From positions 352,001 to 416,000 of the forward strand of contig OY970067.1 in the NCBI GenBank assembly GCA_963705305.1: DNA of 64,000 nucleotides, given 5' to 3'. Source of the stretch: an uncultured Methylomirabilota bacterium (GTDB lineage: Bacteria > Methylomirabilota > Methylomirabilia > Methylomirabilales > 2-02-FULL-66-22). Below are positions 1-64,000 of the stretch, piece by piece. The notes under the pieces were generated by a model. The model made no database searches and was not told the DNA's origin. It was given only the letters and a program-made list of their open reading frames with translations. Position numbers and translations under genes: made by a program. Numbering within the stretch: the stretch's first letter is position 1; the number at the start of each line of letters is the position of its first letter.

Positions 1-1403
1 TGCTCACGTCGTACATCGTCGCCAACGCGGTGATCCTGCCCATCTCCGGCTGGCTGGCCAACTACTTCGGGCGCAAGCGCCTCCTCCTGGCGGTGGTGAC
101 GGGGTTCACCGTCTCCAGCGCCCTGTGCGGCATGGCGCCCACCCTGCCGCTGCTGATCTTCTTCCGGGTCATGCAGGGCACGACGGGCGGCGGCCTGCAG
201 CCCCTCTCTCAAGCCGTCCTGCTGGAAGAGTTCCCGCTGCACGAGCGGGGCAAGGCCATGGCCTTCTGGTCCCTCGGCATCATCGCGGCCCCGGTGCTGG
301 GCCCCACGCTGGGGGGGTACCTGACCGACAACTACTCCTGGCGCTGGGTCTTCTACATCAATCTGCCGATCGGCATCCTCAGCCTGGTCATGATCTCGCT
401 TTTCCTCTACGACCCCCCGTACATCCAGCGCGGCTCCTCCCGTGTGGACCTCTGGGGGCTGGGGATGCTGGCCCTCGGGATCGGGGCGCTCCAGGTGATG
501 CTGGACCGGGGACAGGAGGAGGACTGGTTCGGGTCGCACTTCATCGTGACCCTGGCCATCACGGCAGCCATCATGCTGACGGCTTTCGCCCTCTGGGAGC
601 TGCACGTCCCGGACCCCATCGTGCACTTCCGCCTCGTCCAGTACCGGTCCTTCGCGGCCGGGATCCTGCTCGTCACGGTCCTGGGATTCGTCCTCTACGG
701 CAGCCTGGTCCTCCTTCCCCTCTTCATGCAGACGCTCTTGGGCTGGACCGCCGTCACGGCCGGCATCTGGACCAGCCCCCGGGGTGTCGGCACCGCCCTC
801 TGCATGCCGCTGGTGGGTTATCTCTTGGGCAAGGGGTGGGATGGCCGCAAGATGGTCGCGTTCGGGTTCGCCGTGACGAGCCTGGCCTTCTTCGGCTACT
901 CGCGCATGACCCTGGACTCCGGGACCTGGGACATCTTTTGGGACCAGATCAACCAGGGGGTGGGCATGTCGTTCATCTTCGTCCCCCTCACCACGCTGAC
1001 CATGGACCCCATCCCGCTGACGGAGATGGGCTACGCGACCAGCCTGTACAGCGTGGTGCGCAACATCGGCTCCAGCATGGGCATCTCGTTCGTCACCACC
1101 TGGGTGGCCCGGCGGTCGCAGTTCCACCAGACCCTGCTCGCCGCCCATGTGACGGCCCTGAATCCCCGGGCCCAGCAGTCCATGGCTCGACTGCAGCAGT
1201 CCGTCTTCCAGCCGCACGCCGACCCCATCATGGCCGGCCGCCAGGCCCTCGCCGCCATCTACGCCATGGTGCAGCAGCAGGCCGCTCTTCTGAGCTATGG
1301 CGAGGTGTTCCAGCTGATGGGGATGCTCTTCCTGGGCGTGATCCCCCTGGTCGCCCTCATGCGGCGGTCCCAGGCGCGTGCCGGGGCCTCTGCAGCACAC
1401 TGA
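1..1403 (+). CDS. DHA2-family (EmrB/QacA-like) MFS efflux permease, 5' end outside window
   Basis: Hydrophobic ORF with motif-A-like GWLANYFGRKR and typical DHA2 segments (GPTLGGYLTDNYSWRWVFYINLPIG, MLDRGQEEDWF); frame open to the window edge. Confidence 0.93.
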   Translation, partial: LTSYIVANAVILPISGWLANYFGRKRLLLAVVTGFTVSSALCGMAPTLPLLIFFRVMQGTTGGGLQPLSQAVLLEEFPLHERGKAMAFWSLGIIAAPVLGPTLGGYLTDNYSWRWVFYINLPIGILSLVMISLFLYDPPYIQRGSSRVDLWGLGMLALGIGALQVMLDRGQEEDWFGSHFIVTLAITAAIMLTAFALWELHVPDPIVHFRLVQYRSFAAGILLVTVLGFVLYGSLVLLPLFMQTLLGWTAVTAGIWTSPRGVGTALCMPLVGYLLGKGWDGRKMVAFGFAVTSLAFFGYSRMTLDSGTWDIFWDQINQGVGMSFIFVPLTTLTMDPIPLTEMGYATSLYSVVRNIGSSMGISFVTTWVARRSQFHQTLLAAHVTALNPRAQQSMARLQQSVFQPHADPIMAGRQALAAIYAMVQQQAALLSYGEVFQLMGMLFLGVIPLVALMRRSQARAGASAAH

Positions 1404-1639
1404 GGCGCCGCGTCCTCGTGCGGCTTATGCGATTCGAGGACCGGGCATCGGCGACTCGGCCGGCGGCGGATTCGGATAGCAGGGAACAGGCTGTCAGCGC
1501 CCGCGGGCTCGAGGAGATGACCCAGCCGGCGGATGTGTTCCCGCCGGGTTTGCACGGGACTTACGGCCCCTGAGTTCTTGAGAGGGGAAGCGGTTGGGGA
1601 ATGGCGGAGAGGCGACCGAAGACACCGTGCGCACGCCAT

Positions 1640-1672
1640 TGGTGCCGGGGGACCGGACCCACAACGGAGCGA
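1640..1672. repeat. 33-bp att-like direct repeat, copy 1
   Basis: TGGTGCCGGGGGACCGGACCCACAACGGAGCGA; 29/33 identical to 24433-24465. Confidence 0.75.
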
Positions 1673-1733
1673 ACCGTCCGGTCCGTCACCGGGAGGCATA
1701 GGTGTCCATGCGGTTGTTGGAAGCCTTCCCATC

Positions 1734-2171
1734 TTAGCGAAATAGACCACGGACTTTGCTGAGAAAAGCAGGGGAGCGCATACGGTGTAGGATTGCAGCC
1801 CATTTGTTTTCTGCGAGAAGCTTTCTTTGGAAATCCTTTTCTTCCTTTCTCATTAGTTCCAAGACTCTTGTGTCTTCGTCCTCATCCAGCCAGTACCCGT
1901 GTTGATTCTCGCAAAACTCCAATTCGAGGTCGTAAAGGCGGTACTGAAATCTCCTGAGGGGTGCGTTGCACTCGGGGCATTTAGCGGTTGTGGCCGTGGA
2001 ACTGAAGATTAGGGTTCCTTTCTCGTCGTCGCCGAAGTCAAAGACCTCATCCTCCAGTTGTTCGAGTTCCTGATACTCCAACCACATTCCCTTACAGGAT
2101 TGACAGTAGTTGACTGCGATTCCATGCCGTTTCGTTGAGGCCAGATCCGCATTGCATTTAGGGCATTTCAT
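1734..2171 (-). CDS. Double zinc-ribbon (zf-TFIIB-like) protein
   Basis: MKCPKC...YCQSCKGMWL and a second CPEC...FCENQHGYWLD unit; purine-rich RBS upstream. Confidence 0.8.
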   Translation of the reverse strand: MKCPKCNADLASTKRHGIAVNYCQSCKGMWLEYQELEQLEDEVFDFGDDEKGTLIFSSTATTAKCPECNAPLRRFQYRLYDLELEFCENQHGYWLDEDEDTRVLELMRKEEKDFQRKLLAENKWAAILHRMRSPAFLSKVRGLFR

Positions 2172-2551
2172 CTCTTCCCCCCGCTCTCTTCGGCTTCCAG
2201 CAATCCGCGTCAGCTCCGGTCCCTGGTGGAGCCACCCATAAACACCAAACCGTCACCGGCTTGCCCCCATGCCGATCAACACCCCCTGGGTTGCAGGAGA
2301 GAAGCCTGGCGAAGCGTCGCCGAAAGAGTATGCCTGCGACCACGGGCTGTCAACCCAAAGCGCGCCCAGGCCGGCGACCGGGGGGCTGCGGACGCAGGCA
2401 AAAGAGGGTCCTGTCCGGGAGTTTGAAATGGGAGCAGTCCAGGGCGGGTCGTGCCGAGTTTGGGAAGCAGGGTCAACCTGGATGGTCAGTCTCGGGTGTG
2501 CGATGCCGGCTAGAAGAACCAAGTCGAGGGAATGGAAGACTCTTACGCAAT

Positions 2552-2608
2552 TGGCGGTCCGCGGGAGGGAATCGAACCCCCATGAGGTTGCCCTCGCGGG
2601 ATTTTGAG
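2552..2608 (-). pseudogene. 3' half of tRNA-Leu(CAA), probable att-site remnant
   Basis: Minus strand reads CTCAAAATCCCGCGAGGGCAACCTCATGGGGGTTCGATTCCCTCCCGCGGACCGCCA: anticodon loop, long variable arm, T-arm GTTCGATT, degenerate acceptor 3' strand; no 5' half. Confidence 0.8.
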
Positions 2609-2719
2609 AAACGTTTTGGAGTCTTTAGATTCAGGTACTTCCAGCGTCGTTGGTTCGATTTTTGGTTCAGTCCCGTTTTGCCCACTGGCCTCCTTCACGT
2701 CTGCCCAAAACGAGTGTAC

Positions 2720-4180
2720 CATATCTGAAAGCGCTACTCCGGGCAAGGCCAATAACATTCGCTGCGCAAGAGCCCCGCGGCAGGATTGGGGATAGACCAC
2801 GCCTGGCCCGGCCCAGCGCGCCCGAAGGTGGGGCGCAGGGCCGGCGGACGATCCCGCGCGCGGTTGTGGGTGGTTCGGTCTCCCTCCCTACGGGTTGCGG
2901 GCCTCGGGTGCCGGTGTCATCGGAACCATATCTTCGCCGTCATCGCGGCATGATGGTGTCCCGGAGGGAACGTCGCAATCAGATTCCGAGCGTCTCCCGC
3001 TCATGGGCACTTCGCGCTGGTCCCTCCGTGGACGACGCCGGGCGGGCCGCCGGGTCGCGGGTCCGGTTCCCGCTTGGTCAGGATCCAATAGGTGGCTTCC
3101 GCCAAGTGGCGCGCGACCGCGCCGATTGCCGTCGCGTGCCCCTTCCGCTGCTGGATGCGCGTATAGAGGCAACGGACGTGGCGGTGCGGCCGGGCGGGGC
3201 GCGTGCGGTCGGTGGGACTCGCCGCCTCGACGAAGGCCCACTTGAGGTAGCGAGTGATGTCCACCCGGAGCTGGCCGTAGTGGACGCGGCCCCCGCTGGC
3301 GTGCACGCGCGGCGTGGTGCCGGCATAGGCGGCGAGCTGCGCCGCGCGCGGGAAGCGGCGGATGTCGCCGATCTCCAGGCGGAGGACCACGGCCAGCACC
3401 CACCCGACCCCGGGGAGCGTCCGGAGGAGCTGGAGCTCCGGGGTGGGCGCAAAGACCGCGCGCCGGCGCGGCTCGAAGCCCTCGATCTGGGCCGACACGA
3501 CGTCCAGCTGCTCCAGGAGGCGCTCCGTGGCGGTCCCGACTGTGCGGCGCCAGCAGGGGGAGGGCGGTGGTGAGGAGCCACTGGCGCCCGCGGCGCCCGA
3601 AGAGATCGCTCGTCCCCTCCAGGCGCAGGCCGGTCCTTGGCCAGGGTGGCGTGGATCCGATTCTTGAGCCGGGTGCGCTCCCGGGTGAGGACCATGCGGG
3701 TGCGGGGGAGATCCCGCTGATCCCGGAGGGGGCCGGGCGGGATCCACACCGTGGGGAGCGTCCCGGCCCGCTGCAGCCGGGTCCGCCCCCGCGCGTCGAG
3801 CGTGTCGGTCTTGGTCCCCAGGCCGCGCAGGAGCTTCGCCTTGCGCGCGTGGACCAGCTGCGGGACCTGGCCGGCCGCTTCGATCTCGTCCACGATCCAG
3901 TCCCAGGTGCCGACGGTCTCGACCGCCACCGGCGAACCCCGCTCGCGGGTCGCGAGGAATTGCTGCAGGGCGCCCCGGACGTGGTCGATCCGGCCCTCGT
4001 ACCGGCGCTGGCCGTCCTCCGTCTCCACCGAGACCTGGGTGTACCGCTTGTGGGCATCGAACGCGATGTACTCCATGGCAGCGCGCCTCCTCTCAGCGGG
4101 GACCCCGCCCGCACCCCCTCCCGGGTCGACCGCAGCATACGCTGCAGTGCTCAGGAGGCGCAGCGCTTTCATAGCATCAG
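2720..4180 (-). mobile_element. IS110-family element, IS1111-like organisation (sub-terminal IRs, long 3' non-coding region)
   Basis: IRs TGAAAGCGCT (2726-2735) and AGCGCTTTCA (4162-4171) enclose the transposase and ~270 nt of downstream non-coding sequence; exact ends approximate. Confidence 0.75.
3001..4076 (-). pseudogene. IS110-family DEDD recombinase/transposase with two frameshifts
   Basis: [21 protein letters not shown] (DEDD) in one frame; [34 protein letters not shown] in another; shifts near 3640 and 3540. Confidence 0.9.
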
Positions 4181-4230
4181 ATTCTGCTGGGCGTGCGTAG
4201 CCCGTGTCCAGGAAACCGGGAGCGGTATAC

Positions 4231-4353
4231 TTAGCGCGACCACTCGGCCCAGCGTCCTCCCTCAATCGCGGCAAGGAATTCTGCGACGTGAAGGTTGAAG
4301 AGCTCCGGCTCTTGGAGATTCGGCGTGTGGCCGCAAGCTGGGAAGACGACGAG
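4231..4353 (-). pseudogene. C-terminal fragment of an alpha/beta hydrolase
   Basis: Manual translation [40 protein letters not shown] (catalytic-His loop); cut off at the MITE end at 4357. Confidence 0.65.
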
Positions 4354-4356
4354 TCA

Positions 4357-4566
4357 GACGTTGCACTATCTGTCATATCTTGCTTTTCCCGGGCCACCTC
4401 TCCCGAGGAGGGGAGGGACTCGGATGGCGCGCGCGGCCAGATCTAGTCCGCCGTGCCCCTATCCTACGGGTTTCCCGTCAGCCTTCCCTTGCCCAAACCC
4501 GCAGGCTCCCCTATTGCCCCCGCTGGCCCGAAACGCTGGAGATTATACAAATAATGCTACGTCCCC
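4357..4566. mobile_element. ~210-bp MITE-like element with imperfect terminal inverted repeats
   Basis: Left GACGTTGCACTATCTGTCATATCT; right AGATTATACAAATAATGCTACGTC(CCC); a third copy of the end at 7148. Confidence 0.6.
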
Positions 4567-4663
4567 TAGTATGTTAAAGGAAACCTTGGCACGAGACTCC
4601 TAGGTTCTTGAATCCCCGCCAGCTACACAACAAGCTCGGCGAAAGTGATTGTCTCGATGCACG

Positions 4664-5161
4664 CTAAAGCACCACGGGCTTGTCGGGCAGTTTATTCCGG
4701 TCATCGGCGACAGCAGGAAAATGTTCTTTCAGATGCTGCGTCACCGCCTGAATGCCGCTGATCACGCCCCCTTTATAGTTTCCCTGTTTAAAGGCGGTTT
4801 CCATTTTGCGGCAAATCTGCTCCCATTCTTGCGAGGCCACCTTCGAGTGAACCCCGCGATCGGCAACGATTTCAACGGCGCGGTCGGCGAGCAACAGGTA
4901 AATCAGCACGCCGTTATTGTGTTCGGTATCCCATACACCAAGTTGCGAATATACTTCAATGGCGCGTTCTCGCGCGGATTGCCCCTTGAAGAGCGGAGAA
5001 CTGTGCAGTGCTCCTTCTACCGCGAAACGGATTTCCCCAACATGTTCGGCCCTGCTCGCTTTGATCGCCTTCTCAATCGCAATCAAAGCTTGGCGGGGAA
5101 AAGCTCGATTCACCTGCCAGTGGGTCGCCAGAAGATGCCTCACAATGCGTTTGAGGTTCAT
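4664..5161 (-). CDS. TPM-domain protein (short, LemA-operon type)
   Basis: GEIRFAVE, LGVWDTEHNNGVLIYLLLADRAVEIVADRG, NKLPDKPVVL. Confidence 0.9.
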   Translation of the reverse strand: MNLKRIVRHLLATHWQVNRAFPRQALIAIEKAIKASRAEHVGEIRFAVEGALHSSPLFKGQSARERAIEVYSQLGVWDTEHNNGVLIYLLLADRAVEIVADRGVHSKVASQEWEQICRKMETAFKQGNYKGGVISGIQAVTQHLKEHFPAVADDRNKLPDKPVVL

Positions 5162-5163
5162 CG

Positions 5164-6015
5164 TTACCACCGCCCCGAAGCGCCGCCACCGCCAAAGCCG
5201 CCACCGCCTCCGCTGAAACCGCCGCCACCAAATCCCCCCGTCCCGAATCCCCCACGATAACCGCCGACGCCTGGCCCGACCATCCCACCACCCACCAACG
5301 TGAAAAAGAGCGCGATCACGCCCGCGACAATCGCAATGAAGGCTGTACCTACCAAGAACCACGCGATCACGGCCACGATCCCCCCGGTCACGACTGAGCC
5401 GGGAAACCTGCCCAGGACAGAGCGCAGCGCCACACCCAGCACAAACGCAAGAATAAGAATAACCGGCAGATACTGCTGAATGCCTACGGTATCGCCGCCA
5501 CGCTGTCCTGTGGGTTCCGGCAGCGGCTCGCCGTCGACGACGCGGACGATCTGGTCGACCCCGGCCGCAATGCCCCCATAGAAGTCCCCTTGCTGGAAGC
5601 GCGGCGTAATGATCTCGCTGATGATGCGCTTGCTGGTGGCGTCATTGAGCGCCCCCTCCAGGCCGTAGCCCACTTCGATGCGCAGGGCCCGGTCGTTCTT
5701 GGCAACGACAAGGACTGCACCGTCATCCACTTTCTTCCGCCCCAGTTTCCATTGCTCGGCAACGCGCAGGGCATACTGCTCGATCGTTTCCGGAGCGGTG
5801 GTGGGAACGATAAGGAGCGCGATCTGACTGCCTTTCCTGGCTTCAAACGCTTGCAAAGTCTGCTCCAAGGCGGCCTTCTGCTCGGCCGTGAGCGTTGCGG
5901 TCTGGTCGGTGACGCGTCCTACCAAGGGCGGAACCGGGACCTCTGCTCCAGCGACACAAACCCAGCAAAGCGTGAACGCAAGACATGCAGCTCTTGCCAC
6001 AGGGATCGGTCTCAT
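5164..6015 (-). CDS. TPM-domain (YgcG-like) membrane protein with Gly-rich tail
   Basis: Signal peptide, WKLGRKKVDDG, RIEVGYGLEGAL, C-terminal GGGGFGGGGASGRW. Confidence 0.93.
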   Translation of the reverse strand: MRPIPVARAACLAFTLCWVCVAGAEVPVPPLVGRVTDQTATLTAEQKAALEQTLQAFEARKGSQIALLIVPTTAPETIEQYALRVAEQWKLGRKKVDDGAVLVVAKNDRALRIEVGYGLEGALNDATSKRIISEIITPRFQQGDFYGGIAAGVDQIVRVVDGEPLPEPTGQRGGDTVGIQQYLPVILILAFVLGVALRSVLGRFPGSVVTGGIVAVIAWFLVGTAFIAIVAGVIALFFTLVGGGMVGPGVGGYRGGFGTGGFGGGGFSGGGGGFGGGGASGRW

Positions 6016-6644
6016 TTCGCGGCTCCTGGAGCCTCGCCTTGGGGTTTGATCGGCGCCGACCCGAAGTCAACTTTCGGCGGCTTGGAGATTTCCGCTTCGT
6101 TTTCTACGGTGAAGTTGGGCTTCGTTTTGTACCCGAACACCATCGCCGTGAGATTCGAGGGGAAGGAGCGCACCGTGACGTTGTATTCCTGCACGGACTT
6201 GATGTACCGATTGCGCGCCACCGCAATACGGTTTTCGGTGCCTTCCAACTGTGCCTGCAGGTCGCGGAAGTTGGCGTCTGACTTCAATTGCGGATAGTTC
6301 TCGGTCACCACCAGCAGCCTGGAGAGGGCGCCCGACAGTTCTCCTTGGGCGGCTTGGAACTTCGCAAATGCTTCAGGGTTATTGATAAGCTCCGGTGTCG
6401 CCTGGATGCTGCCCACTTTCGCGCGGGCGTTGGTGACACCCAGCAACACCTCTTTTTCCTGGGCGGCGAAGCCCTGTACGGTTTTCACCAGGTTGGGGAT
6501 CAGGTCAGCACGACGTTGGTACTGGTTCAAGACCTCCGACCAACTCGCCTTGATCTGTTCCTCGCCGGTCTGGAAGGTGTTGTAGCCGCAACTGGAAACG
6601 CTGAGCGCAACCAACGCTACCAGGACCACCCATAATTTACGCAT
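6012..6644 (-). CDS. lemA: LemA family protein
   Basis: QYQRRADLIPNLV, ENYPQLKSDANFRDLQAQLEGTENRIAVAR. Confidence 0.95.
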   Translation of the reverse strand: MRKLWVVLVALVALSVSSCGYNTFQTGEEQIKASWSEVLNQYQRRADLIPNLVKTVQGFAAQEKEVLLGVTNARAKVGSIQATPELINNPEAFAKFQAAQGELSGALSRLLVVTENYPQLKSDANFRDLQAQLEGTENRIAVARNRYIKSVQEYNVTVRSFPSNLTAMVFGYKTKPNFTVENEAEISKPPKVDFGSAPIKPQGEAPGAAK

Positions 6645-6803
6645 TTGATTTCTCCAGAATGTTGAGCCTCCTCCGTCGGTCGCCACGAGGAGGGGCAACG
6701 GATCGGAGGTTACGCCTGGCCGCCCTAGCCTGTCAAGCCCGTTGGCTCCTTGGCAGGGCGGCGGATGAGGTGGCCTGCCCCATTGATTGGTCCTCCCGCA
6801 AGG

Positions 6804-7068
6804 TTAGTGTCCCCTTCGGGGATGGTGGAAATCCCCCGCCTTCAGGCGGAGCACGCTGGGCGATAGGGGCGCCACAAGGTTTCGATCGGCGAGGTTCATG
6901 CGATCAGCGTAGTGGTGCCCCTGAGCCCGCCGCAGATCTTGTGCGCATGCGGAGTCGACTTCCAGTCGACCCAATCTTCCTATTGGAAGTGGCCAGGTCA
7001 TATACAGTTCAGAGAACGGTTCCATGAGGTCAACCCCTCGGCTTGCAGCCGAGGGTCGTTGAGTTCAA
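6804..7068 (+). mobile_element. Non-autonomous IS200/IS605-like element / structured RNA candidate, copy A
   Basis: TTAG then hairpins TCCCCTTCGGGGA and CCGCCTTCAGGCGG on the left; CCCTCGGCTTGCAGCCGAGGG-TCGTTGAGTTCAA on the right; internal blocks shared with 23170-23403. Confidence 0.65.
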
Positions 7069-7115
7069 ACCGGCTCCTAACGCCAGCGTCGGGCGCGGTT
7101 GGGTTCAGGCCATGG

Positions 7116-7136
7116 CGATTATTTAATTTCCCCCCG
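7116..7136. repeat. 21-bp direct repeat, copy 1
   Basis: CGATTATTTAATTTCCCCCCG, 19/21 identical to 9793-9813. Confidence 0.6.
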
Positions 7137-7147
7137 TGATTGTCATG

Positions 7148-7178
7148 GGGGACGTTGCATTATCTGTCGAATCTGCTT
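7148..7178. repeat. Isolated copy of the 4357-4566 MITE terminal sequence
   Basis: GGGGACGTTGCATTATCTGTCGAATCTGCTT. Confidence 0.55.
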
Positions 7179-7743
7179 AGCTACACCACCGCGGGAAATC
7201 GCCCTGCCACCGTGATTGGGGACGATGCCAAGTTCGTCACGTGCGAGGGAACTCGTCTTGCCCCTGCATCCATAACCACCTTGAGACGGATCGCTCACGC
7301 GGCACCCCGACCTCCGACGGACTGTCGGCACAGGGCCTGGCCCCGATGGATCGCAATACACCGGCGCACGCCGGCCGCCGCTCCAGAGAGAATCGCGCAG
7401 CAGGCCGACGGCCTGGCAGGCCGTGGTGACGCCATCCTCACGCAACATGCCGTACATGGCAATGGATTCCCCGATCACAGCTGGAAGGATCGGACTGGCG
7501 CGGGCCGAGGTCGCCTGGGTCCGCCTGGTCCTATCCCCGGTGTCCCTCTTTCCCCTTGACGCCCACCGTTGGTCCGCCGGATACTCCATGCAGCCCCAAG
7601 AAGGCCGCAAGCCGCGACCACGGGCAGCCCGAGGTCGAGCCGGCGGGTCCAGGTGCGGGCGCCGCGCCAGCGGGGAGGGCCCGTCGCATGGCGGTCCTCC
7701 AGCAACATATGTCTATCATCTCATTAACCGGAGGGAAGGTTTT

Positions 7744-8292
7744 ATGGAGCTTCACGAAGCCATCGAGAAGAGGCGAACCATCCGAATCTTCAAGGAGGGG
7801 GCGACCGAGGCCCAGCTCCGCACGCTCCTGGCCGCGGGCGCCAAGGCGCCGTCCACGCGCAACCGGCAATCCTGGGAGTTCATCCTGGTCCCGGAGCGGG
7901 CCCGGGTGGACCGAATCGCCGAGTTGAAGTACCAGTACAACCGGAAGTTCTCGCCCGGCCCGGGCGAGACCCAGCAGGAAGTCGAAGCGCGGGCGCGCGA
8001 CCAGCAGCAGTGGTTCCAGCATGCCAGCGTCGTCGCCGTCTGCACCCAGGGGGGTGATGTTGCCTCCGCGTGGCTCGCCGTCGAGAACATCTCCCTGACC
8101 GCCGTCGCCGAGGGGCTGGGCAGCGGCATCATCGGCTTTGGCGGGGAGGAGAAGAAGGCCGTGGAGGCCCTCCTGGGGCTGCCCGCCGGCTACGAACTGG
8201 TCTGTATCATGAAGTTCGGGGTGCCCGCAGGGCCAGTCACGAAACCGCCGATGCGACCCGAATTCAGTTGGCTGCACAAAAACACATTCTAA
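7744..8292 (+). CDS. Nitroreductase family protein
   Basis: MELHEAIEKRRTIRIF, APSTRNRQSWEFILV, ENISLTAVAEGLGS. Confidence 0.92.
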   Translation: MELHEAIEKRRTIRIFKEGATEAQLRTLLAAGAKAPSTRNRQSWEFILVPERARVDRIAELKYQYNRKFSPGPGETQQEVEARARDQQQWFQHASVVAVCTQGGDVASAWLAVENISLTAVAEGLGSGIIGFGGEEKKAVEALLGLPAGYELVCIMKFGVPAGPVTKPPMRPEFSWLHKNTF

Positions 8293-8335
8293 CGCAAGGT
8301 AAACGATGCCCTGAACAGGGCTCGCACGAGGTGCT

Positions 8336-8365
8336 GGCCAGGGGGTGCTTCCCCCTGGCCTTTTT
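8336..8365 (+). terminator. Rho-independent terminator
   Basis: GGCCAGGGGG-TGCTT-CCCCCTGGCC followed by TTTTT. Confidence 0.85.
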
Positions 8366-8722
8366 CTGTTTCCCCCGCGGTCAGGGGAGGCACGTCCAGA
8401 CTCATCGGACACGCGCACTTGAGACAGGAGGTCCGCTGAGGTCATGAATCCCAGGCGTTTGCAGGAGAGTATTCGGGGCTGGACGGGGTCGCGGCGGACG
8501 ACAACGCGACGCTGGCGATAGAAGTCAAGATGGATTGGCTCCTTGGCCTCAAGCAGCCATTGCACATTCAGGGTGCCGGGGGGGCGAACCTAAGGGTATT
8601 TTTGCGGTTCCCCCGGAGCTGCTTGTCCCCTTCCAGGGTCAATGGGCGGCCTGAGAATACTCGCCGCCCGGACCCCCGTCAAATGCCGGACCGGGCGCGG
8701 GACGGGGAGGAAGGGGACACCG

Positions 8723-9446
8723 ATGAACGTCCTGGGGTACATCCGGGTCAGCACGAACGAGCAGGCGGAGAACGGGGTGAGCCTGGCGGCCCAGCGGCAC
8801 CGGATTCGGGAGTACTGCCAGGCAAACGGCTACAAGTGCGTCGAGATCCTCGAAGACGACGGGTACAGCGGGAAGGATTCTCCGGCGCCCGGCGCTCCAA
8901 CGCCTCCTGGCAGAGCTGGAGGCTAAGGGGTGCCCATTGGGCGCCCTTGTCGTGGCCAAATTGGACCGGCTGACCCGGTCGGTCCGGGACCTCATCCGGC
9001 TGACCGAACTCCTCCGGAAGCATGGCGTAGCCTTGGTCTCCATCCAAGAGGCGGTGGACACGTCCACGGCGACGGGGCAGATGTTCTACACCCTCGTGAC
9101 CGTCATCTCCGAGTGGGAGCGGGGCGTCATCGGGGAACGGACCCGGGAGGCGCTGGCCCACAAGCGGCGGGACGGCAAGCGGGCGGGGGCGATCCCCTAC
9201 GGATTCAAATTGGCACGGGATCGCAAGACGCTGGTGGAGGTCCCCGAGGAGCAGCGGACTCTCGCGCTGATCCAGCGTAAGCGTGAGCGGCTCAATCTCA
9301 GCTTCTCCCGGATCGCGACGGACTTGAATGCCAGGGGCAACCTGGCGAAGCACGGCGGCCGCTGGCAGCCCGGGACTATTCGTAGCGTCCTCCGGACCCT
9401 CCACCGCCACGGGGGAATGCTCGGACCTGTGAGAGCGGCCGGGTGA
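8723..9446 (+). pseudogene. Short serine recombinase (resolvase catalytic domain plus partial recombinase domain), +1 frameshift near 8880
   Basis: GYIRVSTNEQ..DDGYSGKD / LRRPALQRLL..KLDRLTRS..SEWERGVIGERT..IPYGF..IATDLNARG..GGRW; removing one T in GATTCTCCGG joins the two frames (~240 aa). Confidence 0.88.
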
Positions 9447-9792
9447 ACCCGGAACAGGGAGGAACTGGGGCGGAGAGCTGGCGAGGGAGGCACAGGATCA
9501 GTCGGCGTGCCGGGGGGCTCATGAAGACCGCTGCTGTCCCGTCAAGGACTTAGAGAATTGATCCCTGCATTTTACCTGGCGAGATCCCCGCTTTCCGCCT
9601 GCTCCCTTCCCACCCGTTTTCGGCCCATCACAGGGCGTCCAGGGGGGGCAAAGCTCCCCTGGAAAGCGATCGCCCATCCTCGGGCTTCCTGGTGGGCTAG
9701 GCGGGGGGTTTCGAGGGCATCTCCGGGACCCTCCGGATAGCCCTGGATCCGCCCGGCTGGCGGCGGGGCTCACCACTGCGGTTACTCGGAGC

Positions 9793-9813
9793 CGATCATT
9801 TAATTCCCCCCCG
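9793..9813. repeat. 21-bp direct repeat, copy 2
   Basis: CGATCATTTAATTCCCCCCCG. Confidence 0.6.
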
Positions 9814-9921
9814 GCCCTACAGAGGGAGCAGCGGGGGCGAAATTCGGAGGGTATTGACTGGTGGCCTGATGAGGTGTCCCGTTCGAGGCCTGCACGGCTC
9901 CCCAAGCAGGGCGAAGCTCTA

Positions 9922-10116
9922 GCCGTTACACAAAGGTGTTGATAACGGTCGGCGTTTCGCTAGTAACGGCATGAATTGGTTGACCGAATCGGAACGCCTT
10001 GTCGGGGAAGAAATCTTCCTCGATGTCAGCTCAATCCGAAAAGGACGGAATGCGCTGTAACCACAGAGGAATCGCGCCTATTGACAAGCGAATCTTCAAC
10101 ACCTTTGTGTAGCGGG
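9922..10116. mobile_element. 195-bp TA-flanked MITE (IS630-like target duplication)
   Basis: TA|GCCGTTACACAAAGGTGTTGA ... TCAACACCTTTGTGTAGCGGG|TA; 16-bp perfect IR core. Confidence 0.75.
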
Positions 10117-10492
10117 TAGGCCCGGCCCCGAGACTGGGATAGGAGTACGCGCCCCAGAGATAAGCCCCCGCCCAGTACGGGGTGTAGCCATAGTAGCCAT
10201 GGTAGGCGGTCTCGTGCTGCCGCGAGACCGGCTTCTCCGTGTCGATCGGGGGACTCTCCGCCACCTGGGCCTTCGTCAGCGCGGCCATGAGTCGCTTCTG
10301 CGCCCAGTCGATCGCGCGGACGGCGATCGGCGAGAGGAGCACCTTCCGGCCCGACAGCCACCCCCCCGTCTCGACCACGACGTAGCGCACCGTGTAGCTC
10401 ACATCGTCGAAGTAGCCGTCGTGGACCGTGCCGATGTCCCCATCGGTGGCCCCGATCGTGAACCCGTGGAGCGCCTTCATGCTCCGGAGCAT
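10117..10492 (-). pseudogene. PRC-barrel domain protein, truncated at the MITE
   Basis: GFTIGATDGDIGTVHDGYFDD..VRYVVVETGGWLSGRKVLLSP..YYGYTPYW; frame runs into the MITE IR and the second barrel is absent. Confidence 0.8.
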
Positions 10493-10989
10493 CGCACCCT
10501 CCTGTGGGGCTTGTGGCTGCCCCCCGCCGCCGGCCCCGCCGGATGGACCCGGAGGGGAGGTGGTTGCGGCACGAACCCGCACCGCGTCAGTACTCGGGAC
10601 TGTAACGCTCGAACGTTGTGGACAGGATCTTCCGCGCACTGCACAGGACCGTATCAGGCGCGCTCGGATTCTTCCAGAAGATCTGGTAGGGTCGGATGCC
10701 GGACGCCGCCGAAGGGGAAAGGGGCAGGGCCAGGACAGCGACACGGGTGACGGGGGGCCACCGCATGGCTGTTCTTCGTACCCGCTGGCGTGTCTGCGGC
10801 CGCCGGTCCATCGAAGTCGTCGGCATCGAGGTCAGTCTCTGGCCGGGACGCGAGCAACCGATAGGGAAAGCGCTTGCGTGGCCGTCTGCCCACGCAAGCT
10901 CCAGACCCGCCGTGGCCTGCTGGAGGCACCGGCGCGACCAAGCCCGAGGCGGAGGCCGGGCTGCCCCCGTCTCGAACCGGGTCTCGCCT

Positions 10990-11178
10990 TTAGCTCGCCG
11001 CTGGCTCTGGATGCTGCCTGCTCTTCGCCTCGAGCTCCTTCCGCCCCTTCTCGGCATTCCGGTATTCACCGGTCATGGTCACAACGGCCGTTTGGAGTGA
11101 CCGCACCTTGAAGTACCAGACCGCCCCGCCTCCGGCAACGAGCCCAATGAGGATTCCCAGCCAGAAATTGATGTCCAT
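10990..11178 (-). CDS. Small membrane-anchored hypothetical protein (62 aa)
   Basis: AAGGAG RBS, N-terminal TM helix (FWLGILIGLVAGGGAVWYF), charged tail. Confidence 0.6.
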   Translation of the reverse strand: MDINFWLGILIGLVAGGGAVWYFKVRSLQTAVVTMTGEYRNAEKGRKELEAKSRQHPEPAAS

Positions 11179-11224
11179 AGCCTACTCCTTTCGTGCGCTC
11201 GGCCGTGGGTGCAAAGATCATGTT

Positions 11225-11407
11225 CCCTCCGTGCCACGCCCGTCTCAAACAGATATCGGTGCAATAACAGATCCACCCCCGTTCTTGGGTGGCCCACGGG
11301 ATCTCAGCGCTGGTGAATCGAATAGTTGAATTGAACCAGCGGCGAAGAACCAGGGGATGGACAGACTGAAAACCCACGACCCTTCGGAGAGGCTCCAAAA
11401 TATCGGA
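11225..11407 (-). promoter_or_regulatory. Enhancer/promoter module copy 1 (tandem palindromic sites, GGGTGGATCTGTTATTGCA box, TGGCAC)
   Basis: Aligns with 15850-15999 on the opposite strand with near-identical spacing. Confidence 0.55.
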
Positions 11408-11460
11408 CGGCCTGGCGCCCAGACCCGCTGGCGCACCCAGCCCGCGCCTTGCGCCTCCTG

Positions 11461-13467
11461 GTAGGGTCGAGGACTGGCGCGGCACCCCTTAGGCTCCCCT
11501 TGGCCGTGTCCGCCGTTTCCAGCTTCGTGCCCGTTTAGGTTGGCCGTGAGCCCGTCTCCAGTCCCCGCCGCATCAAACGGAGCGTGCGGATTTCCCGCAC
11601 TCCGCTTTCCTGCCCGTTTCACCCCAAGGGTTATGGGACCTATCGGATGGGGAGCGCTGTCAGCGGGGCGCCGCGCGGTACCGAATGCGATAATCGCCAT
11701 ACAGCCCGAGCGTCGCATAGAGCCACCGCCGACTCCACCTCGTCCACCCGAGGCCCGGACGATTCCGTGCCCGCATCAGGTGCCGCCGCACCTTCTGCTC
11801 CACCCAGTTCCGGACGTAGGAGAAGCACCGACTGGCGTGGCCCACGGCGAAATACTGGACCCAGCCGCGCAGCACGGGGTTGATCTCGGCGATCACCTTC
11901 CGTACGGGCTGAGACTGGAGGTGCCGAAAGATCTCCTTGAGCGTCCGCAGCAGCGCCGCGCGCTTCTTCAGCTGCGGCGTCCGCAGCGGCCACCAGACGC
12001 CCCGCTTGGAGCGGACGCGCCAGAGGGTGAAGCCCAGGAAGTCCACGGTCTCCCCCTTCACCAGGTCCACGACTCGACTCTTCTCTTCATTGACCTCGAC
12101 ATGGAGGAGCGCCAATTCCTCGCGGAGCCGTTTGGTGATCGCGTCGAGCAGCCAGGCATGGCGGGGATGGGCGTCCACCAGGACGACCAGATCATCGGCG
12201 AACCGCGCGTACTCCAGCGCCGTGTACTGGTGGAAACAGGTGACCGCCTTGGCGCGCTCCAGCATCCGGTCCACCTCGGTGAGGTAGAGGTTGCTGAGCA
12301 GCGGGGAGATCACCCCACCCTGAGGAACACCCATCTTCCCGGAAGCCTTCAGCATCTGCTTGAGCAGGGCCAGGATGTCCAGATCGTTGACGCGCCGGGC
12401 CACCTTCGCGAGCAGCACATCGTGCCGCACGCGATCGAAGTAGCTTCGGAGATCAAGATCGATGATCCTGGTCTTGCCTTGGCTGATCGCTTTGGCCACC
12501 CGGTCCACCGCTTGATGCGCCGACTTCAGCGGGCGGTACCCAAACGACCCGGGTTGGAAGTCAGCCTCGAAGATGGGCTCCAGGACGAGCTTGAGCGCGC
12601 CCTGGACCACGCGGCGCGGATGGCGGGGATCGAGAGGATTCGGACCTTGCGGCCGTTGTCCTTCGGGATCGCCTGCTTCCGGCACCGCAGGGGCCGAGTC
12701 CGTGCGCGAGACCAGTGCGTCCCGGAGCGACTGGAGGAACCCCTCGACGCCGCTCGCTTCGATGGCGGCAAAGGTCACCCGGTCAATGCCTGGGGCGCCA
12801 TTGTTCGCCTTCGCTGCTGCGTACGCTGCCCGGAGCGTCTCCAGCTTGCACACATGGACGTACAGGCCCCAGAACCGCCAGGACGGTTCGGCCTTCGCCT
12901 TGGCGTAAATCCTCCGCTGCAGGTCTTGCAGCCCGATAGACGCCATTGTCATTGCGTCTCTGCCTCCCGTGTAGGCGGAGGAACACGAACAGCAGGGTCC
13001 CTTCGCTCCGGCGGCATTACCCGCCTTCGTCGCTACTCCGGACCCATCCGCCACCGTCTCGTCGTCCGCCCCTTTCCCGAGGGACTCCCGGTTATAGGAC
13101 GTACCCAGCTTCCGCCGCTTTCGCGACGGGACGAGGACGGCTTCTCCAGTTGCTCGGCATGTCCTGTGTCACCGTGCTGTCCCTACCACCCCGCCGAAGT
13201 GGCATGCGGCGTCAGTCAGCTTGCCGCCTGTCATGCTGCCTTCGCCCCGGACCAAAGGGCTCGGCCTTCGGGGTCATTTTTTCGAGGCCACTGGTGGGTT
13301 CACTTGCGTTACGGCCCGGTGACTCGCTCACCATCCCGATGATGGCTTTGTCGGTTGGCTTCCTCCGCTTCGTTTCCTCCGCGGAGGCAACCCAAGCTAC
13401 GGGGGGTCTGACTGTTCCCCCGGTGGGACTGCCTCCCACTGAACATGCCAGCCTTCGCTGGACACGC
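11461..13467 (-). mobile_element. Group II intron (ribozyme plus RT/maturase ORF)
   Basis: Domain V AAGCGGAGTGCGGGAAATCCGCACGCTCCGTTTG (11574-11607); domain VI ends CGACCCTAC at 11461; 5' end GCGTGTCCAGCGAAGG near 13467. Confidence 0.9.
11660..12952 (-). CDS. ltrA: Group II intron reverse transcriptase/maturase without endonuclease domain; compensating frameshifts near 12610-12700
   Basis: GAPGID, LEPIFEADF..SFGYRP, GVPQGGVISPLLSNLYL, YARFADD, INPVLRGWVQYF. Confidence 0.9.
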   Translation of the reverse strand: MTMASIGLQDLQRRIYAKAKAEPSWRFWGLYVHVCKLETLRAAYAAAKANNGAPGIDRVTFAAIEASGVEGFLQSLRDALVSRTDSAPAVPEAGDPEGQRPQGPNPLDPRHPRRVVQGALKLVLEPIFEADFQPGSFGYRPLKSAHQAVDRVAKAISQGKTRIIDLDLRSYFDRVRHDVLLAKVARRVNDLDILALLKQMLKASGKMGVPQGGVISPLLSNLYLTEVDRMLERAKAVTCFHQYTALEYARFADDLVVLVDAHPRHAWLLDAITKRLREELALLHVEVNEEKSRVVDLVKGETVDFLGFTLWRVRSKRGVWWPLRTPQLKKRAALLRTLKEIFRHLQSQPVRKVIAEINPVLRGWVQYFAVGHASRCFSYVRNWVEQKVRRHLMRARNRPGLGWTRWSRRWLYATLGLYGDYRIRYRAAPR

Positions 13468-14268
13468 CGGCCCGCAAAAACTTCAGATGTTGCCCATGCC
13501 TTGAGTCGAATTCTACGCTTTGATCAGTACGGAACCATTTGATTGTAAAAGAATCTTCCAGCGTCGACCACTCTGAGATGCGACCCATTGCCAATTTTGG
13601 GTCCGTCCACCGGGACTAGTCGAAGACTTAGGATTGGGAATTTTGCTTAATTGGCAGTCCGCTCCCCCGGCTCCCTGAATGTGCAATGATTGTCTGGGCC
13701 CCCAAGAGGGCCTCCGGCTCCACGCCGGGCGTTACCTTCCCATCCTCGCCCACCATGGTGTTTTCGATCATCACTCGGATTGTCCCCCGCCCTCGGCCCG
13801 TGTCTCCACTGCACAACTTCTCGGTCTGGCTGAGCTCCGCACGCATTCAAAATCCGTCCTCACGGTGCCCCAATACTCTCCGCTGCGGAGCACTAGGAAG
13901 GGGCACCGCCTCGAATGGGCGCGACGCCCACCGCCCGTCGGTCCGGTTCCCTGACCTCAGGGAGCCAACCTGCTGTTCTGTATTCTTGCCGGCATTCTCG
14001 CTCGCCTTCCCGAGGGGGTGGGAGGGATCGGGGGGCGCCGCTGCCGCGGGGGGACCGGAGCGACCCGCAGGGAATGGCGCTTGCAAATGGCAGCCGAGGT
14101 TTTGTACTATCTGGGGGCGCGAAGGGGACGTGCGACGGCCTCGTGCAGGAGGCATCCCCACCTCGTGGTTCCTGGAATCGCGGACGTCTAGGGCGGTCGG
14201 GACGGGCCGTGTCTTGGCCCGGGGGTGGGTACCGGGGGCCGGACATCGGTGACGGGAGAGACGCCGCC

Positions 14269-15834
14269 ATGACCCGGGCGGAAGAGGGCCTGCGGGCGGA
14301 GTTGGAGGAGCGGCTGCGGTTCGAGGCGCTTCTCGCCGACCTCTCGGCCCGCTTCGTCCACGTGCCGGCCGAGCAGGTGGACCGGCTGATTGAGGAGGCC
14401 CAGCGGCGCATCGTCGAGGCGCTGGGGGTGGACCGCAGCACCCTCCTGCAGCGGGCGGAGGCGGAGAACGACCTGGTCATCACACACGCCTGGGCCGTGC
14501 CGGACTTCGCGGCCCAGCCCGGGCTCTTTGCGATCCGGGATTTCCCCTGGGTGCATCAGACGCTGCTGCGGGGCGGGACCGTGCGCTTCGCGACGCTGGC
14601 GGAGCTCCCCCCCGAGGCCACGCGTGACCAGGTCTCCTTCCGCAAGATCCACCAGAAGTCCAACCTGATCTTTCCGCTGGCCGCGAGCGGGCGGGTGTTC
14701 GGGGCGCTCTCCTTCGGCACGCTCCGGACCGAGCGCGAGTGGCCGGACGTCCTGGTGCAGCGCCTGCAGCTCCTGGCGGACATCTTTGCCAATGCCCTGG
14801 CGCGCCAGCGGAGCGAGCAGGCGCTCCGGCGCGCCCTGGACGATGCCACGCGCCTGAAACAGCAGCTCGAGGCCGAGAACGCCTATCTGCGCGAGGCGGC
14901 CCAGGCGCAACCCAGCGAGATCGTGGGGAACTCGCCGGCGCTGCAGCAGGTGCTGTCCCAGGCGGACCACGTCGCCCCCACCGAGACCGCCGTGCTGCTG
15001 CTGGGGGAGACCGGCACCGGCAAGGGACTGCTCGGGCAGCTCATCCATCGCCGGAGCCGGCGAAAGGACCGTGCGATGGTCACGGTCAACTGCGCGGCCC
15101 TCCCCCCGACCTTGATCGAGGCCGAGCTGTTCGGGCGGGAGAAGGGCGCCTATACGGGGGCCCTGACCCGCCAGGCCGGGCGGTTCGAGCTGGCGCACGG
15201 CGGGACGCTCTTCCTGGACGAGATCGCCGAGCTCCCGCTGGAGCTGCAGGTCAAGCTGCTGCGGGTCCTGGAGAACGGGCAGCTGGAGCGGATCGGCAGC
15301 ACCCGGACCCTCACGGTGGATGTCCGGGTGATCGCCGCGACCAACCGGGACCTCGCCAAGCGGGTCGCGGACGGCACCTTCCGCGAGGACCTCTACTACC
15401 GCCTGAATGTCTTCCCGATCGCCGTGCCGCCGCTTCGGGAGCGCCAGGAAGACATCCCACTGCTCGTCTGGACCTTCGCCAAGCAATTCGGCCAGGCGCT
15501 CGGCAAGCCCGTGGAGCGGATCCCCCAGGAGACGATGGCGGCGCTCCAGGGCTACCCCTGGCCCGGCAACATCCGGGAACTGCGGAACGTGATCGAGCGC
15601 GCAGTCATCCTCAGCGAGGGTTCGACTCTCCGGGTGCCGCTAGGGGCGACCGCCGGCCCGAGTGTGGCCGCGCCACCGACCCTCGCCGACGCCGAGCGCA
15701 CGCAGATCGTGGCCGCGCTGGAGCAGACCGGCTGGCACATCCGCGGCCCGGCCGGAGCCGCCAAGCTGCTCGGCCTCAAGCCCACCACCCTCGAGTCCCG
15801 CATCAAGAAGCTCGGCCTCGAACGCCCCCGCTGA
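14269..15834 (+). CDS. Sigma54-dependent activator (GAF + AAA+ + Fis-type HTH, FhlA/NifA-like)
   Basis: [59 protein letters not shown]. Confidence 0.95.
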
Positions 15835-15849
15835 GCGGCTGGCCCCGCC

Positions 15850-15999
15850 TCCAATGGTTCGGAGCCGCTCCGACATATCGGACGGTTCTCGCCGGTGCCT
15901 CCCCCGAGGTTCCACCGTCGCTTCCCATTCAACCCCGCGGTTCGATAGGGCGAAATCCGCCTCGCGCCACCTGCCGGGCCGGGTGGATCTGTTGTTGCA
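15850..15999 (+). promoter_or_regulatory. Enhancer/promoter module copy 2
   Basis: TCCAATGGTTCGGAGCCGCTCCGACATATCG then GGGTGGATCTGTTGTTGCA at 15981. Confidence 0.55.
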
Positions 16000-16067
16000 T
16001 GCTGCTACACGCAGGACGGGCAATTCCGTCCGAGTCGCAATCCGCGCGAACGGGGGCGAGAGTGACC

Positions 16068-16388
16068 ATGATTATTTCCACGCTGCGGATTCTCACAACG
16101 CCCCAGTCCCGGACCGAGGTCGTTAGGATCCTCGCCGCGCAACTGGGTCCGACGCGGGGGCAACCGGCCTGCCTTCGGTGCGATCTCTACCAAGATGTGG
16201 AGAATCGCGCCGCCATCACCCTGGTAGAGGAGTGGGAATCCGAGGCTGCTCTGCGCCTCCGCTTAGGCTCCGAGGGTTCCCGTGCCATCCTGGGAGCGAT
16301 CGAGCTGTCGCCAGAGCACCCCGTGCTGTACGTCGACACGGTCCTCAGCCGCGCGGGCCTAGAGGTCATCGAGTCGGCCCGAGGGTAG
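16068..16388 (+). CDS. Antibiotic-biosynthesis-monooxygenase (ABM)-like small protein
   Basis: PTRGQPACLRCDLYQDVEN..LVEEWESEAAL pattern, 106 aa. Confidence 0.7.
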   Translation: MIISTLRILTTPQSRTEVVRILAAQLGPTRGQPACLRCDLYQDVENRAAITLVEEWESEAALRLRLGSEGSRAILGAIELSPEHPVLYVDTVLSRAGLEVIESARG

Positions 16389-16537
16389 CGGCGCGGTGAG
16401 GACCCCGCCAACGTGGTGCGGACCGAGCGCACACCGCGCTCCAGGCCGACCACCCGGAAGACAGGGATGGCCCGGAGGGCGAGGAGCGTGGCACACGGGG
16501 CGCCTGAACGAACCAACATTGCAAGGAAGGAGGACAC

Positions 16538-16852
16538 ATGAAGACAGCGAGACCGATCGTGCAGTCGATGTTGATGCTGTTGGTGATGGTGGTAATCGCC
16601 GGTTGTGCGGCGACCCGAACGACCGAAAGCACGGGGCAGTACGTGGATGATTCCACCATCACGGCGAAGGTGAAGGCCGCGATTCTTGAGGATCCGGCCC
16701 TGAAGGTGTTTGACATCAGCGTGGAGACGTTCAAGGGGACCGTCCAGTTGAGCGGCTTCGTGAATTCGGCGGAGGTCCGGAGCCGGGCGGCCGTCGTGGC
16801 CGGCGGTGTCAGCGGCGTGCGGTCCGTCAAGAACGATCTGCTCGTCAAGTAG
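16538..16852 (+). CDS. BON-domain (OsmY-like) lipoprotein
   Basis: Lipobox IAGC; YVDDSTITAKVKA, VETFKGTVQLSGFV, GVRSVKNDL. Confidence 0.93.
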   Translation: MKTARPIVQSMLMLLVMVVIAGCAATRTTESTGQYVDDSTITAKVKAAILEDPALKVFDISVETFKGTVQLSGFVNSAEVRSRAAVVAGGVSGVRSVKNDLLVK

Positions 16853-17017
16853 GGGGCTCCCCCGGAGCGTGCACCTCCAGGCCCCCCGGCCCGTTCACGG
16901 AGAGCCGACCGCTCGCCGCGGCGCGAGCGCGGCGGAGCCGGGAGACGGGAACCCTGGCGGTGGGGGCTTCACACACGGTCGCACGGTGGCAGCCGGGCGA
17001 TCGCAGGAGGAACGGCG

Positions 17018-17560
17018 ATGTGGAAATGGCTAGGGCTCATGATGGTGGCCATGGTGGCGGCGATGCCCCTGGGCTGCTCCCAGCCCTCAGGATCGCACGT
17101 GGTGATCGAGGACAAGACCTACACGGTGACACCGGCCTCGGTGACGGTGAAGGCGGGGATCGTCACGGGCGAGATCACGGAGATGAAGGTCACGGAGCGG
17201 GTCGAGAAGGGCTCCGGCACCGTCGTCGCTCCGGCGAAGCTCACGGGGACGCTCAAGCTAACGAATAGCTCCAAGGATCAGACCGTCCGCCTTATTACCG
17301 GGAAGATCCAGTACATCGACGCGCAGGGGCAGCCCATCAAGGTCAGTGCGGCACAGACCGAACCGACCATCACGCTCGCCACGTACGGCGCCGAGACGCT
17401 CGATCCCGGGAAGGAGGCGACCCAGTCCCTCGAGGTGGACTTCCCCGCCGAGGCCCTGAAGGCGAAGACGCTGAAGGAGATCCGCCTCGAACTCGCGTAC
17501 ATCCCGGCCCCGTACAAGGTGGAGAGCGTTAATTTCACCGTGGCGATTGGCGGCCAGTAA
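17018..17560 (+). CDS. Hypothetical lipoprotein
   Basis: AGGAGG RBS, signal peptide ending PLGC, beta-rich mature part. Confidence 0.75.
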   Translation: MWKWLGLMMVAMVAAMPLGCSQPSGSHVVIEDKTYTVTPASVTVKAGIVTGEITEMKVTERVEKGSGTVVAPAKLTGTLKLTNSSKDQTVRLITGKIQYIDAQGQPIKVSAAQTEPTITLATYGAETLDPGKEATQSLEVDFPAEALKAKTLKEIRLELAYIPAPYKVESVNFTVAIGGQ

Positions 17561-17756
17561 GCCTCGAAGGCTCTGCTTCCGGGCTGGACCGCCCCGCTCC
17601 TGAACGGACTTGGCCCGGCCGCGGCTTTCCGGCCAGATGGAGTAGTGTTCGATCCCCCTCACCACGACGCGGGGGGGGTACGCTGATGGCGCGAACCGAC
17701 AGCAGGCGATTTGGCCCATCACAAGTCAGGGGATCGTCTGAGAAAGGGGGCCTCCC

Positions 17757-18332
17757 ATGCCGGACGAGAGCAAGAGCCTGGCGAAATCGGTAAAGGACAG
17801 TATCGTCTCCGCAGTGAAGGGCGTCGGTGAGATCACGGACGCCGTCGTCGACACGGTGAGCGGCAGCCTGGTCAACGCGGTCACGCGCACCGGAGAGATG
17901 GGCGCGGCGCTCACCGGGGCGATCTCGGCGGTGGTGCGCGGAGTGGTCCAGGGCGTGACCGAGATCGGCGCCGACATCGGCAGCGCGGCCAAGGGGGCAG
18001 TGATCGGCGTGCTGCGCGGCACCAAGGAGGTCGGCGGCGAGGCGCTCGACGCCGTGAGCGCAACCGCCGCCGCCCTGGTCAAGAGCACGGCCGAGGTCGG
18101 CGGCGACCTGGGCTCGGCGGCGAAGGGCGCCGTCGAGGGTGCGATCGCCGGCGCGAAAGCCGTCGGCTTGAGCGCGGAGGAGGCCGCCGCGGCCGCCGCG
18201 ACGGGGGCGCTCAAGGCTGCGGGCGAGATCGGCTCGGCGGCTGCGGCGCAGGTGCGCAACGCCGTGACGGGCACGATCGCCGGCGTGAAGGTGGTGCTGA
18301 AGGAGCCGTTCCAGAGCCACAAGGACAAGTAG
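17757..18332 (+). CDS. Ala/Gly/Val-rich protein made of seven tandem 22-aa repeats
   Basis: Exact 22-residue register with [EA]-[IMV]-G recurring. Confidence 0.8.
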   Translation: MPDESKSLAKSVKDSIVSAVKGVGEITDAVVDTVSGSLVNAVTRTGEMGAALTGAISAVVRGVVQGVTEIGADIGSAAKGAVIGVLRGTKEVGGEALDAVSATAAALVKSTAEVGGDLGSAAKGAVEGAIAGAKAVGLSAEEAAAAAATGALKAAGEIGSAAAAQVRNAVTGTIAGVKVVLKEPFQSHKDK

Positions 18333-18572
18333 CGGTCGGGCCCGGTCGGTTGATCTAGGGAGCCGCCGGCGTACGGGGGGCGGCTGGGGGCCGTCTACGG
18401 CGGTCCCCACCCATCCTCGGCACAGCCGGCCCGGGCTGGGCACTTCCCATCGGTGGGCGTCGCGGGGCCCGGACCGGAGGGGCGGCCCCTCCCGCGAGAC
18501 GGCGCGAGGGGCCGGGGGAAGACCGGCGCAGTCGGTGAAGGAGGAAGGGCCAGGACGCTGGAACTGTTTGCG

Positions 18573-18812
18573 ATGTGGGTGCTCGTCGGGCTGCTGGCCG
18601 GCTGGCTGGCCGGGTTCGTCATGAAGGGCGGCGGCTACGGGCTGATCGGCGACATCGTCCTCGGGCTCGTCGGCAGCCTCCTGGGAAGCTGGATCTTCCG
18701 GGCCCTGGGGGTTTCTCCCGGCGCGGGGCTCTTCATGGCGGTCGTCGTCGCGTTCATCGGGGCGGTCCTCGTGATCGGCGCCCAGCGTGAGTTCTGGTCC
18801 GTGCCCGCCTAG
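18573..18812 (+). CDS. GlsB/YeaQ/YmgE family stress-response membrane protein
   Basis: VGLLAGWLAGFVMKGGGYGLIGDIVLGLVGS..VAFIGAVL; start uncertain. Confidence 0.88.
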   Translation: MWVLVGLLAGWLAGFVMKGGGYGLIGDIVLGLVGSLLGSWIFRALGVSPGAGLFMAVVVAFIGAVLVIGAQREFWSVPA

Positions 18813-19094
18813 CGGCACGCACCGCACACCTCGGCGGGTCGGTTCACCGCGGAAAGCGGCGCGGCCATCGGCCTAGTGCTGCAGTGTGAGTGATGAGAGA
18901 ACGTGGGAAGACCTGTCAATGAATAGCAGGAGCGCTCGTGTGTGCATTGCCTCGAGGCCGTCCGGAGCCTCACGGCGTCTCCGCTCAGGCGGTGCTCGCA
19001 CCGTGGGAACCTCGAGGCGCCGACCCCATCGCAGTGCTCGGCTGCACGGGTGCGCCGATCATTCCGCATCCGTTGTCGAAAGGAGCGAAGCACA

Positions 19095-19385
19095 ATGAAG
19101 AAGATGAAGCCATTGCACGACCGGATCCTGGTCAAGCGTCTGGAGGAGAAAGAGACGAAGAAGGGCGGGATCATCATCCCGGATACCGCCAAGGAGAAGC
19201 CCCAGGAGGCCGAAGTCATCGCCGTGGGTCCCGGCAAGGTCACCGACGATGGAAAGCTCCAGCCCATGGCGGTGAAGGTGGGCGACAAGATCCTCTTCGG
19301 CAAGTACTCGGGGAGCGAAGTGAAGCTGAACGATGAGGAATACCTGATCATGCGGGAGGAGGATGTCCTCGGCATCCTGCAGTAA
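19095..19385 (+). CDS. groES: Co-chaperonin GroES
   Basis: [35 protein letters not shown]. Confidence 0.98.
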
Positions 19386-21095
<1,710 letters not shown>

Positions 21096-21131
21096 ACGGT
21101 CGCAGGAGGCTTTCCCCCTTGTGTGGGGCAT

Positions 21132-21163
21132 GGCATCCCCGGCGGCTACCCGCCGGGGATGCC
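21132..21163 (+). terminator. Strong stem-loop after groEL (no U-tract)
   Basis: GGCATCCCCGGCGG-CTAC-CCGCCGGGGATGCC, 14-bp perfect stem. Confidence 0.6.
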
Positions 21164-21262
21164 CGCCGGAGACGCGTATGCTCCGAACGTCTCCCATGGG
21201 GTAATAGCGGAGAGCGGCACGACGAATCACCTCCTGCGAGGATGCGAGCCTGGATTCTTCGC

Positions 21263-21374
21263 CCGCGCCGTGGAAAGGCGCTCTGTTCTTGCCGGTGCAA
21301 GTCCGGCCTGGGGCATTGTCGGTGCGCCCCAGTAGCTACCGAGGCGGCAAGGAGGGTAACCAAGTCGCCGAAGC
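21263..21374 (+). mobile_element. 5' fragment (domain I start) of a second group II intron
   Basis: (CC)GCGCCGTGGAAAGGCGC..GCCGGTGCAAGTCCGGC..TGGGGC..GCCCCAGTAGCT..GGTAAC..GAAGC parallels the motif order at the 5' end of the full intron. Confidence 0.6.
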
Positions 21375-21528
21375 AGCACGGCGGCGTTGCAGTTCCTCTG
21401 GAAGCCGCAGGCATCCTGTGGCAGCGATGAGCGGTGTGTGACTGGAGGATTGCGAATTGACAAGCAGGTGCAGAGATAACACGTCGCGGTCAGCGCATTC
21501 AGGTGCCTAATTCATGGAGGGAATCGAC

Positions 21529-22452
21529 ATGCGAAAAAGCAGCTCGTTTGCCGCATTGATCTTCATCGTAATTCTTGGCATTGGCGGTGGAGTAGCCTTT
21601 GCCCTGTATCGAGTCACGGCGAACCTGGCAAGCGCTTGGATTGGCACCCTAGCGTTTGTGGTCGCCCTCGTTGTGTCGCTCGCCATTAAGGTGGCGGATC
21701 AGTGGGAGCGGGCGGTGATCTTGCGGTTAGGCAAGTTCCGCGCCCTCAAGGGCCCGGGACTGTTTTTCATTCTCCCGGTCCTCGACGCGATCCCGTACTG
21801 GATTGACACCCGCGTGATCACCGCGTCGTTCAAGGCGGAAAAGACCCTGACCAAAGATACGGTGCCGGTGGATGTCGATGCCGTGCTCTTCTGGAAAGTG
21901 GTAGACCCCCAGAAGGCGGCCCTGGATGTCGCCGACTATCAAAGCGCCATCAATTGGGCCTCCCAAACGGCGCTGCGGGATGTCATCGGCAAGACCATGC
22001 TGTCGGACATGCTGGAAGGCAGGGAAAAGATTAGTCAGGAGCTGCAGAAGATCATCGATGTGCGCACCGAGCCCTGGGGCATTAATGTGATTTCGGTGGA
22101 AGTCAAGGATGTTCTGATTCCCTCGGCCCTGGAGGATGCGATGTCGATGCAGGCCCAGGCGGAACGAGAACGGCAGGCCCGGGTGATCCTGGGAGATTCG
22201 GAGCGCCAGGTGGCGGAGAAGTTTGGAGAAGCGGCCAAGACCTACGCCAACAATCCGATCGCGCTGCATTTGCGGGCGATGAACATGCTGTATGAGGGGT
22301 TGAAGGAGAACGCCACGATCGTCATTGTACCCAGCACGGCCGTGGAAACCATGCAACTCGGGAGTATTGCCGGGGTGACTGCGCTGACCATGGGATTGGG
22401 CCAGGAGCGCGTAAACAAAGAGAAGGAAAGCGAACTCAGAAAACAAGAATGA
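21529..22452 (+). CDS. SPFH/band-7 (stomatin/slipin) family protein
   Basis: QWERAVILRLG, LTKDTVPVDVDAVLFW, QAQAERERQARVI. Confidence 0.95.
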   Translation: MRKSSSFAALIFIVILGIGGGVAFALYRVTANLASAWIGTLAFVVALVVSLAIKVADQWERAVILRLGKFRALKGPGLFFILPVLDAIPYWIDTRVITASFKAEKTLTKDTVPVDVDAVLFWKVVDPQKAALDVADYQSAINWASQTALRDVIGKTMLSDMLEGREKISQELQKIIDVRTEPWGINVISVEVKDVLIPSALEDAMSMQAQAERERQARVILGDSERQVAEKFGEAAKTYANNPIALHLRAMNMLYEGLKENATIVIVPSTAVETMQLGSIAGVTALTMGLGQERVNKEKESELRKQE

Positions 22453-22691
22453 CGGCAATGTACGATGAGTGGTGTCGAGACTCGTAATCACATTGCCGCG
22501 TCCGACAACCAGCGGGGGCGGCCAACGGTTACGTCTATTGCCCGTTGGCGGCGGCACCACGCCCGACGACAGAGTAAACGGCGCGAGTGATACCGCGCTG
22601 CGACGGCATTGCGGTTCCTCTCGAAGCTGATCCCATTCTCTGGCAGCGATGATTCACCCTCGAATGGGAGTAGGAAAAAGGAAGACGACCT

Positions 22692-23108
22692 ATGCAAAAG
22701 CCAAAAAGACCGAAAAGAATGCGACAGCCAACAGGGCGGACACGGTCCGTGTCAGGCGAGGCCGCAGAAAAGGCGGACGCGACCACAGACCTCACTACGT
22801 CCGAACGCCCGCTGCATGATTATGGGGCAGAGGTATCGGAGCGGACTGATGTGCGAGTTGGTGTGCCATTGCCTCTGGGAACCTATGCACGCGGCGAAGG
22901 CGTGAACTGTGCCTTATTTAGCCGGCACGCCAGCCGCGTTCGGCTGGAGTTGTTTGATCATCCCGAAGATGCGGCGGCCGGCAGGGTGACTGATCTGGAT
23001 CCCGCGCGCAACCGCACGGGTGACGTGTGGCACGTCTGGATTGAGGGGATTCGACCCGGTCAACTCCGTGCCTATTGCGTGGACGGCCACGCCAACAGCA
23101 GGCAGTAG
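22692..23108 (+). pseudogene. glgX: N-terminal fragment of glycogen debranching enzyme
   Basis: GVPLPLG..GVNCALFSRHASRVRLELFD..NRTGDVWHVWIEGIRPGQL..YCVDG then stop; no catalytic domain. Confidence 0.8.
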
Positions 23109-23169
23109 ATCAGAGGGAGGCGAGACCGGCTCAAAGGGGATTGCGACTTCAACTAACCGCTGCTCGAAC

Positions 23170-23403
23170 CTGAATTACTACTGACTTCAAGCCGCTAGGC
23201 TCGGAATGCACCTCTGGCTGAGTGGTGTACAACGGTACCACGTATCAACGTCGTCCCTCGGTCAACTGGAAGTCGACCTGGGTTGGGTCGGGGACACACC
23301 GGGACTCAGGGGCGCCATTACCTGAGTGCGAGGGCTGAAGACTGCGTGAGCATGGGGCCCTCTATCGCCCAATGTGACTCGCCTAAAGGTGAGGGGTTTC
23401 CAC
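23170..23403 (-). mobile_element. Non-autonomous IS200/IS605-like element / structured RNA candidate, copy B (outer left hairpin missing)
   Basis: Blocks GGTCAACTGGAAGTCGAC, CTCAGGGGCGCCATTAC, CTATCGCCCAATGTG, CGCCTAAAGGTGAGGGGTTTCCAC match the reverse complement of copy A in order and spacing. Confidence 0.6.
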
Positions 23404-23475
23404 TGAGGCCGGGCGGCTGCGACGTACGGGGATACGGAGGTCGAATTCGCCTTCGGGCCGTCTGGTCCGGGGTGG

Positions 23476-24096
23476 GTGATGCACGTGGGGGCACTCCAAG
23501 GGGTCGTCGGGCACTTTACGTACCTCGGCATTTTCGCCGTGCTCGTCCTGGGCAGCCTGGGGGTGCCAATCCCCGAGGAGATGGCCATCATCGCGACCGC
23601 CGTCCTGAGCCACGCGGGTCTCATCCGGTGGTGGCTGGCGCTCCCCGTCTGCCTCCTGGGCGCGCTCTCCGGCGATATGGTGCTCTACTGGGTCGGCCGG
23701 CACTGGGGCGAGGCCGTCCTCAACTGGCGCGTGGTGCGGCTGGTACTGACGCTCAAGCGTGAGCAGTGGCTGAACGCGGCGTATCGACGGCATGCCCTGA
23801 AGACTGTCGTCACGGCGCGGTATATCATGGGACTCCGCGCCGCGGCGTTTCTGATGGCGGGCATTGCGCGCGTGCCATTCTGGAAGTTCGTCGTGGCCGA
23901 CGCGGGCGCCGCCGCACTCGGCGTCCCTTTCCTGTTCGGTCTGGCCTACTTCTTCACCGAGGAGATCACAGCCATCGCGGCCGATGTGCACCGGGGGGAG
24001 CGCTGGCTTGTGCTCGCGGGCCTCGTGGGGCTTATGGTGGTGCTGGGCGTCGGCGTGTGGCGATGGAAACGGCGTCTCGGGTCGGAACGGCCTTGA
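23476..24096 (+). CDS. DedA family membrane protein
   Basis: LGVPIPEE, GALSGDMVLYWVGRHWG, TARYIMGLR. Confidence 0.92.
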   Translation: MMHVGALQGVVGHFTYLGIFAVLVLGSLGVPIPEEMAIIATAVLSHAGLIRWWLALPVCLLGALSGDMVLYWVGRHWGEAVLNWRVVRLVLTLKREQWLNAAYRRHALKTVVTARYIMGLRAAAFLMAGIARVPFWKFVVADAGAAALGVPFLFGLAYFFTEEITAIAADVHRGERWLVLAGLVGLMVVLGVGVWRWKRRLGSERP

Positions 24097-24432
24097 GGGG
24101 GAGCAGAGCGAGGGGGATGCGCCCGACGCGTGCGACCCGCGAGGCCGCCCATCATTCCGTTCGCACACCGGAGAACGCGCCGCCCGACCGAAGGAGTCCC
24201 GGGCCGGTTCCTGTCGTGACTGTCACCAGAGGGTGACCGCTCAGCCGGGTGATCACGAACCCCTGTGAAGCCCCCCACCCATGACCCCTCCCTCAAGAAG
24301 CGCGGGCCCCGGTGCCCGCGCTAACGGAACAGTGGATTCGATCTGCGGGCGGTAGGCGGTGGAATTTGACCTTGAGGTGGGACGGATTACTTCAGCCGCC
24401 GAGTCCTACTCATCTTCATTGTTGGACTCGAA

Positions 24433-24465
24433 TGGTGCCGGGGGAGCGGCACCACAATGGAGCGA
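24433..24465. repeat. 33-bp att-like direct repeat, copy 2
   Basis: TGGTGCCGGGGGAGCGGCACCACAATGGAGCGA; contains perfect palindrome TGGTGCCG-N6-CGGCACCA. Confidence 0.75.
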
Positions 24466-24588
24466 GGCGGATTCCCCATGCGGGCTCGATTCCTCGCGTG
24501 ATTCTTTGCCCTTCGCGGCCGCCCGGCATTCCGTACACCTCCAGACGGCACATCGCCCTGCCGGGCGCGCATGCGCTGCAGGGCCTCC

Positions 24589-25500
24589 TCAGTCGTGCTG
24601 AGCGCCCGGCGTCCTGCGGTGGGCCGCGAGGAGACCGAGTGTGACGCAGGCCACCCCCAGGAGGGTGCCGGCCGAGAGCCGCTCGCCGAGGATGGCTGCC
24701 CCCAGCCCCGCCGCTGTGATCGGGCTCAGTGCAAGGAACACCGTCACCCGGGTTGGTGTGGTGTTGTTGAGGGCCCACAGCCAGAGGTAGTACCCCACGC
24801 CGCTGGCAAGACCGATGAACCCCACCGCCGCCCACACAGCCGGCGAGAAAGACGGGCGGGCGGCGAAGAAGCCCTCCCGGGCCGCGAGCAGCGCGAGGAA
24901 CCCCACCGAGGCGAGCATCGCGAAGGCGCTTACGGGTAGGATGGGATACTTCCGCAGATAGGGACGATAGAGGACGCTGGTCACCGCGCCGCATCCGGCG
25001 CTGCCGAAGGCCGCCAGGTCCCCGATCCAGGCGGCGCCGTCCCCGCCGCGCCGAATGGCTGCCTCCCCCAGGACGACCCCGACCCCCGCGATCGTCAGCA
25101 TGACGCCCACGGCTTTTGCCACGGTGAGCCGCTCGCGCCCGAGGGCCGCGCCGAGCAGCATCGTCAGGAGGGGGACGGTCGCAAAGATCAGGGCGCCGCG
25201 GGCGGAGGGGATGAAGCAGAGCGCGTAATTGAGGAGCGCAATCAAGACTCCGAACTGGATGATGCCGAGCAGGGCGATGGGAAACACATCCCGCGCCTCG
25301 AAGCGAAACCGGCGGACCATGAGGGCGGGCGGGAGGAGGCAGCAGAACCCGATGACGTACCGCAGGAGGGCCAGGGAGGCCGGGCCGGTCTCGTGCACGA
25401 CGGCACGGGTGGCCACCATGGTGGCGCCCACCAGGATTCCGGTGCCGGCCGCCGCGCCGGCCGCCAGCCTGGTTCGCTCAGGTGCCGCTGCGTTTACCAC
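24589..25500 (-). CDS. DMT/EamA family transporter
   Basis: Ten-TM pattern, LALLRY, LGRERL, ILGERLS; start approximate. Confidence 0.9.
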   Translation of the reverse strand: MVNAAAPERTRLAAGAAAGTGILVGATMVATRAVVHETGPASLALLRYVIGFCCLLPPALMVRRFRFEARDVFPIALLGIIQFGVLIALLNYALCFIPSARGALIFATVPLLTMLLGAALGRERLTVAKAVGVMLTIAGVGVVLGEAAIRRGGDGAAWIGDLAAFGSAGCGAVTSVLYRPYLRKYPILPVSAFAMLASVGFLALLAAREGFFAARPSFSPAVWAAVGFIGLASGVGYYLWLWALNNTTPTRVTVFLALSPITAAGLGAAILGERLSAGTLLGVACVTLGLLAAHRRTPGAQHD

Positions 25501-25557
25501 TGTGGACCCGCCACCCACTTGATACACGCATCCGAGGCCGGCAGCGACTGCGGCCGC

Positions 25558-26490
25558 TTACAAATCCAGCCCCCACGTCTCTCCCACCAGGGGCTTTCCA
25601 AAACTCGCGTGCGATTCGGTGCGAACCAGCTTGAAGCCGGTCTGCTCGTAGAGGTGGCGGGCGGCGGCCAGCACGTCGTTCGTCCAGAGCACGATCTTCC
25701 GGTACCCCACCCGGCGGCTGAACCGGATGCACTCCTCCACCAGCCGCTTGCCGAGACCCTGGCCGCGAGCCGACGGCTCCACGTACAGCAGCCGCAGCTT
25801 GGCAACCTCATCTGACAGACGGACGATGAAGACGGAGCCGACGATCTCCCCCTCCTGCTCGGCGATCCAGCAGCGCTCGCGCTTCGGATTGAACTCGGTG
25901 AGGAACTTGGCCACGATCTCGGCCACCAGCGCCTCAAAGCGTTCGTCCCAGCCGTACTCCTGGGCATACAGGGCCCCGTGCCGGTGAACAACCCAGCCCA
26001 TGTCGCCCGGCTCCGGAGGGCGGAGGAGGATCGGCGGCCGCTGGCGCTCGCGGGAGCCGCCCAGCAGCCGCTCGACGGTGTGGAGGGCCGCCACCAAGCG
26101 GCGTTGATCCGCCTCGGACAGGGCGCGCAGCATGGGGCCTACCTCCTCGCTCGCGCGCTTGTCGAGCGGGGCAAAGACCCTTCGACCCGCCGGCGTGAGG
26201 CGCAGGAGACTCTGCCGCCCGTCCCGTTTCGACACCTGCCGCTTGAGATAGCCGCGCCCCTCGAATTTCGCCAGGATGCGGCTGAGGTATCCCGCATCCA
26301 GCGCCAGCTCTTTCCGCAGTTCCACAGCCGTGGGGGCCTGGCGGTGCGCCAGCTCGTACAGGACCCGCACCTCCGTGAGGGAGAAGCGGCTCTTGAGCAG
26401 TCCTTCATGCAATACACCAATCTGTTTGGTATAGAACCGGTTGAAGCGCCGCACGGCGGCCACGCGCTGGTCGAGCAGGCGATCGGCCAT
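25558..26490 (-). CDS. MarR-type HTH / GNAT acetyltransferase fusion
   Basis: VRRFNRFYT..LDAGYLSRIL..DGRQSLL followed by AKLRLLYVEPSARGQGLG..AARHLY. Confidence 0.93.
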   Translation of the reverse strand: MADRLLDQRVAAVRRFNRFYTKQIGVLHEGLLKSRFSLTEVRVLYELAHRQAPTAVELRKELALDAGYLSRILAKFEGRGYLKRQVSKRDGRQSLLRLTPAGRRVFAPLDKRASEEVGPMLRALSEADQRRLVAALHTVERLLGGSRERQRPPILLRPPEPGDMGWVVHRHGALYAQEYGWDERFEALVAEIVAKFLTEFNPKRERCWIAEQEGEIVGSVFIVRLSDEVAKLRLLYVEPSARGQGLGKRLVEECIRFSRRVGYRKIVLWTNDVLAAARHLYEQTGFKLVRTESHASFGKPLVGETWGLDL

Positions 26491-26521
26491 GGGTGTCCCT
26501 CCTGTGCCATCGGTTTCGTGT

Positions 26522-26561
26522 TACTTAACATTGTCAACTATATACTTGCCTTGGTCAAGTA
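26522..26561. promoter_or_regulatory. Tandem 19-bp palindromic operators upstream of the MarR-GNAT gene
   Basis: TACTTAACATTGTCAACTA and TACTTGCCTTGGTCAAGTA. Confidence 0.65.
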
Positions 26562-26703
26562 TAATTCGAGCGAGCCGAGCGGGAGAGGTGTGAGCGGGCG
26601 GGATGATTATGGCCGCGTGTCAAGAGGCGGACGCGCTCTGCCGTCGAGCTTCGCGTGGGTCAGCCGGCAAATCCGCGATCTCTCGAATTGAACCGTCAGC
26701 CGT

Positions 26704-27078
26704 CTAGCTGACCGACCTGGCGAACGGCTTGTTGGGATCGGGCAGAGGGGTGTTGAAGGCCAGGTGGACGGTCGGCTCCGTGCCGCCGTTCCAGTTGCGA
26801 TGCCGCACGCCTGCCGGAAAGATGATGAGGGAGCCGGGACCGCAGTCGTACCGCGTGCCTTCAATGTCGATGCTCATCGTGCCCCGCAGGATGTAGAAGA
26901 TCTGATCAACGTCGTGAACGTGCATGCCGGCCGGCGAGCCGCTCCCGGGGGGCGTCTTGATGCAGTTGATCGTGCAGGTTGTGGCGCCCGAGGCGTGATC
27001 CAGCAGGCTCTGGGTCAGGCGCTCGTCGACGCCGCTCTTCTCGATCGCCGCGAAATCAACCTGGCGAACATATTCCAC
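26704..27078 (-). CDS. Cupin-domain protein
   Basis: MHVHDVDQIFYILRG, IFPAGVRHRNWN. Confidence 0.9.
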   Translation of the reverse strand: MEYVRQVDFAAIEKSGVDERLTQSLLDHASGATTCTINCIKTPPGSGSPAGMHVHDVDQIFYILRGTMSIDIEGTRYDCGPGSLIIFPAGVRHRNWNGGTEPTVHLAFNTPLPDPNKPFARSVS

Positions 27079-27144
27079 GGGGAGACTCCTTTCGAATCGC
27101 TTGGCTGACGTGCGGGAGCTTATCGCGGCCCCCCCAACTGTGAA

Positions 27145-30100
27145 TTATGACTCGGGAAATCCCGCCGCCGGGATCTGGCCCTCCGAAACGGGGACGCGCA
27201 GCTTTCCCCGTCGGCGCAGCCACTGGCCGAAGGAGTCCAGGTAGATGTAGGTGACCGGCGTGATGTACAGCGTCAGGAGCTGCGAAACCATGAGGCCGCC
27301 GACCACGGCGAGGCCCAGGGGCCGGCGCGCCTCGGCCCCCTGCCCGGCACCCAGGGCGATGGGCAGCGTGCCCATCAGGGCCGCCATGGTCGTCATCATG
27401 ATCGGGCGAAATCGAATGAGGCAGCCCTCGAAGATCGCCTCCGCGGCGCTCTTTCCCTGCCGCTGCGCCGACAGCGCAAAGTCGATCATCATGATGGCAT
27501 TCTTCTTGACGATGCCCACCAGCATGATGATCCCGACGAACGCGTAGATATTGAGGTCGTGGTGGAAAAGAAGCAGGGTGAAGAGCGCGCCGGCCCCCGC
27601 CGACGGCAAACCCGACAGGATGGTCAGCGGATGGATGAAACTTTCGTACAGGATGCCCAGAACGATGTAGATGATCAGGACCGCCATGAGCAGCAGCATC
27701 CCCATGCCGGTCAGTGATTTCTGAAACTCCTGAGCGCTTCCCTGAAAACTGGCGGCGATCGTGCGTGGCAGCATGGCGCGCCCGAGGCGGTCAATCTGGG
27801 CTACGACATCCCCCAGGGAGACGCCCGGCTTCAGATCGAAGGAGAGCGTTACCGAGGGGAGCTGCCCGAGATGATTCACCGTGAGCGGCCCGATTCCCGG
27901 AGTCAACTTGGCCACGACGCTCAGGGGGACGAGGCTGCCCGCAGCCGACCGAACGTAGAGCAGGGAGAGGACCTGCGGGTTCTCTTGGTACCGGGGATCC
28001 AGCTCCAGGATGACCCAGTATTCGTTGGTCGGCGTATAGATCGTCGAAACCTGCCTGGTCCCGTAGGCGTCGTACAGGGCATTCTCGATCTGGGCCGCGG
28101 TGATTCCAAGGGTGGACGCTTTGTCCCGGTCGATCTCCACGTGGACCTTCGGGCTCGCGATCTGCAGATCGCTGGTCACGTCCTGGACCTCCGGAAGGGC
28201 CGCGACCTTTGCCTGAAGCGCCTGCGCCAGCCTGTAGAGCTCCCCCGTGTCGGCTCCCTGCAAGGTGTACTGATAGAGGCTCTTGGTCATCTGCCCCCCG
28301 ATGCGGATGACGGGGGGGTTCTGCAGGAAGACCCGGATGCCGGGCACCACCGCCAGCTTGGGGCGCAGCTCCTGGATGATCTCGTCGGCGGAGAGCGCCC
28401 GCTCACCCCGGGGCTTCAGCATGAGCCCCAGGCGCCCCGTGTTCTCCGTGGGGCTGGCGCCGCCGACGCCGACGGCGGACATGAAGGACTCGATGTTCGG
28501 ATCCTGACGGACGATGGCCGCCACCTGCCGCTGGTGCTCCACCATGCTGTCAAAAGAGATGTCCTGGGCGGCCTCGGTGAAGCCGACGATCTGCCCGGTG
28601 TCCTCGCTCGGGATAAACCCCTTTGGCACCACCCAGAACAGGCCGCCCGTCACGAGGAGAAGGAGGCCCGAGGCCGCCATGACCATGGCGCGGTGCCGCA
28701 GGCTGCGCTCCAGCGTCCAGCGGTAGGTGGACAGCATGCCCTGGAAGAAGCGCTCGGTGACGGCATAGAAGCGGCCGTGCCGCATCTCGCCGGGCGGGCG
28801 CAGAAACCGGCTGCACAGCATCGGAGTGAGGGTCAGCGAGACGATGCCCGAGACCAAAATGGCCGCGATGACCGTCACGGCGAACTCGTGGAACAGCCGG
28901 CCGACGATCCCACTCATGAAGAGCACGGGGATGAACACCGCGGCGAGCGACAGGGTCATGGAGAGGATGGTGAAGCCGATCTCGCGCGAGCCGCTGAGGG
29001 CCGCCGCGAATGTCTCCTCCCCCCTCCATGTGGCGCACGATATTCTCCAGCATGACAATGGCGTCGTCCACGACGAAGCCCACCGAGAGAGTGAGGGCCA
29101 TGAGGGAGAGGTTGTCCAGGCTATAGCCCAGCTGGTACATGACGGCAAAGGTGCCGACGACGGACATGGGCAGGGCCAGGCTGGGAATCACCGTGGCCGA
29201 GACGTTTCGCAGGAAGAGGAAGATCACCAGGACCACCAGGCACATGGTGAGCAGCAGGGTGAATTTCACGTCGGCAACCGAGTTGCGGATCGTCTGGGAT
29301 CGGTCGTACAGGATGTCCAGGGACACCGCCGAGGGCAGTTGGGCGCGGAACACGGGCAGCAGCTCCCGGATGGCGTCCACCACCTTCACGGTATTCGTGC
29401 CGGGCTGGCGCTGGATGGCCAGGACGATGGCGCGTGCATCGTTCCGCCAGCCCGCGACCTTGTCGTTCTGCACGCTGTCGATCACCCGGCCCAGCTCTCC
29501 CAGGCGAACGGGAGAGCCGTTTCGATAGGTGACGATCAGCGGGCGGTAGGCCGGCGCGTTGAAGAGCTGCCCGCTGGCCTCGACGGAAAAGGTCTGATGG
29601 CGCCCGTCCAGGTTTCCCGTGGGCAGGTTGACATTCGCGTTCTCGATGGCGTCTTCCACCTCGTCGATCCCGATCCCCCGCGAGGCCAGGGCGTTTGGAT
29701 CCACCTGGATCCGCACGGCGTATTGCTGGGAGCCGAAGACCAGCACCTGCGAAACGCCGCTCACCATGGAAATGCGCTGCGCCATGAGGGTCTCGGCATA
29801 CTCGTCCACGGCGGAGAGAGGCATGGTCGGCGAGCTCAAGGCCAGATAGAGAATTGGCGAATCGGCGGGGTTGACCTTCCGCATGGTGGGCGGGCTGGGC
29901 AGCTCCGGCGGCAGGTACCGCTGGGCCGCCGCGATGGCCGCCTGGACGTCCTGGGCCGCGCCGTCGATGTTCCGGTCCAGGTCGAACTGCAGCGTGATCG
30001 ACGCGATCCCCTGCACGCTGCTGGATGTCATGTTGTCGATGCCGGCGATGGTGGAAAACTGCTTCTCCAGGGGGGTGGCCACCGACGAGGCCATGGTCTC

Positions 30101-30268
30101 CGGGCTGGCCCCGGGGAACTGCGTGGTCACCTGGATGGTCGGAAAGTCGACGCTGGGCAGATCGCTGACGGGAAGGAGGCGGTATCCCATGAATCCGAAG
30201 AGCAGGATGCCCGCCATGACGAGGGTCGTCATGACCGGCCGCCGGATGAACAACTCCGGAATGTTCAT
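27145..30268 (-). CDS. RND efflux permease (MdtB/MdtC-like), split by a frameshift near 29020
   Basis: FIRRPVMTTL, GFVVDDAIVMLENIVRH | REIGFTILSMTLSL, GIVKKNAIMMIDF, RFRPIMMTT; shift lies in a G-rich run. Confidence 0.9.
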
Positions 30269-31648
30269 TGCGCCTGCCCCGACGCGCCGGCGGCAATCGG
30301 CTCATTCGCCTGGACTCGCACGCCGGGGGCGAGGCGAAGCTGGCCGTCTGTCACCACCTTCTCCCCGGGAACGAGCCCCTTCTCTACAACTACTTCGGTG
30401 CCTGCCCTTCTCCCCGTCGTGACCGGGCGAGACTCCACGGTCGAGTCGGATCGCACCACATACACATACTGGCCCTGCTGGCCGGTTTGAACGGCCTGTG
30501 CCGGAACCGTCACCGCGCCGGGCTGGACAGTGAGCGTGAGGATCGTGTTAACGAACTGCCCCGGCCAGAGAGTTCCCCTCAGATTCGGAAAGGTGGCCTT
30601 GAGCTGGATGGTGCCTGTGGTGGTGTCCACGGTGTTGTTCACGAAGGTGAGCTTCCCTGTCGCGGGCACGCCCTCCTGGCCCGGCGCGATGGCCTCGACC
30701 TGGAGGCTGCCGGCGGCCAGATACTTCTTGACGTCCGCCAACGACTGCTCAGGCACGGCAAAGCTCACGTAAGTCGGGTGAATCTGATTGATCACCACCA
30801 TGGACCCGGTGTCATCCCGGGCCTTGACGGCACTGCCCACCTGCACCAGCAGGTTCCCCGTCCGGCCATCCATGGGGGCGCGGATGCTTGTATAGCCGAG
30901 CTGAACCTGCGCGTTCTTGACCGCCGCCTGATCTGCCTTCACAGCCGCCCGGACGCTTTCCACGGTGGCCCGGGCCGCCCGGATGGAGGCCTCGGCGCTG
31001 TCAATGGCGGCCCGGTCCGCCTGGATCGTCGCCTCCGCCGCCAGCGCCGTGGTGTGGACCTGGTCGTACTGCTCCTTCGAGATGGCCCCCTCGGCGATCA
31101 ACTCCTTGTAGCGGCGGTCCTGCGTCGTCGCGTTCTCCAGCTGCGCCTGGTCTCGCGCCAGGTTGGCCTCGGCCTGCTTCTCCGCCGCCAGGCTCTGGAA
31201 GACCGCCGCCTCGGCCTGCTGGAGCTGGGCGATGTCCCGCCCCAGATTGGCTTCGGCTTGGTCCAAGGCAGCCTGGAAGGGCCGCTGATCGAGGGTGAAG
31301 AGGAGGTCACCCTTCTGGACGTTCTTGTCCCTCGGTGAAGTGGATGCGGGCAACCTCTCCATCCACCTGGCTCTTGACCGTCACCGTGGTGTATGGCTGG
31401 ACGCTCCCGATGGCGCCGAGCTGCACCGGAACCGCCTTGCTAAGTACGGCGGCTACGGTCACCGGGACGGCTTCCTTCACCGCCTTCGCCTGGGCCTGAC
31501 CGTTTCCGCCGCTGGAGCAGGCCGCGAGCAGCAAGGCCGCCAGCAGCGCCACCCCATGAGACGTGGCCTTGAGTCTCAGGGGGCCTGCCTGCCGATGGCG
31601 GGCGGCGAGCCCCTGACCCACAGGACCCCAAAGATCTCCCCCGTCCAT
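30265..31648 (-). CDS. RND periplasmic adaptor (MdtA-like), frameshift near 31325
   Basis: LAAC lipobox, VTVKSQVDG..FTEGQ | VQKGDLLFTLD, IRAPMDGRTG, TGTIQLKATF, LWPGQFV; start approximate. Confidence 0.88.
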
Positions 31649-32123
31649 TCGTGCGCGCACTGTCGCGAGCCGACCCGGCGTCCCTGCGTCCTCGTTGTTC
31701 CACCATAACAGGGGTGTGTGGATGGCTGATCCTTTAGATCTCTCTGCACGCGCGGGGCGGATCGCGCGCACTCCGACGCTGGCTCGGCTCATTGGCAGCC
31801 ATCCTCACTCACGGGGCCCGGGTATAGCCCTCGCACCAGGGCCATTCCTTTCAGGACCCGCATCTGTTTGGGGCGGGACAACGTGATCCCTGTCCAGGCC
31901 CGCCCCGCCTGCCGGGCGATCCCGAAAAAGGCCGCCGTCAAAGGCGCGGAATTCCTCCGCCGCGTCTTTATCTCGGGCGCCTCGCCGGGCATGCCGCTGG
32001 TCATCCCTCACGGTCTGGGCGCAGCGCTCAGCAGGGTCCGCCGCGCTCACCGAAATCCCCCCCCCTCTCGCTCTTGAGAACCCGCGAAAGGGAGCGGCAA
32101 TATTGGGATTATATCGGGATCTA

Positions 32124-32145
32124 ATAATTAGACCAGTGAAATTAT
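32124..32145. promoter_or_regulatory. AT-rich palindromic operator candidate between divergent genes
   Basis: ATAATT-N10-AATTAT in an AT-rich patch. Confidence 0.4.
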
Positions 32146-32508
32146 GGGCATACGCCGGGGCTGCTGTCAAACGCAGAAGTTGATCATCCGTACATCGGTT
32201 GCGGGGCTTTGGGGCGCGGCGGCCCGGCGAGCTTTTCCCCGAACAGCCCTTCTGTGCGCTATCGATTCCCTTGTTTTCCTGCCTCCCGAGAGCCCCCGCA
32301 TGCGGAGTGTCAGGGGTGGCTGGCTCCCGATCGCGGACGCCCCCCCCTCCGGGCTGGCCCACCCGTCCAGCCCGTTCGGGTGCGGAACCAGATTGCCCGG
32401 CTCGCCCCGACGTGGGCGGAGAAGCGGGGAAATCGAGGGATTAACGTCTCGAGGGAACTGCAATACATTCGCTCGGCCCTGGGCCCTCGCCCTCAGGAGA
32501 GGTGCCAC

Positions 32509-33444
32509 ATGTCGAACAAGCTTTCAGCGGGCAAGGCGCAGGTAGGAGCAGACAGTCTCGCGCTCGGCGTCTGGGCGCGCCGGGTGGCCGGGCTGGCCGT
32601 CCAGCTCTGGTTTGCGGCCGCCCTGATCGTGCCTTGTGCGCGGGCAGCCGCACCGGAGCAGATCCACTTTCCTTCCTTGGACGACCGGCCCCCCCTGCTC
32701 GACGGTTACCTGGTCCGGCCGGAAGGGGAAGGCGGGCATCCCGCGCTGGTCTTTCTCCACGGCTGCGGCGGATTGCTGACCAGGAAGGGCGCGCTCGAGG
32801 CTCGCCAGGCTGACTGGGCCGCGCGGCTGGCGGCCCGGGGCTACGTGGTTTTGATGGTGGACAGTTTCGGTGCGCGCGGCCAGGGCGAGATGTGCTCCCA
32901 GGGTGGTTACCGATCGTCCGTGTATCTGGAGCGGCCGAAGGACGCCTACGCCGCTTTGCGGTATCTACAGGGACAGGCGTTCGTGCGTCCGGACCGCATC
33001 GGACTGATCGGCTGGTCGCAGGGAGGCGGGACAGTACTCTTGGCGATTCGGACGGCCAGCCTGGGGCGCCCCGCCGAGCTGCCGAACGGGGATTTCCGCG
33101 CCGCCGTCGCCTTCTATCCGGCCTCATGCCGAGATGCATCCCACAAGACGGCCTGGACGAGCACGATTCCCCTGCTCGTGCTGGTGGGGGAAGAGGACAA
33201 CTGGACGCCCGCGGGTCCGTGCAAGACGTTCGTCGACGGGGCGGTGGCGCGCGGCGCGGCGATCGAGATGCAGATCTACCCGGGCGCCTACCACGATTTC
33301 GACTGGCCGAATCTCCCACGGCACGAAATCGCGGCATATCGGACGCACTCCGGCGTCGTGCCGATCACCGGGATGGATCCGGCGGCGCGCGCGGACGCCC
33401 TCGAGCGGGTGCCGGAATTCCTTGGGCGCCACCTTCAGAACTGA
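32509..33444 (+). CDS. Dienelactone-hydrolase family alpha/beta hydrolase
   Basis: LHGCGG, GWSQGG nucleophile elbow, YPGAYHDFD. Confidence 0.9.
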   Translation: MSNKLSAGKAQVGADSLALGVWARRVAGLAVQLWFAAALIVPCARAAAPEQIHFPSLDDRPPLLDGYLVRPEGEGGHPALVFLHGCGGLLTRKGALEARQADWAARLAARGYVVLMVDSFGARGQGEMCSQGGYRSSVYLERPKDAYAALRYLQGQAFVRPDRIGLIGWSQGGGTVLLAIRTASLGRPAELPNGDFRAAVAFYPASCRDASHKTAWTSTIPLLVLVGEEDNWTPAGPCKTFVDGAVARGAAIEMQIYPGAYHDFDWPNLPRHEIAAYRTHSGVVPITGMDPAARADALERVPEFLGRHLQN

Positions 33445-33592
33445 CCCCTGGAGCGGGTGTCGGATTTCCCCACGCCGGGGACCGTGGACCCGAAGAGCGC
33501 CGACACCGGAACCCGCCGGGACCGCTCCGGTGATTTCTTGGCATGGAACATGGAATTGGCGGCCTGGCGCAGACGCCACGAGCGTGAGGGGT

Positions 33593-34495
33593 ATGGCGAT
33601 CAGCAGTCGGACCAAGGGGATTGCGCTCGTTCTGTCGGCGTCCGCCCTCTGGGCGGCGACCGGCCCACTGACCAAGATTCTTCGGCTACACGGGTTCGGG
33701 CTGGCGGACATTCTCTCCTGGCGCTACCCCATCGGCCTCGTCTGTCTGGTGACCTGCTCTCGGCTGTTGCCGAAACCTCCGGCTCTTCGCATTGACGCAA
33801 AGCGATTCTCCGCCGCGCTCGTGCTGGCACTCAGCATCCTTGGGGTCAACGCGGCCTTCACCTGGAGCAACTTCTTCACGACCGTGGCCAATGCCCAGGC
33901 GCTCATCTTCACCGCGCCGCTCTTCGCCTCGCTCTTGGCGTGGCTGCTGCTCCGCGAGACCATCCGCGCCACTCACCTGTTGGCGATCGCCATCGGCTTC
34001 ACCGGGGTCTGCATCTTGGCATTCGGCTCGTACCTCGGCAAGGCAGGGCCGCCTACCCCGCTCTCTCCAAACCTCCCCCTGGGCAACGCCCTCGCGTTGA
34101 TCGGCGGGCTGCTGTACGGCTGGTACTTCGTCATCGCGCGAAAAGTGGCACAACGCGATGCGGCCGTGCTGACGAGCACCATCTGGCAATTCTTGATTCT
34201 CTCCGTCCTGCTGTCTCCCCTTATGGTCCACACATTTTCCCAAAGCATTGACGGGCGCGGCTATGTGACCCTCGCGATCTACGGCACGCTGTGCACGGCG
34301 GGACCGATTCTCCTCCTCAACCTCGCGGGCCTCTTCCTCCAGGCGCACGAAACGAGCCTGCTGGCGCTCTCCCAGGTGCCGTTTACCATCTTTGCCGGCA
34401 TGATCCTCGTCGAAGAATTTCCTCCCCTCATCACCTGGATCGGTGCGGGGCTCATCGTGGCGGCCGGCTTCCTGGGGGCACGCAAGCGCACGTGA
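33593..34495 (+). CDS. DMT/EamA family transporter
   Basis: Ten-TM pattern, FTAPLFASLLAWLLLRE. Confidence 0.88.
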   Translation: MAISSRTKGIALVLSASALWAATGPLTKILRLHGFGLADILSWRYPIGLVCLVTCSRLLPKPPALRIDAKRFSAALVLALSILGVNAAFTWSNFFTTVANAQALIFTAPLFASLLAWLLLRETIRATHLLAIAIGFTGVCILAFGSYLGKAGPPTPLSPNLPLGNALALIGGLLYGWYFVIARKVAQRDAAVLTSTIWQFLILSVLLSPLMVHTFSQSIDGRGYVTLAIYGTLCTAGPILLLNLAGLFLQAHETSLLALSQVPFTIFAGMILVEEFPPLITWIGAGLIVAAGFLGARKRT

Positions 34496-34735
34496 GGCGG
34501 CAGCCAAGCAATGGAAGGAGCTCTGTGGTCGAGAGCGTGAGCCGGGAACTGTCAACAATTCCTGATGGGGCTTCGGGAGTTCCGGGCCGCCCGCCCGGGC
34601 GACCCCGCACCGGTTTTCCCGTTCCATTGGGGACTCCGAAAGGTCTTCGTCAAGGCATTGGCAGCTCGGAGCATGTCATCCTTGGCGACCTTGGCATAGA
34701 TCCTGGGGTCTGATGCTCGCACGCCCGAGCTGCTG

Positions 34736-36676
34736 CTAGCGCAGCTTGCCTATCTTTTCAAGATCATCCGCCACGCTGTCCAGCCCGAGATCAACCAAGG
34801 TCTTTCGTCTTGGGTAGCTGGTTTCGCGATCCCATCCGTGAAGATCATAGTACTCATCAAGCATCGCGTCATATTTCGCTCTGTCAATTCTCCAGCCTTT
34901 GAGGGTCCCGGATGGAATCGGCTCAGCTAGATCCCTAGCCGTCGGCATATCGTCCTTGCGGTCAAAGCTGGTGAATCGCAAATTGAGCGCCTTTTCCAGA
35001 TTGAGCTGCTTCATGGCGTGTCGCCGCAGATCCTCGGCCGACGTGTCCCAGCCAGTGGCCGCCGAATACAGATCCGCCATCTGCGGGAGGTCCGTCTGGT
35101 CAATGTCCAGGCAGGTCGTGGTGTAGAGACATATCCCAAGGCAGTTTGCCATTCGGGACACGGCCTCCATATACGTAACCATCGTGGCCTTCCCATCGTA
35201 TTCCAGCGGCCTGTCCAGGCCGGCGGCGCCATACACGAGGTGCGCCTTTTCGGAATTCAGATCCGGGACCGTTTCAATCACGAGCGCCCCGGTGGTATGC
35301 GTGCCGCCTCGAGTGGAGGTCGCGGTGCCGAGCAGCCAGCCATTCGATCCCCGGCACGGTTCATACAGGTCCTGCCCTTTGATATGCAGGGCGTAGTAGC
35401 CGCTATCGCGGCCAACGATGTCGGCGGCTCGTGCACAGCCTTCCGCCAGAACATCGCCGAACCCCTCCCGGTGGCAGATCTTCCGGATCAACTCCAAGAC
35501 AACGTCCGTATCGCCCCATTCGAGTCTCAGCCCATCCGTGTCTGCCTCGCGCAGGATCCCGCGTTGGTAACATTCCATCGCCCAGCCGATCGCCCCACCC
35601 GCGGCGTCCACATCGATGCCGAGCTGATTACAGTAGGCATTCGCTTTCAACATGAACGTGGGTTCCCGCATGGCCAGGCGGGTCTGAAGGGTCCCGAAAG
35701 CCTCCCATTGGTTACATTCCGTCTTGAGCCCGGCGTAGGGCCCCTCGGTGATGTCCAAATGACGGCCGCAGCCGATGACGCACCCGGGGGCACTCTGATT
35801 CCCCACTGTGTACCTGTCGAGCGTGGTCCGGGGGTCAATGGCGTGCAGCATCTCCTCGGGAAGGCAGCACTCCTGGAAGTTCTTGTAGTTGATGCCACAA
35901 ACCTCTTGCTTGCGCGCCAGCACAAATAGCGTTCCGTACCGGTGAAACTTCTCTCGGAGGCCTGCCTTTTCGAACATCTTCCGCACGCGGATGGTGGTCT
36001 CCATGAAGCGGGTCGGGTCTGCCACCCGGATCCCGCGGCTCCCCTTGGCTACGATGGCCTTGAGGTTCTTCGCCCCCATGACTGCACCTGTCCCGCAGCG
36101 TCCAAACGCTCGTCCCTTGTCCTGGATGATGCACGCCCCCCGGACCAAATGCTCCCCCGCCGGCCCGATGGACATGGCGTGCAGATTTGGATCCTGGAAT
36201 TCATTGCGAAGGATGTCCAGCGTCTCCCATGTGGTCTTTCCCCAGAGATGCGAGGCGTCTCGAACTTCGACCGCCTCATCCTGGATCCAGATATACACCG
36301 GCACCGGGGATCTCCCCTCGCACACGATGGAATCATAGCCAGCGCTCTTCAGTTCACCGCCGACGTAGCTGTCGCTGCAACTGGTGGCCCATCCACCCGT
36401 CATGGGCCCCAAGGTGCTGACGTTCATCTTGCAGGCACCAGGAGCCGGCGTCCCTACCAGGGCGCCCGCCCCGAAAACCAGTCGATTCGCGGGGTCATAC
36501 GGCGTGACCCAGGTCCGCAGTTCATCATACAGAATCTTGACCGCGATCCCGGAGGCTCCGATCCACTCGGGCACATATTTCCCGGTCGGCTCCGTCCGCA
36601 CTCGCCCGTTACTGAGATTGACGCGTAAGATCTTCCCGCCATACGCCCGCGGGATTACTTCGGCTGCGTGTTGCAT
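34736..36676 (-). CDS. Aldehyde:ferredoxin oxidoreductase (W/Mo AOR family)
   Basis: GKILRVNLS, SIGPAGE, GRCGTGAVMGAKNLKAI, EYYDLHGWD. Confidence 0.93.
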   Translation of the reverse strand: MQHAAEVIPRAYGGKILRVNLSNGRVRTEPTGKYVPEWIGASGIAVKILYDELRTWVTPYDPANRLVFGAGALVGTPAPGACKMNVSTLGPMTGGWATSCSDSYVGGELKSAGYDSIVCEGRSPVPVYIWIQDEAVEVRDASHLWGKTTWETLDILRNEFQDPNLHAMSIGPAGEHLVRGACIIQDKGRAFGRCGTGAVMGAKNLKAIVAKGSRGIRVADPTRFMETTIRVRKMFEKAGLREKFHRYGTLFVLARKQEVCGINYKNFQECCLPEEMLHAIDPRTTLDRYTVGNQSAPGCVIGCGRHLDITEGPYAGLKTECNQWEAFGTLQTRLAMREPTFMLKANAYCNQLGIDVDAAGGAIGWAMECYQRGILREADTDGLRLEWGDTDVVLELIRKICHREGFGDVLAEGCARAADIVGRDSGYYALHIKGQDLYEPCRGSNGWLLGTATSTRGGTHTTGALVIETVPDLNSEKAHLVYGAAGLDRPLEYDGKATMVTYMEAVSRMANCLGICLYTTTCLDIDQTDLPQMADLYSAATGWDTSAEDLRRHAMKQLNLEKALNLRFTSFDRKDDMPTARDLAEPIPSGTLKGWRIDRAKYDAMLDEYYDLHGWDRETSYPRRKTLVDLGLDSVADDLEKIGKLR

Positions 36677-36708
36677 GGGCCGTCCTCACGCCAAGAGTGA
36701 TGCACATC

Positions 36709-37002
36709 TCATCGACCGGGGGCACAGCGAAACTCATCAAGAATCGCCTTCAGTTCGTCCCTCTTGCAGCAAAACTCCAGACAGAGGGGCTCCAGCAGAT
36801 CCGGGCACCCATCGCAAGGAATCCCTGGGATCCCCTGCGCCTCGCCCTCCCGGACGAGCCACACCCGGAAAGGGGCCGCGCCCTCCACATTAAGGATCTT
36901 AATGCTGGAGACGGATGGATTGAACTCCTGAATGTGATGGAAGGAGCAGGCCATCTCACAGGTCCTGCAGCCGCCGCAGGCAGGCATATCGAAGGCCGGC
37001 AT
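36709..37002 (-). CDS. Small Fe-S protein (AOR partner)
   Basis: CGGCRTCEMACSFHH and CDGC...CLEFC; GAGGAG RBS. Confidence 0.8.
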   Translation of the reverse strand: MPAFDMPACGGCRTCEMACSFHHIQEFNPSVSSIKILNVEGAAPFRVWLVREGEAQGIPGIPCDGCPDLLEPLCLEFCCKRDELKAILDEFRCAPGR

Positions 37003-37056
37003 CGTGCTCCTCGCTGGCGAGGCACCTCGCGGTATCCGAATACGTGTAAACTCCAA

Positions 37057-37788
37057 TCACGCCTGCGGCGGGGGGGCAGCCAGTGCGAGCCGCCCGACAT
37101 ATTCGAGGTGCCGCCGCATGCTGAACCGGGCCCCTTCGGGGTCGCGGCTCGCGATGGCCTCGAAGGTCTGACGGTGAGCCCGCAGGCCCGCCGCAATGGA
37201 GGCCGGCGCGTTTGAGACCGCCGCGGCAATGACTCGTCGAAGGAGATCCAGGATCGAAGTCAACATGTTGAGCATGACCTCGTTGCCGGCCGCCCGCCAC
37301 ACCGCGAGGTGAAACTGCGGATCGATCTTCACGTACTCCTCCGGCTGATGGCAGACGGTTTCCATGCGGAGGAGCTCCCTTTCGATCGCCAGAATATCCT
37401 CCTCCGTCGCGCGCTGGGCTGCCATGGCGGCCAGTTCGCTCTCCATGCAGCGACGAGCTTCGGCAAGCGCCGCGATCTTGGACTGGTCGAGCAGGGCGCT
37501 CCAGCTCAGGGGCTTCAGGAAGAAGCCCGAGGTGTCTTCCCGGACAAAGGTCCCGCGCCCATGCCTGATTTCCACGATCCCCACCAGCTCCAACGCCATG
37601 AGGGCCTCGCGCACCGAGGTCCTCCCCACCGCGAACTGTTGTGCAAGGGCCTCGATCGACGGCATGCGGTCTCCCGGCTTGAGCCGCCCCCCGACGACCG
37701 ATGCAATGATCCGGTCGATAACGAGGCTGCTGCGTTTCCGCCGCTCCGCCCCGACATGCCCTGGGACCTCTGCCGCTCTTCTCCGCAC
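37057..37788 (-). CDS. FadR/GntR family regulator
   Basis: LKPGDRMPS..FAVGRTSVREAL..GRGTFV plus FCD domain (DPQFH, MRRHL); start approximate. Confidence 0.92.
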   Translation of the reverse strand: MRRRAAEVPGHVGAERRKRSSLVIDRIIASVVGGRLKPGDRMPSIEALAQQFAVGRTSVREALMALELVGIVEIRHGRGTFVREDTSGFFLKPLSWSALLDQSKIAALAEARRCMESELAAMAAQRATEEDILAIERELLRMETVCHQPEEYVKIDPQFHLAVWRAAGNEVMLNMLTSILDLLRRVIAAAVSNAPASIAAGLRAHRQTFEAIASRDPEGARFSMRRHLEYVGRLALAAPPPQA

Positions 37789-37929
37789 GCCGCGCGATCC
37801 TTTATGGTTAAAGAGAGCAGATGACTTTGACCGAATGTTCCTGGCATTCGAAAGCTTTGTCAAGCAGATTTAGGACCATCGAGTACTTGTATGGCGGAAT
37901 TTACAAGCATTATAGGCTCATGGCGACTC

Positions 37930-37981
37930 TTGACGCCAGACTTGGAAGTGATATAGTGCATCATTCACTCATCTGCTGAGT
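37930..37981 (+). promoter_or_regulatory. Sigma70-type promoter with downstream palindrome
   Basis: TTGACG-N16-TATAGT, then ACTCATCTGCTGAGT; inverted half AGCAGATGA near 37816. Confidence 0.6.
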
Positions 37982-38005
37982 GTGTCAAGATCAGGAGCCG
38001 TCGCT

Positions 38006-38980
38006 GTGAACGCGAGACCTGCTTCGGGCGCGCTGGCAGGCGCCCGGCCCGGCCGGTCGGTCTTTCAGGAGAGCCAGGCGATCGTCATCTGGCTCGTCGT
38101 GCTGCTGCTCGTCGTCGTCGCCTCCGTCTTGTCGCCCGCGTTCCTTCGCACTCGCAATCTGCTCAACGTCCTGCGGCAGGCGTCCACCCTTGGGGTCATC
38201 TCGGTCGGGCAAACAATGGTCGTGCTGTCCGGCGGCGCGGATCTGTCCCAGGCGACGGTAATGACACTCAGCGCCGTGGTGGCGTTCAAGTACCTCGGAG
38301 GCAACAACGCGCTGATCGTGCCGGTCATCCTCCTCTGTCTCACCCTCGGCGGACTCATCGGCGCGGGCAACGGGGTCATGGTCAGCAAGGTCAAAGTCCC
38401 GCCGTTCATCATGACCCTTGGGACGCGCACCATAGTCTTCGGCCTGGCCCTGATGTTCACGAAAGGGGCCCCGCAGGGCGACACGACGCCACTCTTCCGC
38501 GCGGTGCTCGGCGAAACCTATGTGCTCGGCATTCCAGGCCAGGTACTGATCTGGGCCGCCGTTGCCCTCCTGGGGTGGCTGGTGCTCATGCGGACCGTCT
38601 TCGGCCGGAAGCTCTACGCCGTGGGGGGCAATGCCCGGGCGGCACGCCTTGCGGGGGTGCAAGTCGACCGAGTGCTGATTCTCGCCTACGTGCTCTCAGG
38701 CGTGCTGGCTGCGCTGGGCGGATTGGTCCTGGGCGCCCGGTCGGGAAATGCAGACAACGTGATGGGCAACGGCTACGAATTGAACGCCATTGCGGCCGTC
38801 GTCATCGGGGGCACCTCCTTTGCCGGAGGGCAGGGCGGCGTCACGGGAACGGTCGGGGGTGTGCTCATGATGACCGTGTTGCAGAACCTGCTGAACATCC
38901 TGGGCGTGAGCCCCTACGCGTACCTCATCGCCATGGGGATTGTCATTATCGCCGCAGTGGCGTCTATCAAGCAGAAGTAA
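38006..38980 (+). CDS. Sugar ABC transporter permease (RbsC-like)
   Basis: GGADLS, VPPFIMTLG, YELNAIAAVVIGGTS. Confidence 0.93.
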   Translation: MNARPASGALAGARPGRSVFQESQAIVIWLVVLLLVVVASVLSPAFLRTRNLLNVLRQASTLGVISVGQTMVVLSGGADLSQATVMTLSAVVAFKYLGGNNALIVPVILLCLTLGGLIGAGNGVMVSKVKVPPFIMTLGTRTIVFGLALMFTKGAPQGDTTPLFRAVLGETYVLGIPGQVLIWAAVALLGWLVLMRTVFGRKLYAVGGNARAARLAGVQVDRVLILAYVLSGVLAALGGLVLGARSGNADNVMGNGYELNAIAAVVIGGTSFAGGQGGVTGTVGGVLMMTVLQNLLNILGVSPYAYLIAMGIVIIAAVASIKQK

Positions 38981-39087
38981 CCCTGCGACAGTCTCGAAAG
39001 AGGGTGGCGTTCCGCCGCACCCGGTAGGTTGGCACCCCAGTTCGGATGTGATCCCGGCGGCGTGCTTGGCACGCGAGAGGAGGAGCG

Positions 39088-40197
39088 ATGCGACTCATCG
39101 GGCGTCAGTTCAGGGTAGTCTCAGCGGGTATATCGATCGGCACGCTGGCTTGTCTTTTGGCCGTGGCTCCGATCCCGGCCGCGGCGGCCGGCGGCGGCCA
39201 ACTCGTGAAGATCCCCGACGTCTACCGCTGGCCCGCCGGCACGAATCCCCAGATGGTGGAGACGGCCAAATACAAGAAGCCCGGTCCCTACAAGATCGGC
39301 TTCTCAAACTGCTCTACCACCAATGCGTGGGCCGTCCTCTTCTGGGAGACCGCGAAATGGGAGGTGGCCAAGCATTCGCAGCAGATTTCCCAGTTCTACA
39401 CGACCGATGCCGGGGATAGCGCTGCCAAGCAGCTGTCGGATGTGGAGGACCTCATTGCCAAGGGTATAGATGCTCTGATCATCCGGCCCTGCACGCTCGA
39501 CGCGGCGGTCCCCGCTATCGAGAAGGCAATGAGTAAGAATATCCCGGTCATCGTATCGAATCGCGACACCAAAGCGACGCAGTACGTGACGCAGAACACG
39601 ACACCGGCCGTCGACATCGGGCGGAACCAGGGCCTCTGGCTGGCGAAGCAGCTGAACGGGAAGGGTAAGATCATCTCCATCGAGGGGCCTGCGGGGAGCG
39701 GCCCGCAGGTCGAGCGCTTCCAGGGTGCGGAGGAGGTTCTGTCCAAGTACAAGGGGATCGAGATCCTGGCGCGCAAGCCGACAAACTGGTCTCGCTCCGA
39801 GGCGAAGACCGCCATGGAGGACTACCTTCAGTCCTTCAAGAAGATCGATGGCATCCTGAGCCAGGCCGGCATGATGTCCATGGGAATCGTGGAGGCCCTG
39901 GACGAGGCCGGCATCAAGCCCACCAGCGTGCCCATTACGGGCGACGACTACAACGGGTGGATGAAGTGGATTGCCAAGAACAAGGCGGGCATGGTTTCCA
40001 CCAACCCGACCTACTGCAGCGGCGCGTCGATCGTCGCCGCCCTGATGATCTTAAACGGACAGCCGGTGCCGAAGCGGTGGGATATTCCCAGCCAGATGTA
40101 CGATGCAAGCACTATCGGCAAGATTGTCGTCCCGGACCGCTCGGACGAGTGGTACCCGAGCATCCTGCCAGCCAGCTGGAAGATCGAAGGACGCTAG
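39088..40197 (+). CDS. Sugar ABC transporter substrate-binding protein
   Basis: Signal peptide, KQLSDVEDLIAKGIDALII, class I PBP pattern. Confidence 0.92.
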   Translation: MRLIGRQFRVVSAGISIGTLACLLAVAPIPAAAAGGGQLVKIPDVYRWPAGTNPQMVETAKYKKPGPYKIGFSNCSTTNAWAVLFWETAKWEVAKHSQQISQFYTTDAGDSAAKQLSDVEDLIAKGIDALIIRPCTLDAAVPAIEKAMSKNIPVIVSNRDTKATQYVTQNTTPAVDIGRNQGLWLAKQLNGKGKIISIEGPAGSGPQVERFQGAEEVLSKYKGIEILARKPTNWSRSEAKTAMEDYLQSFKKIDGILSQAGMMSMGIVEALDEAGIKPTSVPITGDDYNGWMKWIAKNKAGMVSTNPTYCSGASIVAALMILNGQPVPKRWDIPSQMYDASTIGKIVVPDRSDEWYPSILPASWKIEGR

Positions 40198-40274
40198 GCG
40201 CCTGGGCGGGTGAGCGGACTGCCCGCTCACCCGCCCATCTCAGCGGGGACGGAAGGAATCTGCGAAGGGCAGGA

Positions 40275-41261
40275 ATGCCTCAGATGGTAGATGGGCAGGC
40301 AGAGCACGTACGGCTGAGAGGGACCGCAGAGCGGGTTGCTGCCCTGGCTGGACAGCACACGGTGTGGCTCGTGCTCGCCCTCCTCGGGATCGTGGGCGGG
40401 CTCTTTGCGCCCGAGTTCCTCAGCCTTGTCAACATCTTCAACGTCCTGCGCCAAGCCACCGCGCTCGCGTTCGTGAGCGTTGGGCAGACGTTCGCCATCA
40501 TCGCGGACTGTATCGATCTCTCAGTCGGGGCAATGATCAGCCTGACCGCCTGCCTGGCGGCCGGGACCATGGATGGACGCACCGCGGGCATCCTGCCCGC
40601 TTTGGGCGTGGTCGCCGCCGCCGTGAGTGCCGTGGGCCTGCTGAACGGATTCGCCGTGGCCCAGCGGAGGGGTAATCCGTTCATCGTCACGCTTGGCAGC
40701 ATGGCGGTGATCAACGGGGTCGTTTTGCTCTACACCAAGGAGCAGCATGTGGGGTCTGTTCCAGGCGGCTTCCGGGTCTTCGCGGAAGGCCACCTGGGGG
40801 CGATGCCCGTGCCCGTGCTGCTCGCGGCGGCCGTTTTCCTTGCCGCGCACTTCGCGCTGCGTCGCACCCGGTACGGGCGCTACGCCCTGGCCGTGGGCGG
40901 GAACGAGGAGGTGGCCCGGCTTTCCGGCATCGCCACACGGCGCATCAAGACGCTCACCTATCTGGTATCCGCGTCCGGCGCCGCTGTCACGGGGCTCTTC
41001 CTTGCCGCGCGCATGAACGTGGGGGACCCGCTGGTCGGCGTCGGCTTCGACCTGGATGCCATCTCGGCCGTCGTGATCGGGGGAACCGACATCATGGGGG
41101 GCCGAGGCAGCATCGGCGGAACCCTGGGAGGCGTCCTGCTCTACGCGGTGCTCAGCAACTTGATGAACCTGCTGAATATCCTTCCGTTCTCCCAGATCGT
41201 GATCAAGGGCGCCATCATCGTGCTCGCCATCAGCGTCTACCAGGTGCGGCGGTCCCGGTAG
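40275..41261 (+). CDS. Sugar ABC transporter permease
   Basis: IDLSVG, NPFIVTLG, FDLDAISAVVIGGT. Confidence 0.93.
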   Translation: MPQMVDGQAEHVRLRGTAERVAALAGQHTVWLVLALLGIVGGLFAPEFLSLVNIFNVLRQATALAFVSVGQTFAIIADCIDLSVGAMISLTACLAAGTMDGRTAGILPALGVVAAAVSAVGLLNGFAVAQRRGNPFIVTLGSMAVINGVVLLYTKEQHVGSVPGGFRVFAEGHLGAMPVPVLLAAAVFLAAHFALRRTRYGRYALAVGGNEEVARLSGIATRRIKTLTYLVSASGAAVTGLFLAARMNVGDPLVGVGFDLDAISAVVIGGTDIMGGRGSIGGTLGGVLLYAVLSNLMNLLNILPFSQIVIKGAIIVLAISVYQVRRSR

Positions 41262-41277
41262 GGAGGAGCGACTTCGC

Positions 41278-42822
41278 ATGGTGGATCAGGCCGTGTCGGG
41301 CATGGATGTCATGCTGCAGATGGAGGGCATCACCAAACGCTTCCCTGGGGTGGCCGCGCTCGACGGCGTCTCGCTTCACTGCCGCGCTGGCGAAGTGCTG
41401 GCGCTGGTAGGCGAGAACGGAGCGGGCAAGTCTACCCTCATGAAGGTCCTCTCCGGCGTCTACCAACCCGACGCTGGACAGATCGTCTTCCGGGGCCGCC
41501 CCGTGCAAATCTCCAGTCCACGGCAAGCGCAACATATCGGCATTGCGATCATCATGCAGGAACTGAACCTCCTGCCCTACCTCACCGTAGAGGAGAACAT
41601 CTGGCTCGGCCGCGAGCCGATGAGCCGTCTCGGGGTGATCGACGGCCGGGCTCTCCGCGCACGGTCCCAAGAGCTGCTCGAGAGCCTGCACGTCCGCCTG
41701 CAACCGGCGGAATTGATCGCGGACCTGACGGTGGCCCAGCGCCAGTTCGTCGAGATCGCGAAAGCCCTTTCCTTGCACGCCGACCTCGTCATCATGGACG
41801 AGCCGTCGTCCAGCCTGACGGAGCACGAACTGCAGTACCTGTTCCGCGTCATCCGCGACCTGAAGCGGCGGGGGGTCGCCGTGATATATATCTCTCATCG
41901 GCTGAACGAGGTTTTCGAGATCGCCGACCGGGTGACGGTGCTCAAGGACGGGAGGCTGGTGGGTAGCCGCCGGATCTCGGAGGTCACGCGGAGCGACCTC
42001 GTCCAGATGATGGTTGGTCGAAGCCTCGCCGAGACGTTCCCGCCGCACACCGCACACTGCCATGCGCCGGTGTTGAAAGTGCGTGGCCTTGGGTGGCGGG
42101 GCGTGCTCCGCGACGTCAGCCTGGAGGTACACGCAGGCGAGATTGTCGGCCTCGCCGGACTGGTTGGTGCAGGCCGCACGGAGCTCGCGCACGCGGTCTT
42201 CGGCGCCGATCCGATCGACGCAGGAACGATCGAGCTGGAGGGCAAGCCGCTGCGGATCCGGAGCCCCCACGACGCCGTCCGGGCCGGAATCGTTCTGGTT
42301 CCCGAGGACCGGAAGTTGGAGGGGCTGATCCAGCTAATCTCCATTCGGAAAAATATCGGGCTGCCCAACCTCGACCTCTTTCGACGGTGGGGCTTCGTGC
42401 GGCGCACCCGGGAACTGGCAACAGCCAGACACTGGTTGAGCCAGCTCTCCATCCGCGCTAGCAGCGTCGATCAGCCGGTCTTCAGCCTGAGCGGTGGCAC
42501 CCAGCAGAAGGTCGTACTTGCGAAGTGGCTGGTGCGGGACCCCAGGTTGATCATCCTTGACGAGCCCACGCGGGGTGTCGACGTGGGGGCCAAGGCAGAG
42601 ATCTACCGCATCATGCGGCAGCTCGCCGACGGGGGCGCCGCGATCCTGATGATCTCCTCGGAGCTCCCCGAGATCCTCGGGATGGCCGATCGCATTCTCG
42701 TCATGCACGAGGGCCGGTTGACAGCGGAATTGGATGGGGCGGCCGCGACCGAGGAGGCCATCATGGCCGCCGCGACCGGCAGCCTTGCCGCCGACGGCGA
42801 AGCCGCCAGGCCGTACACCTAG
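41278..42822 (+). CDS. Sugar ABC transporter ATP-binding protein (RbsA-like, two NBDs)
   Basis: GENGAGKST, LSGGTQQKV, DEPTRGVDVGAK. Confidence 0.95.
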   Translation: MVDQAVSGMDVMLQMEGITKRFPGVAALDGVSLHCRAGEVLALVGENGAGKSTLMKVLSGVYQPDAGQIVFRGRPVQISSPRQAQHIGIAIIMQELNLLPYLTVEENIWLGREPMSRLGVIDGRALRARSQELLESLHVRLQPAELIADLTVAQRQFVEIAKALSLHADLVIMDEPSSSLTEHELQYLFRVIRDLKRRGVAVIYISHRLNEVFEIADRVTVLKDGRLVGSRRISEVTRSDLVQMMVGRSLAETFPPHTAHCHAPVLKVRGLGWRGVLRDVSLEVHAGEIVGLAGLVGAGRTELAHAVFGADPIDAGTIELEGKPLRIRSPHDAVRAGIVLVPEDRKLEGLIQLISIRKNIGLPNLDLFRRWGFVRRTRELATARHWLSQLSIRASSVDQPVFSLSGGTQQKVVLAKWLVRDPRLIILDEPTRGVDVGAKAEIYRIMRQLADGGAAILMISSELPEILGMADRILVMHEGRLTAELDGAAATEEAIMAAATGSLAADGEAARPYT

Positions 42823-42891
42823 TGGCGTGGGCTCCAGAGGCTCGCGCACCAATTATTCATCCGGGCCACGCTGACAGGAAAGGATACTGCG

Positions 42892-43998
42892 ATGGTTGAC
42901 GATCCCATGGTGCAGGCGGATCCCAAGAACGACGGCCGGGGGATCATGCGCGGGGGTTACCTGCTGACCCAGGACCGGCCGATGGACGAGGCACGCTGGC
43001 GGGAAGAGTGTTTCCCGGAGTGGGGGCACTTCCTCAACCGACAAGTGGAGATGACGACGGTCGAGAAAGGACAGGTGGGACTCTGGTGGTTCGGCGCGGG
43101 CACGTTCCTCATCAAGAGTGCCGCCGGCCGCGTCTTCATCATTGACAGCTACGCTGGCCCCTCCCACTACACCGAAGAGGCAAGCTGCGGCGTCTGCCGA
43201 ACCACAGGAGCCCCGTACATCAACTGGTTCCGCCTCTACCCCCAGGTGTTTAACCCATGGCGCTTCGCGAAGCTCGATTACGCCCTCTGCACCCATCAGC
43301 ATGCCGACCACTGTGACCTGTACAGCCTAAAGGCCTACGCCCAGACGACAACCTGCCGTTTCGTCGGGCCGATGTCAACGGTGGAGCGGATGCGCATCTT
43401 TGGGGTCCCGGAGGCGCGGATCGATCTTGCGGAACCCGGGATGACGATCGCAGCGGACGATGTCGAGATCGAGGCGACTGAGAATTTCAACGTCATCGCC
43501 ACCTATACCTTCGCGAAGCGGCCGGGCCAGACGCGGCCCTTCCACGAGGTAGCTGTCGGCTTTCTCTTCAAAACCGAGGGGGCGAATATTCTCTTCCTCG
43601 GCGACACCCTCTACCACAACGCCTATGTGACCCTCGGCCGCAAGTACGACATCGATCTCGCCATCTTCAACATCGGCAACAACGCGCCAGGGGGCAAAGA
43701 CAAGCCCACGCCTTACGACGCCTACATGATCATGGAGTCCTTGCGAGCCAAACGGTTCATCCCGTTCCACTGGGAGACCTGGGGAAACGTGGCCTCCGAC
43801 CCCAGCGAGGTGGAGTGGGTCTTTGCAAAGCGGAACCCAAGCATGAAGGCGATCATCATGCAGCCGGGAGGGATGATCATGTACCCACGGGACCGCGACA
43901 TCGGGCGCTACCGCTACCCCGATTGGCGCGAGTTTTACCGCCCGGAGGAATCATGGGAGTACGGCAAACCGGCCCGGGATGCCGGTGTGTTCAAGTAG
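42892..43998 (+). CDS. UlaG-like metallo-beta-lactamase-fold lactonase
   Basis: FPEWGHFLN, LWWFG, THQHADHCD, GDTLYHN, IPFHWETW, DIGRYRYP. Confidence 0.8.
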   Translation: MVDDPMVQADPKNDGRGIMRGGYLLTQDRPMDEARWREECFPEWGHFLNRQVEMTTVEKGQVGLWWFGAGTFLIKSAAGRVFIIDSYAGPSHYTEEASCGVCRTTGAPYINWFRLYPQVFNPWRFAKLDYALCTHQHADHCDLYSLKAYAQTTTCRFVGPMSTVERMRIFGVPEARIDLAEPGMTIAADDVEIEATENFNVIATYTFAKRPGQTRPFHEVAVGFLFKTEGANILFLGDTLYHNAYVTLGRKYDIDLAIFNIGNNAPGGKDKPTPYDAYMIMESLRAKRFIPFHWETWGNVASDPSEVEWVFAKRNPSMKAIIMQPGGMIMYPRDRDIGRYRYPDWREFYRPEESWEYGKPARDAGVFK

Positions 43999-44229
43999 CA
44001 GGCGTCGTGGAGTTCGTGATCGCGGCCAGCGAGCTCCGCTGGCCGCGTTCTTGTTGACCTTCTCACGGCGACGGGATGGGAGCCCGACAAAGACAATACG
44101 AGTTGGGGCGGGGGGGTCGCCGTTCACATTTTCCGTAAGGATCTAGTATGGGTCTGCGCATGACCTTGGCCTCCTTTCGCGCCCGATTGGGCGCAGCCCG
44201 CCCTCCTAGACCGTCCAGAAGATGACGAC

Positions 44230-45222
44230 TCAAAACGGATTCACCCAATACTTGGGCCTTCCGTGGAGCAGGGCGTCTCGCACCTGCTCTGCCACCTTGC
44301 GCTGGAGCTCCCGGATGGAATCGGTGGAGTACCAGGCCATGTGAGGTGTCAGGATCACGTTGTCGAACTGGAGCAAGGGATGGTTGGCAATGCGCTGTTC
44401 ATCCTCCAGAACGTCCACGGCCGCCCCGGCCAGACGGCCGGCGTGCAGCGCCTGCACCAGAGCGTCCTCGGCGATCAGCGCGCCACGGGATGTATTGACC
44501 AGGAAGGCGCCCGGTTTCAGCAGGGCCAGCCGTTCCCGGTCCAGCAGGTGTCGGGTTTCGCCGGTGGCCGGTGCATGCACCGAAAGCACATCGGACTCCC
44601 GGAGGAGCTCTTCGAGCGGAACGAGTGAGACCTCCGGCATCCCCGCATCCGGCCGCACATACGGGTCGTGGGCCAGGACTCGTCCGAATCCAAGCGCATG
44701 CGCTTTCCGAGCCAGCTGCCTGGCGATGTTTCCGAAGCCGATCAAGCCCAGGCTCATTTCCGACAGGCGCCGGACGGGAACCGCCCTCCGGTAACTCCAA
44801 ATCCCCTGCCGGACCTCCGCATCCATCAGTTTTACCTTGCGGACAAGAGCCAGGATCAGGGCCAGCGCATGATCGGACACCTCGCTGATGCAGTAGTCGG
44901 GGACGTTGGCCACCATGATCCGCTTTGCGGTCGCCGCCGGGATGTCGATGTTGTCCAGGCCGATCGCGTACCGGACGATCACCCGGCAGCGCGTCAGTCC
45001 TTCGATGACCCGCCGGCTGATGCGCACGAACTGGACGATGAGGGCGTCCGCGTCGCGTGCCAGGGCAAGGATGTCGTCCTCGCCAGTGCAGCGGCCATTC
45101 CCATCCACAATCTCGATCCCCGTATTCGCAAATACCCGCTGCTCCTCGATCAGTGTCGGGTAATAGTAATCCGTAATTACGACCTTCAATGACACCGACT
45201 CCTCCCTCGCGGAGATCGTCAT
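44230..45222 (-). CDS. D-2-hydroxyacid dehydrogenase (CtBP-like)
   Basis: GFGNIA, VNTSRG, DVLEDE, LTPHMAWYS. Confidence 0.92.
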   Translation of the reverse strand: MTISAREESVSLKVVITDYYYPTLIEEQRVFANTGIEIVDGNGRCTGEDDILALARDADALIVQFVRISRRVIEGLTRCRVIVRYAIGLDNIDIPAATAKRIMVANVPDYCISEVSDHALALILALVRKVKLMDAEVRQGIWSYRRAVPVRRLSEMSLGLIGFGNIARQLARKAHALGFGRVLAHDPYVRPDAGMPEVSLVPLEELLRESDVLSVHAPATGETRHLLDRERLALLKPGAFLVNTSRGALIAEDALVQALHAGRLAGAAVDVLEDEQRIANHPLLQFDNVILTPHMAWYSTDSIRELQRKVAEQVRDALLHGRPKYWVNPF

Positions 45223-45351
45223 GCCTCACCGCGCCACCTGCTCGCCGCCTTCATCTGCTCCTGATTCCGCCTCATCCCCCGCCGAACCGGTCCGGCCTCG
45301 CGCATATCTGCTCATTCCTCCCGTTCTTGGCCGCACACAGCACCAGATCGC

Positions 45352-46110
45352 TCAGGCCGCCCGGACTGGATTCCGCAGGACACCGATCCCGTCGATGGAC
45401 ACCTCGACCACATCGCCTGGATGCATGGCGGCCACTCCCCGGGGGGTTCCCGCGCTGATGATGTCTCCCGGGAACAGCGTCATGCACTGGGAAAGATAGT
45501 GGACGAGATAGGGCACCGAGAAGATCATCTCGGCGAGGCGCGCCTCCTGCATCACCTTGCCATTCAGCATCGTCCGGAGGGTCAGCGCGGAGGGATCCAG
45601 TCCTGTGGCAATACAGGGACCAAAGGGTGCGAAGGTGTCGAAACCCTTCGAGCGGGTGAGCTGCCCCTGAGCCACACTGAGCGGGCGCTCGGTAATGTCG
45701 TTGAAACAGGTGTACCCCAGGATGTGCCGCGCGGCATCCTCTAACGACACGTCTTTGATCTGATCCTTGATGATGACTGCCAACTCCCCCTCGTAGTCGA
45801 CCTGCTCGGCGACCCGCGGGATCACGATCGGCTCGTCGGGGCCTGCAATGGTCGTGAGCGGCTTCAAGAAATGGGCAGGCTGCTTGGGGGTCTCGAACTT
45901 GATCTCCGCGATATGATCGCGGAAATTCAGCCCGACGCAGAGGATCTTGGTCGGCTCCACGGGCGCCAGGAGGCGAACGTTACCGACCCGGTGGGTCACC
46001 TGACTACGTGTGAATTCCCCGAAGATGGATCCGAGGATCTCGTGCACCAGATCGCCTTCCCAGACACCATACGCCGTGCGCTGCCCTTGTTGAAAACGAA
46101 CAATCCGCAT
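45352..46110 (-). CDS. Fumarylacetoacetate-hydrolase family protein
   Basis: KILCVGLN, VDYEGELAV, KGFDTFAPFGP, PGDIISAGTP. Confidence 0.93.
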   Translation of the reverse strand: MRIVRFQQGQRTAYGVWEGDLVHEILGSIFGEFTRSQVTHRVGNVRLLAPVEPTKILCVGLNFRDHIAEIKFETPKQPAHFLKPLTTIAGPDEPIVIPRVAEQVDYEGELAVIIKDQIKDVSLEDAARHILGYTCFNDITERPLSVAQGQLTRSKGFDTFAPFGPCIATGLDPSALTLRTMLNGKVMQEARLAEMIFSVPYLVHYLSQCMTLFPGDIISAGTPRGVAAMHPGDVVEVSIDGIGVLRNPVRAA

Positions 46111-46253
46111 GCGCCTTTCCTCCTTGTGGCTCCCTGTCCCCGACACTGAGAGTTGTTATCCGTTGATAGGAGATCTGCCGAGCCAACGATCGGCTGTGAA
46201 GCCTCCCTGGCCACCGAACCAGGGCTGGACGCTAGCGATCCGCGACCAGGACC

Positions 46254-47291
46254 TCAGGCAACATCCGCCCCTCCCGTCAGCCACCCTGCTCGCCGGGCGA
46301 TCGCAACGGCACCGTCGATGCTGAGGCGGTCCACTGCCTCTGCATCGCTGATCTCCCTGACGGCCACGGCCGGGAGCGCGCGCACAAGCAGCTCCCGAAA
46401 TACGCGGCATCGCCGCGGCGAACCGATGAGAACCATCGGGCAGTCTCGCGGGAATCGCACCAGCGGGAAATCCTGCATGGCTTGCAGGTCTTCCGCCGCG
46501 ATGGCCGCCTCCACGAAGGTCCGGCGGACCTCCGCGGGGACTCCCAACAGGACATCCATGAATCGCGGCATGAGCAGCGCCCGGAGAAAGCCCGCGTGTC
46601 GCACCGCATCAAACGCGGTCCGTGCGGCGAGGGCCAGGTCTTCCGGTTCTGGCTCCCCCTCCGCCGCAATCGATTTGCCGATGGAGGTGGCCTGCTGAAT
46701 GGCCTCGAACATCTGTCCGCTCAAGGTGGTGAGCGAGCCGGCGATGCACCCGTCCTGGCGCACGTGAATGTACTTGGTATGCGAGCTGAGCACGACCGCC
46801 GTGAGCGGCGGCCGCGGCAGGGCCTGGCGGGTCAGGAGCCCCATCATCTGCGTCTCCTCGCCCCGCATGAAATCGATCCGGCGGATGTCCTCGTAGGTGG
46901 TCTCGGGCGGATAGGGGTTCTTGATGCCCCGGATGAACACTAGCGGGAGATCCAACGGGAAAACGGTGGGGTCTTGTGTCACAGTGAGGCTCTCGGCGAG
47001 CTCTGCCAGCCCGGCCGGCGCCCACAGATGCGGAATCTCCCGGAGGCCAATCTCCGAGGTAATCATCCCGGAGGTAATCGCGAACCTGATGTCGGAAAGA
47101 GCAAGCCCCGCGGCCATGACGGTCTGCTCGAACAGCTCCGAGAGGCCCGCCTTTAAGACTTGGTTTGAGCCGTGGACTGCCGTGTCCCTCACGCCAATCT
47201 TGCGCGACCCCTTCCCGACCACAGTGCACGTCTCGCCAAGAAGGAAGACCCGAGAGTTGGTCGTTCCGCAATCGATGGTGGCGAAATGCAT
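46254..47291 (-). CDS. 2-dehydro-3-deoxygalactonokinase-like kinase (DgoK family)
   Basis: IDCGTTNSR, SGMITS, DFMRGEETQ, SHTKY. Confidence 0.85.
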   Translation of the reverse strand: MHFATIDCGTTNSRVFLLGETCTVVGKGSRKIGVRDTAVHGSNQVLKAGLSELFEQTVMAAGLALSDIRFAITSGMITSEIGLREIPHLWAPAGLAELAESLTVTQDPTVFPLDLPLVFIRGIKNPYPPETTYEDIRRIDFMRGEETQMMGLLTRQALPRPPLTAVVLSSHTKYIHVRQDGCIAGSLTTLSGQMFEAIQQATSIGKSIAAEGEPEPEDLALAARTAFDAVRHAGFLRALLMPRFMDVLLGVPAEVRRTFVEAAIAAEDLQAMQDFPLVRFPRDCPMVLIGSPRRCRVFRELLVRALPAVAVREISDAEAVDRLSIDGAVAIARRAGWLTGGADVA

Positions 47292-47345
47292 GGTCTCGAT
47301 TCCCCTGATGCGTGTGCAGCACACCGCCCCGTCTGTTTGGGGCGT

Positions 47346-48230
47346 CTAACAGAGGAACCCTCCCGCCGCCAGCTCCGCTTTCATCCGATCGCACTCCTGA
47401 TCTGAGAGCGGGATGAACGGCTCGCGGGGATACGCCTCGCAGACCTTCCGGATCTTGAGCAGGGCGTAGACTGCAACCACGGTCGACTTGGCGAGGTACA
47501 TGATGTCGCGGAGCTCGTTCACCCTCGCCTGGAGGGCCCGGGCCCGCTCCATGTCGAAGCTCGTGGCGGCCTGGAAAAGGTCCACGCACAGCTCGGGAAA
47601 AGCATTGCCCAGGCCCGGGATGAAGGCTTGTACCCCCAGGGTCGCGGCGTACAGGAACATCGCCTCCGTCCCGAGGACCACGTCGAAATCGGGCTGCCGG
47701 ATCTTGCGGACGAAGTTAGCCAGTACCATGATGTCGAAGCTGCTGTCCTTGACGCCGGCCACACCCAGGTCCGCCAGCTCTTGCAGCATGGGCACGTCCA
47801 CAGCCACGCCGGTGAACCGCGGGTTGTTGTAGCAGTAGACCGGAATCTGCACGGCCTGGACGATCCGTTCGAAGTACAGTTTGATGCTCTCGCGGGTGTG
47901 GTGGAAGTAGTAGGGAGGGACGGCTGCCACTTTTGCGGCACCTGCGTCCTGAGCGTATCGGGCCAGGGCTACGGAATCCCGCACGTTGGTCGAGCCCACG
48001 TGGACGATGACCTGGATCTGCGGCTGGGCGTGCCTGACGACCACGTCGACGACTCGCTTCTTCTCCTCCACCGACATGAGCGGCCCATTCCCGTAAGAGC
48101 CGCAGATGAATAGCCCGTGTACGTGCTGGCAAAGGAATTCGGCCAATTTCGCCAAGTTGGACTCATCCACGCTCCCGTCCGGCGTGAAGGGGGTTACCAT
48201 GGGGGGAATAACACCGACAACCTTCTGCAT
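47346..48230 (-). CDS. Dihydrodipicolinate-synthase/N-acetylneuraminate-lyase family aldolase
   Basis: PPMVTPF, GSYGNG, YNNP, GVKDSS (Schiff-base Lys). Confidence 0.92.
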   Translation of the reverse strand: MQKVVGVIPPMVTPFTPDGSVDESNLAKLAEFLCQHVHGLFICGSYGNGPLMSVEEKKRVVDVVVRHAQPQIQVIVHVGSTNVRDSVALARYAQDAGAAKVAAVPPYYFHHTRESIKLYFERIVQAVQIPVYCYNNPRFTGVAVDVPMLQELADLGVAGVKDSSFDIMVLANFVRKIRQPDFDVVLGTEAMFLYAATLGVQAFIPGLGNAFPELCVDLFQAATSFDMERARALQARVNELRDIMYLAKSTVVAVYALLKIRKVCEAYPREPFIPLSDQECDRMKAELAAGGFLC

Positions 48231-48290
48231 GGCGCGTTCTCCTTGGAAGTCAGTGAGAAGTCGGGTGAGAGCCCGGCCGGCGAGCTGGCC

Positions 48291-49085
48291 TCAACAGAAC
48301 CCGAGGTCCCTGCGGATCTTCTGGGCCGCCTCCTGGAGGATGCCCGCGTGCCGCCGGAGACTTTCCTCGTCCGGAAAATCGACGACCAAGCCGGTGATGC
48401 TTAGCGCCGCCTCGATCCCCCCCTGCTCGTTCAGGATGGGCACGGCGACGCACTTGATATGCTTCTCGTGCTCCGAATTGTCGATGGTATATCCGCGCTC
48501 TCGGATGGCGCGCAGCTCCTCGAAGAGCCCGTTGGCGGTCGTGATGGTATTCGGCGTGAAGCGGGTGAGACCGTGGGTGTTGATGACCTGCTCCACCGTC
48601 TCTTGCGGGGAGAAGGCCAATAGGGTCTTCCCCTGTCCGGTACAGTGGGCGGGGACGACGATCCCGACTCGGGAGAACATGTTGATCATATTGGAGGGAT
48701 CGATTTTCTGCAGGATGACGACCGAAGTGCCCTCGAGAATCCCGAGATGCACCGTCATGCCGATCCGCTGGGACAACTCCCGCAGGTAGGGAGTGGCAAC
48801 CCGTCGGATGACACTCTCCCGCGTCAAGCTATTCCCCAATATGAAGATGTTCAGCCCGAGGGAATACCGCCCGCTATCGTTGCGTGACAGGTACTCGTTC
48901 TTCTCGAGGGTATACAGCAGACGGAACAGCGTGGACTTGTTCAGGCCGAGGCGATCCTTGATCTCCGCAAACGACAGGCGGGGCTGATCCTTGAAAAGGT
49001 TCAAGACATCCAACCCTTTCTGGATCGTGGTGGAAAGGTAGGGACTACCCTGGGCCTCCGGCAGATTTTTTTTTGAATTACGCAT
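48291..49085 (-). CDS. IclR family regulator
   Basis: GLNKSTLFRLLYTL, PAHCTGQGK, IRERGYTIDNSE. Confidence 0.94.
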   Translation of the reverse strand: MRNSKKNLPEAQGSPYLSTTIQKGLDVLNLFKDQPRLSFAEIKDRLGLNKSTLFRLLYTLEKNEYLSRNDSGRYSLGLNIFILGNSLTRESVIRRVATPYLRELSQRIGMTVHLGILEGTSVVILQKIDPSNMINMFSRVGIVVPAHCTGQGKTLLAFSPQETVEQVINTHGLTRFTPNTITTANGLFEELRAIRERGYTIDNSEHEKHIKCVAVPILNEQGGIEAALSITGLVVDFPDEESLRRHAGILQEAAQKIRRDLGFC

Positions 49086-49099
49086 ATTTAATCTAAAAG

Positions 49100-49186
49100 G
49101 TTCAGTATATGAAACTATATGGCAATTTTTTCTTATTGAACTTCAAATTAATTCAACATATAAACTCTAGTATCATTATATGAAAT
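49100..49186. promoter_or_regulatory. IclR-type operator repeats in AT-rich divergent promoter region
   Basis: TTCAGTATATGAAA and ATCATTATATGAAA, with a weaker third site between them. Confidence 0.6.
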
Positions 49187-49422
49187 TCATCCAACTTTTC
49201 AAGGATAAAACGCTGTCTTCGGAACAAGAAATTCGCGAGAGCGTCCTCGGCGTCGCCCGTGAAGGGGGAGAGGGCCAGGCGTAGGTCCACGCCGGGTTCT
49301 CCGGTCCGATCCAGGTCCTCTTTCGACTCACGTTTTGGATGTGGGCGCGCGGAGCGCGGGAAGGCGCAAACCGAGTGTGCCGTGTTCACGAGTCCGCCAG
49401 GGAGGGAGAACAGGAGGGTCTC

Positions 49423-50784
49423 ATGAGCAAGCAAGAGCGAATGGACAGACCGGCTGGGATGCGCGGGGTGAGCCGCCGGGATCTTCTCAAGGTGGGCGCC
49501 GCCGCGGCCGCCGGGGCGGCGGTAGGGCCGTTCATAATCACCCCGGCCCGCGCCCAGAGCTTCAACTGGCAGCGCTTTCGCGGCACGGAACTCTTCCTCA
49601 TTCTCACCCGGCACCCCTGGATTGATGAGATGGTGACGCACATCCCGGAGTTCGAGTCCTTGTCGGGGATGAAAGTCAACTATGAGATGCTGCCGGAGAT
49701 TCAAGGGCGCCAGAAGCTCACTGTCGAGCTGACGGCCGGCACGGGCGGGGTGGACGCATTCCACACAGCGCTCCATGTGGAGAAGCGCCGATTCTGGAAG
49801 GCGGGATGGTACCAGCCGCTGAACCGCTTCCTGGAAGACAAGACGCTGACCGCGCCCGACTACGACTGGGACGACTTCGTCGCCGGGGCCAAGGAAGCAG
49901 TCACTCAGCCGGACCACACCATCAGCGCGATTCCGACGATGGTGGACTTCTTCGCGTTGTTCTACCGCAAGGACCTCTTCCAGCAGAAGGGCTGGAAGGC
50001 CCCGCGCACCCTGGCGGAAATGGAGGACTACGCCCAGAAGCTCACCACCCCGCCCGGGATGTACGGGATCGTCGCGCGCGGGCTGAAGAATGCGAATGCG
50101 GCCGCCATCGCCTGCATCCTCTATGCGATGGGTGGGACGTACCTCACGCCGGATGGCAGGTCGGCCCTCAATACGCGTGCGTGGGTGAAGGCCGTCGACT
50201 ACTACGCAACGCTGCTGCGGCAATTTGCCCCGCCCGGTGTTCTGAACTTCAACTGGTATGAATGCAGCTCGGCGTTCATGCAGGGGAATGTCGGGATGTA
50301 CTTCGACGGCATCAACTTTGCCAATCAGTTTGAGGATCGGGAGAAATCCAAGATCGCCGGGAAGGTGGGCTACGCCGTGCTGCCCGCAGGCCCCGGAGGG
50401 CACATCGTGCCGACCTTCACGAACGGCATGGCCATTACCGCCCATAGCCGCCGCAAGGAGGCCGCCTACCTGTTCATCCAGTGGTCCACCGACAAGCAGA
50501 ATGCGGCGCGGGAACTCCTCTCGGGCGTGGGGGTGGGGCGGGGCTCGACCTGGAACCTCCCGGAGATCAAGGCGAAGCGGAAGATGCCGGCCGATTGGTA
50601 TGCGACCTACTCGGAGAGCCTGAAGATCGCCCGGCCGGGTCTGCCGGAAATCATGGACGTGACCCAGTACCGGGACATCATCGGTGTGGCCATCCAGAAG
50701 GCCATTGAGGGGGCCAAGGCAGAGGAGGTCATGGCCCAGGCCGACAAGGAATTCCAGGCGCTGCTGGACAAAACTGAGAGGTGA
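49423..50784 (+). CDS. Tat-exported sugar ABC substrate-binding protein (no adjacent permeases)
   Basis: SRRDLLK twin-arginine signal, ALFYRKDLF, KEAAYLFIQW. Confidence 0.9.
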   Translation: MSKQERMDRPAGMRGVSRRDLLKVGAAAAAGAAVGPFIITPARAQSFNWQRFRGTELFLILTRHPWIDEMVTHIPEFESLSGMKVNYEMLPEIQGRQKLTVELTAGTGGVDAFHTALHVEKRRFWKAGWYQPLNRFLEDKTLTAPDYDWDDFVAGAKEAVTQPDHTISAIPTMVDFFALFYRKDLFQQKGWKAPRTLAEMEDYAQKLTTPPGMYGIVARGLKNANAAAIACILYAMGGTYLTPDGRSALNTRAWVKAVDYYATLLRQFAPPGVLNFNWYECSSAFMQGNVGMYFDGINFANQFEDREKSKIAGKVGYAVLPAGPGGHIVPTFTNGMAITAHSRRKEAAYLFIQWSTDKQNAARELLSGVGVGRGSTWNLPEIKAKRKMPADWYATYSESLKIARPGLPEIMDVTQYRDIIGVAIQKAIEGAKAEEVMAQADKEFQALLDKTER

Positions 50785-50907
50785 GGCGGGGTCCCAGAGC
50801 CGACCTGGCCTGGTCGTCCGCCAGGAGTGCCGGGCCCAGTCTCTATAGAGATTCCAGCCGACCGGGTGGAATCCTCACGGGCGCCGACCGAACGCCTGCG
50901 ATGGAGA

Positions 50908-51876
50908 TCACGCCGGATAGGTTCCCGCCAGGGCTGCCTCGATGTGGGCCAGCAAGGTCGGTCCCGCCAGCAACGGCATCCCGGTGAGGCGAAGCCGGAG
51001 CTGGGGAATCTCGTAGAGCAATTCATCCAGCGCGGCCAGGGCCATCTCCCGCCTGCTCGCCCCTGGCAGGCGCCGGACCACCGTGGTCACCGCGCCGTGG
51101 ATGGTATCCGCCACTTTCCCGGAGGCGCCCAGGAAGGCCCGGACCTCCGTTCCGCGGCGAACCGGCCCGTTCACGAGTGTTCCGCCATGGTACGCATGCC
51201 CCAGGCAGAGCGTCCGGGCATCCAGTGCATCCAGCTTCGCGAGGGACCGCCGGTACGTGGGCGCGTCAAAGTAGTAGGGGTAGCCGCCGGGACGGGCCCC
51301 CTGTCCCTGGGCCGCATCGCCGGTGAAGAGCATGCTTTCGCTCTCCCAGAAATAGGCCACGTGGCCGGGCGTGTGTCCCGGGCAGTGGAGCACGCGGAGA
51401 CTGATGCCGGCCCCCAGGTCCACCCGGTCTCCGTCGGCGAGGAACACATCGGCCCCGGCAGGTTCGCCGGCGTTCCGGAGCACGTGGTCAATCCGCTCCT
51501 GGAGGGCGGCGGCGGGGAACTCCAGGGCGCGCAGGGGGGCCGTATGAAACTCGACCTGGGCCTGGTTCGACTCGACCATGGGGCGGTCCATGGCATGCAC
51601 ATGGATGCGCGCCCCGGACCGGCGCTTGACCTCCGCGTTGCCGCCGGAGTGATCCAGGTGGGCGTGCGTGTTCAGGATCAACGCCACGTCCTTGAGCGCC
51701 ATGCCGATCTCTGCCAGCGCCGGCTCCAGGGCCGTCTGGGGAGAGTCCGAGGCTCCGGTGTCGATGAGGGCCGCCTGCTCACCCTTGAGGAGGTAGAGGA
51801 AAACGGTTCCCGTCCCGTCGAAAGGAGTTCGGATCTGATAGACGCCCTGCCGGAGCAACTCGATATGCATGGCCAT
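50908..51876 (-). CDS. MBL-fold metallo-hydrolase
   Basis: LIDTG, THAHLDHSGG, PGHTPGH, FTGD. Confidence 0.92.
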   Translation of the reverse strand: MAMHIELLRQGVYQIRTPFDGTGTVFLYLLKGEQAALIDTGASDSPQTALEPALAEIGMALKDVALILNTHAHLDHSGGNAEVKRRSGARIHVHAMDRPMVESNQAQVEFHTAPLRALEFPAAALQERIDHVLRNAGEPAGADVFLADGDRVDLGAGISLRVLHCPGHTPGHVAYFWESESMLFTGDAAQGQGARPGGYPYYFDAPTYRRSLAKLDALDARTLCLGHAYHGGTLVNGPVRRGTEVRAFLGASGKVADTIHGAVTTVVRRLPGASRREMALAALDELLYEIPQLRLRLTGMPLLAGPTLLAHIEAALAGTYPA

Positions 51877-52209
51877 CACCTCCGTATGTGCCATTCCCTG
51901 CGGACTTGCTTCCCCGGTGGCAACCCGCGAAGCGTCGTTCGCGGGACCGGGATTCCGCCGGCGAAAGCGATCGCACAAGAGCCCCTTCTGCCTGCGGGTG
52001 ACGCTGCGCAGCCGCCAAGCCCCACGGTCGACCGCACCTCTCCACGCGATCGGGCGCCCCCGCAGCCGGACGGTGGCATCATGATGTTCCCGCCGCCATG
52101 CGGCCGTCAAGTCGAAACCTGCGGCCCGCGGCATCTCGGCCTCGCCACCGATCGAAGATTTCGGAATGTGGACGAATTCCTACTTGGACGCACAGACGCG
52201 AGATTGCCG

Positions 52210-52239
52210 TTGACAGCCCGCTCCCGTCACACATACACT
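52210..52239 (+). promoter_or_regulatory. Sigma70-type promoter candidate for the peptide ABC operon
   Basis: TTGACA-N18-TACACT about 110 nt before the start codon. Confidence 0.5.
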
Positions 52240-52346
52240 GCAAGTCTACTGTCGTCCTTCTGGGTCTGCGGGGGCAACGGTTGGTGGCTGCCTGGCGCGC
52301 GGACCGCCGTTCCCGTGCCCGGCATCATTAGGAGGAGGATTCATCT

Positions 52347-54428
52347 ATGTCTCGAAAACGGAGCGGCATCACCCGACGGCAGTTCTTGCAGCAGACGGCA
52401 CTGGCCTCGAGCGCGGTAGCATTGGCGGGCCTGTACCCGCCGCTCATCCGCGCCGGCGAGGCGGCGGAGGCCAAGCTCGGGGCCCGATTCATCGGCAAGC
52501 TCGAAGGGCCCGAAATCCTCCGCGACGCGGCGAAATTCCCCAAGGCGTTCAAGGAGGCTCCCATGCTGGCCGAGCTGGTGAAGGCTGGCAAGCTCCCGCC
52601 CGTGGACAAGCGCCTGCCCGAGCCGGCCGAGCTGATGGTGATCAAGCCCCTGAAGGAGATCGGGAAGTACGGCGGCCGCTGGCGCCGGGGATTCACCGGG
52701 CCCGCCGACAACGAGAACGGCAACCGCATCGTCTCCACCGACAAGATCCTGATGTTCGACTATACCGGCAACAAGATCGCGCCCGCCCTGGCCAAGGACT
52801 GGCACCTCAGCGACGACGGGAAGGTCTGCACCATCTCCCTGCGCCGCGGTATGAAGTGGTCGGACGGGCAGCCGTTCACCGCGGACGACTTCCTCTTCTG
52901 GTACGAGGACATTTACCAGAACAAGGAGCTGGTGCCGACGCCGATGCCGGAGCTCCAGATCAATGGCAAGCTCGGCCGCATGTTCAAGCAGGACGATTAC
53001 ACCCTCGTCTTCGAGTTCCCCGAGCCCTACTTCCTCTTTGTGGACATCCTGGCCGGGGACACGCTGATCGGCGGCGGGCAGGCGACGGGGGCGGCGCGCG
53101 CGGCCTTCATGGGCGGCTACGCCCCGGCCCACTACGTCAAGCAGTTCCTGCCCAAGTATTCCTCGGTGGATGAGGCCACGCGAAAGGCCAAGGCCGCCGG
53201 TTTCGACAGCTGGGTGAGTTACGTCCGGAACCGCACCAACTGGGCGCTCAACGTGGAGCTGCCCATCGTCGGTCCCTGGAAGACGGTGAGCCCGATCAAC
53301 ACGCCCACCTGGGGGATGGAGCGGAACCCGTACTACTGGGCGGTGGACACGGCGGGAAATCAACTGCCGTACATCGACCGGATTGCCATGGGCCTGGCGG
53401 AGAACCTGGAGGTCCTGAACCTGCGGGCCATCGCGGGCGAGTACGACTTCCAGGCGCGCCACGTCAGCCTCTCCAAGATGCCCGTGTTCATCGAGAATCA
53501 GAAGAAGGGCGATTACAGGATCCACCTGGACACCTCGCAGAGCGGCTGTGATGCGGCCCTGCTGATCAACACGGCCTACGAGGCCGATCCGGAAATCGCC
53601 AAGTGGCTGACCAACAAGGACTTCCGCCACGCCATGGCGCTCGGCATCGACCGCGACCAGCTGAACGAGGCCCTCTGGCTCGGCCTGGGGACCCCCGGCT
53701 CGTGCGCGCCGGCCGAGGATGTGCCCATCAGCCCGGGGAAGGAATACCGGAAGAAGTGGGCCGTCCTAAACGTGAAGCAGGCCAACGCCCTGCTGGACAA
53801 GATCGGCCTGACCAAGAAGGACGGCGAAGGGTACCGGCTGCGCACCGACGGCAAGGGACGCGTTCGCATCGAGCTGATGTCGGTCGGCGGGCAATTCATC
53901 CCCTACACCCAGATGGGCGAGATGATCAAGCAGCAGTGGGTGAAGATCGGCATCGACGCCGATGTGAAGGAGACCGAGCGCGGCCTGGCCTTCACCAAAA
54001 CGGCCAACGCCGAGCACCAGATCATGTTCTGGACAGTGGGGGGATCGGAGAACCTCTACCTCTTCCCGCGCCACGTCCTCCCCGTGGATCCGGCCGAGTG
54101 CCATATCGGGATGCCCTTCGCCCGCTGGTACGCCAGCAACGGGACCCAGGGCAAGAAGCCGACCAACCCCGAGATGCTCCGGGCCTTCGAGCTCTACCGC
54201 TCGGCGGCGGGCAAGAAGGAGCCCGAGCGCGTCAAGATCGCGCAGGAGATCTGGAAGATCATCCTGGAGGAGTGCTGGGTCATCGGCACGGTGGGACTGT
54301 CGCCCGCGTTCATGGGGGTGCGGATCGTCAAGAACACCATGGGCAACATCCCCGCACGCCAGACCAACGCGCAGCACGCCCGCACGCCCAACACCTCGCA
54401 CCCGTCCACCTTCTTCTTCAAGGCGTAA
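52347..54428 (+). CDS. Family-5 (peptide/oligosaccharide) ABC substrate-binding protein, Tat signal
   Basis: TRRQFL, EAPMLAELVKAGKLPPVDKRLP, KWSDGQPFTADD, RNPYYWAVDTAGNQLPYID. Confidence 0.93.
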   Translation: MSRKRSGITRRQFLQQTALASSAVALAGLYPPLIRAGEAAEAKLGARFIGKLEGPEILRDAAKFPKAFKEAPMLAELVKAGKLPPVDKRLPEPAELMVIKPLKEIGKYGGRWRRGFTGPADNENGNRIVSTDKILMFDYTGNKIAPALAKDWHLSDDGKVCTISLRRGMKWSDGQPFTADDFLFWYEDIYQNKELVPTPMPELQINGKLGRMFKQDDYTLVFEFPEPYFLFVDILAGDTLIGGGQATGAARAAFMGGYAPAHYVKQFLPKYSSVDEATRKAKAAGFDSWVSYVRNRTNWALNVELPIVGPWKTVSPINTPTWGMERNPYYWAVDTAGNQLPYIDRIAMGLAENLEVLNLRAIAGEYDFQARHVSLSKMPVFIENQKKGDYRIHLDTSQSGCDAALLINTAYEADPEIAKWLTNKDFRHAMALGIDRDQLNEALWLGLGTPGSCAPAEDVPISPGKEYRKKWAVLNVKQANALLDKIGLTKKDGEGYRLRTDGKGRVRIELMSVGGQFIPYTQMGEMIKQQWVKIGIDADVKETERGLAFTKTANAEHQIMFWTVGGSENLYLFPRHVLPVDPAECHIGMPFARWYASNGTQGKKPTNPEMLRAFELYRSAAGKKEPERVKIAQEIWKIILEECWVIGTVGLSPAFMGVRIVKNTMGNIPARQTNAQHARTPNTSHPSTFFFKA

Positions 54429-54450
54429 TGGCGCGCTTCGCGCGCCATCA

Positions 54451-54481
54451 GCGGCCGCCCCGGAGCCTCCGGGGCGGCCGC
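54451..54481 (+). other. Intercistronic stem-loop after the SBP gene
   Basis: GCGGCCGCCCCGGA-GCC-TCCGGGGCGGCCGC; a similar hairpin follows the sugar SBP at about 40205-40236. Confidence 0.6.
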
Positions 54482-54507
54482 AACGGTTCCCGCCACGGGA
54501 GCGAACC

Positions 54508-55497
54508 ATGCTTGGCTATCTCATCCGCCGGCTGATCCTGGCCATCCTCACCTGCTGGGCCGTCTCCGTCCTCTCCTTTGTGGTGATCCAGCTCCCGCCG
54601 GGCGACTACATCACGTCTTACATCGCCGAGATGTCCGCCTCGGGGAGCGGTGTCTCGGCGGAGGAGGCGGAGGCGCTCCGCCACCAGTACGGGCTGGACC
54701 AGCCGCTTTACATCCAGTACCTGCGCTGGATGGAGATGGTCGTCCGGGGGAACTACGGGATGTCGCTGGAGTACATGCGGCCCGTCTCGGACGTGATCGG
54801 CGACCGCCTCTGGCTCACCATGGTGGTCTCCGTGGCGGCCATCATCCTCACCTGGATCCTCGCCCTCCCCATCGGGATCTACTCGGCGGTGCGACAGTAT
54901 TCTCTGGGCGATTACCTGGCCACCTTTGTGGGCTTCATCGGTCTGGCTGTCCCCAGCTTCCTGCTGGCGCTCATCGTCATGTACCTGGGCTACACCTACT
55001 TAAACGCCAACATCGGCGGGCTCTTTTCCGACCAGTACGCCGAGGCCCCGTGGACGCTGGGCAAGATCTGGGATCTGACCCGGCACCTGCCGATCCCGGC
55101 CGTGATCCTGGGCCTGGCCGGCACGGCCCAACTGATCCGGATCATGCGGGCCAACCTCCTGGACGAGCTGGGGAAGCCGTATGTCGTGACCGCCCGCGCC
55201 CGGGGGCTGCCCGAAACGCGGCTGATCCTGAAATACCCGGTCCGGGTGGCCTTGAACCCGTTTGCCAGCACCATCGGCTACCTGCTCCCCTTCGTGGTGT
55301 CGGGGAGCATCATCGTCTCCCTCGTCCTCAGCCTGCCCACGGTGGGCCCGCTGCTCCTCAAGGCGCTGATCGCCCAGGACATGTTCCTGGCGGGAACCAT
55401 CGTCCTGCTGCTGGGCGTGATGACGGTCATCGGAACCTTCTTGTCCGATCTCCTCCTGATGTGGATCGATCCCCGCATCCGGCTGGAGGGGAAGTGA
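54508..55497 (+). CDS. ABC permease (DppB/OppB-like)
   Basis: YGLDQPLYIQYLRW, KPYVVTARARGL, IDPRIR. Confidence 0.94.
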   Translation: MLGYLIRRLILAILTCWAVSVLSFVVIQLPPGDYITSYIAEMSASGSGVSAEEAEALRHQYGLDQPLYIQYLRWMEMVVRGNYGMSLEYMRPVSDVIGDRLWLTMVVSVAAIILTWILALPIGIYSAVRQYSLGDYLATFVGFIGLAVPSFLLALIVMYLGYTYLNANIGGLFSDQYAEAPWTLGKIWDLTRHLPIPAVILGLAGTAQLIRIMRANLLDELGKPYVVTARARGLPETRLILKYPVRVALNPFASTIGYLLPFVVSGSIIVSLVLSLPTVGPLLLKALIAQDMFLAGTIVLLLGVMTVIGTFLSDLLLMWIDPRIRLEGK

Positions 55498-56654
55498 TGA
55501 GCGCTGCCGAGGTTCGCCCCGGTCCGGCCGCCGAGGAGGAAGCGACACTGTCCGCCTCGACCACCGAGGAGCGCGTCTCGGTCGCCACCCAGTGGCAGCT
55601 CATGTGGTGGCGGTTCAGGAAGCACCGCCTGGCCATGGTAAGCACCGTGGTCGTGCTGCTCTTTTACCTGGCGGTGGCCGGCGCCGACTTCCTCGCCTAT
55701 TCGGACCCGCTGGCCTCCGAGGCCCAGCGGTCCCTCCTGCCCCCGCAGCGGATCCACTGGTTCGACGAGGGCCATTTCGCTCCCCACGTATACGGCCTGA
55801 AGGGGGTGCGGGATCCCATGACCTTCAAGCGCGTGTACGCACCCGATCCCGAGCAGAAGATTCCGGTCAAGTTCTTCACGCACGGATTCCGATACGCCCT
55901 CTTCTGGGTGATCCCCACGGACCTCCATTTGATCGGCGTGGAGGGCACCACGCCCGAGGAGTCGCTCTTCCTCATGGGCACCGATGAGCAGGGGCGCGAC
56001 ATGTGGTCCCGGCTCATGTACGGGACGCGCACCTCGCTCTCCATCGGCCTGGTCGGGGTGGCCCTCAGCCTGGTGCTGGGGGTGTTCCTGGGCGGGATCT
56101 CGGGGCTCTACGGCGGGGTCATGGACACCGTCATCCAGCGCATCATCGAGATCCTGCGCTCGATTCCCACCATCCCTCTGTGGATGGGTTTGGCGGCGGC
56201 CTTGCCCAACGACTGGTCCGTCGGGCAGGTCTACCTCGCCATCACCGTCATCATCTCCCTGGTCGGCTGGACCGAGCTGGCCCGCGTGGTCCGCGGCCGG
56301 TTCCTCTCGCTCCGGCAGGAGGACTTCGTGATGGCGGCGGAGCTGTGCGGCTGCGGACAGATGCGGATCATCTTCACCCACCTGGTGCCCTCGTTCCTCA
56401 GCCACATCATTGCCGCCACCACGCTGGCCATCCCCGCCATGATCATCAGCGAGACGTCCCTGAGCTTCCTGGGGCTGGGGCTGCGGCCCCCGGCCATCTC
56501 CTGGGGGGTGCTCCTGCAGCAGGCGCAGACCATCCAGGCCCTGGCCATCTCGCCCTGGCTGCTGTTGCCGGCCGTTCCCGTGATCGTCGCCATCCTGGCT
56601 TTCAACTTCATGGGTGACGGCTTGCGGGACGCGGCAGATCCGTATGGACATTGA
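55497..56654 (+). CDS. ABC permease (DppC/OppC-like)
   Basis: MGTDEQGRDMWSR, ETSLSFLGLG, GDGLRDAADP. Confidence 0.94.
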   Translation: MSAAEVRPGPAAEEEATLSASTTEERVSVATQWQLMWWRFRKHRLAMVSTVVVLLFYLAVAGADFLAYSDPLASEAQRSLLPPQRIHWFDEGHFAPHVYGLKGVRDPMTFKRVYAPDPEQKIPVKFFTHGFRYALFWVIPTDLHLIGVEGTTPEESLFLMGTDEQGRDMWSRLMYGTRTSLSIGLVGVALSLVLGVFLGGISGLYGGVMDTVIQRIIEILRSIPTIPLWMGLAAALPNDWSVGQVYLAITVIISLVGWTELARVVRGRFLSLRQEDFVMAAELCGCGQMRIIFTHLVPSFLSHIIAATTLAIPAMIISETSLSFLGLGLRPPAISWGVLLQQAQTIQALAISPWLLLPAVPVIVAILAFNFMGDGLRDAADPYGH

Positions 56655-57705
56655 GCGCCGAGACGGCGGGACGAGCCTCGTGAACGAACAGCCAGCAGCC
56701 ATGCGCCAACCCGAGCCGCCGATCCTCTCTGTGCGCGGCCTGCAAACCTACTTCTTTCCCGACGAAGGGACCGTCAAGGCGGTGGACGGAGCGAGCTTCG
56801 ACCTTTTGCCTCGGACGACCCTGGGCATCGTGGGCGAGAGCGGTTGCGGCAAGAGCGTGACCGCACGGTCCATCCTGCGCATCGTCGAGCGGCCCGGCCG
56901 GATCGTGAGCGGCTCCATCCTGCTCCGGAGGGACGGGGGCGAGGTAGACCTGACCCAACTCGATCCGCAAGGGCGCGAGATGCGGCAGATCCGCGGCGGG
57001 GACATCGGCCTGGTGTTCCAGGAGCCCATGACCTCCTTCAGCCCGGTCCACACCATTGGCAACCAGATCGTGGAGACGATCCGCCTGCATCATCCCCTGA
57101 GCAAGCTGGAGGCGCAGGAGCGGGCCATCGCCCTGCTCCGGTCCGTGGGGGTCCCCAAGCCCGAGCGGCGCGTCGACGAGTACGCCTTCGAGCTGTCCGG
57201 CGGCCTGCGCCAGCGGGCCATGATCGCCATGGCCCTCTCCTGCGGGCCGCGCATCCTGATCGCCGACGAGCCGACCACCGCCCTGGACGTCACCACGCAA
57301 GCCCAGATCCTGGACCTCCTGCGGGCGCTGCAAGAGCGCGAGGGGATGGCCATCATCCTGATCACGCACAATCTGGGCGTTGTGGCCGAGATGTGCGATC
57401 TGGTCGTGGTCATGTACCTGGGGCGTGTGGTGGAGGAGGGTCCCGTGGATTCCATCTTCCATGCCCCCCGCCACCCGTACACGCAGGCGCTCCTGCGCTC
57501 CATCCCGAGCATCCGCTCCACCGCGCGCACGCTTTTGCCCACCATCGCCGGCTCCATCCCCCACCCCTACAACCGACCCGCGGGCTGTCCCTTCCACCCC
57601 CGCTGCCCCGACTTCATGCCGGGGACGTGCGATCGGGCGGAGCCGGCGCTACGGCCCGTGGGGGACGGGCAGGCGGTGAGCTGCTTTCTCGGAGAGGGGA
57701 CGTGA
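56644..57705 (+). CDS. ABC ATPase (DppD/OppD-like)
   Basis: [32 protein letters not shown]; start uncertain. Confidence 0.94.
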
Positions 57706-57707
57706 CC

Positions 57708-58727
<1,020 letters not shown>

Positions 58728-58896
58728 AGGCTCGAGCTCCGCCCGAGCTCTTCTCACGGCTGCCGACTGCGTGCGCGGGCGCAGGCCCGAGCTGCTCGCA
58801 CGCCTGCATTGCGAGAGCACGGCCGATCCCCCGGACGGGGGTCCTGGGAGGACGCCTTCACGGGAACAGACGGGCGAAGAGAAGCGGTGGGCGGAT

Positions 58897-60783
58897 CTAC
58901 CGCACCCGCAGAAACCCGGTCGACAGCCACGGGACAGCCGCAACCGCGACGAGCGCGACCATCACCGCGACCAGGTACGGGAAGACGTGACGCATGGCCT
59001 CGTCGGGTGAGACCTTGCCGATCGCACACGCGGCGTAGAACCCAACGCCGAACGGCGGCGCGAAGAGCCCCACGCCCATGGCCAGGATCACCACCATGGC
59101 GTAGTGGACATCGTTCACGCCCATCAGACGGGAGACGGGGAAGAGCAGCGGCCCGAAGAGCACCACGGCCGGAATGCCCTCGAGAAAGCTCCCCAGGAGG
59201 ACGAATACCACGACCGAGGCCGCCAGGAAGCCGCCGCGGCCGCCGGGGACCCCGGCCAGAAGCCTCGCGAGCCCCTGCGAAAAGCCGGACTGGGTCAGCG
59301 CCCAGGCCATTGCCGTCGCCGTCGCGATGATGAGGAGGATCGCCCCGGACAGCGAGGCGGTCTCCACCAGCATCGGATAGATCCGCCGCCAGTCGAACTG
59401 GTGATAGATCAGGAGACCGATAACAACGGCGTAGGCGATGCCGACGGTCGACACCTCCGTCGCCGTCGCGACCCCTTCAATCACGGCGCCCAGGACGAGA
59501 AACGGCAGCGCCAGCGCGGGGAGGGCGGCAAAGAACTTCTTCAGGATGGTCAGGACGGTTGGGCGGGCCGTCCCCCTCAACCGCTCCCGGCCGGACCGCA
59601 CAAAGACGATGGCGGCCATGGACAGCGCGGCGATGGCGGCCGGCATCAGCCCTCCGGTGAACAAGGCGGCGATGGACACCCCTGTCACCGATCCGATGAT
59701 GATCACCACCAGGCTGGGCGGAATCGTCTCACCCATCGCGCCCGATGCCGAGAGCATTCCTACCAGCTCTCCCGGCTCCCATCCGCGGCGCTTCATCTCA
59801 GGAAAAAGCACCGGGGCAACCGCCGCCATGTCGGCGGCTTTGGCGCCGGAGATCCCCGACACGAAGTACATGGCCACCAGCAGGACATAGCCCAGCCCGC
59901 CACGCACATGGCCGATCAATGCGGCGATGAAGTCGATGAGCCTCCGCGTGATCCCGGCCATCTCGATGAGCAGGCCGAGCAGCACGAACAGGGGCACGGC
60001 CAGCAGCACCAGCGTGGACATCCCTTCGGTCATCCGGCCCACCACCACCGACAAGGGCATCTGGGTCGTCAGGGCCAGGTAAGCGAGGGTTGCGACGCCG
60101 AACGCGAATGCGATCGGCACGCTGGAGGAGACGAGCAGACCCACCAGCACGACGAAGAATAGGATGAGATTGACGTTGCCCAGGCGGGCGAGAGACGACT
60201 CAGCGAGGACCGCCGCCAGGCCTACCCCTCCCACCAGCAGGAGGGCCCCCACAAACATCCGCAGCGAGGCGGTCCCGGCCAGCCGCACGAGGGTGATGAC
60301 CAGCATCAAGAGAATCCCGACCAGGATTGCCGAGACGCTGTACGCCGCGGATACGTTCAGGGCGGGCATGGTGATGGCCGATTCGGTAATCAAGAAGCTT
60401 CTGGTGGGGCCGAGCATCTGCAGGGCGAAGGTCGCCATGACCACGAGCACCGCGACATCGATCCAGGCGCGCCACCTGTGCGAGGCGCGCTGCACGATGG
60501 CCGTCAACCGCATGTGCTCGTCCCGACGCAGCGCGACGGCGGCGCCGAGCATGTTCAACCAGACAAACAGGGTGGCGGCAAGTTCGTCCACCCAGAACAG
60601 CGGGCGGCCGAAGACGTACCGGGCGACAACCCCCGTCAACAGGAGGACGAACTCGACCAGCACCAGGACGGCTGCCGGTACCTCCGTGCTCCAGCGCAGG
60701 ACCTCATCGGCAACCTGCACCCATCGCGGGCCGGCTCGGGACGCGGAGGGCGCGGGACTGTCCGCGGAGACGCCGCTGTCCAT
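58897..60783 (-). CDS. TRAP transporter fused small/large permease (DctQM)
   Basis: DctQ-like N-terminus (VVARYVF..WVDELA) fused to DctM (LLAVPLF, ETIPPS, TATEVS). Confidence 0.92.
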   Translation of the reverse strand: MDSGVSADSPAPSASRAGPRWVQVADEVLRWSTEVPAAVLVLVEFVLLLTGVVARYVFGRPLFWVDELAATLFVWLNMLGAAVALRRDEHMRLTAIVQRASHRWRAWIDVAVLVVMATFALQMLGPTRSFLITESAITMPALNVSAAYSVSAILVGILLMLVITLVRLAGTASLRMFVGALLLVGGVGLAAVLAESSLARLGNVNLILFFVVLVGLLVSSSVPIAFAFGVATLAYLALTTQMPLSVVVGRMTEGMSTLVLLAVPLFVLLGLLIEMAGITRRLIDFIAALIGHVRGGLGYVLLVAMYFVSGISGAKAADMAAVAPVLFPEMKRRGWEPGELVGMLSASGAMGETIPPSLVVIIIGSVTGVSIAALFTGGLMPAAIAALSMAAIVFVRSGRERLRGTARPTVLTILKKFFAALPALALPFLVLGAVIEGVATATEVSTVGIAYAVVIGLLIYHQFDWRRIYPMLVETASLSGAILLIIATATAMAWALTQSGFSQGLARLLAGVPGGRGGFLAASVVVFVLLGSFLEGIPAVVLFGPLLFPVSRLMGVNDVHYAMVVILAMGVGLFAPPFGVGFYAACAIGKVSPDEAMRHVFPYLVAVMVALVAVAAVPWLSTGFLRVR

Positions 60784-60792
60784 GCAGCTCTC

Positions 60793-61806
60793 CTATCCGA
60801 GTTGCCCGGCATACCGCTCCAGCGCACCCCATGCGGTCTCGCCGAACTTCTGCTTCCACTCCCGATAATACCCGGCGCTCCTGAGCACGTCCCGGAACGG
60901 GCCCGTGACGGGGGTGTTGAAGATCATCCCGTGCGACACGAGTTTCTTGGCAATACTGTCGTTGAGGCCCTCCACGTCGGCGCGCTGCTTCACCGCCCCC
61001 TCGTTGAACCGTCGGATGACAATGTCCTGGAGGTCTTTGGGCAGCTTCCCCCAGGCGTCCCCGTTGGCCAGGATCCAGAAGCCGTCCCACATGTGGCTCG
61101 TCAGGGAGACGTACTTCTGGACCTCGTACAGCTTGAAGAGCTCGATGAGTCCCAACGCGTTTTCCTGCCCCTCGGCGAGTTTGGTCTGGAGCGCCGAGTA
61201 GGTCTCGTTCCAGTTGATGCTTGTGGGGGCCGCGCCCAAGGCGTTGAACATCGATGTCCACATCGGGCTGACCGGCACGCGGATCTTGAACCCCTTCAGG
61301 TCGGCCGGGGTGACGATGGGGTGGGTGCTGGTGGTGATCTGCCGGAAGCCGTTGTCCCAGATCTTCTCGAACGTGTAGAGGTTGGCCTTGGCGATGTCGC
61401 CCCGGATGTGCTTGCCCAGGTCCCCGTCCATGGCGGGCCAGACCTCCTTGTAGCTCTTCCAGGCGAACCCGACCCCATTGATGGACGCGACGGGAACGAG
61501 GGTCGCCAGAATCAGGCCGGAGAGATGGAAGAACTGGACCGCGCCGGCGCGCAGCTGGGAGAGCACATCCGTGTCGCCGCCCAGTTGGCTGTTGGGGAAG
61601 ACCTGGATCTCCAGGCGTCCGTTGGAGTCCTCCTTGATCGCCTTGATGGCCTCGGCCATCCTGATGTTCATCGGGTGCGTCATCGTCATGTTGTTGCAGT
61701 ACTTGTAGGTGAATTCGGCCGCCCGGGCCTTGCCGCGCAGGATCCCGACGCTCGCAACCGTTGCCCCCGCCCCGACCACGAATTGCCTGCGAGTTATGGA
61801 GCCCAT
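60793..61806 (-). CDS. TRAP substrate-binding protein (DctP), Tat signal
   Basis: TRRQFV, FPNSQLGGD, NGFRQIT, DLKGFKIRVP, EGQEN. Confidence 0.94.
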   Translation of the reverse strand: MGSITRRQFVVGAGATVASVGILRGKARAAEFTYKYCNNMTMTHPMNIRMAEAIKAIKEDSNGRLEIQVFPNSQLGGDTDVLSQLRAGAVQFFHLSGLILATLVPVASINGVGFAWKSYKEVWPAMDGDLGKHIRGDIAKANLYTFEKIWDNGFRQITTSTHPIVTPADLKGFKIRVPVSPMWTSMFNALGAAPTSINWNETYSALQTKLAEGQENALGLIELFKLYEVQKYVSLTSHMWDGFWILANGDAWGKLPKDLQDIVIRRFNEGAVKQRADVEGLNDSIAKKLVSHGMIFNTPVTGPFRDVLRSAGYYREWKQKFGETAWGALERYAGQLG

Positions 61807-62151
61807 GACTCACTCCTCCCTTGAAGTGTCTCCGATCACGCCATCGAAACCGCCGGCCCTATCACGACTCTGTGGCGTCCCGCGCTGTCCAGAACACTCA
61901 CAGCATTCCCGTTGATAACCCCGGAAGGCCTCCGTGCTGCCCGTCCCGTGTGCCGGCAGCCTGCCAGTGCGTCCGCATACGGGAATCGGGCGGGAGAATC
62001 CCCTGCAGGCGGCGCGCATGCACTCCTGGTCCACCCGGATCGGGGGGCGAAACGAGACCGTATGGGCAGCGAAGAATACCGCAGCCACGGGGACGGGTGT
62101 CAAGTGAAAACCCCCCGCACGAAGGAGATTCGGCGAGCGCCGTCGATGGTT

Positions 62152-63192
62152 TCACGGAACGAGGATCACCTTGCCTCCTTTGCCGGCCTCCAGGAGGGCC
62201 AGTGCTTCTTCCGCCTGCTCGAGCGGCATCTCGTGGGTGATCACCGGTTCCACACTGAGGAGGCCGCAGGCCAGAAGGTCCAGCATCCGCGTCCAGGTGC
62301 GGAACATCTCTCGCCCGTGGATCCCGATGATGGTGGCCTCCTTAAAGACCACGTCCGGCCCCAGATTCAAGCGGACGGGATCAGGAGGCAGCCCTATCAG
62401 GACGCACTTCCCGCCCTTCCGCAGGTACTGGAAGGCACTCCCCAGCGCCGCCGCGCTTCCCGACGCCTCGACGATCGCATCCACACCCACCCCGCCCGTG
62501 GCGGTCAAGATGCGATCCACCGTATCAGGCTGCCGCGGGTCGAGCGCGATCTCGCAGCCCATCCGCCTGGCCAGGACGAGCCGCTCGTCCCGGACGTCCA
62601 GGCCGATGACGCGCGATGCCCCCATGGCCCTGGCGGAGGCCACGGCGAACAGGCCGATGGGGCCGCAGCCGACCACCGCAAGAGTGCTGCCTCCCACGTT
62701 CAACTCCAGCACGGCCCGCAGCGAGGTGCCCAGCGGCTCCAGCATGGCCGCCACCCGTGGCGGGATCGTCGGCGGCAGTCGGTAGGCGCACAGCTCGGGA
62801 ATGGTCGTGTATTCCGCAAAACAGCCGTCCCGGTGAATGCCGAAGAGTTTCAGATTCCTGCAGATGTGTTGAAGGCCGTTTCGGCATTGGTAGCACGCTC
62901 CGCATGGCAGGTGAGTCTCCCCCGCCACATAATCCCCGACCCGAAGCGCCCGGACCCGGCTTCCGATCCCCACGACTTCGCCGCAGAACTCATGGCCCAT
63001 CACCAGGGGCAGCCGGATCCCGGCACCCCGAGCCCAGCTGTTCCACTGCGCGATGTGTAGGTCAGTCCCGCACACGGCGGAAGCTCTGACGCGCACCTGG
63101 ACTTCCTCCGGTCCCGGGTCGGGGACGGGAACGCTCCCCCGGGTGACCCCGGGCCCTTCGGCGGTCTTCAGGACGGCCTTCATGTTCACCAC
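62152..63192 (-). CDS. Zn-dependent dehydrogenase, L-threonine 3-dehydrogenase-like
   Basis: CGTDLHI, GHEFCG, CGACYQC..C, GCGPIG, GIHGREMFRTW. Confidence 0.85.
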   Translation of the reverse strand: MVNMKAVLKTAEGPGVTRGSVPVPDPGPEEVQVRVRASAVCGTDLHIAQWNSWARGAGIRLPLVMGHEFCGEVVGIGSRVRALRVGDYVAGETHLPCGACYQCRNGLQHICRNLKLFGIHRDGCFAEYTTIPELCAYRLPPTIPPRVAAMLEPLGTSLRAVLELNVGGSTLAVVGCGPIGLFAVASARAMGASRVIGLDVRDERLVLARRMGCEIALDPRQPDTVDRILTATGGVGVDAIVEASGSAAALGSAFQYLRKGGKCVLIGLPPDPVRLNLGPDVVFKEATIIGIHGREMFRTWTRMLDLLACGLLSVEPVITHEMPLEQAEEALALLEAGKGGKVILVP

Positions 63193-63263
63193 GCTTTGCC
63201 TCCAGCCCCGCCCGTGGATCCGTCGTCAGCACCATCCGGGTCCATTCGCAGGAATCCCGCTGT

Positions 63264-64000
63264 CTACCTCACCTGAGCGGTCAGCCCCCCGTCGACCATC
63301 AACGCCGTCCCGGTGATGTACGCGGCCTCATCCGAGGCCAGAAACAGCGCCGCCTGGGCCGTATCCCAGGCGTCCCCCTGCCTTCCCATGGGGCACATTC
63401 CTGCCCGCCGGATGAGCATCTTCTCCGCGTCGCCTCCGTAGGCGCCGGTCAACTGCGCCTTCACCATGGGCGTATCCATCAGGCCGGGGAGAATTGCGTT
63501 CGCACGAACGCCCTTCGCGGCGTACTGGATCGCGATCTCACGCGTCAGTGCAATGACCGCGGCCTTGGAGGCCGCATAGGCGACGGCGATGGCCGGCAGG
63601 CTCCGGATGGCGTTGGCGGAGGCAATGTTGACGATCGCCCCCCGACCCCGTCGTTCCATGTGGGGGAGGACGTGTTTGCAGGTGAGAAACATGCTCTTCA
63701 CGTTGATCCGCATGATCCGGTCCCAGTCCTCCTCGGCAAGCTCCACCGGGCCGCCCGGAATGGTGATGCCGACATTGTTATGGAGAACGTCGACGCTGCC
63801 AAAGGCTTCCAGGCATGCCTCTGCCATGCGCCGGCAGTCGGCCGATGATGTCACGTCGCAGGCCAGGGCGACGGCCTCGCCCCCCTCCGCAACGATCAGC
63901 CGCCGCGTGTCCTGCGCGGCGGTCAGGTCCAGGTCGACCAACAGTACCCGGCCGCCCTCGCGCGCATACAGGATGCTGGACGCTTTGCCATTCCCCATCC
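63264..64000 (-). CDS. SDR family oxidoreductase, 5' end outside window
   Basis: GMGNG, HNNVG, YAASK, ITGTALMVDGG. Confidence 0.92.
   Translation of the reverse strand, partial: MGNGKASSILYAREGGRVLLVDLDLTAAQDTRRLIVAEGGEAVALACDVTSSADCRRMAEACLEAFGSVDVLHNNVGITIPGGPVELAEEDWDRIMRINVKSMFLTCKHVLPHMERRGRGAIVNIASANAIRSLPAIAVAYAASKAAVIALTREIAIQYAAKGVRANAILPGLMDTPMVKAQLTGAYGGDAEKMLIRRAGMCPMGRQGDAWDTAQAALFLASDEAAYITGTALMVDGGLTAQVR

Follow-up and report, generated by a model that had tools for sequence, protein, structure and literature searches.

ORF-less repeats of a Methylomirabilota genome are probable derivatives of a compact, tnpA-only IS200-type insertion sequence

The two structured, ORF-less copies found in a 64,000-nt window of an uncultured Methylomirabilota bacterium (the window being the whole stretch of DNA analyzed) are, with a probability of roughly 90%, non-autonomous, PATE-like derivatives of a compact insertion sequence of the IS200 type (IS200/IS605 family) in which tnpA is the only gene. 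Nearly the whole of tnpA has been lost from the copies. Homology to tnpA-bearing elements, precise insertion 3' of TTAG, as revealed by empty sites, and covariation between guides and cleavage sites were directly observed. These data bear out in part an earlier note on this DNA, which had proposed non-autonomous IS200/IS605 elements that end in subterminal hairpins and target TTAG. Elements of this sort are already known and are ordinary selfish DNA, here unusually well documented.

Copies in the genome and layout of copy A

Copy A (+) and copy B (-) are homologous, with a mean column identity of 74% over 342 alignment columns, and the alignment confirms that both contain the conserved blocks in the order first described. 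Using copy A as a query, a genome-wide BLAST search retrieved copy C (G000:C1:4348685-4348946 (+), E 1.2e-27, 71% identity), which a genome-wide search with copy B also matched independently of copy A (E 2e-6). A covariance model built from copies A, B and C then located a fourth copy at 1702707-1702979 (+) (58.5 bits), so that alignment and model search together added two copies to A and B, four in total. These copies are just 70-77% alike and, therefore, give no sign of recent movement in this genome. The features of the window are listed below.

6770-6807 (+), left half of a host repeat split by copy A, from unoccupied repeat copies
6804-6807 (+), TTAG target tetranucleotide (left cleavage site, CL), flanking DNA outside the element, from empty sites
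6808-7063 (+), copy A, a 256-nt ORF-less IS200 derivative, bounds from empty sites
6810-6822 (+), left-end hairpin 1, 5-bp stem and 3-nt loop, from sequence
6829-6832 (+), left guide (GL), AAAT in copy A and AAAC in most relatives
6834-6851 (+), left subterminal imperfect palindrome (IPL), putative TnpA-binding hairpin with compensatory changes among copies
6857-6928 (+), long internal stem-loop, helix 5, 21 pairs of which 6 with compensatory change
6954-6970 (+), GTCGAC-loop-GTCGAC hairpin (right-end hairpin 1), with a counterpart in tnpA-bearing elements
7031-7034 (+), right guide (GR), CAAC, from GR/CR covariation
7035-7055 (+), right subterminal palindrome (IPR), 8-bp stem and 5-nt loop, helix 10, 9 pairs of which 4 compensatory
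7060-7063 (+), right cleavage site (CR), TGAG, the final bases of the element, from empty sites and covariation with GR
7064-7136 (+), right half of the host repeat, from unoccupied repeat copies
23170-23403 (-), copy B, 234 nt, 5'-truncated and decayed, 218 bits with the covariance model

Copy B is without about the first 17 nucleotides, the first hairpin among them, and its truncation point at 23403 is exactly where relatives start to be homologous to the dedA upstream region. Its right-end hairpin is likewise decayed.

The helices of the family are kept with compensatory change, which was found in 23 of 69 helix pairs, with 83% of cells paired compared with 30-44% in slid controls and 0 of 500 shuffles scoring as high, these counts being drawn from a model-fitted alignment of copies which are related and thus not independent. 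The two subterminal palindromes are similar to each other, the right-end one (229-249) resembling left ends at 86%, and each is retained with compensatory changes. Left-end hairpin 1, which aligns as the counterpart of the right-end GTCGAC-type hairpin, is kept at the start of both tnpA-bearing and ORF-less relatives. The 5' half of the internal stem-loop has its homologue in the hairpin which encloses the tnpA start codon in full-length elements, and homologous stem-loops are also present in ORF-less relatives.

A tnpA-bearing parent

Covariance-model matches in relatives open with about 50 nt like copy A and continue into an IS200-type tnpA ORF, downstream of which lie a GTCGAT-loop-ATCGAC hairpin and the right-end hairpin. 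This ORF matches Pfam Y1_Tnp with 140 bits, and its product aligns, including at the HUH motif and the C-terminal Tyr, with TnpA proteins of solved structure from ISDra2, ISHp608 and Sulfolobus (E 1e-22 to 1e-26). Against the tnpA-bearing elements, the left end of copy A (1-69) shows 79-89% aligned identity and its right end (226-262) 76-84%. A clean right end was recognized in 41 elements, 16 with tnpA (512-543 nt) and 25 ORF-less (161-344 nt). In each of the 16 full-length relatives whose right end was detectable, this end directly follows tnpA, and the GTCGAT-loop-ATCGAC hairpin is located 6-8 nt 5' of the right guide, within the 3' end of the gene.

The distribution of the family is that of a mobile element. 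The 31-nt left-end motif occurs at no fewer than 120 places in many phyla, with a TnpA match 3' of the left end at 28 of the first 80 left-end loci. In a genome of the same genus (G019), copies stand in unrelated flanks, as expected from mobility, and no synteny of copies was observed between species.

Empty sites and the ends of the element

Upstream of lemA, copy A splits another repeat, unrelated to the element, of which eight unoccupied copies were identified, six in genomes G020 and G010 and two as paralogues in its own genome (G000:C1:942054-942163 (-) and 506740-506870 (+)). The unoccupied copies read TTAG directly followed by (T/C)TCAA, while the occupied site reads TTAG, the element and the same flank. 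These eight empty sites demonstrate that copy A inserted exactly 3' of TTAG without target duplication, the exact junction carrying a 2-nt (AG) ambiguity. Such insertion, with no inverted repeats at the termini, is as expected of the IS200/IS605 family. They also narrow the bounds first given to copy A, 6804-7068, to 6808-7063, and correct its right end: the TTCAA previously assigned to it is flanking host-repeat DNA, and the element terminates in TGAG.

Covariation of guides and cleavage sites

In IS608, a 4-nt guide located 5' of the foot of each palindrome has been reported to pair with the cleavage or target site (He 2011, PMC3201880). Judged from covariation, the guides of this family appear to match their cleavage and target sites under the same rule. 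In 72 distinct contexts, the left end is preceded by TTAG and the guide is AAAC, and TTAT is found with AAAA in 5, with few exceptions; the fourth base of GL thus changes along with that of the target (C with TTAG, A with TTAT). In copy A, the fourth base of GL is a T which faces the target G as a wobble. At the right end, GR1 and CR2 form a Watson-Crick pair in 34 of 41 elements (G-C in 20, A-T in 12 and C-G in 2) and break the rule in 7, while shuffling gave a mean of 16.9 and none of 100000 shuffles reached 34. GR4 and CR4 are Watson-Crick matched in 37 of the 41 right ends.

Proposed mechanism and present mobility

The copies have retained the DNA of the parent which acts in cis at both ends. 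The left end consists of hairpin 1, followed by a 4-nt guide and an imperfect palindrome, whereas the right end has a GTCGAC-type hairpin, then a 4-nt guide with its palindrome, and lastly a T-N-A-N cleavage site. The small hairpin holding the tnpA start codon has also been retained, and lengthened. By homology with IS608, a Y1 HUH transposase supplied in trans would bind both palindromes on the top strand and locate the cleavage sites through pairing between guide and tetranucleotide; a single-stranded circle would then be excised and re-inserted 3' of TTAG without duplication. On this analogy, the copies are likely to have been mobilized in trans. No role in TnpA transposition is known for the long internal stem, which this mechanism therefore leaves unexplained.

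No intact cognate TnpA was found in this genome by tblastn, which returned three broken matches with 29-36% identity; the two best Y1_Tnp matches of the genome have in-frame stops and different ends. Such a same-genome transposase is needed for current mobility and not for family membership. As no intact cognate transposase is encoded and copy B is truncated, the copies of this genome are probably immobile relics by now. In IS608-type elements, the top strand is favored on the lagging-strand template. Here, cumulative GC skew has its minimum at 1.82 Mb and its maximum at 4.14 Mb, and, at face value, three of the four copies are opposite to this orientation, a count to be read with n=4 and an uncertain origin, since dnaA lies at 3.48 Mb.

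Alternative explanations

The earlier note had proposed the copies as candidate orphan guide-RNA scaffolds, either TnpB reRNA or IscB omega-RNA, which would serve in trans a nuclease encoded elsewhere. ORF-less IS200/IS605 elements do reportedly, in many cases, encode omega-RNAs for use in trans (Meers 2023, PMC10055086), and the genome encodes IscB (RRXRR, 203 bits, plus HNH). As claimed in the same note, the window has no tnpA, tnpB or iscB; the IscB loci lie elsewhere in the genome. Each of these two loci possesses its own HEARO RNA (121 and 88 bits), at which the element model reached at best 7 bits, i.e. is unrelated. Rfam searches gave no HEARO (RF02033) or other match on the copies with E up to 10, and no match on 14 typical family members with E up to 0.1. 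Regarding TnpB, the reRNA scaffold would come from the tnpB 3' end together with the right end, and its transcript would extend 16-20 nt beyond this end into flanking DNA; OrfB_IS605 (PF01385) had 0 matches in the genome and the sole match to the TNB domain (PF07282), with 21 bits, is below the cut-off. Among full-length relatives, all 16 with a detectable right end contain tnpA alone. Furthermore, every conserved block is covered by homology to the left end, the right end or the start region of tnpA, so that the blocks read as a nuclease scaffold each map to a cis-acting part of the parent insertion sequence. With tnpA-only parents, no tnpB and a HEARO RNA proper to each IscB locus, the orphan reRNA or omega-RNA identity is rejected as largely refuted, and we consider it extremely improbable.

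The alternative of a cis-regulatory role, in which the copies would be leader RNAs for the membrane-protein genes next to them (lemA, dedA), read opposite to the tnpA strand, draws on their position: the left end of copy A faces the start of lemA (LemA, 197 bits), that of copy B faces the start of a VTT/DedA-type gene (49 bits), and a promoter-like site at 7146-7118 (-) could drive transcription through copy A towards lemA (one found, 0.2 expected). This arrangement does not generalize. Copy C sits in an operon, inside the final 6 codons of a glycosyltransferase gene and 19 nt upstream of a DUF362 gene, and the fourth copy is flanked by an aldolase-family gene and an unassigned ORF. Homologues elsewhere are not confined to 5' UTRs but occur in unrelated contexts, many with tnpA, and the dedA upstream region of relatives is devoid of the element. 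A leader function is thus very unlikely.

It has also been considered that the copies are domesticated small RNAs of about 250 nt, structured, transcribed from a weak tnpA promoter and acting in trans, a role which can add to a transposon origin and need not replace it. In the Salmonella IS200, the tnpA 5' UTR is described as being processed into a regulatory RNA (PMC5435999, PMC12594629), and many ORF-less relatives from different phyla keep the start-codon hairpin region despite the loss of the ORF. In addition, wobble pairs favor the tnpA-sense strand in the better-kept copies A (11 G.T versus 3 A.C) and C (5 versus 1), and this strand of copy A folds better (-121.3 kcal/mol, z -5.0 versus shuffles) than the minus strand (-108.3 kcal/mol, z -3.5). 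In copy B, with 7 G.T versus 8 A.C on the top strand, this bias is gone. However, the DNA strand active in IS200/IS605 transposition is the same as the tnpA-sense strand, and strand-specific wobble or covariation therefore cannot separate RNA from single-stranded DNA. On the sense strand, no sigma-70-like promoter and no canonical terminator were found, and neither the lack of synteny between species nor the truncation and decay of copy B speaks for domestication. Public RNA runs were uninformative, yielding just contigs of other organisms, which cover lemA and ~45 nt at the start of the left end. A small-RNA role appears unlikely, and an origin as PATE-like derivatives of a tnpA-only element is retained.

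Comparison with known systems

Palindrome-associated transposable elements (PATEs) were reportedly described by Dyall-Smith in 2011 (PMC3119063). Like the present copies, they have no ORF, both hairpin-bearing ends and a length of a few hundred nucleotides, and are presumed to be mobilized by TnpA in trans. In the accounts consulted, PATEs are ORF-less, ends-only IS200/IS605 derivatives (PMC7290912, PMC10055086), mostly derived from IS605/IS1341-type elements and often keeping the tnpB 3' end with its omega-RNA. In contrast, the parent of the copies described here is of the IS200 type with tnpA as its only gene, what they keep of this gene is the start-codon hairpin, and the family spans many phyla.

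With IS608 and ISDra2, the family shares a target tetranucleotide 5' of the left end, insertion without duplication, subterminal imperfect palindromes and a 4-nt guide 5' of each palindrome, whose pairing partners are positions 2 and 4 in a T-N-A-N site. It differs by its target (TTAG or TTAT versus TTAC or TTGAT), by the distances from CL to the foot of IPL (25 nt versus 19 nt in IS608) and from the end of CR to the foot of IPR (8 nt versus 10 nt in IS608), by an extra hairpin per end, by the absence of tnpB and by a parent of just 512-543 nt. The Salmonella IS200, known for its 5'tnpA RNA and art200 antisense RNA, is described as a tnpA-only insertion sequence with a structured left end and 5' UTR and a translation-start hairpin (PMC5435999, PMC4513863, PMC12594629), whereas the window copies are without tnpA. 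REPINs and REP sequences, associated with RAYT (TnpA-REP), are likewise short, hairpin-bearing, non-autonomous and tied to a Y1 HUH enzyme (PMC3116915, PMC8266576). As portrayed in these sources, REPs measure 20-40 nt, have a GTAG/CGTC-type tag and are present in many copies alongside just one domesticated gene, while the elements of this family measure 160-340 nt, have distinct left and right ends and are few (four here).

Implications

These structured repeats show real covariation and could be mistaken for an RNA gene or for an orphan guide RNA, and a wrong annotation is avoided here: the RNA-like covariation is explained by the single-stranded DNA sites of a transposon. The local effects of copies A and C deserve annotation. 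With copy C, 55 element-derived codons have taken the place of the final 6 codons of the glycosyltransferase, and this gene has been parted from the downstream one.

The ORF-less form might even constitute a self-standing lineage across phyla which keeps and lengthens the tnpA start-codon hairpin, as a third cis-acting site that single-strand transposition would require or as the core of a structured small RNA produced by the element, similar to the Salmonella 5'tnpA RNA. Although this idea is rather doubtful, it would mean that gene-less copies have a function of their own. More broadly, the family represents a natural data set of co-changing guides and cleavage or target tetranucleotides, in which the right end shows three pair types and the left end two, and the same guide/target principle has been reported to serve the re-programming of IS608 targeting (PMC5934647).

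Copies in the Genome and Their Structure

Copies A and B are PATE-like elements derived from an IS200-type insertion sequence and belong to a known class of element. The earlier note had placed the two copies in the IS200/IS605 family, an assignment which proved right based on homology to tnpA-bearing elements, TTAG empty sites and covariation between guides and cleavage sites. Pairwise alignment (74% mean column identity) also established that A and B are homologous, with four conserved blocks in equal order separated by unrelated linkers. The genome was searched as one 5.65-Mb contig (G000:C1), of which the window represents positions 352001-416000. With copy A as query, BLAST retrieved a third genomic copy, C, and the covariance model built from copies A, B and C, a check suggested in the same note, revealed a fourth one along with a decayed tnpA-bearing remnant.

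Elements in the genome (A and B in window coordinates, the others on G000:C1)
6808-7063, + strand: copy A
23170-23403, - strand: copy B
4348685-4348946, + strand: copy C (E 1.2e-27, 71% identity)
1702707-1702979, + strand: fourth copy (58.5 bits)
1668505-1668636, - strand: decayed tnpA-bearing remnant

The four blocks correspond to the left guide (the four bases 5' of the end palindrome) with the left palindrome, the halves of a long internal stem, the first right-end hairpin and the right-end palindrome. The 5' half of the internal stem is homologous to a small hairpin whose loop, in full-length elements, contains the start codon of tnpA; we know of no role for the lengthened internal hairpin in TnpA transposition. 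Both strands of copy A fold better than shuffled sequences, the + strand being the better of the two (-121.3 kcal/mol, z -5.0, versus -108.3 kcal/mol, z -3.5). Among eight A-type copies, standard pairs occupy 83% of paired cells, with a compensatory change in 23 of 69 pairs, a pairing level reached by 0 of 500 shuffles and compared with 30-44% in slid controls, these helix figures being inflated by the fitting of the alignment to the model. The right palindrome of copy B is decayed, and the wobble counts (7 G.T versus 8 A.C) indicate no strand bias. No Rfam family matched the copies, whether gathering thresholds were applied or E values up to 10 were admitted, nor did any match 14 typical family members; the sub-threshold scores (DUF3800-XI, 14 bits; mir-9449, 17 bits) are both far below thresholds.

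Boundaries and Insertion Sites

Copy A interrupts an unrelated repeat for which unoccupied copies exist: the own genome has two, and two relatives (G020 and G010) have at least six. These unoccupied copies read TTAG followed directly by the right flank of copy A, which sets the bounds of copy A at 6808-7063. Copy A was thus inserted 3' of TTAG without duplication, with a junction ambiguity of 2 nt.

Unoccupied host repeats in the own genome (G000:C1), reading TTAG and the right flank
942054-942163, - strand
506740-506870, + strand

The repeat split by copy A belongs to a family of ~110 nt, its halves lying at 6770-6807 and 7064-7136 in the window. The lemA-nitroreductase spacer is dense with repeats: positions 6664-6780, located between copy A and lemA, contain a further short repeat of which there are two or three own-genome copies and, at ~80-85%, many in same-genus genomes (G020, G006, G014 and G019), and repeated DNA is also found to the right of copy A at 7142-7419, including 7142-7228 (several copies, ~77-94%) and 7212-7419 (88% identical to G000:C1:926818-927025).

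Copy B is devoid of approximately its first 17 nt. In relatives, the DNA upstream of the DedA-type gene is homologous from exactly 23403 onwards, and the DNA beyond varies among them; no clean empty site for copy B was found in these relatives, since they share the dedA side only and differ mutually upstream. The flanks of copy C and of the fourth copy had no DNA-level match in 20 same-genus genomes. Copy C sits in a family-4 glycosyltransferase gene, inside its 6 final codons. When it is removed in silico, the glycosyltransferase ORF closes with a TGA overlapping the ATG of the downstream DUF362 gene, while the present ORF extends 55 codons into copy C. In the region G000:C1:4348177-4349267 (L002:993-2083), this glycosyltransferase has an altered C-terminus, with 448 aa inferred before insertion versus 496 aa now, and its ATGA overlap with the DUF362 gene is broken by copy C.

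tnpA-Bearing Relatives and Family Range

The covariance model has matches in 16 of 61 genomes, own genome counted (10 of the 20 other same-genus genomes and 5 of 15 from another family of the order). Several weaker matches are similar to copy A only over its first ~50 nt, beyond which they contain an ORF with an IS200 transposase signature, a GTCGAT-loop-ATCGAC hairpin and a second hairpin, after which similarity ends. At one such locus, L038, the ORF is intact (Pfam Y1_Tnp, 140 bits). Among TnpA proteins of solved structure, it matches those of ISDra2 and ISHp608 and two from Sulfolobus (E 1e-22 to 1e-26), and the alignments include the HUH motif as well as the C-terminal tyrosine. Bases 1-69 of copy A align at 79-89% with the left ends of tnpA-bearing elements and bases 226-262 at 76-84% with their right ends. 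In full-length elements, the left end (hairpin 1, GATGGT..GAA, palindrome) itself resembles the right end (GTCGAT hairpin, GATGGT..GAA, palindrome).

A clean right end was found in 41 elements, 16 with tnpA (512-543 nt) and 25 ORF-less (161-344 nt). A 31-nt left-end motif, scanned in one genome per species, occurs in at least 120 places; among the matches listed are Acidobacteriota, Desulfobacterota, Latescibacterota, Acetothermia, Gemmatimonadota, several proteobacterial groups, Leptospirillum, Opitutaceae and others. For 80 of these loci, a TnpA match follows the left end in 28, 19 run into a contig end and 33, each with at least 466 nt downstream, have no TnpA downstream; most of the latter share the modular plan of copy A. 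Six loci from same-genus genomes and family f7 (L028, L031, L032, L037, L046 and L047) form an ORF-less sub-family whose interior differs and consists of C-run/G-run hairpins of the CCCCCTTCCCCC ... GGGGGAAGG type, between unchanged left and right ends.

Guide and Cleavage-Site Covariation

According to He et al. (2011; PMC3201880), IS608 recognises its cleavage tetranucleotides via pairing with the four bases located 5' of each palindrome foot; within the cleavage site, T-4 contacts A-2, which has no further base contact. Judging from the sequences, the same logic is visible here over all elements compared. At the left end, 72 distinct contexts combine TTAG with the guide AAAC and 5 combine TTAT with AAAA (L049 having been re-registered by eye); one contrary case has CTAG next to a guide A, and a few flanks are degenerate. 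The left guide of copy A is AAAT, giving G.T.

A scan for right-end hairpins yielded 49 candidates, of which 41 were kept (stem starting with C, loop of 4-6, linker of 4-5, cleavage site then T) and 8 dropped for other geometry. The scan itself imposed T at cleavage position 1 and A at position 3, which hence carry no evidence. Watson-Crick pairing links guide base 1 to cleavage base 2 in 34 of 41 right ends (G-C 20, A-T 12, C-G 2) and guide base 4 to cleavage base 4 in 37 of 41, the remaining four comprising one wobble and three mismatches; within these counts, copies sharing a genome are non-independent. For the former pair, the shuffle mean was 16.9 and 34 was reached in 0 of 100000 shuffles; the seven exceptions are the loci L031, L161, L107, L110, L131, L167 and L133.

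Alternative Readings

The proposal that copies A and B might be orphan guide RNAs was reasonable, since PATEs are known ORF-less IS200/IS605 elements which are said often to bear omega-RNAs used in trans (PMC10055086, PMC7290912). This function is not supported here, on four grounds. The parent lineage has no nuclease gene: tnpB occurs in 0 of the 16 tnpA-bearing elements with a clean right end, because the right end directly follows tnpA in all of them. In the own genome, OrfB_IS605 has no match and TNB reaches only 21 bits at best. The genome does contain two IscB loci (RRXRR 203 and 81 bits; HNH), each preceded by its own HEARO RNA (121 and 88 bits), and the element covariance model scores at most 7 bits there with filters off.

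IscB-type loci in the own genome
G000:C1:3262115-3264722, - strand: two neighbouring loci (L063, L064) with RRXRR/HNH and HEARO matches

One of the two contains a 447-aa ORF with RRXRR and HNH; in the other, RRXRR is matched only in part, within a frame of 179 aa.

A possible RNA role of another kind has a precedent in Salmonella 5'tnpA (PMC5435999, PMC12594629). A promoter and terminator scan found neither a sense-strand promoter nor a canonical terminator for copies A and B, and the right-end hairpin is not followed by a T run. In public RNA runs, the best shared 0.07-0.12 of words and contigs cover only the lemA coding part and 6804-6852; as their flanks are foreign on both sides, these contigs derive from lemA genes of other organisms and from left ends of other elements. 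Because the active DNA strand is also the tnpA transcript strand, an RNA role and a constraint on single-stranded DNA are inseparable by sequence alone. On the opposite strand, a sigma-70-like promoter match (10/12; 7118-7146, - strand; 1 versus 0.2 expected from shuffles) is directed through copy A to lemA.

Copy B was also considered as the 3' end of a group II intron fragment at 21289-21419 (+), a reading ruled out by its homology to IS200 derivatives and by the lack of any domain V/VI match downstream at E up to 10. Positions 21289-21419 (D1-D4, 54 bits) are themselves probably a group II intron fragment.

Group II intron in the window
11533-13441, - strand: full-length-looking group II intron (Rfam and ORF domains), with D1-D4 at 13304-13441 (124 bits), domain V/VI at 11533-11609 (40.6 bits) and an ORF at 11660-13054 with reverse-transcriptase and group II maturase domains

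Activity in the Genome

In the own genome, tblastn with the cognate TnpA retrieved three broken matches only (29-36% identity), and the two best Y1_Tnp matches have in-frame stops and different ends. Fourteen weaker Y1_Tnp matches (25-40 bits) lie in G000:C1 open frames of 217-567 aa (e.g., 3087976-3088299 and 5452626-5452949, with an HVHLL motif in one example); these represent another HUH-type protein family, present in multiple copies and distinct from IS200 TnpA. Regarding replication orientation, cumulative GC skew has its minimum at 1.82 Mb and its maximum at 4.14 Mb, with unequal replichores, and dnaA at 3.48 Mb is off both, a disagreement that casts some doubt on the origin position or the assembly of this genome. 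The own-genome copies are 70-77% alike and copy B is truncated, which makes it most likely that the elements here are now immobile relics, although A and C look structurally complete.
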